Assembly (NCBI GenBank): GCA_951406725.2
Contig: OX597820.1
Coordinates: 27,962,001 to 28,026,000 of the forward strand
Origin: Octopus vulgaris
Taxonomy: Eukaryota
Length of the DNA: 64,000 nt
Reading direction: 5' to 3'
The notes beneath the pieces were generated by a model that had not been told where the DNA came from, did not search any database, and saw only the letters and a list, made by a program, of their open reading frames with translations. Position 1 is the first letter of the stretch; every line of letters begins with the position of its first letter. Of the stretch, positions 1-64,000 are shown piece after piece. Made by a program: the position numbers and the translations under genes.

Positions 1-224
1 AATTTAAATGACTGATTCAAGTAAAAGAATAAAGAATAAAGTTTATTGGCCCCTTTTTTTAAAATTTAGCATATATTATAATACTACCCCACTTTATGCA
101 CACCTCACCCCTACACCTCCACTACGCCCCACACCTACCCCATCCTACATTCACATCCCAACCTCCACATCCGCACCCATCCATACCTACCCCTACATCC
201 CTAAACCAACGCACACCACACAAG

Positions 225-881
225 GTGACAGGTGATGAGAAATGTATTATCTATCGAAATGTTCAGAGAAACCGATCCTGGAGTGAGCGACATGAGCCAC
301 ACTTAGCCACCCTAAAAGCGGGTCTTCACCCTAAAAAAGTCTTGCTTTGTGTCTTGTGGGATTGGAAAGGAATTCTGTGCTATGAGCTTCTCCCAAGTAA
401 CCAGACAATTAATTCTGAGAAATACTGCATACAACTGGACAAGTTAAAAGCAGCAATTCAAGAGAAATGTCCAGAATTGGCCAACAGGGAGGGTGTTGTT
501 CTCTAATACGATAATGCAAGACCGTACATTTCTTTGGGAACCAGACAAAAATTGCTGCAGCTCGGCTGGGATGTGTTACCCCACCCTCCATATTCACCAG
601 ATATTGCTCCTTCGGATTTCCACTTATTCAGGTCTCTGCAGAATAGTTATAATGGTAAAAATTTCAATTCCTTGGATGACATAAAAAAATACCTTGATGA
701 ATTCTTTGCCATGAAACCACCTCAATTCTGGGAAGGTGGTATTTTCAAGTTAAAAGAAAGATGGAGACGCATTGTGCAAGAAAATGGTTCATATTAGTTT
801 GATTAAAAATGTAATGGCAAGTATTTATTGACCTTTTTCTTTCCTTTAAAAATCAGCACGAACTTTCCAGACAACCCAATA
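225..881 (+). mobile_element. Mariner (DD34D) transposon, 3' half: degenerate transposase plus right TIR
   Basis: Translation gives VTGDEK, LHPKKVLLCVLWDWKG, (stop)YDNARP and HPPYSPDIAPSDFHLFRSL. It is broken by a stop at 504-506 and a frameshift. It ends in GCACGAACTTTCCAGACAACCCAATA at ~856-881. Confidence 0.93.
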
Positions 882-1035
882 TATGTATATAATTATTCAG
901 TTTTATTTCAAGATTTCTTTCCAATAAAGAGTCGGTTTCTAACATAGATCCAGGGCTTATTCATTGAAATTCTAACATTATCAAGAGGGTATTTTTGTAT
1001 GTATGCATGTATATGTGAAGATTAGTATGTTTGGT

Positions 1036-1076
1036 TTCCTTTAAAAATCGGCACGAACTTTCCGGTCAGCCCTATA
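1036..1076 (+). repeat. Second copy of the mariner right end/TIR
   Basis: TTCCTTTAAAAATCGGCACGAACTTTCCGGTCAGCCCTATA closely matches 841-881. Confidence 0.8.
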
Positions 1077-1657
1077 TATTCATCTAATGAATGATACTGG
1101 GATCATTATGAGTCAACCAATCGACAATGTGACTAACTGAAGTTGACACGAATTTTCTGTTTTTCAAGTGGTGAAACGTGTATATCTGATAACATTTCTC
1201 TGCATTACTTCTGTGTAAAACCAGCTTTTCACTATCGCCTAATATCAGTGAAATATCTTGTTTCGAGACAAACCATAACTAAAATAGATAGTTTAGTTAA
1301 TAGAATATCCAGTAACGTTCTAAAATTATACTGATATTTCTATCTCGGAAATCATTGGTTGGTTTAGTATTTATGTATTATGCAGTGTCAAACAGATGCA
1401 CACAAAATGATGGATATACATTGCACATCATCTAATTTATTTTTATTATATTCGGATCAAATTGATTCTGTCCTATAAATGCAGAGTTATTATATATTTT
1501 GGTATTGTTTCCGAAGAAATCACACTGAAAATATTCAAATATGATTCAACTAGATTTTCTCTAGATGTCGCTGAGGTGAAGCTTGCCGTGTATATTTACT
1601 AAAGTGACACTGTCTCTTTGGAAAGAGGAAGACTGTAATAATGATCAAATGTCAAAA

Positions 1658-2007
1658 GGCGGCGAGCCGGCAGAAACATTAGTACGCCGGGCGAAATGCG
1701 TAGCCGTATTTCGTCTGCTGCTACGTTCTGAGTTCATATAAGTACCAGTTACGCACTGGAGTCGATATAATCGACTTAATCTGTTTGTCTGTCCCTGTTT
1801 GTCTCTTCTATGTTTAGCCCCTTGTGGGTAGTAAAGAAATAGGTATTTCGTCTGTCTTTACGTTCCGATTTCAAATTCCGCCGAGATCGACTTTACCTTT
1901 CATTCTTTCGAGGTCGATAAATTACGTACCAGTTGCGTACTGGGGTCGATCTGATCGACTGTCTCCTCTCCCCCAAAATATCGGGCCTTGTGCCTAGAGT
2001 AGAAAAG
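1658..2007 (+). mobile_element. tRNA-derived SINE with MetaSINE-like central domain, internally dimeric
   Basis: GGCGGCGAG..GGCAGAA head and a CCTTTCATTCTTTCGAGGTCGATAAA core. Perfect 18-bp TSD AATGATCAAATGTCAAAA at 1640-1657 and 2008-2025. Confidence 0.85.
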
Positions 2008-2059
2008 AATGATCAAATGTCAAAACGTACATAGTATCTTTATGCATATTTGTTTCAAC

Positions 2060-2088
2060 TCACACACATGCAGCACACACTCACACAA

Positions 2089-2119
<31 letters not shown>

Positions 2120-2312
2120 CACACACACACACACAAACAAATAAGTCATATATGTGTGTTTATATGTTTATACACATATATATATATGTGTGTGTGTATT
2201 TATACATACATATATGTGTGTATGTGTGTGTATATTTATATATATATATATATATATGCTTATGTATATATGTATACACATACACATACACACAAACACA
2301 CACACACACACC

Positions 2313-2404
<92 letters not shown>
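2060..2404. repeat. Compound (CA)n/(TG)n/(TA)n microsatellite
   Basis: Direct reading. Confidence 0.95.
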
Positions 2405-3428
2405 CAGTTGAAATTTACAGAAAAACAGAAGACGAAGACAACTGTATGAACAACAAACAGGTGTATTAGTTTGACGGTCGGCAAAGTGAAAAAATCTTTT
2501 ACGTTTCGAGCCTACGTTCTTCGTCAGAAAGAAAGAATAAACAGAGAGATAAAAACAAAATCTTGTGGATTTAGCGGCCAAGCATGGCGACAGGTTAGAA
2601 AAAAAAAGATTTGACGGGAAAGGTTGAAAGAAGGGGAGAGAATTCAGTGTCGGTGATCTTAAAACAAAGGTGCGCGTACGTGTGAGTGTTTGAGAATGGT
2701 AAGCATGTTTGTGTGGAAAGGGTCTACTGACTTTGGACGTGTGCGTCTGTGTGTGTGCATCTGTAACTTGTGGGTGTATGGATGATGGTGTGTGGGTGTG
2801 CGGATGACGGTGTGCGGTGTGGGTGTAGGGAAATGGTGAATGCAGTTGAGGGAGATTAGAAGTTCGGCTAGACAAAGAAATGTGGAGGTGTCAAGTCGGG
2901 GGTTGTGTCGAAGATTCAGAAAGTGATTAAGTGCAAGAAGTCCTTCGTCGTGTGGGATACGGTATATAGACACATGATATCAAGAGTGAAGAGGGGCCAG
3001 AAAAATTATCAACTGTTTGGAACTGGCCAGGAGCTCTTGTTCAATCCACACAGTGGAATGGTCGGTGGCCCAAGTCGGTGAAGTAGTGATTTTCATTAAA
3101 TGCAGGTGGAGTGTTGTGGAATAGTGCATATAGCCTGACGCGGCGCACAAAGATATGAATATCAGAAATTCATTACAGGATACTGTGAGAGGGGATGAAG
3201 CGCAGACCCTTACTAAGAAGAGACCGCTCCGCCTCAGAGGAATCATAACAACAGACTGAAGTGGTGGGTGGATGAGTTTGAAGTAGGAGGGGTGGTGAGG
3301 CAGTGGAATGCTGGTAGGAGAGAGAGGAGGAGTAAGCGCATGCGTGTGGTGGAGACCCAGAAGTGCGGTGTTGAATTTGGGGAGGTGTACATCGGGGTGG
3401 GGGTGGATAAGGAGAGTTGGGTGTATAC
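2403..3428 (-). mobile_element. Internally deleted Penelope-like element (N-terminal ORF relic plus pseudo-LTR with hammerhead)
   Basis: The minus strand translates SEAERSLLSKGLRFIP at ~3185-3235, matching the PLE N-terminal L..GL.F.P motif. A hammerhead lies at 2495-2532 and the element abuts (TA)n. Confidence 0.65.
2495..2532 (-). ncRNA. Minimal type I hammerhead ribozyme motif
   Basis: TCTTT-CTGACGA-A-GAAC-GTAG-GCTC-GAAA-CG-TA-AAAGA. Perfect 5-bp stem I, canonical core, palindromic stem III (ACGT) and one mismatch in stem II. Confidence 0.75.
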
Positions 3429-3429
3429 A

Positions 3430-3855
3430 CTTTACTCTTTTACTCTTTTATTTGTTTCAGTCATGCGAGTGTGGCCATGCCGGGAGCATCGCCTTTAGTC
3501 GAGCAAATCGACACCAGGACTTATTCTTTGTAAGCCTAGTACTTATTCTATCGGTCCTCTCTTTTAGCCGAACCGCTAAGTTACGGAGACGTAAACACAT
3601 TAGCAGCGGTCGTCAAGCGATGTTGGGGGGTAACAATCACAGACACACAAACATATACACATACATACGTATATATACATATATATACATATATACGACA
3701 AGCACCTTTCAGCTTCCGTCTACCAAATCCACTCACAAGGCTTGGTTGGCCCGAGGCTATAATAGAAGACACTTGCCCAAGGTGCCACGCAGTGGGACTG
3801 AACCCGGAACCATGTGGTTGGTAAGCAAGCTACTTACCACATAGCCACTCCTACG
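3430..3855 (-). mobile_element. tRNA-derived SINE with internal (TA)/(TG) tract and LINE-like stem-loop tail
   Basis: Head GTAGGAGTGGCT.TGTGGTAAGTAG..GGGTTCAGTCCC and tail CATGGCC..ATGACTGAAAC. Same family as 41125-41532. Confidence 0.85.
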
Positions 3856-3909
3856 TATATATATAAATCAATGAAATTCCGACTGATTTTCACGTTAATA
3901 TATTGAATT

Positions 3910-3947
3910 AAACTAGTACTTTCGCGCGTTAGGATATCATCAGATTT
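3910..3947 (-). ncRNA. Degenerate minimal hammerhead motif (probable PLE pseudo-LTR)
   Basis: AAAT-CTGATGA-(unpaired stem II)-GAAA-GTAC-TA-GTTT, downstream of the PLE GIY-YIG relic on the same strand. Confidence 0.5.
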
Positions 3948-4440
3948 CTGTAGTGACAGTCGTGGTCACAATTGACAACAGTAGTGAAATGGTTGGATTT
4001 ATCCTTTACACACACTCCGCTGGGTTCCAGCAGGATGAATCATACGAGCTATATTTTGACCAATCAGCATGTGGCTTAGATGTCACGGTTTGGTGAGCGC
4101 ACCAACTAAGTTGTTACTGTATTTTGACAATCAGTATTTGGTATAGACGTCACGATTTGGTGGGCATCGCTCGGATTCTTTACTCGACCGCACCTAAAGG
4201 AATAATTGGTTGGCTATATTTTGGAATGTTGTAAACAACAATCCTGTTTTTATTGAATTCTATTGTTACTCCAGAAATTTTTACATTTTAATTGATTCAA
4301 TGTTCATTTGGTCAGCACTACTAATATTTTCCCATCACTTTTATTGTTGTTGTTGTTGTTGTTGTCAGCTGAGGTAGCAGTAGTAATAGTAGTAGTACTT
4401 ATTATTATCTCTATCATCATTATAATTAGCACTGATGCTA

Positions 4441-5290
4441 TAACTGTCCATTTAGAACGGGTTTGAATTTATCAATAAAATTCTTTTCTCTGACATTTCT
4501 CTCAATTTCACGTGAATTGTGTAGTTTGTAGAATGGGAATATTATAAGCATCTTCCGACCACATGTTACCAGATGGTTACTTAAAGGGATAGACGGACAT
4601 CAGGGTCCCCAATTTTCTCGGTGCACATATGAACGTCCCTATAATGCAGTCCCAGTCTGACCAACTTACATCTCTTCACAATTCTTGCATTTGAGGCTGT
4701 AAAGTAAATTTCTACTTTTGCACTTCATATTTGCATTTGTAAATATTCTTTCAGTTTTTGTGTTCACATATTGTGCAGTATGTATGAACTGACATGTACC
4801 ACATCGATTATCTTGGAGATTAGATACAATGAATGATTCATTATTGTTGCTTAGGTAAAACTTTGCCTTTCTTACTAATTGTTTCAAATTTTTCGTCTGT
4901 TTTTTACTTAGAACCATAGCTCGATCCGAGATTATATCGTTTAATTCATTATTGATCAATTATCGGTAAGTTTGCTTTGACAATGCTAAATATATTTTGA
5001 TGAGATTACTATAAATTGTGTATTACTATATATGGTATGGCCTGTTCTTGTTTTCCTCTTCTTCGGGTTTCCCTAAGTAGTTGCATAGGCATTTCTATAA
5101 CACGCTCTATAGCATTTTCTATAAGAAGAGTCGAGTATTTTTGTTTGAGCAGAAATCATTTGAGTTCTGTCAAGCTTTTGTCTGGAATTCAGAGCTTTCA
5201 CAACGGCACAAAATTTTCTAGCTAGACAGTATGGGATATTGGGTTTTGTAATTTGTTGGATGGCATGATAAAAAGTTCAGATATTGATGC
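4441..5290 (-). mobile_element. Penelope-like element 3' relic: RT thumb, linker and GIY-YIG endonuclease (pseudogenised)
   Basis: KNLKQLVRKAK..RCGTC..CKSRNLLYSLKCKNCEEM*VGQTG..R..VH..REKNFIDKFKPVLN, with FLSCHP upstream. Confidence 0.85.
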
Positions 5291-5729
5291 GAATAAGCCA
5301 ACTTTGTGGCTTTAATTTTGTCGATGCGCCGGAAAGAAGATTAGCGGTTTGGATAACGCCTCTTTTGTTTTGCCGTTTAAAATTCACAATTCCAATTGTC
5401 GCAACAACCTTTTCGCTTCTACCTATGATTTCTCATGTGTCAGCGTCCTGATTTTTAAATAGAAAGACCATGTGCTCAGAGAGTGGAAGTTGCTTGGAAA
5501 CAAATGGCCTGATACAAAAATTTCACTAGACACGTGATTTCAGACCAAGAAGCTCTTATCTTTATGATGTATGCTTTAAATGATATTTATCTCTCACTGG
5601 ATGCAATGCTTTTTATTGATTTTACCATAACAGAAGAGTAAACTAAATATAAATAAATGTATGCATGTATGTATATGTAAATATCTATCTTTCTATCGGT
5701 CATATATATATATATATACATATATACAT

Positions 5730-5774
<45 letters not shown>

Positions 5775-6004
5775 TATATATATATGTATATTCATATACA
5801 TCGAATGCGACAAATCGAATCAAGGCTCGAGCGTTTTAATAGGTGCCAACGCATGAAACTCTCGGTCCTTGCACCTCTCCGTTGCTTCCACTAAATATCA
5901 ATAAATGTATATATCTCTACTCATATTTCGCGTTCTATTTTTAGCGGTTGCATCAACATACCTGCATAAGAATATGTATGTATATATATATATATATATA
6001 TATA

Positions 6005-6039
<35 letters not shown>

Positions 6040-6238
6040 ACTTATGACTCGTGACTGCTACCTCCCGTGTTTTTTCTGCCACTTTTTTACAGCCGCATTG
6101 AAATGTCCTCTCCAGTTTTGCGCAGGACTACTCAGCCACAGTAGGAGATGTTTTAGGACATTAAATATAAAAGCCGGACTAGGTCATTTTATGCACAACT
6201 CCATTGTCTCCCGCGACACAAAAGGATGCCAACAACAG

Positions 6239-6326
<88 letters not shown>

Positions 6327-6599
6327 ATTTACATGTGTAAATGACGAGCAGAACTCCTAAGACAGGGGCGGAAATAGCTGAAAAAGACTTTCAACAAGGC
6401 CCGGTCAAGGAGGAATGAAGTAGATTTTAGAAGGCACCATTTTTGTTACTTGTGACTTAGACAGAAATGTGTACGATATCGAAGGTGCCTTGTGGAAGGG
6501 ACGATCTCCGAAGGTCTTCTCTTCATCTTAGCTAGGAGCTTCTTAATATATAGTTACAAATGGTGGCTTTAATCTTAGGTGAGATATATCAAAGAAGGA

Positions 6600-6800
6600 G
6601 ATGACCTTGCCAGGGCTAAATGACTGATAGGAAGTCTAATGAAATAGAACTGATATGGGACAAGCAACAGTAAAAGGCAAGAATGTTTTTTAAATAATGA
6701 CAAATCTAAATGCTAATCTTCTAAGAAACCTATTGTAAAGAACGGTCTCATCAATATCCACAAAATCTAACATGAGATTTACTTAAAAGCAATCTGGACT
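6600..6800 (+). mobile_element. Highly decayed PLE reverse-transcriptase relic
   Basis: TDMGQATV resembles ADKGxATV, followed by GLINIHK, which resembles GLPKIHK. Confidence 0.35.
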
Positions 6801-7555
6801 CACGTAGAATTTACACAATACATATGATAACTGACCAATTTGTCCGACAATGATATTTTATACTTGAATTCACAAACAGATGAATATATTCATTGAATGT
6901 GGCCAGTTTGAATATAATTTGATTGTTACCAGATTAACTCGAATTAAATACAGTAATTTCAGTCGGTATCTATATTGTCTATGACACATTTTGTGTGAGA
7001 ATTCTGATTTCTTTTTCTTTATGTCGTCTAATGTAAATCCCCGACTGGGGAATCAATTGACGACCGGTTAGACACAAATGTATTTGTAGCCTTTATATAT
7101 ATCTTCGTCTACCTAATATGCCACCATGTGAGACTCTCCAGCGCATCACAGTGTATCTAGTGGCTGTTTGCTTCACCACAATTATATCATTCACACATTA
7201 TATCAAAATCAATCTATTTATGAAAAGCAAACTGGGGCTCGGCATAACACAGAGATTGCAAAGATGAAAGCTGTACGTCACGCACCCTGTAACTCTTTTA
7301 ACGACATAACAAGATACATGTTCGCTCACCGTTGAAAGCTTACATCAGCAAAACTATTTTCAATATGAAGTGTATGTACTCAATTAGATGTTGGACAAAA
7401 ACCAAAAAAGAAGAAGAATGAAGCAAAATATCTGTAGTCGAAGTGGGGATTGAACAAGAGCTATAAACAGTAAAGAAGTAATGAAAATATAGCCAGATCT
7501 CTGTGACTATATTTAAAATGCATATAATATAATTGGATGAGAGTATGTTTCCATT

Positions 7556-7575
7556 AACAACAACAACAATAACAA

Positions 7576-7613
<38 letters not shown>

Positions 7614-7633
7614 ACAACAACAGCAACAACAAC

Positions 7634-7680
<47 letters not shown>

Positions 7681-7717
7681 TAATAATGATGATGATAATA
7701 ATAATAATAATAATAAT
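7556..7717. repeat. Compound (AAC)/(AGC)/(AAT)n microsatellite
   Basis: Direct reading. Confidence 0.95.
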
Positions 7718-8268
7718 ATACATAAATAAAATAGAACAGAAAAAAGTGGTATAATTTTATTTCCAAATCAAGAAAAAAAGTGAAGTGCAGTAAAAGAAAT
7801 TTGTAAAATATAAATAGAAAAAGATACGAAGAAAGCAGAAGCGGAAATGAAATAAAATAAAGAGTTAGAATGGGGAAAAAAAAGATGGTATGTGAAAGAA
7901 AGATGGAAAGGATAGTGTTTATTATACAATTTGCAAGTGGAGAAAAAGACAGAGAACTTAAAAAAAAACAGAAGATAGCTGTTATAATGTGATATTCTTT
8001 CGTTGTTTTATGTGTTGTTTTTTTTTTGTTTTTTGTTTTACATTTTGTGTATGTTGAAATTTTATTCTACACATTGAAAATTATAGTTCACTTTATTTTT
8101 TTTGAATTACTTAATAACCATGCACGTACGTGCATATATACGCGCACGCACACACACACAAATATATGCACGTATATACGTATATGCATACATACACACA
8201 CATACACACGTATCTATATGTATATATTGCATTTGTGTGCCTATATTCATATATGTAACTATGTACAA

Positions 8269-8329
<61 letters not shown>

Positions 8330-8359
8330 TGTGCATCCATATATATGTATATGTGTGTG

Positions 8360-8418
<59 letters not shown>

Positions 8419-9170
8419 TTACGTGTGTAGAATAAGCAATTGTTTCGATGGGATTGCGTAACAGAGTGGTGGACAGAGAGGGAGGTGCAGACAGCAAAAT
8501 TCCATTTCCTGATAATGGTTTAGAATTGTTTCTGTAACCTGGATTGTCTCCTTCTGAAAAGCATCAATGAACTAGGTGAGAAAAACCCCCCAGAAAATAC
8601 AGCTCACGAATCGTACAATAGAAGCAGTTCATTAAATTGTCAACTGGTTCGTGATTTCGCTGTTCAGAGTTCAGTTTCCAGCACTAGGGGAAAAAACGTA
8701 TGTATTCATATATTCGTTTCATTGTATATATTCATTAGACGTTCAGTTTGAATTTGTATATATGTTCATATGCCTGTCTCTAGGGTTTGTATGTGTATGA
8801 GGGCCTGTGTGATGTAAACCATATATTAATCACTAACATTAACATAACCCTAATTATTTTTACCAATACACTTTTAATTGTTGTATTGGTTGTCACTATT
8901 TGTGTAGCCGTTCTCATTGTTGTCTTCCTATAATTATACATTTGATTGCTTCATTACGAACACACATATATTTTTACGATATTAAAATATTCAGGGAAAA
9001 ACAATAATATTTTCCCTAAGGCGTATGCGTTTAAAAATATTTGATTAGCAATTGTAACTGGATAGCTAGATACATTTCCCAAATATGCGTTCACAAAATA
9101 CCAATTAGTATTTGACAATGAACTGGTTGGTAGTGCTTTCTGGCATACCTTTAAAATAAATGACATTCAT

Positions 9171-9485
9171 CTTTCTTTTTACTCTTTTCAAGCCTAGCCA
9201 AGCTCATGGGCCCGGCTTCCTGGTTTCTGTGGCGTATGTGTTCCCCCCAGCTGGACGGAAAGCCAGTCCATCGCAGCGTTACTCAAGAAACAGAAAGAGA
9301 GAGTGAGAGAAAGTTGTGGCGAAAGAGTACAACAGGGGGCGCCACTACCTCCTGCCGGTGCCTCGTGCAACTTCTAGGTCTTTTCGCTCAATAAACACAC
9401 ACATAACGCCCGATTTGGGAATCGAAACCGCGATCCTCCGAACGCGAGTTGGCTGCCCTAACCACTGGGCCATTGCGCCTCCACT
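9171..9485 (-). mobile_element. tRNA(Arg)-like SINE (resembles octopus OR families)
   Basis: Head GGCGCAATGGCCCAGTGGTTAGGGCAG..GGTTTCGATTCCC. TSD ATAAATG(A/G)CATTCAT at 9156-9170 and 9486-9500. Confidence 0.85.
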
Positions 9486-9754
9486 ATAAATGGCATTCAT
9501 ACTATTTTGCTATTGTTTACCGATGGCTGTTAGTTACTTTTATGTACATTTCGTATACCAGAAGGCTTTGCAATTTAATTGAACTGCTGTCAATCTAACA
9601 ATGTGCAAAGAAAACAAAGAAAAAGAGACAGAGAGAGAGACAGAGAGAGACGTATGACTATCTAGAGACAATTCTTTTTTTCATTTCATAGATTGCTTAC
9701 TTTACCTAATTTCTATTCAGTAGTCGAGTAGTATATTGTTTTTAGTATATATTC

Positions 9755-9895
9755 TTTTCTAATCTAGGTGCAAGGCCTGGAATTTGGGGGGAGTGGGCTA
9801 GTCGATTAGATTGACCCCGGTACGCAACTGGTACTTAATTTATCGACCCCGAAAGGATGAAGGGCAAAGTAGACCTCGGCAGAATTTGAACTGAG
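9755..9895 (-). mobile_element. MetaSINE-like SINE, 3' part
   Basis: Reverse complement of the TTCATCCTTTCGGGGTCGATAAATTAAGTACCAG core. Confidence 0.75.
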
Positions 9896-10599
9896 AAGTA
9901 AAGTCAAACGATTTTTTAATGTATATAAAGAAGGAATATATTTTATTTTGCCTTCTAGCATATCATAAAAGATTGAATTTAGTGGAGGATGTCGAGAATT
10001 TCTTTATATTAATATCCGAAGAATGAGCATCACGAAAAGCTCTTTTACTATTAGTTTCAACAATTGTGTATAGAATTCTTGGATATTGTTTTTATTATTC
10101 AATATCTGCGTTATCTCCGTCAATGCACGTAGTGGTAATGTTGTTATGCTAAGTTCAGGATCTGGGGTTTTAGTTATATCTCTTCAGATTTTTAAAGCAA
10201 TCACAGAACATACAATATTTTAGGTTTTGATTCTCTTTTCAGTGTCCAATTTCCAGATTTTTATATGTGGATAATTTATAAATTCCTTTTACTGCTACAT
10301 TATTTCTTCTTGCGGGTTAAAGCTTGAATATCGGGGACTTTCATTGGCTGACTATCCTTGAAAAACATATCTGATGATATGAACTTCGTGCTCTCATGCA
10401 TCAGTCGCTGAGACACTTTTCGGGGACATATTTACACGACCTAGTTTCATTTTAATGGTATAACATATAGTGTACGAAAAAACTTACCAACTATTGTCAT
10501 TCTAGAAAATGCATTATTTATTATGGGTGATCAGAAATATTATGGTAAAAATTCTTCTAAAAAATTCACTAAAATATGAAAAGCATTCTAATTCATTAC

Positions 10600-10895
10600 A
10601 CGCTTTTATGGCTTCATAGTTTCTGATGAGATGGTCTGCCTTCAGTTTCAGTGAGGACTTCTCTGCTCTTCACCCAGTGTTGCCATTTTTCTTTACAGAT
10701 ATGTACATACAACTCATTATTGTTGTCAAACATGTCCATTTACGTACCTTTGCTGCCAACACAACAACATGGCATCGGAAAACTTTTTCATAAATTCAAT
10801 TATTGTTTTTGCTTTCTACTCAAAAGAGCTTGTCAATCCAGTCTCCGCTTTCTATATTTTGGCTTCCTTGGACAGAGAAAAAACATTTTCCCCTG
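10600..10895 (-). mobile_element. Old Dong/R4-like LINE relic
   Basis: WQQRYVNGH then WQHWVKSREVLTETEG, matching WQEKPLYG..QWLMASGLKSETEG of the element at 29314-31388. Confidence 0.55.
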
Positions 10896-12000
10896 TTTTT
10901 GTTTTCTATTTTGTTTTATAGCTATTTGTATGAGCTTCACTGTTTATTACTAAATATATTTTCGTTCTTCACTTGATACTTTATAATAGATTTCTTGTTG
11001 AATGAGAGCCCTACCTGATTCTATTCGTGGTAAACATAATGTTTCTATGTCAGATTTTGAGTGATATACACAAAGTGCACTCTTTTGTTGTTGTTTAATA
11101 TTATATTATTGGAATGTGATTGGGTGGAATATGAGTTCTATGTAGTGTTATGTTATTGCATGGCAACCGTATGCATTGTGATTTGTTTGAATTATGGTGT
11201 CTGGTACGATGTTTTGTAAAAATATGTGTTCTGCTTTGCTTATTGTAAGTTAAGTTTTCAAATAACTGATTTCTCTTGTAGGTTCCGTTCATATTAGACT
11301 ATTGAAAACTAGCCATGTATTTCTTGACATTAAAACTCGTGTTGAATATTGTGGAACAATCAGCTAGTTGGTATTCGATTAATTTGGATCCGTTGACAGA
11401 TTCTTTGTAGAACTCTGTTACATAACCTTATTCTTTCGGTGAGTTTCTTCCCAAGCGTTTTTGCTGATTCTTATTCATCGATTTTGTTTACTTTCCATTA
11501 TCGCTATTGCTTCTCTTAGGCTGTCTTTCGTGTTAACCCTAGTTTATATGATCTGGTGTGATTAGAGATTATATTTCGTGTCCTGTTAAGTGTGCTGTCA
11601 GGGAATCATTTTGTTGTAGCTGTTATTTGATTGGTTGTTCTCATAAGAAATTTTGAATTCTATTCATATATTTCTTTGCATCAGTTTTCCATTTCTCATA
11701 CTAATTACTTGCGTATGGGCTCTGCCCTATTTTCAATGAATTCGCGTTTATTGTCTGTGTCGTCTTTTCTGTTGTATCTACATTCTTTGTGCAGTATTTT
11801 GTATTTGTGGATTCTGTTGTGATAGCTTTCATTAGCTTACGGTAATATTATGTTTGTATCAACTATCAGTGTTGTAATATTTTCATGAATTAAGACGTCA
11901 TTTTTTACAGACGTTCATTTCCATTTCACTTTTTCGTCGTAAAGTCGTATGTAGTTAGTACATAATAGGGTCTGTTTTTATATTTTCATTGTTTAGTATG

Positions 12001-12417
12001 CAGTCTTGACCAAAGGTTTGGTACATTTTTAAAAAGAAGTAAAACTACTATGCCCAACTATATAATTCCATGCAAATATAGCGTTTATATTTGGGCATTT
12101 GATATAAAAATTCTAATTTTCAGACCTATGCTCCAAACGTTTGCCCAAGTTATAATATGTTGCAAATTAAATAGAACTTTGGCCATTTAATATAAAAATT
12201 CAAATTTTCAGATCTTTGCTCCAAAGTTTTGGCCAATTAATAATATATTGCAAATTAAATAGAACTTTGGCCATTTAATATAAAAATCCTACTTACCAGA
12301 TCTATGCTCCAAAATTCTGGTCAAGGAATAATGTGTTGCAAATTATATACCACATTGGGCATTTAATATAAAAAGCCTAATTTTCTGACCTATGTTCCAA
12401 ACGTTTGGTCACGACTG
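12001..12417. mobile_element. Tc1-type MITE containing about four tandem ~88-bp units
   Basis: 21-bp TIRs CAGTCTTGACCAAAGGTTTGG (12001-12021) and CCAAACGTTTGGTCACGACTG (12397-12417), followed by TA. Units start at ~12073, 12163, 12251 and 12338. Confidence 0.8.
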
Positions 12418-13619
12418 TAGGGCTACCTTCGTTTATGTGTATTAGCTATTTTAGTGGATATTCTTCTATGAATTATTCTACTTCAATACTTGTGATGTTG
12501 TTAGTTTTTTATTATAAATTTTATATATCTTGGCAATTACGTTCATATTTATAGTTTTTATTTTGTCTTTTTAATTCTCAAGACATAAACTGGATCATCG
12601 TGCTATTATTTGTAGGCTATAGTGTTGATGTTATAGAGCGATATTACATTCTAAACCTGTGTTCACTGCTCCAATATAAGCGCTTAATTTAATATTGTAT
12701 TCATTTCGGATCTTAGTGGTGAGAAAGGGGCATCATTTATTTAAGATATAGTCAATATGTGAGAGAACTGACTCTGAATAAAATGTAACATTGTTTCCCT
12801 ATAGAGATTGCAATAATTCCACGCTGCAAAATTAATTTATATGAATTAGGTCGACGGATAGATTTTCGTATTGGTTGATTTATCCTGAACGAAGATGAAC
12901 TGCTAGATAACATTAGCATTCAATGTCTCAAGGCTATCTTTTGTATAATTACTCTCGAAAACTTGGTTATCGTTTGTTTACCCCAGATAATCATTCGTTT
13001 TGTATTTTCTAATCTAATGTATATAATTCAAACAAACTTGTTTTAAGTGAGATAATGAAGTCGCTCTCATATAAAACACATCACTCGCATTTGATTAGAA
13101 CGTTTCGTTTAATTTTATATCTTTTCAAATATCTATTTAGTTTAAACATTGAAATCGTAATTACTATAGTTTACATATATTTGTCTTGTATGTTCATAAT
13201 TCTTTCGTGTATGTAGTTATTCAGCATTGATAGCCAATATTTGTTATGTTATGTTCAGAGATCCAAGTCCAAGAAACAGTAATACTCGTCCAGCCCCCTC
13301 CCTTTTCAGCAACAATAAATCCACTGCTACCCGCAAGGAATATTCGAAAGGAAGAATTAGATATACAACAGACCCAAGCAGTAACTTACCGTGGAAATGT
13401 TAGCTGATTTCAGCTTATTTACCTCGTATGCTAGATCCGGTGTACAAAATGAAACGAATATCATATCGGCAGTACAAATGAACCGTTATATACCTGAATC
13501 GAATAGCATTTCTACACACCCAAGTACGTTTTCATAAAATATTTGGAAGAATGTAGAGGGCACCGCAGTCACCGTTAAGAGCATACATCGCAATATCAAT
13601 ACACCACAAATAAACTAAC

Positions 13620-13985
13620 TATCATCATCATTGTTCGACCGTGGTCGAGGCAATGGAATTTACTATGTTACGCCAGACTCCACGGTCCATCATAGCATTA
13701 CGGAGGTCCTGTTGCTGGATGCCTGTATCCCTGGAGATTACATCAGGGTAAGAGAGTGTGCGCCCTCTGGTATTGCGAGTAGATGGCTTCCAGAGGAGAA
13801 GAGTAGAAATTACTTTTTTTTCGGCTCTACAACAATGTCCAGCAAACTGGACTCTCCTACCTTTCACAAGAGATGACACAGGTGGTAGATTCCCATATAT
13901 TTGCATTTTGGTTGGATGGCGCTTCCACGAGAGATTTTGAGCTCTCATAAGGAGGCGAGTGTAGGTTCCATCCAACCGCCTCTAC
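13620..13985 (-). mobile_element. RTE-group LINE 3' end, 5'-truncated, with (TGA)n tail
   Basis: LDGTYTRLLMRAQNLSWK..RRVQFAGHCCR..RG..MMDRGVWR open to the stop codon, followed by TGATGATGA. Confidence 0.88.
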
Positions 13986-14082
13986 AGATCACATAAAAAG
14001 GCATAGACAAGCTAAAAATTCAAAACCGGCTTGAAATGAATGGGAGTTAAATGGTGGGTTAAATAACATGCATTACAATAGA

Positions 14083-14280
14083 ATCTTCTTCTTCCTCTTC
14101 ACCTTCTTCTTCTTCTTTTTCTTCTTCTTCTTCTCCTCCTCCTTCTTCTTCTTTGTCTTATCCTCCCCTCCACTTCCTCCTCCTTATTCTCCCTCTTTTT
14201 CTTCTTCTTCTCCTCCTCCCTCGCCTCATTCTTCTCCTTCTTCTTCTTCTTCTTCTTCTTCTTCTCCTCGTCCTTCTCCT

Positions 14281-14312
<32 letters not shown>

Positions 14313-14650
14313 TTCTTCTTCACTTTACTCATTTCTTCACGACCATAATGATAATCTCATCGTCATCGTTGCCGTCGTTGTCGTCGTCGTCGTCGTCATC
14401 ATCATCATCATCATCATCACTTTCTTCATGCTAACAATCGTGATGATAATGTCGATGATGATGATGATGATGATGATGATTATGATGACAATGGTGACGA
14501 TGACGACGATGAGAATGACTAGGACGACATCGCTGACAAGGGCGATGATAACGAATATTACGTTGTTGATGATGTTGCTGCTGATGATGATGATGGAAAA
14601 CAAATTGACGACGATCACCACGACGACAACGATGACACTGAACATTATGA
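14083..14650. repeat. Compound (CTT)/(CCT)/(GTC)/(ATC)/(GAT)n low-complexity tract
   Basis: Direct reading. Confidence 0.95.
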
Positions 14651-15071
14651 TGGTATTACAGTATCGGGGTAGTTGGTGCCGACACGAACATCTTTCACAA
14701 TTACAATCAATTAAGATTTTCAATCAATTTGAAACCATTCCTGGCAGACTATAGTCGTCATGTTTTAGCATTATCAGCATCGACATTTTCAACCGACTTA
14801 CAGTTAGTTATAGATCACCTGTAACAATCTCACAACATACGTTCAGAATGTTGACTCATTTCACATCGTAATTTGCAACATAAATAACGTAAAGATTATC
14901 TGAAAGACTTACACACGAATACCGCAGCAGACGTTCGATTGAATAGAAAATTAAATTTGCAATCAGCCATGTAATAGCCTGAGAATTACCAACTCATGTA
15001 AGAAAGTGATATTGGGAAAATAAAAACTCCGATTAAAAAAAAGTATTTCCTCTGAAAGTATTTTCTTACAT

Positions 15072-15103
<32 letters not shown>

Positions 15104-15281
15104 CACATAAATAAAAACACCTCCTCCTCCACATATATAAATATAGGGTGAACACAACAGGTGTGTACGTCAAGTGTAACTGCCCGAAACGGTAAGGACA
15201 TCTGGTAACTTGACTGAAGAAAGAAGGCCACGAATGACTCGACCTTCTTTTTCCCTCGTTCTAATTGTTATTCCTCTTGTC

Positions 15282-15826
15282 CGGGCAAGTGTCTTCTACT
15301 TTAGCCCCGAGAGAACCGAAGCCTTGTGAGTGGATCTGGTAGATGGTAACTGAAAGAAGCCCGTCATATATATATATATCTCCCCTGCAACCTGCTGCTT
15401 CTCCACCATTTCGTTGGCGATCGTATCTCGCCAACATCTGTATTTGTCTCCTCTACCGAAAAGGTAATTATTTCTACGCCTGCTGCTATGTTTGTTGTTT
15501 TGTCTCATTTGGTCTAAAGTCGTATGACAACCACCGTTATATTATATTTTGTTTAACCGTTACCGTTTTCAATTTCGTTTTCGTCTCTCGTATTTACATT
15601 CGTCTCGTGCGTTTACATTCTTGTCTTCTACCAAGAAATCTAATGCTTACGGCTTAGTTTTTTTTCTTGGGGCTGGCCGAGTTGGAGCAAATATCAGAAT
15701 TGAACAGCCGAAATTTGCTGTGATGATTCGGTGTCTGACTGAAGATTGAAGGCTTCGAATGATTTGTCTGTGTTCCGTGTTTGTCCCTTCCTGTATTTCA
15801 CGTTCTTTATATATAAAACATTTATT

Positions 15827-15896
<70 letters not shown>

Positions 15897-16100
15897 CATA
15901 CATGTATATCTTTGTGTGTCAGTGTTTGTCCCCCATCATCACTTGACGAATGATGTTGGTGTGTCTACGTCTCCGTAACTTTACGGTTCGGCAAAAGATA
16001 ACATAGAATAGGTAGTAGGCTTAAAAAGAATAAGTCCTGGTGTCGATTTGCTCGATTAAAGGCTTTGCTCCGGCATCTGACTTCAACAAGTAAAATAAAG
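15282..16100 (+). mobile_element. SINE of the 41125 family, split by a ~450-bp insertion in its internal (TA)n
   Basis: 5' module GGGCAAGTGTCTTCTACT..GAAAGAAGCCCGTC at 15282-15365. 3' module TGTTTGTCCCCC..AAGTAAAA at 15910-16100. Confidence 0.7.
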
Positions 16101-16134
16101 TTTATTTACATACATATCATTGAATGATGCGTTC

Positions 16135-16194
<60 letters not shown>

Positions 16195-16476
16195 GTATAT
16201 ATTTATACCATCTAATGTAGGATAACATTTTTCGAAAATATTCTATCAATGGCCAGCATATTAAAAAATACCTTTAAAGGTTAAATTTATAAACAATTTA
16301 TAAGTAAGGACAAAAGAAAAAAATTCTAATGCAAAACATACCGAAAATAGACAACGTCAATAGCCATGTAATTTATCACTAACAGCACGCATTTCGAAGA
16401 AAGTTGATAGAAATTTCTTAAAAATCCCGTTATTACCATATCGGACCCGATTTCAGAGTTAGTTCATAAGAATATA

Positions 16477-16566
<90 letters not shown>

Positions 16567-16989
16567 TGTTACGAAAAGAAAATATAAAATACACGTGGAA
16601 ATGTAAGGGTAAAATATGAAAAATCGACGAAAATGCATATTGCAAATAGAAAAAGGCTATTTATGACAGGTAGTGACAAATATATACATTTAGATTGACT
16701 GAGGTAGTAATACGAGTCATAAAGGTCATTATTATGAGATGATTATAAGATGATAATAAAGTAAGAGAACAAAACGAACCAGTGGTTTACACGAAGGCTA
16801 TTCATCATACATATGATGCGTTAATATTTGTATATATATACATGTGTGTATATACATATATACACACACACACACATATATATATAAAATATACACCCAC
16901 ATACATATCATTATATTATGCGTTTAAATATATATGTATGTATATGTGTGTGGTGGGTGTGTGTATGTGTGTGTGTGTGTGTCTGTCTG

Positions 16990-17190
16990 TTTCAAATCTT
17001 GGTAGAAGGCTGGTAATTTCAGGGCAATGTATAAGTCAATTGCATCGACCTTAGGGGTCAACGGGTACTGATTTGATCGACCTAGAAACAATGAATGGCA
17101 ATGTTGACTCCTGCAAAATTTAAACTCAGAACGTAAAGGGAGACGCAGTACCGTTAAACCTTTTGCCCTGCGTGCTAACGATTCTGTCAA
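16990..17190 (-). mobile_element. Degenerate MetaSINE-like SINE
   Basis: Eroded match to the 1658-2007 family, including reverse-complemented TACGTTCTGAGTT.AAATT. Confidence 0.6.
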
Positions 17191-17262
17191 CGTAAAGATA
17201 GAACGAACGGCAGGCAAACAGACAGACAGACAGACAGACATATAAATAGATAATTAAACAGT

Positions 17263-17273
17263 TAGATAGATAA

Positions 17274-17372
<99 letters not shown>

Positions 17373-17538
17373 TGTTTCTTTATTAGCCACACAGGGGTGA
17401 ACACAGAGGGGACGACTTACAAAGTAGAGCTTTTCTTTTGGGGGAGAAAAAAAGAAAAGAAAAAGTGGGGTAGGTTTTCTATCAAAAGGGATCGTAAAAA
17501 AATGATCAATGAGGATCGTGTAGATAGATAGATAGATG

Positions 17539-17627
<89 letters not shown>
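17263..17627. repeat. (GATA)n microsatellite interrupted by a ~148-bp retroelement 3' end (17373-17520, minus strand)
   Basis: Direct reading. The insert ends GTCCCCTCTGTGTTCACCCCTGTGTGGCTAATAAAGAAAC on the minus strand. Confidence 0.85.
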
Positions 17628-18380
17628 TCTGTTGCTTAACAAACTTTACCATTTAACCAATGGTTGGTGAGTTAACGTATACAATTCTAGGAATATATGC
17701 ACTGCAGGCTAAACAACAGACAAGACAAAACCACGAATTAATAATTAATGTGGCAAACTAAACAATCGCTTCACAAAGTAAACATGTCCTCTTAAAATGA
17801 GTGTGAAATATTGGATACTAAATTGCTATATACACTCCGTTGGAGACAAAAATAAATGAATGCCACAGAATTGTTTTGTTGGTCATTTGTAACACGTACA
17901 CATTTTACCTTTGACTAAATGAAACAACAAAGCTTCATGATGCGAAATAATTTCTATTTATAATGCTGTCAATTTTGATGTGTTTCTTTAAATTCAAATG
18001 AATATATGTTGACAAGTTGTTTTGATTTTAATAACGTGGTGAGGAGAGGTTTGTAAGAGTCAAACTTGCTGTCTTCGATTCGTTTTACTGTGACTATCCT
18101 TGCCTGTAGTCCTGATTGCTGGGTAATCATCGAAAGTGTATGACTGTGGCAGAAATAGGATTACCCTGACAGGTCTCTGGTGTAGCGTTACTGAAAACGT
18201 TGCATAGCTCGGAGATTAGTGGGTTTCTTCATGTCGAATCGCTATTCCCTGCATTGAAAGATCACAGCCCCCGCACTATGGGCTTAGGTTTAGAATACCG
18301 CAGGAAATGACTGAAAGGAAGGTTCATCCAGTCGGGCCAACTGGTAAGAAATTGTTGTGTGGACGCCCCCCAGACGATGA

Positions 18381-18680
18381 TGTAGGCTAGCCCAATAAGT
18401 AGATATAGAAGGAGAAGTCTAGACGTCGTCAGAGAGAGAGAGAGAGATAGTAGAGCAGAGTAGAGTTGAGTAGAAGTCATCTGAACGTGCGACATAACAG
18501 TGGCGACGAGGATTTCGTTGCTCACACAGCCACTGTGTAGTATTGCGATATAACAGTGGCGACTAGGTTTCGAATAGTACTGAAATGGAAGAGTTACTGA
18601 AAGCAGTTGTAAAACAGCAAGAGTAGCAGTAGAACAGAGTGGAGTTGTGTAGTAGAGGCATCCGAACGAGCGATATAACA
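18381..18680 (+). mobile_element. Miniature LTR-element remnant: 119-bp TG..CA LTR, tRNA-Ser PBS and repeated LTR ends
   Basis: TGTAGG..ATAACA (18381-18499) is followed by TGGCGACGAGGAT (18501-18513), complementary to the tRNA-Ser(GCT) 3' end. Further LTR ends fall at 18555 and 18680. Confidence 0.7.
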
Positions 18681-19399
18681 GAAATCTAGAGAGAGGGCAA
18701 GACGAGATGATTGGTTAATAGCCATAGATTTTTTTTCTGGTAACGCTTGAGAATCCAGCAGAAACATGTAGTGACGGTCGTTTCTAATAGGAGCCCATGG
18801 AAGAGGAGCATAAAGGCTCTGCCCCAAGACACTCTTAAAAATAGTGAGATGCGAAAATTGATAGATGTTTGTAACTCCCAATATCTACAACAATTTTTCA
18901 CATCATTTATCAATTATTTTCACTCGATATGTTAATACATAAAATAATTACTAAAGAGCAAAATACATTTCTAATTAGCTGAATGCGTTAGTGTTTAGTC
19001 AAGAACACATGAGGATAAAATGAGATAACGAACAGTTGGCACCTTAGATTTTGCTATAGTTACTCATTTGTATGCAAGGAAATTAACGTCATCTCAAATA
19101 GTTTATCTTCTTCAAAATGTCAAATGCATTTCCGTTACTCGGGTATCATACTTCAGATTGCACCCGGAGGAAACTAATTACATGTTCTTTGAAGATGTGT
19201 AATAGCGAGCAATTTTGACAAATGACTTTCAGAGAATTTAAATGACGATTCAGATAATTAAAGAATTTTTTTTTTTAAATACATATTTTGCCTCATATGA
19301 GTTGAATAATTTAATTAAATTACACGTAATAACATTTTTTATAGTTTAGTCAAGTCAGAATCAGAACAAATAGTTTATTCTGTTATTCTTATATTTTAT

Positions 19400-19586
19400 T
19401 TAGCCGCAGTCAGATGACTGTGGCCATCCTAGAGCATCACCCTTAGTCGAGCAAATCGACTTCAGGACTTATTCTTTCTAAGCCTAGTACTTATTCTATC
19501 GGTCTGTATTGCCGAACCGTTGAAGTTACGGGGACATAAACACACCAGCGTCGGTTGTTAAGCGATGCTCCAGGGACAATCACATA

Positions 19587-19676
<90 letters not shown>

Positions 19677-19820
19677 GACGAGCTTCTTTCAATTTCCGTC
19701 TTCCAAATCCACTCACGAGGCTATAGCAGAAGACACTTTCCCAAGGTGCCAAGCAGTGGGACTGAACCCGGAACCATGTGGTTGGGAAGCAAGCTACTTA
19801 CCACACGGTCACTCCTCGCC
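19400..19820 (-). mobile_element. SINE of the 41125 family
   Basis: Same head, internal microsatellite and tail as 3430-3855. Confidence 0.85.
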
Positions 19821-20887
19821 TACATTCACTCCTGCACCAAAAGTAACTTTCTCCCAAACCAAAAATATTTGTATTTCGATATTGGACAATTAATTACTTC
19901 TCTTTTTTACCATATCTGTTATTCGGATTCCGAAAATAAAAGCTATTTTGAACCTTTTAATAATAATCCACCTGAGAGCTCACCTGATTGTCTGATATAA
20001 ACTTCGTCTTATTTTAACGTGATCTAAATTAAAAACTCTCATCAAAATTATATCTTAATGTATGTTCCAGACACTAATTTAATTATAATTAATTAATTTT
20101 ATTGAATTCCTCATTAACTTCAAAATTGATAAGAAACATTATTAGAAATATGGTAATAAATGTTCCAAGCTCATGTTTGCGGCACTTGAATCTCGGTGGT
20201 TAGTTTGTTAGTTATGAATATATCCAAATTATTACGATATTTGAAAGTGTGAACGCTTACATAACATCATGATTAACTAAATATAATAAAAATGAAGTAA
20301 CTCGTCGAGCTAATAGCCTTCCCGCGTGCTGTGTCATTGCTTGCTCTGCTAGAAATAACAACCATACATCCTTTAATTCTGTGACTCCAACATTATGACA
20401 CCAGATTGGGAACATGTCTAGAAATGTCTTTTACATCGATTAATTATGTCGCTTAAATATTCTTTAAAAAGCGTTTAGATAAGAGCAAGCACGGTCACAT
20501 GCTTATAAAGTTCACTTCGTAGCTATGTTTAGTTTTATCTTGCTTAGTAAGTGTATCGTGTTCTCACTTTTATTTCTTCGATTTTCGTGACATTTGTACG
20601 TTGATTATGTCTCCCTGAAGAAGACTTCTCGGACCGAAACATACTTAAAATTGTTGCTGGAGCGATAAAGGTGAAGCTCATATCACTCTGTTTATCTCTA
20701 TTTAAATTTTCGTCAATGCAAATTTCTAGATGTCTCTGAGATTTACGGTCATCAACTCAAATGGTTTTCTTCATTTTACGTTTCCAATATCTACTAATTA
20801 AAAATCATATCACACACACATGTACACATACACATACAGTTACGCATATATATGTATACACAAACACATAAACACGCACACACACAC

Positions 20888-20918
<31 letters not shown>

Positions 20919-21150
20919 ACTATCCCAATCAAACAATCATATATCTGTCTGTTCGTGTGAGTGATTATGTGTGTATGCATATATTTCAATTGCTTCAGTC
21001 ATTAGGCTGCAGCACTGAGGCTGTTTGTAAAACAAACACGCGCGCACTCACGCATATGATTGATTGATTGATTCTAGTTTCAGCTTATGAGCTGTGGCCA
21101 TGCTGGGGCACCGCCATTTATATATTCGTGTAAACCACCGCCATATATAT

Positions 21151-21576
21151 ATTAATTTCCAGTAAACGCTGCCGTAATCTCTTTTATAGAGACTTAGTAA
21201 TTTTAATATTTCTATTATTGAAAACAAGTGGATGTATTCCACTGAAACTAGGTAAATAGAAACCTTCGAACAGAGACGTCAGTGGCGACACCTTCGGGGT
21301 CTGACTGCGCTACATTGACAAGGGGCAATACCCCGAAACGCGTCTGTAGCTGTCGGACTGGCAGTGTGAAGCGGCTGACCTCCCTTGTTCGAAGGTTATA
21401 ATGGATACAGATCGTGTATCAATAGCTATCTTAAGGCGGTGGCCTCATGGAGCTGACCAGCGGCAGCGATTATTCTTATATCTATAAGAATGCCATATTA
21501 ATATGGCGATAACAATTAATTTCCAGTAAACGCTGCCGTAATCTCTTTTATAGAGACTTAGTAATTTTAATATTTC

Positions 21577-21582
<6 letters not shown>
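21151..21582 (+). mobile_element. Retrozyme-like non-coding element, copy 1 (364-nt monomer plus 68-nt terminal redundancy)
   Basis: 21151-21218 is identical to 21515-21582. It is flanked by (TA)n, has a central hammerhead and no credible ORF. Confidence 0.8.
21309..21350 (+). ncRNA. Minimal type I hammerhead ribozyme, U3-A8 core variant
   Basis: GCTACA-TTGACAA-GGGG-CAATA-CCCC-GAAA-CGCG-TC-TGTAGC. 6-bp stem I, 4-bp stem II, palindromic stem III and a GUC cleavage triplet. Confidence 0.85.
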
Positions 21583-21641
<59 letters not shown>

Positions 21642-22221
21642 GTGTATATATATAGATATATATACATACATACATACATATCTGAGTGTGAGCGTGCGCA
21701 CGCCTGCATGTATGGTTACCTACACAAAAAGACACAGATAACACAATTGGAAATGACTACTGGAAGCAAATGTTACTATTTTTCCCAGTTGACACTATAT
21801 ATTAATATTGTTTTTCTTGAATCTTAAAGTTCTTTTCTCTGCTCCAATATGCATTTCACAGGTATTCAATCTACTGGCGTTCAGATCAATTATTATTTAC
21901 CCCTTTTATTGATCATGTGCTTATTACTGGACGGGTATTCTCTCTTTCCATAATTAGCGTTATCATAAATCATAGAAGCACCTGCAAATTAGCTGAAGGT
22001 TTAATGGTTTAAGGATGTAGTTTTAAGTTGCCTAAACTTTGTCTTGCAACCGATACATAAATATTGCAATGTTTAGCTCCGGAGAGGCGTATATCGTTAA
22101 GTCAATCTTCATGATATTATGCAGATTTTGGTATATGAATCACTATTTCTTACTTTCACATTATTTTGTGCTTTTTACGGTTACAGGTTAATAAACTTAA
22201 ACACGACACTCGACTACTCTG

Positions 22222-22718
22222 TTTCTTCTTTTTCTTAATCCTTTTTTTCCCTGTGGAGCATAGGGCCTCTACAGTTGTTTTCCACTCTTGCGGTCATTGG
22301 TGTCTTTCTTGGCTGCTTCCCATGTCAGGCCGGTGGTCCTGATCTCTTCCAAAATGCTCCGCTTCCATGTCTGCTTCGGGCATCCTCGCTTCCTTTTCCC
22401 CCGCGGGTTCCAGTCAAGTGCTTGTCATGTCACATTTGAGGGTTCTTTCCTCAGTGTGTGTCCGATCCATGTCCATTTCCTACGTCTAATCTGAACAAGT
22501 ATGGGCTCCTGGTTGGCCCTTTCCCACAGGTCGGTGTTTGGTACTCTGTCGAACCACATTAGATGAAGGATCTACCGGAGACATTTGTTGATGAAGGTCT
22601 GAATCTTCTTGTAGTTGCTGCAAGTGGTTCTCCATATTTCAAAGCCATACCAAAGCACAGATTTTACGTTTGAACTAAATAAGCGGAGTTTAGTTCGAGT
22701 TGAGATGGCAGTGGACAG
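22222..22718 (-). mobile_element. RTE-clade LINE 3' end
   Basis: IRRRKWTWIGHTLRK..ALDWNPRGKRKRGCPKQTWKRS, with an AAG-rich tail. Confidence 0.88.
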
Positions 22719-23473
22719 AGGAGGAGTTAGACTAAAGTATACACATCGGCCCTCCAGATTCGGGGTTTGTGCTATAGGCTAACACCCTATACACGTAAAA
22801 AAAAGAATACCTGTAACAGATACCAACAACACTATTTAGATGCTCTTTAGATACCCATTGATTTGTATTGGTATTTGTAATCATCATCTATTTCTTTCCA
22901 AAGGAGAGCTCCAAGCATTTTTTAATTTTCTTCAGTTGGAATACTGTGAAAGCTAATGCCTTCTACATTTTTTAAAATATACATTTGCGAAATTGCATTC
23001 TACGAACAATTTATCAGTTATGTACCAACAGCCTCAATACATTCTTTTATTCTACAGCTCATAAAGGAGTGATGCTTGTTATGAATATCTGTCTGAGTAT
23101 CACCATTAGAACATCATAAGTATCAACATGCTCTTCTTATATACATGCATTCTTTCTTTCTCTTGTTCTCTATTTCTTTCTCTCTCACACACACACACAC
23201 ACACATTTATTAATTATTCTGACCTACAGCTACACGGTTTATTTGACGCATATTAGTTCCTTCTTTAGGTCAGCCATTTTGAATGGAGAGTGTTGTTGAT
23301 GTGTTCGATCCTCGGGAGTTTATTTGTTTCGATCATATCAACGCAAATGCATGAAAGACAGTATTCGAACACTGGAGGAATGAAATTCGACAGTATTCGA
23401 AATCGGAATGACAAAATGTCGAAAAAAAAACACGGCAACACATTGCTTCCTTCGTTCTAGCGATTCTGTCATT

Positions 23474-23808
23474 TAAAAAAAAAGGAGCACTCCATCGGTT
23501 ACGACGACGAGGGTCCCAGCTGATACGACCAATGGAACACCTTGCTCGTGAAATTTATGTGCAAGTGACTGAGCAATCCACAGACACGTGTACCCCTAAC
23601 GTAGTTCTCGGGGAGATTCAGCGTGACACAGAGTGTGACAAGGCCGGCCCTTTGAAATACAGGTACTACTCATTTTTGCCAGTTAGGTGGACTGGAGTAA
23701 CGTGAAATAAAGTGTCGTGCTCAAGGACACAACACTTCGCCGGGAATTGAACTCGTGACCTTGCAATCGTGAACCGAATGCCCTAACCACTAAGCTACGC
23801 GCCTTCAC
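23474..23808 (-). mobile_element. tRNA-derived SINE nested in an older SINE
   Basis: Head GAAGGCGCGTAGCTTAGTGGTTAGGG..GAGTTCAATTCCC. TSD CGATTCTGTCA at 23461-23471 and 23808-23818. Confidence 0.85.
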
Positions 23809-26800
23809 GATTCTGTCAGTATTCCACCTAACTCACTCTATATATAAAAATATAAAATAAAGAAATTACATAGAATTTTTCAAATAACGGAAGATGATAC
23901 TTGAATACAACTGAACTCCCAATGTCCTCCTCATTGTACATTTTCCTCACCTTCTTGTCCTCACTGAAGTGATTATTAATTCACTTTTTAAATATTCCCA
24001 TTTTGTGTTAATTTCTTTTTTTTTTTATAGTTCAGATACAAACTTAATGAGTAGAATATCAATTTTATTTATCAACAAATAATCTCATTCCTGATTTTAT
24101 TTGGCTATAGTTGTTGTTGTTGTTGTTGTTATTATTATTATTATCATTATCACCATCATCATCATCGTCATCATTTTTTGTTGTTGTTACTGTTGCCATT
24201 ATTTGTATGTTTCATATAATGTCACTTAAACAGCTCTTAATGGCGATTGTTGATGGGATTCTCAACGAACTTTTAATTATGACATTAAGTTTTTCTTTTA
24301 TAGTAAAAAATATTATAGAAATATAATGTAAAGCACTTTCTAAAAATTGTCATCAGTTTAAACATTACGCGTAGAAAGGTGTTTAAACATATGAAAATAA
24401 AACAGTCCAAGTACTTGATTGACATAATTATGAGATTTCGTGCAATTTCCTGTGCAGTATTGCTGCTGGGTTTAAAAGAATCAAATATAATGAAATGAAG
24501 AAAATAAAATTAAATTGATTTTTTTTCTCATCTTGAACTTTACTAGAATTTTTTGATTAGCAAATTATTCACTTGTCTCAATCAGTGCAAATTAAAACCA
24601 AGCCAATATTGTTCGGAAAAGAATCAATGCTTCTAAATGACTAATATGGTTTTCACTTTTATCATCAGTGCCAAAATCGTATCGTAAGATAAGCTTTTAA
24701 GATGATCTTCTGCGCTGGTGGAATTAATGTTATCGGAATATGTGTAAACGGCTGAAATTCTCGTGTATATTTCTGTTTAGTCATGGCGCGTATATATCAT
24801 TCCTCAAAATCAGTTAAATGTACATAATATGGATAACTTTGTATCTGAAATAAAATGTTGTATTTAGATTTGAATTGGTTAGCATATATCTATAAACAAC
24901 ACTGTAATAAAAATGCTTACAACGAATCACTGATTATGATATTAATAAAGGGATATAAAAAAATAACATCATACCAAGTGAGACATCGAAATGTACTTAG
25001 TTTTATTTATATATATTTCAGAGAATAGAACTAGGCAAGTATTTATTTGTTTGAAGACCTGTGAGGTCACTGCGCATTGTACTGCTTCTATTATAGCTTG
25101 GTATGCATTAAAACGCACGTCAATTACTACATAAAGTAAATTTTCTGTAGGTGAACACCTCCTAGACAAGAAAGTATGATATTCCTTAAACAAAAATATT
25201 TTTTATGATGTTTTAATTTACGATAATATTCAGCGAACATTATCAACGCTACCTCAACACTCACATTATTATAAAAAAGTGTTACGGTTCTATATTGATG
25301 ACCATTATATGCAATTACAACCATAATCACTCCGTGGACAGCTATGTTGTTGAAGAGTCATTCTAATCAGGGCACTAATATTCTCCTCTCTTCTCTTTTG
25401 GATAATTACATCCAGGACATTTTTGTCAACCATATCGAGGGTGTATAAGAGATTTTGCGTCACACAGATAATTCTTCGAGCAGAGCCATTTACAGACATT
25501 TTTGCTGACTTTTTTTGTATTGCATTAGAAGTGTTTACATTTGAATAAACAACATATCCTGATACAAAGGCAGATGACAGAAAACATTCTTATAGCGACA
25601 CAAACAAATCCCCATATAATCCTTTTCATCATAACCAGCTCCCAGCAAAATCACACAGGCAACTCCCGGCTCTAAGGAAATTTCCTCTAAAGATGTGGCC
25701 AACTTACTTACACATGTAGCGATAAAATCACGTAAAAACAAAGCCCTATATCTTGACATCAATTTGTTAATCATGAACAATAACTTCATATGATCAGCAA
25801 TATAATGTGACATAAGCCATCCAACTTTAGATGTTTCTTTCAATATGCTCATTTCATGGCACTATCAACTGAAATCGAGGACTTTATTATATCATTCCAC
25901 TCCACATGAATTTGAATATATACGTAATTTGCGAGAGCCGTTTTTCCTAAAACGATTTCCATTAAGCATTATGTCTTTTTCACATAACGCTATTTGCATC
26001 AAATACATTTGCTCAATAAACTATTGTCTTAACGATAAAACTGCTGTTGTGATGGCAGGCATATAATGTGGTTTACGCAATTATTTAGACGAGAATACTT
26101 TATATGTTCCTACTAGAATGTTTTCTTCTATTCATAATGGCTATCGTAGCTGATAGGATTTTAGAGTAACTGTGCATCATGTTCATTTGAAATAAATGTG
26201 CATCAACATGGCTACAGCTCTGAGCTGAAACTAGAGAAAAAATATATATCAGTATTTTCTATATAGTTGCACATATGCCGTTTGCAAGTAACTGTTGGCA
26301 ACATTACAACTAACACTTAAAGTATATGGAAGGTTTTATCATAAGATATTTTATTCCTTATTTTTAAGGTTCTCACTATTACTACACTTTTGCACACAAT
26401 ATATCCCACCTTTGAAACCAATGTCATTTATTGCATGCTTGTTATATAGAGCAGTAATGTTGTAAAATGCTTCGCCAAACATAATCCTAATATACGGTTA
26501 GTAATTATGACTAAATTTATAACGATTACTGATGATGGTGTTAATATAACATTGATACACTACAAATTACGTCTAGGTGTATTATCGGGGCTACATTTAC
26601 ATGTAATAAAAATAGTGTTATATATACCCTATAAAAGTTTTTTAATTGCTATCTAATATTATTATGATATCAAAAGGTGTGAGTATTTTGACGAAACCCA
26701 TCGTACCATTACATATTTTATGGACATTATGATGGACATCCAAATGAATAATCCATTAACACAGTAAACGTGACTTCTACATGGCTAAATCTTTTCGAAA

Positions 26801-27249
26801 TAATTCTAACATAACCTGTAAATCGTAGAATCAAAGGATAATATCATGATTATACGAAATAATTCCCGATTTTCACACTTAACGCTAAAAGGCTTATCTT
26901 ACAAGAACAAGTATTTTTTAGTATGCATAGTAATATTCAGTCTAAAATCCCTAAATTGAATATACAACCACAGAATTCTAAAGATTTTCAAGAAGAGATT
27001 GAGTAGTAAATGAATTTACAAAGAATGGTGCCCATTTACAAAGTTATAAAGTTGCTTCCTATCTATGATATGGAAGCTCTGACTACCAGATAAACTTATA
27101 TTTCCTAAAATCAGTGAAGGGCGTGTCAAATATTGATTTTTACCATTTTCCTGATCTAAATTTAAATGAATTTATTGAATTTTGGAGATGTCAAAATATA
27201 ATGTCTGGAATTAATAAAAATAAAACATAGTTAATATGATATTTAATAA

Positions 27250-28500
<1,251 letters not shown>

Positions 28501-28512
28501 AATAATAATAAC

Positions 28513-28596
<84 letters not shown>

Positions 28597-28618
28597 CATA
28601 ATAATAATAATAATAATG

Positions 28619-28656
<38 letters not shown>

Positions 28657-29211
28657 TGCCCTGATGCAGTACCAGGCAATGGCTCTCATGGCTTCTGATC
28701 TTAACTGATTGGAAGTGTTATCATGTACATTGTTTTGTCTTGGTATAAAAGATGGGCTACAGCAAATATTCTGCTCAATACCATAGATTTGCTTGTCAGT
28801 TGTTTGACCTTAACCAGTTGAGCATGTCCCTTAGTGGCTGACGATATGTGCATCTCTGATCACGAGCTGAAGTAGTGGGGGAGCATCATAGCCATGTGTT
28901 GAGAGGGATTCTTTGGGGTTTGAATAATTCACCTCTGGAAACATGGGTTGTTCTTTCAACATCCTTAAACAACCCTTATTCAGGGACCGCTTGAGCGGGA
29001 TGGGCTACTCAACCTGAAGAAAATTCTAACTGGGCCCCACCTGCAAGGTCATGTGCTGTTTATCTTGATATGAGATCACCATGTCGCGCACATATGGTTG
29101 TGATGCATGTGCCTGGTGTACCTTTATCAGACGGGTAGTCATGATGGGTATATTGGGCTTCGTATATTTTACCCCAGTGTCACTTTGATGGCATGCACTG
29201 CTCTCTCACTC
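28657..29211 (+). mobile_element. ~555-bp non-coding element in (AAT)n, copy 2
   Basis: Has the same TGCCCTGATGCAGTACC start and CTCT.TCA.TC end as copy 1. Confidence 0.85.
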
Positions 29212-29214
29212 AAC

Positions 29215-29297
<83 letters not shown>

Positions 29298-29313
29298 TAA
29301 TAATAATAATAAT

Positions 29314-31388
29314 AAGATAGCCTACCACATAGCTGGATTAGGAAATGCCTTGAAATGTATAAGATAGTACCAACTCTGCGAAACTTCTTGACTGTAAGTA
29401 TGAGATCATGGAGAACCACACTAACTCTGAACAGTGACAATGAATCTCTAAATGCTGGTGATGTAAAAATTTCGTGTGGCATTTTCCAGGGTGACTCACT
29501 GTCACCACTCCTCTTTTGTTTATCCTTAATACCTCTCTCAAAGCTGCTCAATGACGCGCAGTACGGGTATAAAATGTTTGATAAAAATATAAATCATCTC
29601 GTTTACATGGATGATTTAAAGCTTTTTGCAAAAAATGATCAACAACTCAAGGGCTTACTAGCGATAGTCAAACAATTCAGTGACGACATCAGAATGCAAT
29701 TCGGCCTCGATAAATGTGCAAAGGCTACCTTTATCAAAGGAAAAATGACAGAAACATCTAACGTTAACCTTGACCAACAGAATGTCATAAAAGAACTAGA
29801 CCCAGCGGAGAGCTACAAGTACCTAGGGGTAATTGAAGGGAACGGAATAAGGCATTCAGAGATGAAGGAAAGGATCAGGAGAGAATGCTATCGAAGAGTG
29901 AGAGCAATACTCAAGACAGAGCTGAATGCAAGAAACAGGATCGAAGCAATCAATGCATTAGCTATACCAGTCGTGACTTACAGTTTCAATATTGTTAACT
30001 GGTCAATTACTGAAATATGTCAGCTCGACAGAAAAATAAGGAAACTGTTGACAATGCATAGAATCCACCACCCTAAGGCAGATACAGAACGACTCTATCT
30101 GCCAAGAAAAGAGGGAGGCCGTGGTCTTTTGCAACTGGCAATAACAATGAAGATTGCTACAATTGGCCTAGACACCTACCTGAAAAACTCTGAGGACTGG
30201 ATGTTAAAACTTGTCTCAAAACATGAAAACAAGAAAGCATCATACTCAGTCACAAAACAGGCAAAGGAATATCTAAGTGAATCCCGAATATAACCAATTT
30301 CGGAATTAGAGATAGATATACAAGAAACAAGCACAGAAAAAGCTAGGCGCATGAAAACCCGTGCCAAAACTGCAGCCTTAGATATTCTGAATAATAAATG
30401 GCAAGAAAAACCTCTCTATGGCAAATACCCAAAGAGAGCGAATAATGCAGATATCGACAAAGCCCTGACCCATCAATGGTTAATGGCCTCTGGCTTAAAA
30501 TCTGAAACAGAGGGGTTTATCATAGCAGCTCAAGATCAATGCCTACCAACAAGAAACTACCAGGCCAACATATTAAAGATCAGAAGCAGTCCAACGTGTC
30601 GTGTATGCAAGCAACAAAATGAAACCATTGACCATGTGGTCTCCAAGTGCAGTCTTCTAGCGCCTACAGAGTATCTCAACAGGCACGATAGCGCTGCACA
30701 ATATATTCACTGGGTAATCTGTAAAAACCTGTATTTTTGCCCTATGAAAAAAACTGGTGGGAACACAAACCACCCCCAGTGCTTGAAAATGACCACATCT
30801 CACTCCTCTGGAACTTCACCATTCAAACTGACAGGAAGATAGATGCAAATAGGCCAGACATCATATTGAAAGACTTCAAACAAAGAACATGCCTCCTCAT
30901 TGATATGACTGTCCCAATCGATATAAACGTATCTGTCAAGACCTACCAAAAACTGAGCAAATATAAAGATCTTGAAATAGAAATCAGCAAAATGTGGAAG
31001 CTGAAGACTAAAACAATACCTGTTGTCATAGGTGCCCTGGGAATGATAGCAAAAGGGGCTGATAGCTACCTAACTCAGATACCAGGAGACCCCAAAATGG
31101 CAGAAGTTCAAAAGATAGTGCTCATGGGAACTGCTCATATCCTACGCAAAATACTCTCTATGTAATCTCAAGGTTTAAAACAAACATAATTTTCGGTTTA
31201 AAAAAAAAAAAAATTTTTTTTTTCCCCAGACATTCATTAGTACAACATCCCCACCCCCTTGAAATATATGGCACACTAGGCATAACAACAACATGAACTT
31301 TGCTGCAACCCTGTTGTCTCTTGAGAGTCTCCCTGGGTGAGACTTGGAGCCAACTTGTACAAAATAATAAAGCAAAAATCAAATACAT
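29314..31388 (+). mobile_element. Dong/R4-like non-LTR retrotransposon (RT, CCHC, restriction-like endonuclease), 5'-truncated and inactivated
   Basis: GIFQGDSLSP, YMDD (29604-29615), YKYLG, CRVC..HVVSKC, RHD and RPDII..LIDM..KLSKY. Stop at 30291-30293 and frameshift near 30735. Flanked by (TAA)n, the known Dong target. Confidence 0.95.
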
Positions 31389-31409
31389 AATAATAATAAT
31401 AATAATAAT

Positions 31410-31655
31410 TGTAGCCGATGAAAACGGTGGCATTGGTACCAATTGTTCGAGCCCTAGGAACTGTGAGTAAAAATATTGTGAATTACAGGGAACAAATAGG
31501 GGCTGCAATATGGGTGGAGCACTTGCAGAAAACAGGAAACGCTCGAATACTCCGAATGGTGATCGAAAAATAAGGGGTGTTACCTTAGTTCACTAGTAGT
31601 GAACAGCTGGCACCGTAGTACATCTCCAGCGTTAGAAGCTGTGCAAAGGCAATAA
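31410..31655 (+). mobile_element. 3' end of a second Dong/R4-like family
   Basis: VPIV.ALGTVSK..VEHLQKT..ARILRMVIEK*. Same 3' UTR as 55690-56425. Confidence 0.8.
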
Positions 31656-31679
31656 ATAATAATCATAATAATAATAAAT

Positions 31680-31830
31680 TGCCCTGATGTAGATTTTTCA
31701 GGGCTTCAATTCTTAAATGATTAGAAGTGTTACGTACATTGTTTTGTCTTGGTATAAAAGATAGGCTGCAGCAAATATTCTGCTGAATACCACAGATTTG
31801 CTTGTCAGTTGTTTGACCTTAACCGGTTGA
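31680..31830 (+). mobile_element. Third, partial copy of the 555-bp element
   Basis: TGCCCTGATG start and a match through TTTGACCTTAACC.GTTGA. Confidence 0.8.
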
Positions 31831-33105
31831 ATTTTAATAATAACCATAGCGTTGTTTCAGTAATACAATAATGTTTCTAATTTTACATGATATATTAGGG
31901 TTTTAAGCTTCTCATAACCTGGCAAAACAGTTCATTTTCTTATATGTGTTAAAATAATCTGTAACCTTCTATATGAGCCTTTTCCTAATTTTAGAAAAAA
32001 GATTGAACTTGTGAATTCTCGTAGTTTTTTCCATTAGCTAAGGTATCTTTTAAATACCAACTGGCTAAAATAGTTTATTTTGCACCTATTGGAAACAGGA
32101 TACTCTATAATCTAACTGGATAAAAGAAACTTTCACATGATCAGTGTTACGAAAACTTCATTAACAACAGACATCCCTTTTTGCACTTTTTTTCACATAG
32201 AATACTGAAGAGATAACAGTATCATATATATTTTGTATTTACTTATTTTCGTTATCATCTGTGTTTCTATGGGAGATAGATGAATATATCACGTATCTTG
32301 TGCAAAGAATCAATACAAAAAATCTATACCATATTTTGCGAGGATTTTTTGCTTGCAATGAAATGTTGAAGTGTAACATAGTTCAATATATTATGAATAT
32401 TTGTGGCATATATTGTTATCGTATTAGTTCACGATATCCATAGAGTAAAAACCAACATGAAATTCGCAGTAACGACAAACTTTTCTGTTGTATGGTGAAT
32501 ATTTTGTAAATAATCAAAGCACAGAGGTTCATTCATACATATATAAATAAACACCTGCAAATATACGCACACACACAAAACACTTGTATTACATATATAA
32601 ATAAATGAGTTTGTATGTGTGTGTATATATGAAAAGGGTGAATTGCCACATATATTTGCGTAGTGGCGAGTTGGATTGTCTCATTCATTTCAGTTGTTAA
32701 TTCTCTGATTTGAAACCCACGGAAATCATCTTAGAGTCCCTATCAATGAGGGTTCGATTACAGCAATGTCATTTAGTAGTGGTCGCGATTGATCAAGTTC
32801 TGTTTCTCTTCATTACGGTGTCTTTTCATTTTCACTGAAATAAATTAGCTGTGAACAGATCTTGAGACGAAAGAACGAATGGTATCCGCAGGTTTAGTTG
32901 CCAGAGGAAATGATTGTTTGGACGTTTACGACGGCGCCACAAAGATTCCATTAGAATTTGAAGTCTTAGACGAAGCAAGCATTACATGCGCCCACCCACA
33001 CACACACAAGCACTCATGTAAATATATATGTATTTGTATATATATTTATTTATATATATATACCTGAATGTGAGTATACATTTACATAATCATACTTTTC
33101 TACGT

Positions 33106-33138
<33 letters not shown>

Positions 33139-33467
33139 CATATATTAATGTATCTGTTTATGTATTCACAAACACACAAACACATACACACATCACATGC
33201 ACACACGCAAATACACACATACATATGTAGTTCATATTTACAGAAAACAAAGCACAAATACAACAAGAAGGTTCAGCTCAGGAAGAATGAAAAAGCCTTC
33301 GACGTATATATATATGTGTGTGTGAGTGAGTGTGTGTGTGTGCGCGCCTGTGTGTGTTGGAAAACACGAAAAGAAGTAAAAAAGGAAGGGGTAATACACT
33401 TAGTGCATTCAGATTAAGTAATATAATAACCTACATTCTCAGATCAATCTTAACACAAGGTTGGTTT

Positions 33468-33609
33468 AAGACGTACCCTTCATCAGTCGTACCAAGTCCA
33501 CTATTAGAATATTGAATTTGGCCTTTGTCTGCAATAGCAGCTCTTGCAGAAAACGCCAAGTTCAATATTCTAATAGCGGACTCGGTGAGAGTGATGAGGA
33601 ATGTGTCCT
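33468..33609. repeat. ~140-nt imperfect palindrome (long hairpin)
   Basis: CTATTAGAATATTGAATTTGGC pairs with GCCAAGTTCAATATTCTAATAG. The centre is near 33539. Confidence 0.9.
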
Positions 33610-33745
33610 GCATGTGCGACTCTATAGAATTACAAAGACACCATACATTTCATCAACTGCATACTGTTCTCTGGCTACAACCAAAAGGACGGTATTAGAG
33701 AATACAAAGTTTAAAAAAAGAACTCCCCGAAATGTAACACTGTAT

Positions 33746-33785
<40 letters not shown>

Positions 33786-33791
33786 GTATCA

Positions 33792-33824
<33 letters not shown>

Positions 33825-33967
33825 GTCTATGTATGTATATATATAGATACATAGATATACACATACATACACATGTACATATATATACATATATATATGT
33901 GTGTATATTTGTATGTATTTAAATATATATATGTATATATATATGTACATAGATACATAGATATATA

Positions 33968-34188
33968 CTGGTGGGGATATCCGGTGTTGTTATTTGACAT
34001 AAGTAACGCTAATTTTTGGCTTCTAAGTATAACTATGGGCTAACTCCACATATATACATTATATTGTACTAATGTTAAATAAGATCCTTAGTTTATACTA
34101 GGGCTTTCCTTGAAATTACTTTGTGTTATTTAGAAGCCACAAACTAGCGTTACTTATGTCAAATAACAACACTAGATATCACCACCAG
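33968..34188. mobile_element. MITE with ~65-bp TIRs
   Basis: 33968-34033 is the reverse complement of 34125-34188, including a perfect GTGTTGTTATTTGACATAAGTAACGCTA. Confidence 0.85.
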
Positions 34189-34566
34189 ATCTAGATCCTT
34201 TGGGCAATACCGCCGGTCAATTAGCCACTGTCCCCACTTACCACCATGAACATCGAATGAAGGAATCTACTGATACTTGGAAATATACAAGCCACTAAAA
34301 TATAAGACCCTTGCTTTAGCGAACTCCTTTCTTCTTTTCTTTTTCTTTTTCTTTTTTCTTTCTCTTTGTTTCTGCCTTTCTTTTGCTTATAATCGTTCTG
34401 AAGGTGTTTATTAAATGTAACAAGGTAAATGTAAATTTACCCCATTTACATAAACAGAAACAGCTGTAAACAGTCTCCTAATTAAATTAAACAATGACTT
34501 TAAAACACCAATGGTCTACTTCTCACTGTTAATTATCGTTCCATTTCTTATCGTCTCTCTCTCTCC

Positions 34567-34601
<35 letters not shown>

Positions 34602-34667
34602 GCTCTCTTTCTATCTCTCATTCTCTCTCTCTATATATATATATATATATCTGTGTGTGTGTGTGTG

Positions 34668-34925
34668 TGGGAGTCGCGTGGCTTAGTGGTTAGAGTGTCA
34701 GCATCATGATCGTAAGATTGTGGTTTCGATTCCTGGACCGGGCGACGCGTTGTGTTCTTGAGCAAAACACTTCATTTCACGTTGCTCCAGTCCACTCAGC
34801 TGGCAAAAAAGAGTAACGCTGCGATGGACTGGCGTTCCGTCCAGCTGGGGCACACATACACCATAGAAACCGGAAAACCGGGCCCATGAGCCTGGCTAGG
34901 CCTTAAAAGGGCGCATTTATTATTT
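34668..34925 (+). mobile_element. tRNA-derived SINE
   Basis: A box TGGCTTAGTGG, B box GGTTTCGATTCC and tail GAAACCGG..CCCATGAGCC. Confidence 0.85.
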
Positions 34926-35392
34926 ATTATATATACAGAAGCGCAGAAGCAGCATAGATGTGTGTGCGCGCGCGTCTGCACGTGTGCCTGTGCATACGTG
35001 TTCATGCAGAGCGCTTCATATTTATTCATATAAAAGTATTTATGAGTAGCCTTCTATGTTCCTTGATGTAAACGAATACGTAACACAGCAATGTAAACAA
35101 GTGTAAGTCTGTAAAAACAAAAATCAAAGACAAAATACAAACTGTTTAGAAAACTATAAAGCAGATATATCAGATGTTGTCAAACTATTGAATAAATAAA
35201 CATACATCTAAATAAATATGTATTTATGCATCAATTTTTAAACTTTTATAAAAAATTCGTGGAATATATGTATAACTGAATATATTTACTCATCTCTGCA
35301 TCCTGAAACACATAATTACTTTGAGATATATCAATACTTACACCCGATACATGCATACCTAATACATACATACATATACACATACATACATA

Positions 35393-35459
<67 letters not shown>

Positions 35460-36561
35460 ATAAAAATCTCTGAAGCAGCACTAGGCGACTTCTCTGATCA
35501 AAGATAAACACTCGCTAGCTAAATAGATAAAGTCAAATCGAAACACTTCAAAGATGGCTCGTGCAGATACTCTTCTGCACCGATTTGGCAGCAACATATA
35601 AATGTTGCCAAATGCAAAATATAAAAGATAGATTTTTCATAGGCAACTACCGCACAACTTATTAAAAATCCCGATACTTCCACACAACATTTCCACAATC
35701 TTGTTTCGATAATCTGAATGGTGCAGGATCTCATCGATTATATAGGCGAAAGAGACACAAAACGGTTCTTAGGTTTGCATGGCTGTACAGGTTTACTAAT
35801 TTGCACTGCTAAATTTATTCGTCCCCAGAGAATATTATGCCAAAGATATTTAGACGCTGAAAGACAACCATAAACATGTGAAGTAATTATTCAGCGTGTG
35901 ACAGACAAACACATACAAGCATACATACATAGAGATACGCGTGCACACATATCTCACACCGGTCGCTCAACATAGTAATGGATTTCGGAAACACTGCCTC
36001 TCCCTGGGATGTCTCTCGCATAGAGTTTGAAGGATCATGATGAACATTAATGATATCAGTCTCACTGGACTAGGTTTTACTGTGAGAACAAGAAACATTA
36101 TTTCTTCCATAAGAAAAATCAAGAGAAATATTTCCTTTTCATACCCTCTGCCAACAAGATAGTGTTGCAAACGAAAAAGAAAATCAGAAACAAATACGAG
36201 AATTTTAAATTTTAAGAGATCCTAGGACATTTGTTGGAGAAGGCGATCAAAAGATGCTGCAACAATCTTCTATGCAGCTTGCAATGTTTTAGAACAAATC
36301 GTTTTCAATTCGTGTTCTTCTTGCCCTTATGTCCCTATGAAGAGTAGTTTGCGTAAATGTATCCGGGAGAAGAGTCACCTCTTAACAAAGTCACTTACTG
36401 ATAAGATCTTATCTTTATTTCATAAATATTATAGAATAGATTTTGATGTACTGGGATGGATGGTCGTTTCGTTGTATGTCATCAACAGTAATAAAACTGA
36501 TGCAGTCAAGGCATTGTATGTATATGTATATATATATATGTGTATGTATGTATATATATAC

Positions 36562-36811
<250 letters not shown>

Positions 36812-38011
36812 AATGCGTAATATCAAAATGAATTGACTGATTTGTTTGAGACGTGCGACAAAATTCCTTGCATAATCTTTCCTGACTGTTTTCGCCGTGA
36901 GTTAAATTCTCGCCGAAGTCAACTTTTAATGTCATCACTCCGTAGTGATGATGAATCTGTGGACATTTAACGACGGTGGAGAGGATGCCTTACGGTAGTG
37001 TTGTAGCTCTTTGCATTCTGAATTCAAATCCCGAGATTCAAATCCGCTTATTTGGGCGGTAGGCTTTACATGTTGTCCATTTTACATCCTCAACCCGATA
37101 CTTGGGGTACCTTCAGCAGCATACACACTGTTTTAATCATTCTGTCCGGACCTCGTGCTTGAGGATTCCTTCTTCCTTGTCTCTAACCTGTTTTGGGCAC
37201 CCTGTACAATGTCAAGACCCTTGCTTTTCGATTTATAATAACATAATTTTTAGTCGTTATCAAAGGAAATTTTGAAATTCTCTTTGAATGCAAGAAATTG
37301 TAGTTTGTATACACAATATATAAAGGATAAGATAACGGTTACGCACTGTGTTCTACTAATTGATCGACGTGTAATATATACATTACACGTTACGTACAAT
37401 CTGTTGGGAGAATACAATGAATAATTAATTACACTGCCAATTGCAATTAAGCAACTCGTCTGTGACTCTCGAATATGGAAATGACTCGAATGAATAGGGC
37501 AATAATTTCAATAAATCTCGTAATTTTGATAGACAAATCATTTAATGGTTTTGGAAATAAATTAACGGAGCCTTCAATAAAGTTACGAATAAACTGATGT
37601 TAATTGAATTATGCATTCTTACCAGCGATTACATTATAGATATATTTAGTATAAGAAAGCAATTATTCAGTACATGCAAACTTGAAAAGGTGATATTTGT
37701 GCGTGCAGGTAAAGTATTAGTGAGTAAAGTGAAGTTCCAGAAGCAAGTTACATTCATAGAAAATCATTACGTTTATTTGAAGATACAGAGTTGAGTAGAA
37801 TGAGCAGTTATGATCAAATTACACACTTGGATATGTGTGCACGCGTATCTCTATGCATGTACGTTTGTACGTATGTATGCTTGTATTGTTTGTCTGTCTT
37901 CTGTCGGTCTATCTGTCTGTTTATCTGTTTTTCTTTCTATCTACATATATACACACACATATACCTATCTATCTGTCTACCCATCTATCTACTTATATAT
38001 ACACTCACACA

Positions 38012-38052
<41 letters not shown>

Positions 38053-38096
38053 GTATTGTGTGCGCATGTCCCTGTATAGGTTTGTACACCTATATA

Positions 38097-38326
38097 AGGC
38101 GGTGAGTTGGCAGAATTGTTAGCACGCCAGGCAACATGCTTAACACTATTTCGTCTGCCGCTACGTTCTGAGTTCAAATTCCGCCGAGGTCAACATTGAC
38201 TTCCATCCTTTCGGGTCGATTATATAGGTACCAGTTACGCACTGGGGTTGATATAATCGACTTAATCCGTTTGTCTGTCCTTGTTTGTTCCCTCTGTGTG
38301 TAGCCCATTGTGGGCAGTAAAGAAAT
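38097..38326 (+). mobile_element. MetaSINE-like SINE, full monomer
   Basis: GGCGGTGAGTTGGCAGAA head, core domain and TAGCCCATTGTGGGCAGTAAAGAAA tail. Confidence 0.85.
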
Positions 38327-39623
38327 ATGTATACGTGTGTACACACTTTGCATTATTGTATACCACATGCATTGGAACACAGATCGCCATAAGATATATA
38401 TCTTGGGAAATTCACGCAACATTAAAAGTCTCACTCTATCAGGCATAGAAGTATTTTGAACGCAGTCCATAATGTGAAGATCCTTGTCATCAGAAATACA
38501 CTACGGTTTCATTTCCAGGTCCTGTAAACCACCATACCACATAGTGAAACAAAAGTACATGGAAATATGTGAAAAGTCAAAGCTTAAATTTAATATCTAC
38601 TTGAAAGCCTAAAAGAAGGCTTAACAACTGGATATAAACACGAGATATTATATCTCAGCAAATTTAGTTCTGAACCTCACCTTTCTTTCATTTCATTGGG
38701 TGGTAATGGGCTAAAGAAAGATAACTTTAACTGACTTTCGGTAGCGTTTTAATGTTGACAGATAATCTACTGTTCAGTACTGAATAGAAAATATTCTTAC
38801 TTTGCAAAGGTGACTGTAACCTTCTGAAAATATAATGATTTGGCTCTTGGAGTGATTCATTAACACATACCAGTGCTTCATAATTAACTAAGATACAATA
38901 TCTATTCTCTAGATATATAACTGTGTAACAATCTAGAATTGTCTCAGACAGATACGCAAATAAATAAACAACCTTCTACACACTATGATACACATATGAT
39001 GTTCAGTCGACACTATTTTTCTCATACATAAAGGAAGAATAGAACATACCTGTAAGAGAAAATATATGCCTAATGAAAATAATATGATCGCCGAAGTGAA
39101 TTTCCTTCGTATATCATTATGTTTTTGTGTGTCTGCTTGTAATTTAGAGATTATGCTGCGAATCAGTGTTTACCATTGTACATAATGTCAAAGAGTGAAA
39201 GACTGTAAACATAATTAGAATTTAAATAAAAAAAATGTGTTATTTTAGAAAATAGTATAATGAATACAAAATTTTCGTCATATAATTATTTATTAAATTG
39301 AAATAAAATTCAATAAAACATTTCAAATCAACAGTATACTTGCAATTAATGTGTTATCAACAACAACAACAACCACAGCAATACAATACAATAATTCCTG
39401 TGAATTAGAGATTTAACATTTCAGGATATTATTTAAAGCGACAAAAGTATTTTTTTTCTAAGCATTGATGATAAAATATTAGTTACAATTCAGTAATGAA
39501 TAGAGATCTTTTCAACACTATCGCAGTCAACTTACTGACATCGCTTCGTTACTAATAACATGACGTACACAGACTTATTTATTTAGGTATCTCTGAACGC
39601 ATACACAAACACAAATACACACA

Positions 39624-39682
<59 letters not shown>

Positions 39683-39728
39683 TTATACATATATGCATGC
39701 ATATATACATATATATGTCTTTCTGTGT

Positions 39729-39760
<32 letters not shown>

Positions 39761-39764
<4 letters not shown>

Positions 39765-40193
39765 GTTATCGCCATACTAATATGGCATTCTTATAAAAAT
39801 AAGAATAAAGCTGACCGCTTATTAGCTCCATGAGGCCATCGCCTTAAGTTAGCTATTTGATACACAAACTGTATCCATATAACCTTCGAACAAGGGAGGT
39901 CAGTCGCTCCACACTACTTGACCGACAGCTACAGACGCGTTTCGGGGTATTGCCCCTTTTCAATGCAGTGTAGTCAGACCAGTAGGTGTCGCTTCCGACA
40001 ATCTCTGTTCGAAGGTTTTATTTACCTAGTTTCGGTGGAATACATCCACTTGTTTTCAATAATAGAAATATTAAAATTACTAAGTCTCTCTAAAAGAGAA
40101 CACGGCAGCGTTCCCGGAAAATAATAGTTATCGCCATACTAATATGGCATTCTTATAAAAATAAGAAGAGAGACTTAGTAATTTTAATATTTC

Positions 40194-40198
<5 letters not shown>
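39761..40198 (-). mobile_element. Retrozyme-like element, copy 2 (362-nt monomer, 45-nt redundancy, 31-nt inverted end)
   Basis: 39761-39805 is repeated at 40123-40167. 40168-40198 is the reverse complement of 40060-40090. Flanked by (TA)n. Confidence 0.8.
39929..39968 (-). ncRNA. Minimal type I hammerhead ribozyme, U3-A8 core variant
   Basis: CTGCA-TTGAAAA-GGGG-CAATA-CCCC-GAAA-CGCG-TC-TGTAG. Confidence 0.85.
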
Positions 40199-40240
<42 letters not shown>

Positions 40241-40713
40241 TATTTACAAGTAAATATATATATATATGTGTTTGTGTTTGAGTGTGTGGGTGTTTGTATG
40301 CATGTCTTTATGTACATATTTATCTATCTGTATATATGTATATGCATATGTATGTGTGTGTGCTTGTGTGTGTGTGTTATTTTGTGTGAGTGTATTTGTG
40401 TATTTGTCAACAGACGAATTCACATTAAGTATATTGATCCCTACAAGTGATCCGGGTCGGATTCTAAATATTTTATTTAGGTATATCCCTCAGTGCAGAT
40501 GTGTGACTTCGTGTGATTCCAACAGAGGTCGCGTTAAAATAAAGTTTGCTTAGCAATGTTTCTTCTTGCCCTTCGTGTACAGAGGTGGCAAATTAAAGTA
40601 TATAGCTTTACTCTTATGGATAATCCATTACAAATATCAGTTACAAAAAAGAAACAAATTCACACCACAGCGGAAAAAGTATTAGAGATGACAGTCAGTA
40701 TATATAAAGGTAC

Positions 40714-41086
40714 AAACGCTGCATATACGTAGTCTGGCGCACATACAGTCACTCGTGAAAATGCACACGCACATACAATTTCATATCTAGTACGAAGCTC
40801 TCAGTGACTAGCCCCATACAACCAGGCAATTTTAAGCATGCTCGCCGAGAATGCAGCATCTGCCCCTCTGTTAATAGAACTACAACCATTATTGAGTCGA
40901 ATGTATATTACATTGCTCAAAAATTCTGCTGCACACTCTTTAACCATATAATTTTTATAGTATGCAAATATTCAGCCGCCCTCAACGTTAACGAATCCAA
41001 CAGACGCCTTGCTGATGTCCGGTCTCTCTCATTGATCAAATACCCAACGAACACTGAGACAGTGAACGTGCTTTACAGATAAACTA
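40714..41086 (+). mobile_element. Decayed PLE GIY-YIG relic, duplicate A
   Basis: ARRECSICP..KFCCT..IIFIVCKYS..NESNRRLAD. Repeated at 41619-41995 and 43240-43432. Confidence 0.6.
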
Positions 41087-41124
41087 TGAGGTGTATACTA
41101 TACAATTTATTAACTAATATATAT

Positions 41125-41532
41125 GCGTAGGAGTGGCTGTGTTAAATAGCTTGCTTACCAACCACATGGTTCCGGGTTCAGTCCCACTGCTAGGCATCTT
41201 GGGCAAGTGTCTTCAACTATAGCCTCGGGCCGACCAAAGCATTGTGAGTGGATGTGGTAGACGGGAACTGAAAGAAGCTCGTCGTATATATGTATATATA
41301 TGTATGTATATATGTACGTGTGTGTATATGTTTGTGTGTCTGTGTTTGTCCCCCCAACATCGCCTGACAACCGATGCTGGTGGATTTACATCATCGTAAC
41401 CTAGCGGTTCGGCAAAATTGACCGATAGAATAAGCACTAGGCTTACAAAGAATAAGTCATGGGGTCGATTTCCTTGACTAAAGGCGGTGCTCCAGCATGG
41501 CCACCGTCAAATGACTGAAACAAGTAAAAGAG
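41125..41532 (+). mobile_element. tRNA-derived SINE with internal microsatellite, full length
   Basis: GCGTAGGAGTGGCTGTG..GGGTTCAGTCCC..GGCGGTGCTCCAGCATGGCC..ATGACTGAAACAAGTAAAAGAG. Confidence 0.88.
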
Positions 41533-41618
41533 TATGCCTCTTTGTGTATGTGTGTATGTGTGTGTGTGTGTGTGTGTGTGAGTGTATTGGATATGACTGT
41601 TATTATATATGAAAGTAA

Positions 41619-41995
41619 AAACGCTACATATACGTAGTCTGGCGAATGTACAGTCACTCGTACGACCGCAGACGCACATAGAAGCTCATATTTAGTAAGA
41701 AGCTCTGCAGTGCTTAGCTCCATACAACCAAGCCATTTTAAATGTGCTCGCCGAGAATGCAACATCTGTACCTATGTTAAAAATACTACAACCATTACTG
41801 GGTGTAAGAAATCCCATTTCATGGCACAGACATTCTGATAAAAACTTTTTCACCTTATAATGTTTATGATATGCACATATTGAGCGGCGTTTAACGTTAA
41901 GGAATCCAACTGACACATTGCTGATGTTCCGTCTCTCTCATTAATCAAATAGCCAAAGAACTCTGTGACTGTGAACGTGCTTTACTGACAAACTA
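41619..41995 (+). mobile_element. Decayed PLE GIY-YIG relic, duplicate B
   Basis: Co-linear with 40714-41086; translates KCARRECNICTYV. Confidence 0.6.
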
Positions 41996-42914
41996 CCAAG
42001 TTTATACTCGACAATAGCAGTATATATATATGTGTGTTTGTGTGTGTGCGTTTGTGTGTTTGTGTGTGTATGTGTTGTGTGCGTGTTTTGTGTGTCTGTC
42101 TTTTAATATACATGCACATTATTTGGTCAGTGATAGATTCACATACATACACATGTGCACGCATCACCTGAACAGGAACACATTACCTGCTACACAGCAC
42201 ACACGCTCACACACGTTAGTCTCGCACATGTACACACGTCGTTACGCACACACACACACACTCGGCCACACATACTCACACACTCGCTCCCATTCACACA
42301 TAAACATTCACACGCACCATTCTCACATACACACGCGCACTTGCGCAACTTAGTTCGTTGGGGGTGTGGTTCACCGTTATCGTCATTATTGCTATTTTCT
42401 CCCTTTCATTCAGCCTCATTTTTTCCAGTCGTCTTGTCGTGTTGAAAAGTTGAATTCTACACATCTTTCTCTCACTGTTTTTTTAAAGACTTTTCCATTC
42501 TTCCAGAGGGTTAAATACTTACACATGTTAGTTGTTCCTCCAAGTGTCGTCTTTTGTTATCTGTAAATTTGAACTATATATATATATATGGTAAATTAAA
42601 AACAAAAGGTAAACAAATTGACAAATACTTCACAAGGATATTTAATGTATTTTAGTTATATATTGAATGATAAATTAAATTATACTGAAAAGGAAAATAA
42701 ATGTCCTTGTCAAGTCTTGCCAATTTCTTTCTCTTTCCTTTATATTTTACCCTCTAAAGGGAAGCCTCTTCTATCCGTTTTGGAATTGCAGTCACAAAAT
42801 CATAACTTCCACTACAGATCTAAGCGAAAGTTTAGTGGCATACCTATTTGAGCACTCAGAGCGCATACCTATTGGTTTGAGTCACTCTAACAAGGCAAAA
42901 CCCCCTAGTCTCTT

Positions 42915-42960
<46 letters not shown>

Positions 42961-43030
42961 ATCTATCTATCTATCTCTCTATCTATCTATCTATCTATCT
43001 ATCAACCTAGCTATATATATATATCTGATA

Positions 43031-43063
<33 letters not shown>

Positions 43064-43489
43064 CTTATTTAGAGATAGAAGTCCCCTTTATCCCACCATA
43101 AAAGATTTTTAATTTAATTTAATACTTACTACTCATTTCTCAGCTACACGTGTTTCTTGAGGTTCATTTACGGTAAAATCGACAAAATGTGTAAAGGGAA
43201 GTAGGCTTTAACAAAGATACGAATCTCTGAAATCAAGAAAAAAGCTCTGCAGTAACCAGGCAATTTTAAATCTGCTACCGAGAACCTGACATCTCCTCCT
43301 ACATCAATAATACTACCACAATTACTGGGTCTAGTGCACATTTTTAACCCTATAATTTTTATCATATACGTATATAACGCCGTCCTTACCCTTAGAGAAT
43401 CCAACCGACGCCTTACTGATAGTTTCGCAAGCATATTGACAGCGTATAACAACGTATATCTGACGAACCTGTCGATACCCCTTTAAAAC

Positions 43490-43630
43490 TACAAGACATT
43501 CCATCCAGAAAACAGTGTTATTAGGGACAACTAGGATTATTAGGAAGGTACTTAATATCTAAGGTTATTTATTGCTGCCCAATGTTAGGCATTTCTCTTT
43601 CCAAATGTCCAATATGTTGTGTGTATATGA
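43490..43630 (+). mobile_element. 3' end of another Dong/R4-like family, followed by (TAA)n
   Basis: IQKTVLLGTTRIIRKVLNI*. Confidence 0.7.
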
Positions 43631-43641
43631 ATAATAATAAA

Positions 43642-43692
<51 letters not shown>

Positions 43693-43707
43693 TTAATAAT
43701 AATAGTG

Positions 43708-43766
<59 letters not shown>

Positions 43767-44849
43767 CAAAACGAAGAGCGCGATTCGATTGTAAGATATT
43801 TTTTAGGTGAACGATATTTCAACAGTACGTCTGTCTTTGTCAAGTTCAAAATAAGAAGTGATAAAAATTCAAAATTACAGAAATTTAAACGTAAAGTATG
43901 AACGAGAGCAACCATCGGTTTTTAAGTTACAATTTTTTTAACAGGCGAAAAGAAAAAGACAGAAAAAGAAGACAAGGGAAAAAAAGGAAAGAAAAAGAAA
44001 GAAATGAACGGTCTTTCCTTGTATTCTTACACCCACTGGTAAATCATTAAATCCTATCATAATCTTCAACTCACATCCTTCCTCATTATTTGCCTTCGTC
44101 TCACTCTGGATTTGTCCTGCTTCTCCTTATTCCATTATTCTTTCCTTTTACTTTCTCACATCGTTTGTCAACACTCTCTGTTCACAAATGAAGCTCATAT
44201 GATCCTGCGTTCCATATCAGTTGCAGCCAGATTCTTTTAAATGTGGATGATATAATTCTACTGTGTTTGATTTGAATAAAGAACTCTCCCGAAAACGCTG
44301 GACCTTCTGCTCCTCACAGCTAATTCAATCGTTTTATAAATTTTATTACTACATACAGAAGTTTACATACACACATTCATACATAAATACATACATACGT
44401 CAAAACATAATGCATACTTACATTCATACATACACACCTACATACATATATACCCACAAATACACATACATATATATATAATACTTATTTTGAGATGAAT
44501 TTAAGTGTATGGACACTCGGAATTTCTCGCTCCTGATTTTCAGGTAATAGACGATATGATGAAGGGATCTTGTTTATATTATATATTGCAATGTTATTAT
44601 CAGTACGAATATGTTTGAGACACGTTCGAACTGTAGAACACGTTAGTCACTGCATTTTGTAATGAAAATTATATCCCGTTTGTTGACAAATGGTGTGTAT
44701 ACTTATCACTTCTTAACGATTCCCCCTCTGTAATTTGTTTATATAATCATTTGTTTCGTTTGCTAGCCCGACCTGTTGAAAGAAAAGCATACATATATAT
44801 ATATATATATGTATGCATGTATGTATCTCTCTCTTTCTCTCTCTCTTTC

Positions 44850-44933
<84 letters not shown>

Positions 44934-45168
44934 GAACATGCATAATGCAATACATTTTGTGTTACTGAATTAGAACATTTGATTCATAATTTTATATAAG
45001 ACATTGCCCATGTTTTCTCAGTCAGATCAACGATGGATCACATCACACACACACAGGCACAAACACGCGCGCACGAACACACGCACACACACACACACAC
45101 AACAAAGAAACAAACAAACACACACACACACAGAACCATACACACATGTTGATTTGCAAAATATATAT

Positions 45169-45239
<71 letters not shown>

Positions 45240-45695
45240 CTGAGACGATAGATAGATAGATCGATAGACGGACAAACAGACAGACTGACAACAGACAGAT
45301 AGTTAGTTAGATAGATAGATGAGGATTTTAGTTCAATTACAGAAACCGAAATAATCAAACGCAATATATGACAGCATTTGATCTCAGAATTGCATCAGAT
45401 GTTCCTGCTCTTCAGAAGTCATATAATATGTGACAGTTTCCTTATATAACTCAGGAATGTTATATTTCCCCGATGGCTTCGCTTAGACGCCATTATGGAC
45501 AAATCTCAAACGAATCACACATAACGTATATCCGGATACAGAAACAAAACTGGAATATTCAAATAAAATATTTTTGATTCCTTTTATATAATGATTGTAC
45601 ATATACGAAAGATGTGTGATATATAGAACGTAATAAAATTAATGTAGTTAGCTTAAAAAAACCCATTAATTTATTAAACACACATTCTTATACAC

Positions 45696-45745
<50 letters not shown>

Positions 45746-46088
45746 GTGTTTATGTGTGTATATTTATGTATAAATATGCATGTAGGTATTTGTGTGTGTG
45801 TGTGTGTTGTGTGTATTTCGATGCTGCTTCTTAATTACATTGCGTAGAGATACAGAGTAAATTTTTCATCCCGATATACAATATCCATGTATATGTGCTT
45901 GAGAGCATATGATTATATGTGTGTTTCTGTTTCAATTACTGCTTACACGTCCCTAGATTTCCCACATTCAGTAGTACCAATGTACAGTTTACTAGCATAG
46001 AAACATTACTTCAAACTACAAGCACTGCAAGGAATCAGCACACATTATCTTGCAATACTTCACTGTCTCTTGTCCTTCTCTCCGCTCC

Positions 46089-46140
<52 letters not shown>

Positions 46141-46166
46141 TGAAGATATTTTTTGGGCCGGTCATA

Positions 46167-46226
46167 AAATGACCATCGGTTTCGCACCAATAAAATGTCT
46201 AGCAGTGTAGGCGACTCGTCAGACTT
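46167..46226 (-). ncRNA. Candidate type I hammerhead ribozyme with canonical core
   Basis: AAGT-CTGACGA-GTCGCC-(21 nt)-GGTGC-GAAA-CC-GAT-GG-TC-ATTT. Confidence 0.6.
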
Positions 46227-47419
46227 AAAGAAAAACATACATTTTTGTGACGACTGTCACAGGCACTCATACACGCACAAACACGCATTTAAAGACTAAG
46301 ACAGACATAGGACTGAGGTGTGCGTGAATGAATGTATGTGTGTGTCTGGTTTAGTTTATATATGTGACTGTACTGCCCAACATTGAAACGCGCCCACTTT
46401 GAATAAGTTTAGTGTATTTGCGACCTGGAGTTTGAAGGAACAGCAGCATATATTTCAAGTACCACTGTTTGGATTTTTCGCTTCAAAATTGAGACTTGCT
46501 GTTTAAACAGCACTAGCGATTATCACTATTTATGTGCTGAAATATTATTCTGGTTTTTATAACCAGCATGAGGATTTGTCTCATTTGACAGTAATCACCA
46601 CAGTTGCAAATATATCTGCAAAAAAATTTTTTTATTCTGGTTATTATAACAAATTCGGATACATCATGAAGTAGAAAGCCTTAGCGTCTCTTTCAATATA
46701 ATTACAGAGATGTTATTTCAGTCCTTGCAACCAGTTCGAAAATAATGTTTTTTTAACAGTCCTAGTGCCCTTATCATATTCCTGCTATGCTGCTTTAACA
46801 GTGTTGGTATTCAACGCTTCGCGTTAGTATTTATTACACAACCTATAACCTTACAGTTAAAATATGTAGTAAGTGATGTGAAATTAATTTATGTCTTGCT
46901 TCATACATAGTTCAGCAAATGTTTTAAATTAATTAACGTTCACAGCAGCAACATATTCTTTTGTACACACTTTGTTAAGCGTTCGATAATTGTAAAATAA
47001 TAAATTATTTTTGTATGAAAAAATTGTTTTCTCAATTTTCTTGGAACTTGACTTTCTTCACTGTCACATTCAATCCTGAATTTTATACATTTAGTATATT
47101 TTTCAAATAAATGTTGACTTTCAGTACTTTTACAGTGATGACGCATAGTAATTTTTGTTAAACTGGAGACTTTCCGACGCTAGAATACTTGTTTTGGAAA
47201 TATTCCCTAAAAAACATGTTATAGCATACCTATGCTACAGTAAGCATGATTTGTGACTATATTGACTACTTTTCTTTTCGCTTGAATTTCGTGTGTGTAT
47301 GTTTCATTGTTCTCATTATTATCAATTCCTTGAGTGCATCTGCGAGTGTGTTTGTGTGTGTTTCCGCGTTCGTTACGTCTATAGTAAGTTATAGTGAAGG
47401 AAGTTTACGCTGATTTAAT

Positions 47420-48020
47420 GAACCCAAATCTAATGAGATAGTCATCAATATGGTAGGTGATCCTCATGAAAATCGTGCTCGAGATAACAACCTTAATGTG
47501 TTTCAGAGACTCATTCCTATTATGATGCTCTCCAGTATCCTTTTATTTTTTGAAATGGACAAGATATGTATCATTTCAATATTCCACAGATTGAACTTGC
47601 AACACGAGAGCCAATTACAAACAAAAAGGTGTCGTCAAATGACTTCTGTTCTTACCAACTGATGTTAATACCAGAGCAACCAAATCAGTTACACATGCAT
47701 CGTGATTTGTTTCACCTACACCTGGTTGATATGTATGCTAAAGCTGAGAGTCAGTATCTCTTCTATATTCGTAAAAATCAAAAAAATGTAAGGGCTAAAA
47801 ATTACGTTCATCTCCAAGATGCTCTGAGCATAGATGGGGATATTCAAAACATGGGGCAACTTATAATCTTCCCATCATCATTCACAGGTGGTCCTCAATA
47901 GATGCACGAACAAACACACGTTGCTATGACATATGTCACGATATATGGAAAAACCAGATCTTTTTGTCACTTCCACCAGCAATCCTGAATGGGAAGAACT
48001 GACATCTAACCTTCTTCCAT
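47420..48020 (+). mobile_element. Helitron Rep fragment (pseudogenised)
   Basis: YDALQYPL, VDMYAKAESQYL.YIRKNQKNVRA, PSSFTGGPQ*MHE and YG.PDLFVT..NPEWEE. Confidence 0.92.
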
Positions 48021-48287
48021 TATTGCATCTTCTGGTTTTGCAGCTACTTTTCTCAAGGGGGCAAAGAACTGCTTATTCTACTGTATTTAGTTCTAGGTAA
48101 ATGTTTTATCGTCTCTTTAATTTTTTTCTATATGGTATGATTCACTTATATCATTGTTGAATTGCTACGTGGTTGTTCTTCTCTAATTTATATATATATA
48201 TATAGTGAAATTTGATCTTCTATTGCTAAATTGAATTTTCCCCTGTAACTTTGGAATCATATTCCCTAGTATTATTATTATTATTAC

Positions 48288-48391
<104 letters not shown>

Positions 48392-48409
48392 TATATATAT
48401 ATATATATG

Positions 48410-49120
48410 CACTAAAATTACAAGGGTACAATTTGGTATCAACATTGCTAGGAATAAGAGCCCAAACGACCAATTAGCTACAAAAGCGATATCTTAATAG
48501 GCTGAAGGAGACAAAGCTCCTTTGTCTTAAGGAGACGAAGTTCCCTACTGAAGTAGCAGTTATACCCATGCAATGTGATCTCGAATTCTGTTGCTTAGCA
48601 CCTCAATTCTCGTCTGTGGATCTTACTTTGCTCAATGTTAAGCTCAACTCACCTCATCAACTTATAAGAAAAATCGTGGAAGACATGTGCTGTTTCAAGT
48701 CGGTAGAATTGTAGGCTATAAAATAATGTAGCTGGCTTATTAGCAATTAAAACCTAAAGACAAATTTATAAACGTCACTAAAGTGACAAGTGTACAAAGT
48801 GGTACCATCATCACTAGAAGTAAAAGTCAAAACTACTCATTAGTTAAAGAAAGCACTATATTAATAAGTTGACGGAGACTGCTCCCTCCTGTAGTGAGAC
48901 GAAGTTCCTTACTGAAGTAACAGATATACCCATCTCACGTGATTTTGAATTCATTCATACACAGACACGAGCGCACACACACACACATACAGAGAATCAT
49001 ATTCTGACTTAAAATTTATGATCAATTCTTGTTTGGACATTCAATAAATTTTAAGCCCACGCAGAGAACTATAAGAAACTCGTAAGAGAAATGATTAATG
49101 GTAGTAGGTCTATAAAAGGC
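48410..49120 (+). repeat. Diverged ~365-bp tandem duplication
   Basis: 48410-48588 aligns with 48776-48952. The match continues after a (CA) interruption. Confidence 0.75.
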
Positions 49121-49254
49121 GGAAATGTCACTTGAAAATTTGGAGGTGAGTCATTTGTATAACATCAATGTATTTGTTCTGGTTTTTGAAGGTTTTAATG
49201 GTATGCGAGTCTTATGAATCTGAGTCGGTAAGCACGGTCATTTCTATATATCTA

Positions 49255-49380
49255 ACATGTTCATCTTATTTACATTATTTACATTCGGCGGATATTTGTC
49301 CTCATCTTGTTTCCTGTTAACGCAACTTTTCGGCTGATATACCCTCCGGCCTTCATCAGGTGTCTTGGGGAAATTTCGAG
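49255..49380 (-). mobile_element. PLE pseudo-LTR fragment with degenerate hammerhead (49320-49363)
   Basis: ACAC-CTGATGA-A-GGCCG-(10 nt)-CAGCC-GAAA-AG-TT-GCGT, with one substitution in each stem. Confidence 0.65.
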
Positions 49381-49638
49381 CGGTCAGTGGCTTCGTTGAA
49401 TCTGCCTTTGTTTGAGGATTAATTATTTTTGAACCGTTCTTATGATCACAAGGATACGCTTGACTTACCTTCGGGACTAAATGATCCATTGCTTTCTATT
49501 ATCAGAAAATCCCAAATAAATATATTTCACTGAAGTCGATGATAGGAAATCAAAGGAAATAATTCCATCCGCTAAGAGAGAATAATATACACATTTATAG
49601 GTGTATACAACTTCGATAACTGATGTACTTATATCAGA

Positions 49639-49675
<37 letters not shown>

Positions 49676-49990
49676 GAGAGAGAGGGGGGGAGAGTGTGTT
49701 TGAGCACTAGAGAGACATACGTATATATAACTAGCCATATATGTGCAGGTATGTATATACGTTTATACTTATATACATACACATGCACATAATAATGCAT
49801 TGCAATTATATAATCTAAGGACGCTTTATTATTCTGAGCGCTCGAGTAAACCATAGGTTATAGAAGATACAATATTATATAGAAAATTAATCACAATTGA
49901 AATGCGAATCTGCAATTGCATAAAGAATTAGATGGCTGCCTATTGGATCAATGCGGTTATGATAAACCTGGAATATATTCATAAGACTTT

Positions 49991-49996
<6 letters not shown>

Positions 49997-50076
<80 letters not shown>

Positions 50077-50085
50077 TATTAATGA

Positions 50086-50172
<87 letters not shown>

Positions 50173-50181
50173 TATTAATGA

Positions 50182-50255
<74 letters not shown>

Positions 50256-50334
50256 CTGATGATGATGAAGATTGTGATAATAATAAAATAGTAGTAGTAG
50301 TGCGGTAGCAGCAGCAGCAGTAGCAGTAGTAGTG

Positions 50335-50386
<52 letters not shown>

Positions 50387-50433
50387 AAGTAGAAGCAGCA
50401 GCAGCAGTAGTAGTAGTAGTAGTAGTAATAATA
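49997..50433. repeat. (AAT)n/(GTA)n/(GCA)n compound microsatellite
   Basis: Direct reading. Confidence 0.95.
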
Positions 50434-50780
50434 ACACGAAGAATATTGCACATGTAAAATGTATCAAGACGTAATATAGCATAGATTTATATGAATAATT
50501 GTGCTATAGGAATATTCATTGAAGCATAACTCATCATTAGAATATGATATACATACCTATTTGCATATATAAATAAAGGTTAACGGTTATGTCATTATTT
50601 TAAAGCTAGTTGAAGAATAACAGCTGGATATTTAGAAATAGGATGACTCAATATTGTGGACAAAATAAAATTTATCATAAGATTCGTATTGAATGGTGAT
50701 TCAAGTTCATACAACATATGACATAAGCCTTTAGTTTGAATTTGAACACGAAATTTATAATATATATATAGTTACATAAC

Positions 50781-50836
<56 letters not shown>

Positions 50837-51275
50837 AGATATATCTGTGGGAGAAATGTTGCATAATGTATTTGTTCAGGATGTTTGTGTTCTGTGTTGA
50901 AATCCGTTCATGGTTCATTTAATTGTAATCTTAACGCATTCTCTAGTTTAACACTCTAACTGCCACCATAGATATGTCCCCAAATGCCTCCAATTGTGTT
51001 ACAACCATTCTGGATACATTTCCGGTCCCAGGATTCATTAATTTATCATTTACAAAAGACTCCGGTGCCGTAGTAGATGTTGCGAGCAATGCCGTTCCAC
51101 CTGACTAAATTTTGTTTAAATGGATAACAGAAACGAGAAAATCGGTTTGTATCAGCATATTAACCATTTATTTATGTATTTATATTTTGAAAACACATGC
51201 ATATAAATACACATATATACCTATACATACATGTACACATAGATACATACATACATACATACATACATACATACA

Positions 51276-51309
<34 letters not shown>

Positions 51310-51342
51310 CATACATACATACGTACGTACGTATATATATAC

Positions 51343-51930
51343 CTACAGCTTAGATCTATCATGGCGTCTAACGTGGCTTTTAAAACCAGGCAGTCCTTTG
51401 CAAAGACGCCCACATAAATTGCATATCTGCTTTGGGCCACTAAGAGCTGCAGTTAAGTTCTAATCTTTGTGGATCATAAAATGTCTATTGAGGCCTCCGT
51501 TTGATTTGCAGACCTTATGGCATCACGGCATTGACACGTATGCACTTGTAGAAAGGCAGTGTAGTTAGTGGAGGATAATTTTTCATGGGTCTGCAAATGA
51601 GATTTAAGTCCAGCAAAAGAAAGGTATGGTCTGTCACAATTTGTGCACAGAAACAGGTTGTTAGGATTAATTTTCTCCTTGGTCGTATCTTTTTTCTTTT
51701 ATGTTTTTTTTCAGTTTTGCATAGGTCATACTTACATAAGTACATACATACAAAAATACCTACGCTGAACTATTGAGAAATTTGCAGTTTACAAGTTGAA
51801 GTTAGTACCTGTAATTATTGAGTTACTGGTATATGTAACACACTGCCTAAATAACACTCTCGAAAAATTAGGCTTCTCAAAACCAGAAAGAAGAAAGCTG
51901 ATTCGAAGCTTGCTTATCCAACGCATCACT
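51343..51930 (-). mobile_element. Decayed relic with three C2H2 zinc fingers, probably an RTE-clade LINE C-terminus
   Basis: CTNCDRPYLSFAGLKSHLQTH, CHKVCKSNGGLNRHFMIH and CNLCGRLCKGLPGFKSHVRRH, separated by a frameshift and a stop. Confidence 0.65.
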
Positions 51931-52873
51931 GAAACTGTAAATATCTGTAAAACTTTCCAGAAGTTTATATAAGCATGGATATACATGCAACTATATGCAT
52001 GAGAATACATACATAGAGCAAAACATACAAAACTGCTCATATGCATACGTTCATGCATACAAAAATAACCTGCTGATGTTCAAATTCCAATCAAGGAACT
52101 TTGGATCTAGGTTAGAAAGCGACTCTTTCAGTATTGGCAAGATAATTTAAATAAACTAAATAATGACTTACATATATGTGTGTGTATATACATATATAGA
52201 TACATGAATCCCTGTGTGTGTGTACCTTTATATATGTATATGTAAGTGCGCATATATATATATATATATATATAATATAATATAATATAATGTACAAGGG
52301 ATCTGGAATTCAGGCAGGTACGTTATAACACTGATATAATCCAGATCTGGTTAATTACATCGATACAGAATCTCGTGATACTACACTTCTAATGTTCAGT
52401 TAATTATAAGACATTATTGCTATGAACAGGCATGAATGCCCAAATTGAAATTTACATTTTTGTGTCCCCTTTATTTCCTCTTTCTTTCAAGTCCTTTGAA
52501 ATTTACCCATTTATATTATATGGTATCATATTATTCTCATTATAAGTGAACAGTGAGGTGAATTCAGACACCCTGAGCAAATTAATTTATTTTTGCTTCT
52601 TTTTTACTATTAAGCTTAGAAAACAATTTATTCCCTAAAATTCTAAGAAGGTCACACTAAGTTTAAAATTATACCAGAAATATAGTCTTGTCGTATTTCA
52701 AAGCAATCTCTTCTCTTATGTTCCGTAAGATTTTATTATGTTTCACCTAGACTATGCTTCAACGAGAACAATCATATATTTGAATCCTCAGTTCGCTTCA
52801 ACTAACCCCGTGGGTAAAACCTTGAACAGAGCATCGGAGCAATTTTTATCCTCGATGAATCTATATGCAACTG

Positions 52874-53092
52874 AAGGCGGCGAGCTGGCAGAACCGTTAT
52901 CACGCCGGGTGACATACTTAGCGGTATTTTGTCTGCTGTTACGTTCTGAGTTCAAATTCCGCCGAGGTCGACTTTGCCTGTCATCCTTTCGGGGTCGATA
53001 AATAAAGTACCAGTTTCGCACTGGGGTCGATGTAATCGACTTAATCCCTTTGTCTGTCCTTGTTTGTCCCCTCTTGTGGATAGTAAAGAAAT
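52874..53092 (+). mobile_element. MetaSINE-like SINE
   Basis: GGCGGCGAGCTGGCAGAA head and TCATCCTTTCGGGGTCGATAAATAAAGTACCAG core. Confidence 0.85.
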
Positions 53093-53642
53093 ATATATGC
53101 GACTGAATCAACTAAATGTACAGAAGTACAAAAATGCTACTTGAAAGCGCATTAGGACTCTTATCTAGGAGACGCACGCATCGCAGAGGAATTAAATGAG
53201 AACGATACTGTAATAAACAAAATTTGAATGTTTATTAATTCGCCATTCTTCTTTATGATATCTTGATACGTTTGTATTTATATGCATGTGTGTATGTACG
53301 CGTGCGCGTGTGTGTATGTGTGTGTGGAGAGAGAGAAAGAGACAGACGGACAGGTAGACATATCGACAGACACATAGAGAGGAATATGTCAACTAGATTA
53401 TTAACTACAAAAGAGATACTAAGAAAACAAAGCAGAGAAAAGAATGCAAAATTTCGAGAAGCAGCGAGACAAAAAGACATTAAAAAAGGTGTGAAAGGGA
53501 AGATGAACAATTTATTTTGCGTAAAGAAGAAATTAATAACACCAGGCAAAAAATGGTTCAAGCAAAACGCGGAGATATCGAGCGAAGAGAGGTAGTAAAA
53601 GAGCAAGGTAAAGGGAGGGAGGACACAGCGAGTAAATGATTA

Positions 53643-53674
<32 letters not shown>

Positions 53675-53675
53675 T

Positions 53676-53707
<32 letters not shown>

Positions 53708-54035
53708 ATGATGATGATGATGATGATGATAATAAAAATAATGATACTGATAATAATAAAAGGCAGATAAATAATTGCACACACTTCCTATACGTTTACG
53801 CACGCAAATGTGCGTAAACGTATATACACACCTGCGCATATATATATTTTTGTGTGTGTCATACACACACACAAACACACACATACACACATATATATAT
53901 ATACGTGCCTGTGTTGTATTTTGTGTATGTATATATGTCTGTGTGTATATGTGCGAGTCGGTTACGAAAGGCATGTTTATATGTTTATATATAAACATCC
54001 ATATACATTTATGTATGTACGTAGACACATATATG

Positions 54036-54088
<53 letters not shown>

Positions 54089-54549
54089 GTGTGTGTGAGT
54101 GCGTGTGTGTTCATGTGCATATATAAATATATCGATACATATCTATATGAACATATACAGATATAATTACGTATACAAACTCATAGGTAGACAAACTCAT
54201 GCGCACACACACACATGCGCATATAAATATCCTCGCCTATCTAAAATCAATCGTAATTAATTTAGGCAAAAAAAAATATCTCTATGTTTTGGTTTATTTT
54301 TCATTTTCTCTTTTATTTTGTGATTTTTATATGGTTTGATTGCTAGATACATTAATTCTTTGTTATTGGCGTTGTTGTTCTAGCTAGTGTTATTGTTTAG
54401 GGTATTTTCGGATTGGTTTACACTTTGGATACACACATATATACATATATATACATGCATACATACACACACGCATATATAGATATAGATACATGTATAT
54501 ATTTGTATACGTACATACATATACATGTAAACATATATATATATATGTG

Positions 54550-54619
<70 letters not shown>

Positions 54620-54827
54620 CACATATATATGTATGTATGTATCATGTATACGTATGTATTGTTTGCATGTTTGTTGTATGCAAATCAGTGGATGTGAAAG
54701 AAATGTGTGTCTCATTAATTTTACGTAGTTAATTACGATGTGATATGCCATGAAAGACATTATGAATATAGGGTAGTTGGCGTATCGATTGATGCCCTCT
54801 AATGAATCATTATGACTTCTACTACTA

Positions 54828-55090
<263 letters not shown>

Positions 55091-55564
55091 GAGAAGAAGA
55101 AGAAGCAACACTAAAAATTATATCATTATTGTTGTTATTATTTTAATCATAATTAGTGAGAGTATATGGTAAAGTCGAATAGTAACTATAATAACAATAG
55201 CCGTTTTGATATATAAGCTAAATACCAAATAACAGAACAGTAGTAATCAAACAAATTACAAGACGACATTAACAGCCATTCCATTGTTTAGTTATCGGAT
55301 TCCTAAAATGCACAATAGCGAAGCATCGATATCGTTGTCTATCGTAGCAGTAGTGTCAAATAAAAAAATAATGGTTGTTTCAAATGTTGGCAGAAGGCCA
55401 GTAAATTCAGTGGGGGTGGGGGATTAATTGATTACATCGAATATATTACCTAACGAGGACCTTAATATGTTGACGCTGACAGGGATTGGAATTCTAAATT
55501 TTAAAGAGACGTATGAAATATTTCCAGGTATTTTAATCAACGTGCAAATCATTCTGTTCAATCG

Positions 55565-55678
55565 CTTCTTCTTCTTCTTCTTCTTCTTCTTCTTCTTCTT
55601 CTTCTTCTTCTTCTTCTTCTTCTTCTTCTTCTTCTTCTTCTTCTTCTTCTTCTTCTTCTTCTTCTTCTTCTTCTTCTT
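55565..55678. repeat. Pure (CTT)n microsatellite
   Basis: Direct reading. Confidence 0.97.
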
Positions 55679-55689
55679 TTAGTAGTGGT

Positions 55690-56425
55690 TATTGTCTTTG
55701 CACAGCTTCTAACGCCGGAGATGAACTATACTACGGCGTCAGCTGTTCAATACAAGTGAACTAAGGTAACACCCCTTATTTTCCGAGCACCACCCGGAGT
55801 ATTCGACCGGTCCAAGCAGTGCTGTTTTCTACAAGCGATCCACACTTATTTCAGCCCCTATTTGTTCCATGTAATTCCCAAGATTTTTATTCACTATGTG
55901 GCGTACAATGGCTGATAATATGTCATACGGTTTCACCATTTAGTCCACAAATGCTGCACATATCTCTTTCTGGTTCTTAATGTTTACTCTGCTTTTTCTT
56001 CGGCAGCACGGATTAGAGTCTCCGCTTCCAGTTTTACATCACCTGTAGGTACCCATAGCCATCTTTTTCTCTGTCTGTCTTAAATTCAACATCCTTATGA
56101 AATTGTCCATGCATTCTTTTCATTATCCACCTATTTTCAGTTTCATTCATTCTCAATTGCTTGTACAGTGCTTTATCTTTGTAATTTTCCATCCTACACA
56201 AGCTTGAAATTCATACGTCAAATAATAGCAGTTCTGTGGCATCATTTACTTACCATGCTATGATGCTTACTTCTCCTCTAATGCTGTGTTCGCTTCCAAG
56301 CAGTCCTCTTTCCCCTCTTTTTCTTGGTACATAAAGTCTGCCTGTGTCACTTTTTGGGTGGAATATCCCATATCTAGTCATCAACTTCCTTGTCTTTCTG
56401 TCTAAGCTGTTTAGTTCGTCTACTG
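55690..56425 (-). mobile_element. Dong/R4-like LINE 3' relic with internal deletion
   Basis: LDRKTRKLMTRYGIFHPKSDTGRLYVPRKRGERGL and KTALLG..ILRVVLGK*. Confidence 0.85.
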
Positions 56426-58962
56426 ACATGCGATTACTAACAGCAACAACATCTGCAGCAACAACAACATCTACAGCAGCAACAACAATAACAACAATAA
56501 TAATAATAGAGAAATCCAGAAATCCAAAGCATTGAGCTGATAACTACTGCTCACATCCTTAGAAAATCACTTATATTACATGAAGATATTTCGCTACCAC
56601 CCCTGCCACTTCCCCTCTCCAAGATTTCAGTCATACTGTAACATCTCTTATCCTTCACTCGCCCCATGCAGATTAATAATAATAAATTTAACAATTAAAT
56701 TTCCAGCATAAGATACAATATAATAATAGTACAATTTGTAATAAAGGTATAAGATTTAAAATTTAAAAGCAGGGGTTTTCGTAGTGAGTCAATTGTTCAT
56801 CTGGTTCCTAAGTCTGTAAGAATCGTTAGCTCGCCGGAGATTAAGCTTAGTGGTATTTCGTCCGTCTGTATATTCTGTGTTCAAATGCTGTCAAAGTAGA
56901 CGTTACATTTCATCCTTTTGGGGTCTATAAATTAAGTACTAGTCGAAAACTGGGACCTGTGTAATTAACTTTACGTTACCTCTAAAATTGCTGGCTTTGT
57001 GCCAAAATTTGAAACCATAACTTAAGTCGTTTTATACTTCACTAACTCTTAAATGATGAACACGAAACTAATTTTTTTTTATTTGAACTCAGAGGTTAAA
57101 AGGCCAGAAAAAATAGTGCACGAGATTTTGCTTAGCCATCTAATCATTCTGCTAACTCAGCACAGATTTACTTTAATTGATAATTAAACGGTTGGAAAGA
57201 GGCATTCGATGCTCGCACCGAGCACATCCGCATCACGTAGCTGTGTATCACAGACAATAATAAAAGGGTCATTCAACGTAGTTTTGAGTAAGAAATCAAT
57301 AGAAAACGGTAAAATCTACACAATAGAGTCTAATTCCTATCTATTATATTAGTTTTGTTACAAAGAGATTTTGTTTTGTGCACAAGTGGTACTGCAGACT
57401 AACATTGTTACCTTTTTTAATGTTTTGTTTTATATTTGTAATATGATTAGAGAATACTGTGTAGTATTGATGAATGGCTTTACATTGTGAAAGAAACTTA
57501 GTATTGATTAGGTCACGTACTTCTTTGAGCGACTGCTGAAGATTGAAAGGCAAAGTTAAACAAGGTGACGGATTCGATCTGTGAACATAAGCATAAATAC
57601 CAGACGTAGAATAGATTCAACATATCCGATAAGGCAACGAATCGGCATAACGCCTTGTAGAATGTCAAGTGATATCTGTTTCCGCTCTCTCAACTCTAGG
57701 CTCAAAAACCGCCGAATCCACCATTGCCTTCTGGCAGTACTGGGTTATTTAATAAAGTACCACTGGACTCCTAGTCCGAAACATCTCTTAGTACCTCTCG
57801 TGAGAAGTGCAGCGCAGCGTATTACAACACGAAGTGTACTTTGCTCTAGAAATACAAACAGATTAAGCAAGTTACAAACAACATCCAAAGGCGGATCGAT
57901 ATGTCAGACGATAGGGAATGAAATTAAAATAGACATATATTCAATAAATTCATCCGTAGAACTTGAAGTCTTTTTTATTTCATCCACATCAAAAAATGAA
58001 ACCGGTGGGGTTTGAACGTAGATCAGAAACAATCAAACTATATACTGCAAGCCATGTTTCCACTGAATGACGAACTAAAAGGTTTCCGATGGATATTGTA
58101 GTTATAACTGTAGTCAATATCTCACTTGTTTACATGGACATAATTTTTTGATAAAAGTAAATACATAAAAAAAAATTACTCCCAAAATAATGAAAACAAA
58201 AACAAAATATGTACACATCCAGCAAAACACAAACGAACTAATTTGGGATTGTTTTTCTGATATAATAGTTTAAAAAACAATGATTATTGTCACGGAAACA
58301 CTTGAAAAATCTATCACATTTTTTTTCCCTTCATTTTATTGTGTTTTTCCTGAATTATCTATAAATCATCATTATGTTTTTATTATAAATTATCATTTTC
58401 AAATATTTTCGAGTGTGCAGATAGTAATAAAGTCACAAGCACATACACACACATACATACACAGAGTTTATTTAATAATGTATATGGATGTCTGTTCCTC
58501 ACACACCGCTTTTATAATTTCGCACATACTTCAATTCTCTTTTGCCATACGATCAATAAATTTTCAAACTGTTTCGCAAGGATCTCTACACAAAGCTTTT
58601 ATATTAATATTTCATCAACATCTAATTCATTATTTCCGAATATCTATGGTTACGCATCCTTTGATATATAGTTATATCATGTAAGCATTATATTTTACAA
58701 TGTTTATTGTTTATTTGCTAAATACCAGTTTCAGGATGCATGATTATATAAATATATGAAATTTAAATAGATTAGTCTTAGAATCCTTTAACGCTTTGCA
58801 AAAACATTTTGATATATGCGCTGGGAATTTACTGTAACACACGTGCAGTGAGCTGAGAAAGCTGTTTCGTTTACACCCTAATGGGATTATTTTAAAGACA
58901 AATGGGTAAGATGTGAAACGGAACTGGCTGATAATTTAATAAAGTCGAACCAATATGTATAT

Positions 58963-59348
58963 GGGGAAGCACTCCGTCGGTGACGACGACGAGGGTTCCG
59001 GTTGATCCGAATCAACGGAACAGCCTGCTCGTGAAATTAACGTGTAAGTGGCTGAGCACTCCACAAACACGTGTACCCTTAACGTAGTTCTCGTGGATAT
59101 TCAGCGTGACACAGAGAGTGACAAGGCCGGCCCTTTGAAATACAGGTACAACAGAAACAGGAAGTAAGAGTGAGAGAAAGTTGTGGTGAAAGAGTACAGG
59201 AGGGATCACCACCATCCCCTGCCGGAGCCTCGTGGAGCTTTATGTGTTTTCGCTCAATAAACACTCACAACGCCCGGTCTGGGAATCGAAACCGCGATCC
59301 TATGACCGCGAGGCCGCTGCGCTAACCACTGGGCCATTGTGCCTCCAC
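58963..59348 (-). mobile_element. tRNA(Arg)-like SINE
   Basis: Head GTGGAGGCACAATGGCCCAGTGG. TSD CAATATGTATAT at 58951 and 59348. Confidence 0.88.
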
Positions 59349-59362
59349 AATATGTATATAGG

Positions 59363-59648
59363 GTGGAAGCATATGGCCTAGTGATTAGAGCAGCGGACTC
59401 GCGGATTCGAATCTCAGAGCGGGCGATGTGTGTGTTTATGAGCGAAACACCTAAGCTCCACGCGGCTCCGGCAGAAGGTAATGGCGAACTTCTGCTGACT
59501 CTTTCGCCACAACTTTCTCTCATTCTTTCCTCCTGCATATTGCAGCTCACCTGCGATGGACCGGCGTCCCGTCCAGGTGGAGAACCTATAGGACAAGGAA
59601 ACCGGGAAACTGGCCCTTACGAGCCAGGCGTGGCTCAAGAAGGAACAA
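59363..59648 (+). mobile_element. tRNA(Arg)-like SINE, head-to-head with the previous copy
   Basis: TSD ACAATATGTATATAGG at 59347-59362 and 59649-59664. Confidence 0.88.
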
Positions 59649-59796
59649 ACAATATGTATATAGGAAGATGAATCATGATAAACAAAACTTGAGTCCTATT
59701 ATTTATGTAATGTAAATCACGAAAAGTAGTCGTTTCATTCTCCATGGTCCCCACTAAATGTTAAAAATGCCCATCGAATATCAACACCTTCAAGAA

Positions 59797-60995
59797 AGCA
59801 GGGAGCTGGTAGAAACGTTAGCACGCCAGACAAAATCCTTAGCAGCTTTCGTCTGCTGTTACGTTCTGAGTTCAAATTCCGCCGAGGTCGACTTTGGCTT
59901 TCATCCTTTCGGGGTCGATAAATTAAGTACCAGTTACGTACTGGGGTCGATATAATCGACTTAATCCGTTTGTCTGTCCTTGCTTGTCCTCTCTGTGTTT
60001 AGCCCCTTGTTGGTAGCAAAGAAATAGGTATATCGTCTGCTGTTACGTTCTGAGTTCAAATTCCGCCGAGGTCGACTTTGCCTTTCATCCTTTCGGGGTC
60101 GATTAAATAAGTACCAGTTACGCACTGGGGCTGATGTAATCGACTTAATACCTTTGTCTGTCCTTGTTTGTCCCCTCTATGTTTAGCCCCTTGTGGGTAA
60201 TAAAGAAATAGGTATTTTCTTGAAATCAGCAATAAATAAGTCATGAAACGTACCTTAATACAACAAGTAATGTGCTCTTACCCACTGCTCTGAAGCATAA
60301 AGATTCCAAGCAACCTTCAGTCATGAAGATTCGTCAGAAATTTAAAAACTCTCTTGGCCTACAAGTTAACAATAAGAATGACCAAAGACACCCAATTACT
60401 GACATATCTATCATTGCTTCTCCGAATTTAGAAATTAACAATCAGAAAAACTAACGAGATCCAAGCAATGATAAACCTATCACTGATGCAAAAAACATCA
60501 AATAAAAAAACTTAATCCGTTTATCTATCCTTGTTTGTCCCCTCTATGTTTAGCCCCTTCTGGGCAATAAAGAAATAAGAAACGTTAGCACGCCGGGCAA
60601 AATCCATAGCAATATTTCGTCCCCTGTTACGTTCTGAGTTCAAATTCCTCCGAGGTCGACTTCGGCTTTCATCTTTTCGAGGCCGATTAATTAAGTACCA
60701 GTTACGTACTGGGATCGATGTAATTGACTTAATCCCTTTGTCTGTCCTTGTTTGTCCCCTCTATGTTTACCCCATTGCGGGCAATAAAGAAATAAGAAAG
60801 GTTAGCACGCCAGACAAAATCCCTAGCAGTATTTCGTCCGTCTTTACGTTCTGAGTTCAATTACACCGAAGTCGACCTTGCTTGTCATCATTTCGGGGTC
60901 GATGAAACACGTGCCAGTTGAGCGCGGAGTTCAATGTAATGGACTTACTCCTTCTCCCGAACTTCCAGGTCATGTGGCAAAATTTGAAACCAATA
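59797..60995 (+). mobile_element. Tandem multimers of the MetaSINE-like SINE (two blocks)
   Basis: TACGTTCTGAGTTCAA recurs at ~59860, 60044, 60628 and 60845. The tails AAAGAAATA(G/A)G run directly into the next unit. Confidence 0.85.
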
Positions 60996-62481
60996 TTAAT
61001 ACATTAGATGAACCACCGATATTTCGTAACAAAAGTGCGCTAACGAATATGAATGATGATGCATTATATAGTGTTTTATGGGATACAGTGGATATATTTG
61101 TTATTCTAATCATCTTAAACACACCCAAGGTTGTTTAAAAAACGGAAGTATAATTGTGAACGATGGAAATGTAAAAAGAGGATTATATAATGAACTGGCT
61201 GACAGACAAGCAGATAGACAGACAGATTTATTCAGTTTTTAAGCATACATGCCATTAAATCATCTTAAGGAAATTATATAATATAAGATATTCCCCATCT
61301 TAGATATGAATGTACTTACAATCGTCGACTGAACGAATTGCAAAAAAAAAAAAAAAAAAACGAAAAAGAAATTCGGGCAATCTTTTTCTTTGGAACATTA
61401 TCGGGGCAAATCCGTTGCTTTTCGTAACACCGTTTAGAAAGAAAAACGAGAAGGTAAAGGAGAAATGCAAACTCTAAGAGAATAGTATCAGATTGTAAAA
61501 TGATACATATAGGCTTCAGGGCTGAAATAATTACTGAATATTAATAATTACTAACACATTAGTCATGTCAGAAATTATTGTATTCTTTAGTAATAAAATT
61601 CCAGACGTTGTATTTGTAATTTTAATGTTGATGTATTTGTCTTTTAAGTGCCTTAGGAGGCTTCTCATGTTAAATTATCTTCTCATTAACAATCAGAGGA
61701 AAGGGAAAATGTGTGGGAGTAGGAAACATGAGAAAAAATTCCCGTTTCCAATTATTGCACAACACATAATCAACTAAGTTCAAGCCATGACCATCACGTT
61801 TTTATGTAGCGAGATAACATTTTCCAATATACAATGAAACTTATATATAGATAGTCGTATGATTTTAGGAAGATTTGGCTACAATTTCTTTCATGTTGAG
61901 GAATGGTATACAACTTCGTTTCGAAAGAATATGCGTAATAGATTTACATCCCTAGTATAAGTATTTAACTCCCCTTAATTTCTTTAATTGTCGACTGTAC
62001 GATAGAGTAAGCACAATCGTCTCATAAACAGATTTCATATAGTTTAAATAGAATTAGATTCTATATGAAGCGCTTTATATTTTACATTTTATAAACTTAA
62101 GATTATCTGTAGTTCAAATTACAGTGAATTAGGGTTTGTAATATGGCTTCAATTCTCTCTTTATTTGAGATTTATTATCAAAATTAGCTCTAGATTATAT
62201 TCAAGAAGCCATTTGAAGCCACCTTTTATACTCTTTCACTCTATATTGGTTTCTGTCATCGCCCTCTGGAGATGAGACTCCACTACCTTCAAGCGATGAA
62301 TCACCATTATCGACGAAGTATATATCGTAAAACGGTATCTATGTCATATACGCAACATATACACACGACATACACAAAAGCACACACCACAAACATATAG
62401 ACTTGACGCATGTATGCATATTCATACATATATATACATATATGTGCGTGCGTGTGTGTATGTATATATATATATATATAT

Positions 62482-62537
<56 letters not shown>

Positions 62538-62559
62538 ATACATAATAACAGATAACTTT

Positions 62560-63716
62560 GTTTATCAGAGAATGCTAAGAGGATAAAAAGAAACCTTTTC
62601 CATAATGTTATTGAATATAACCACCTTCAGCTTCAACAGCTACTTCTAAATGAGATCTAGATCATCTACATGTTTAAACCAAGTGGTCCTGGTTCATTTT
62701 TGACATTACTCTGACTATGGCAGCTTTCAAAGAATCTTAAGTGTTATAGGTGTGTTTATTGACCTCATTTTCAACAACGCTCCGCATCTAATAGTCTAAT
62801 GGATTGAGATCTGGGGAATAAGGAGGCCAAATGTTAGGGGTTATGTGATGATGAAAATTTTCAGCCATCCACTTCTGCTTCACTAGAACAATGTGTGATA
62901 GGGCAGAGTCATACTCAAACACATAAGACATTCAATTACTTACGCTGTCTATCCAGGGCTTAACAATTATTTCCAGGACTTCTATGTAGGCTGCAGATTT
63001 AACTCTAAGGCTATGTGGAAAGACCTAAGGAGGCATCACATGCCCTCATTTGCTGAAAACCTATAAAACCATGACAGGTGTAGACAATTTTGAATGCATA
63101 ACACTTGGAATTTCAGAAGGGTCTGCACATAACCATTTGTCATTTCTTCTGTTAACGTTTTGAGCTTGGTCGAAGGTTTTCTCGTTTGAGAAAACCCAAA
63201 TCTGCTGGAATGTTATGTTGAAGAGCGTTTTAGACCTGATCTAGTGCTTTCCTTTTGCTTTTTCCCACAAATTGATCTTTCCTCATCATATATCTGATGT
63301 TTTAATGCACACGATTTCTGACAGCTTCTTCTGACACATAGAGATCTTTTCCAATTAACCTCATGGAATTTCTGGGATTGTATTCAATGGTTTGTTGAAC
63401 TTGATGGAAAACTTCAGGTGTTCTGTTATTTAAAGTGCATTTTGAATGCATTTTCTGCTTTGATACTGGTGATACGGTTCCATCTTCCCCCTCTAGCTCC
63501 TTACAAACTTTGTAGAAGAAACAACTGGCAAATTTTAAAAATCGTGATATTTCTAAATTGCTATGCTCAGCCTTTATAACCACAATAACAGCATGCCTCT
63601 TCATTTCTTGAGTAAGCTAAGGGTCTTCCATTATCATTTTCTGAACAAGCCTTATATAGATTTTGAAAAAATGCAACAATGCCCCCGAAAATGGTATGTC
63701 CTCAAATACCTTACGC

Positions 63717-63722
<6 letters not shown>
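62560..63722 (-). mobile_element. Tc1/mariner transposon, maT(DD37D)-like, decayed near-full-length copy
   Basis: N-terminal HTH region [23 protein letters not shown] and WPPYSPDLNPLDY at ~62790-62830. The left end abuts (TA)n. Confidence 0.8.
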
Positions 63723-63770
<48 letters not shown>

Positions 63771-63780
63771 CCCACAAACA

Positions 63781-64000
<220 letters not shown>

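Follow-up and report, generated by a model that had tools for sequence, protein, structure and literature searches.

Our analysis makes it quite probable that the repeat at positions 39759–40199 of the window (the whole 64,000-nt stretch of Octopus vulgaris DNA analyzed here), which we call copy 2, is a non-coding hammerhead-motif repeat of about 362 nt, that is, a non-LTR retrozyme, which has two fixed ends, lies in (TA)n and likely owes its copying from RNA to a Penelope-like element (PLE) enzyme. Judged by analogy with described PLE insertions, its anatomy, with two internal 3′ ends, inverted 5′-truncated arms and (TA)n flanks, is that of the PLE "tail" signature.

Anatomy of the two window copies

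The features of copy 2 (subfamily A) are given below; unit positions (+n) are counted from the predicted cleavage site, and S1 and S2 are the two 3′ end sites described in the next section.

39759–40199, minus strand: whole two-arm insertion, between (TA)n tracts
39759–40167, minus strand: main arm of 409 nt, made up of one 362-nt unit and a further 47 nt
40167–40199, plus strand: 33-nt inverted arm (+205 to +237) with its end at S2
40121–40167, minus strand: 47-nt direct repeat, an exact match to 39759–39805, which sets the 362-nt period
40059–40120, minus strand: internal copy of the 62-nt "tail" between S1 and S2
39928–39969, minus strand: type I hammerhead motif
39969–39964 with 39933–39928, minus strand: hammerhead stem I
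39963–39957, minus strand: hammerhead core UUGAAAA (U3, A8)
39956–39944, minus strand: hammerhead stem II, 4 bp, with GAAA next
39940–39935, minus strand: stem III palindromic hexamer (a 2-bp stem III within the 6-nt palindrome)
39934, minus strand: C after which cleavage is predicted from the hammerhead consensus
39669–39761, no strand: target tract, (TA)n-rich, at the S1 end
40197–40267, no strand: target tract, (TA)n, at the S2 end

An earlier note on this DNA had described copy 2 as a minus-strand copy with a 362-nt period, which the exact 47-nt direct repeat confirms. The main arm has its 5′ end at +129 and its 3′ end at S1, +175 past the predicted cleavage site. Since 40167–40199 is the exact reverse complement of 40059–40091, copy 2 is two-armed and is no simple permuted monomer. 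Both of its ends lie inside (TA)n and are hence ambiguous by a few bases. The A at 39969 breaks the outermost stem I pair (A·C), at which 13 of 26 other aligned rows have G-C.

The other copy in the window, copy 1, belongs to subfamily B.

21149–21583, plus strand: copy 1, one arm (a 364-nt unit plus about 70 nt)
21315–21321, plus strand: core UUGACAA, with predicted cleavage after 21344

Copy 1 has its 5′ end at +169 and its 3′ end at S2 (+239), adjoining (TA)n. The two copies are 88% identical, with periods of 364 and 362 nt. As the earlier note had stated, their cores share U3 and A8 and differ only at position 7 (UUGACAA and UUGAAAA), and one stem I pair reads A-U in copy 1 but G-U in copy 2; at this position (window 39966) G and A segregate within subfamily A (68 G, 50 A). 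Copy 2 is thus diverged from copy 1, but not through decay of a single copy, since the divergence separates two subfamilies: each window copy has many close genomic relatives, mostly 97–99% identical to it, indicating that A and B are two young subfamilies.

Genome-wide, in a 2.8-Gb genome rich in microsatellites, the exact core pattern gave 1,125 matches and a broader pattern 2,618, with none in the control for either. The repeat unit (358–364 nt) is non-coding and occurs both dispersed and in tandem, with up to about 5.5 units per arm. Beside A and B there are further subfamilies C, D and H and a distant lineage E/F/G.

Rfam yielded no hammerhead among the 150 window matches listed (of 172), nor in a targeted scan of 39900–40010 at E ≤ 10. 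A second hammerhead-like string runs from S2 in subfamilies A and B (window 40058–40020, minus strand; 21219–21258, plus strand); it was rejected as a ribozyme because the GAAA is lost in subfamilies C and D, and it may be a relic or chance. Elsewhere in the window, 59849–60215 holds two tandem copies of a 184-nt unit (91% alike), which we take to be SINE-like and unrelated to the hammerhead repeat family, and 12090–12408 holds 3.6 tandem copies of an 88-nt unit (83% alike).

Insertions end at two fixed 3′ sites

Insertion ends were mapped in a census of all 55 exact-core loci of contig C1 (82 core matches), a sample not selected by ends, in which one locus was interrupted by N and one by the edge of the retrieved sequence. 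Thirty-eight of the 55 loci were two-arm inverted, all with their 3′ ends outward, and 17 were one-arm; LTR-like organization was seen at none of the dissected contig C1 loci. When start and end points were placed on the unit, 83 of 93 3′ ends fell at S1 (+167 to +180) or S2 (+232 to +240), as against only 2 of 93 5′ ends, demonstrating two fixed 3′ end sites 62 nt apart. Moreover, wherever both ends of an inverted locus lay at a site, one was S1 and the other S2 (30/30; binomial p = 9e-10); the remaining 8 of 38 had one end elsewhere. Copy 1 is accordingly a one-arm S2 product, and copy 2 is composed of a 409-nt S1 arm and a 33-nt S2 arm.

The same arrangement was found outside the census. 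Among the best matches of subfamily D, 10 of 13 inverted loci were S1+S2, and there was no S1+S1 or S2+S2 locus. The distant E/F lineage also uses two sites (+179–183 and +222–228), so that the "tail" measures about 62 nt in A, B and D and about 45 nt in E and F.

These data bear directly on the different start point of copy 2, which had been taken for circular permutation. If circles had been opened or primed at random points, true permutation would result, and the spread of 5′ ends round the unit, the arms that cross the cleavage site and the multimers would be in keeping with it. Such an origin is nevertheless barely credible, given that 83 of 93 3′ ends lie at two sites, that pairing is S1+S2 in 30 of 30 loci and that the two-site pattern recurs in D, E and F. 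With the 3′ sites fixed and only the 5′ ends variable, the differing start point is instead explained by variable 5′ truncation plus a choice between two 3′ ends. The 5′ ends themselves cluster at +38 to +46 (11/93) and near +202, at predicted stem or hairpin boundaries (L086–L137), and these clusters may have arisen where reverse transcriptase (RT) stalled or switched strands at the joint of the inversion.

Targets are TA-rich and some are duplicated

A (TA)≥4 run lay within 20 nt of 74 of the 83 site ends, compared with a window background of 4.9%. An 11–13-nt direct repeat, representing a duplication, flanked 7 of 81 inverted loci, some of these repeats being TA-rich. At 70 of the 81 both flanks were pure TA, and such loci therefore cannot show a duplication; the other 4 had only short matches.

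S1 and S2 themselves end in AU-rich letters that merge with the (TA)n target. LINE-type enzymes can carry out twin priming, and an enzyme of this type might have produced the ends through AU-rich microhomology to (TA)n. We regard this as very improbable, because the element itself lacks a poly(A) or simple-repeat tail, its two internal 3′ ends occur strictly one per side, the arms often cover the same unit positions and a resident PLE shows the same end pattern (see below). The AU-rich ends also count against the PLE-driven reading, since published PLE priming starts at a position lacking homology with the cut DNA (PMC11167929; this and the other papers cited are referred to for the parts of their texts available).

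Core variants within the family

The variant core had been proposed as a family trait. It is indeed dominant, but not universal: the first 100 of the 2,618 broad-pattern matches comprised 88 U3·A8, 9 C3·G8 and 3 C3·A8 cores, and exact C3·G8 cores numbered at least 44 genome-wide, in two lineages, a lower bound because some E copies carry a longer loop II. The canonical C3-G8 pair, absent from both window copies (U3·A8), is present in the sister subfamily E. Members of subfamily E have a 359-nt unit and long arms of up to 5.6 units (L244 = G000:C1:20002097-20004768, L270 and L277), and the subfamily seems to have more units per locus than A and B.

One locus, L257 (G000:C1:71104798-71105101), carries a mismatched C3·A8 core in both arms, which indicates that this core was already mismatched when it was copied into the genome. 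A tree of 23 natural copies, from which three chosen E loci that did not match the pattern were left out, had C3·G8 copies nested among U3·A8 relatives, with L257 as sister (98/95). We infer from this topology that a core reversion from U3·A8 to C3·G8 passed through a mismatched intermediate. The stem III hexamer was palindromic in 215 of 226 cores and occurred as four distinct sequences.

Selection on RNA structure

The predicted folds of both units were far better than those of shuffled sequences (z = −7.1 and −8.1), and the three hairpins singled out by the earlier note were present in both. Substitutions between copy 1 and copy 2, rather than falling equally on stems and loops, spared the stems (7 of 178 paired versus 20 of 114 unpaired sites; p = 1e-4). 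Single-copy mutations fell evenly on paired and unpaired sites (55/178 versus 34/114 in A, 69/204 versus 41/123 in B), so that mutation bias is not the cause of stem sparing. Inherited within-subfamily variants showed no significant stem bias (p = 0.29 and 1.0, with small n), and neither did all substitutions between D and B on the D fold (p = 1.0), one of five between-subfamily comparisons.

Covariation was examined in 27 natural units; in five C rows there is flanking sequence within columns 1 to ~85, which lie outside the tested structure. Within a 61-pair structure, 96.2% of cells pair, and 11 of the 61 pairs showed double changes across subfamilies, located in both stems I and II and in each of the three hairpins. 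The percentage paired, the number of double-change cells and the covariation score each exceeded all 500 shuffles, and RNAalifold agreed; in slid controls, pairing dropped to 35–42%. The number of covarying pairs (11; 116/500 shuffles) and the pair types (470/500) were not above shuffles, and as the alignment rows are related, few independent covariation events are represented. The substitution pattern and the covariation support the proposal that selection acts on the RNA structure of the unit.

The palindromic stem III would be in line with the dimer mechanism that the available text of PMC4209133 describes for type I hammerheads of animals. A hammerhead motif does not in itself prove activity, because 8 of 9 predicted frog retrozymes failed to cleave in vitro (bioRxiv 10.64898/2026.07.22.740005, available part).

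Multimeric or circular templates

Seventy-three of the 93 census arms cross the predicted cleavage site, 49 are longer than one unit and 11 are longer than two. Since the arms run through the cleavage site, their templates were circles or uncleaved multimers. The earlier note's suggestion of circular or multimeric templates is therefore supported, albeit by arm lengths and by periodic patterns in subfamily E instead of by the permutation on which it had relied.

In subfamily A, one haplotype is repeated through the units and nearly always through both arms of a locus, with differences between loci. Nine multi-unit subfamily-A loci (indels masked) contained 36 unit differences, all singletons and none shared by a subset of units, as expected if the units of a locus had been born at once from one unit. 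Subfamily E, by comparison, displayed subset-shared variants in 6 of 7 multi-unit loci. The 1.9-kb arm of L270 repeats a three-unit pattern 1.75 times, with three variants shared by units 1 and 4; L277 fits a four-unit cycle; and at L275 a heteromeric unit order is common to both arms. The simplest reading of L270 and L277 would be rolling round multimeric circles, although tandem duplication of a multi-unit block could also yield their patterns.

Other candidate patterns were set aside. An apparent two-unit alternation in subfamily B was a gap-placement artefact, one indel having been aligned two ways (row B_058), and the patterns of L244 (301/302), L207 and L288 had no clean periodicity and partly involved CpG sites. 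Contigs of four presumed RNA runs covered 23–25 of the 29 bins of copy 2, which, with thousands of genomic copies and no silent control, is uninformative on expression or circles. Among the contig-level sequencing records searched, none carrying the unit was registered as RNA.

PLE-driven insertion might also have proceeded entirely from linear, uncleaved read-through of tandem copies, with the ribozyme and circles playing a minor part in the spread. In favor of such templates, hammerhead mutants did not lower PLE insertion in vitro (PMC11167929, available part), the C3·A8 mismatch occurs in both arms of L257 and the unit order of L275 occurs in both of its arms. However, the core, stems I and II and the palindrome of stem III have been conserved, through compensatory changes, in lineages that differ by about 1.3 changes per site, the L270 arm covers its three-unit pattern 1.75 times, L277 wraps round, and linear lineages would be expected to shorten by 5′ truncation in each generation. 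We consider exclusively linear templates unlikely, while giving them appreciable weight.

Resident PLEs and the candidate driver

The genome contains a young autonomous PLE family with RT and, at the C terminus, a GIY-YIG domain (765 aa), whose frame is open in 17 of 20 loci examined. Its loci (L168–L184, e.g. L171:244-5460, with the coding frame at L171:2174-4471; G000:C6:133343000-133351000) have (TA)n targets. This PLE carries a DKG motif and, in a Neptune-type Zn-finger linker, a CxxxxCxxC motif, assigned to the Neptune and Nematis clades in the available text of bioRxiv 2021.04.23.441226. Its terminal repeat contains a U3·A8 hammerhead motif, and its insertions show two end sites 38 nt apart (16 and 4 ends) adjoining (TA)n, with one of each site used in both inverted copies seen (2/2). 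A second upstream reading frame begins just past the tail. A second, diverged PLE family (L185:2021-5183 and L187) has arms in inverted orientation, with a ~35-nt tail at just one of the ends, and a motif scan found no hammerhead in it.

We found no DNA homology between the unit and PLE terminal repeats in 50 GIY-YIG loci, mainly of two families (best E ≥ 0.01; 150 of 6,136 PLE candidates scored), apart from one match that was a neighboring retrozyme copy. A 42-nt, 74% match of the unit to the second PLE family was antisense (E = 0.35), and a subfamily-D copy beside a PLE open reading frame (ORF) (L188) proved to be a neighboring insertion in the same TA-rich tract; neither was retained. With no detectable sequence common to it and the unit, the young PLE is only a candidate driver.

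PLE coding fragments lay within 1 kb of 9 of 242 loci (some redundant), at mixed positions, and one ORF was interrupted by the element. At L034/L035 (G000:C15:69.22-69.23 Mb), a PLE coding fragment contains the same retrozyme insertion at two places 4.5 kb from each other, the doubling being either a local duplication or an assembly repeat. No autonomous PLE with an RT and GIY-YIG ORF was recognizable in the repeat, since arms run into further units and no consistent upstream PLE ORF was present at the 242 loci.

These observations also bear on whether the copies might simply be pLTR stumps, the tail ends left by truncation of an ordinary coding PLE, without a separate ribozyme element. The insertion anatomy, being exactly PLE-like, would suit such an origin. 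Yet the period is fixed at 358–364 nt, long arms continue into the same unit up to about 5.5 times, and the few PLE coding fragments are inconsistently placed, with no homology to the sampled terminal repeats; the units are therefore not stumps of a coding element, and we judge this origin improbable to a high degree. Some features also weigh against a PLE-driven retrozyme, the reading that we favor: its tail of 62 nt exceeds the 30–40 nt published and the 38 nt of the resident PLE, the unit lacks homology to the sampled terminal repeats, and the periodic patterns occur in subfamily E and not in subfamily A, to which copy 2 belongs.

Proposed mechanism

For a PLE-driven retrozyme, we propose that tandem copies would be transcribed into rod-and-hairpin RNA, in which two hammerheads could pair through the 6-nt palindromic stem III and then cleave. 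Cleavage being probably incomplete, the products would be unit-length or multi-unit RNAs that could be closed into circles. The 11–13-nt duplications, along with the published biochemistry, suggest that a PLE protein would nick both strands of an AT-rich target. To account for the end pattern observed, one DNA end would prime at the internal site S1 and the other at S2. In the insertions themselves, each cDNA arm runs back past the cleavage junction, over a length that varies up to 5.5 units, and the two arms meet head to head.

A bolder version, tentative and in our estimate somewhat short of an even chance, is that these ~360-nt RNAs are circular parasites of a Neptune-like Penelope, whose enzyme dimer starts on both DNA strands from two paired RNA sites and goes round monomeric or multimeric circles more than once, while the catalytic 3–8 pair has passed back from U·A to C·G via a mobile mismatch. 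If so, each insertion would be a readable record of rolling-circle reverse transcription.

Comparison with known systems

Non-LTR (animal) retrozymes have been described as tandem 170–400-nt units with one type I hammerhead each (PMC7229834, Cervera and de la Pena 2020). The present repeat has a hammerhead motif per unit and a non-coding unit in this size range, and it resembles them in its highly self-paired predicted RNA, its duplications of >4 bp and the co-existing PLEs. It differs in its core, mostly U3·A8, and in that most loci consist of a short insertion with two inverted arms and two fixed ends; the available text of that paper mentions neither U3A8 nor the words "inverted", "microsatellite" or "priming". 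The family here, for its part, is known from genomic DNA alone.

The PLE link for retrozymes was first proposed in PMC7229834, and animal retrozymes have since been argued to be non-autonomous PLE derivatives (Li, Clavereau and Pollet 2026; bioRxiv 10.64898/2026.07.22.740005). Our conclusion that retrozymes use PLE machinery is the same as theirs; according to the available part of that preprint, theirs draws on co-occurrence and pLTR homology in frogs, whereas ours draws on the insertion-end signature, with no pLTR homology found. Their search used canonical and minimal core models. Core-variant retrozymes were missed by Rfam here and are probably missed by canonical-core searches, so the numbers of such elements may be underestimated.

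As for PLEs, the purified Poseidon protein of Anolis initiates reverse transcription at two internal RNA sites bounding a "tail" and, where the DNA is AT-rich, cleaves and extends both of its strands, with a dimer predicted (PMC11167929, Frangieh et al. 2024). PLEs usually have the tail on one end, an inverted 5′-truncated copy and a (TA)n bias (Craig et al. 2021; bioRxiv 2021.04.23.441226), and their insertions have 8–10-bp duplications (PMC3846280, Arkhipova et al. 2013). Our loci share with them two internal 3′ ends downstream of the hammerhead, the one-end tail, inverted 5′-truncated arms, partial tandems, the AT-rich (TA)n target and duplications of ~10 bp. Unlike PLEs as described in the available texts, the element is non-coding, its tail is ~62 or ~45 nt instead of 30–40 nt, and its arms are multi-unit. 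The one-site-per-side pairing, counted here as strict (30/30), goes beyond the PLE descriptions in those texts and constrains how PLE inverted insertions form.

In the parts of the literature covered, we found no description of the repeat family; nor did these texts report a tail signature with two sites for any retrozyme, a strict pairing of S1 with S2 or arms with a periodic multi-unit order. Together, these comparisons lead us to classify the repeat as a non-LTR retrozyme family with a variant core and PLE-type ends. The question of which enzyme mobilizes animal retrozymes, like that of whether their templates are circular, has so far been argued mainly from co-occurrence and terminal-repeat homology. 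Retrozyme copies with the PLE-specific two-site tail signature, in a genome where a young intact PLE shows this signature too, provide a concrete candidate enzyme–template pair, with exact predicted priming positions (+175 and +237) for the existing in vitro assay. The interest of the family lies in the end signature and this testable pair rather than in the core variant.

U3-A8 minimal hammerheads are known from the Cercyon PLEs of Schistosoma (PMC4209133, Cervera and de la Pena 2014), which share with our family the U3-A8 core covariation and a palindromic, dimer-type stem III. According to the available text, the Cercyon hammerheads are minimal, with a long helix II, and mostly single motifs, whereas helices I (5–6 bp) and II (4 bp) are of canonical size here and stand in a tandem retrozyme with C3·G8 sister lineages. 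These natural sister ribozyme motifs with U3·A8, C3·A8 and C3·G8 cores permit a direct comparison of activity.
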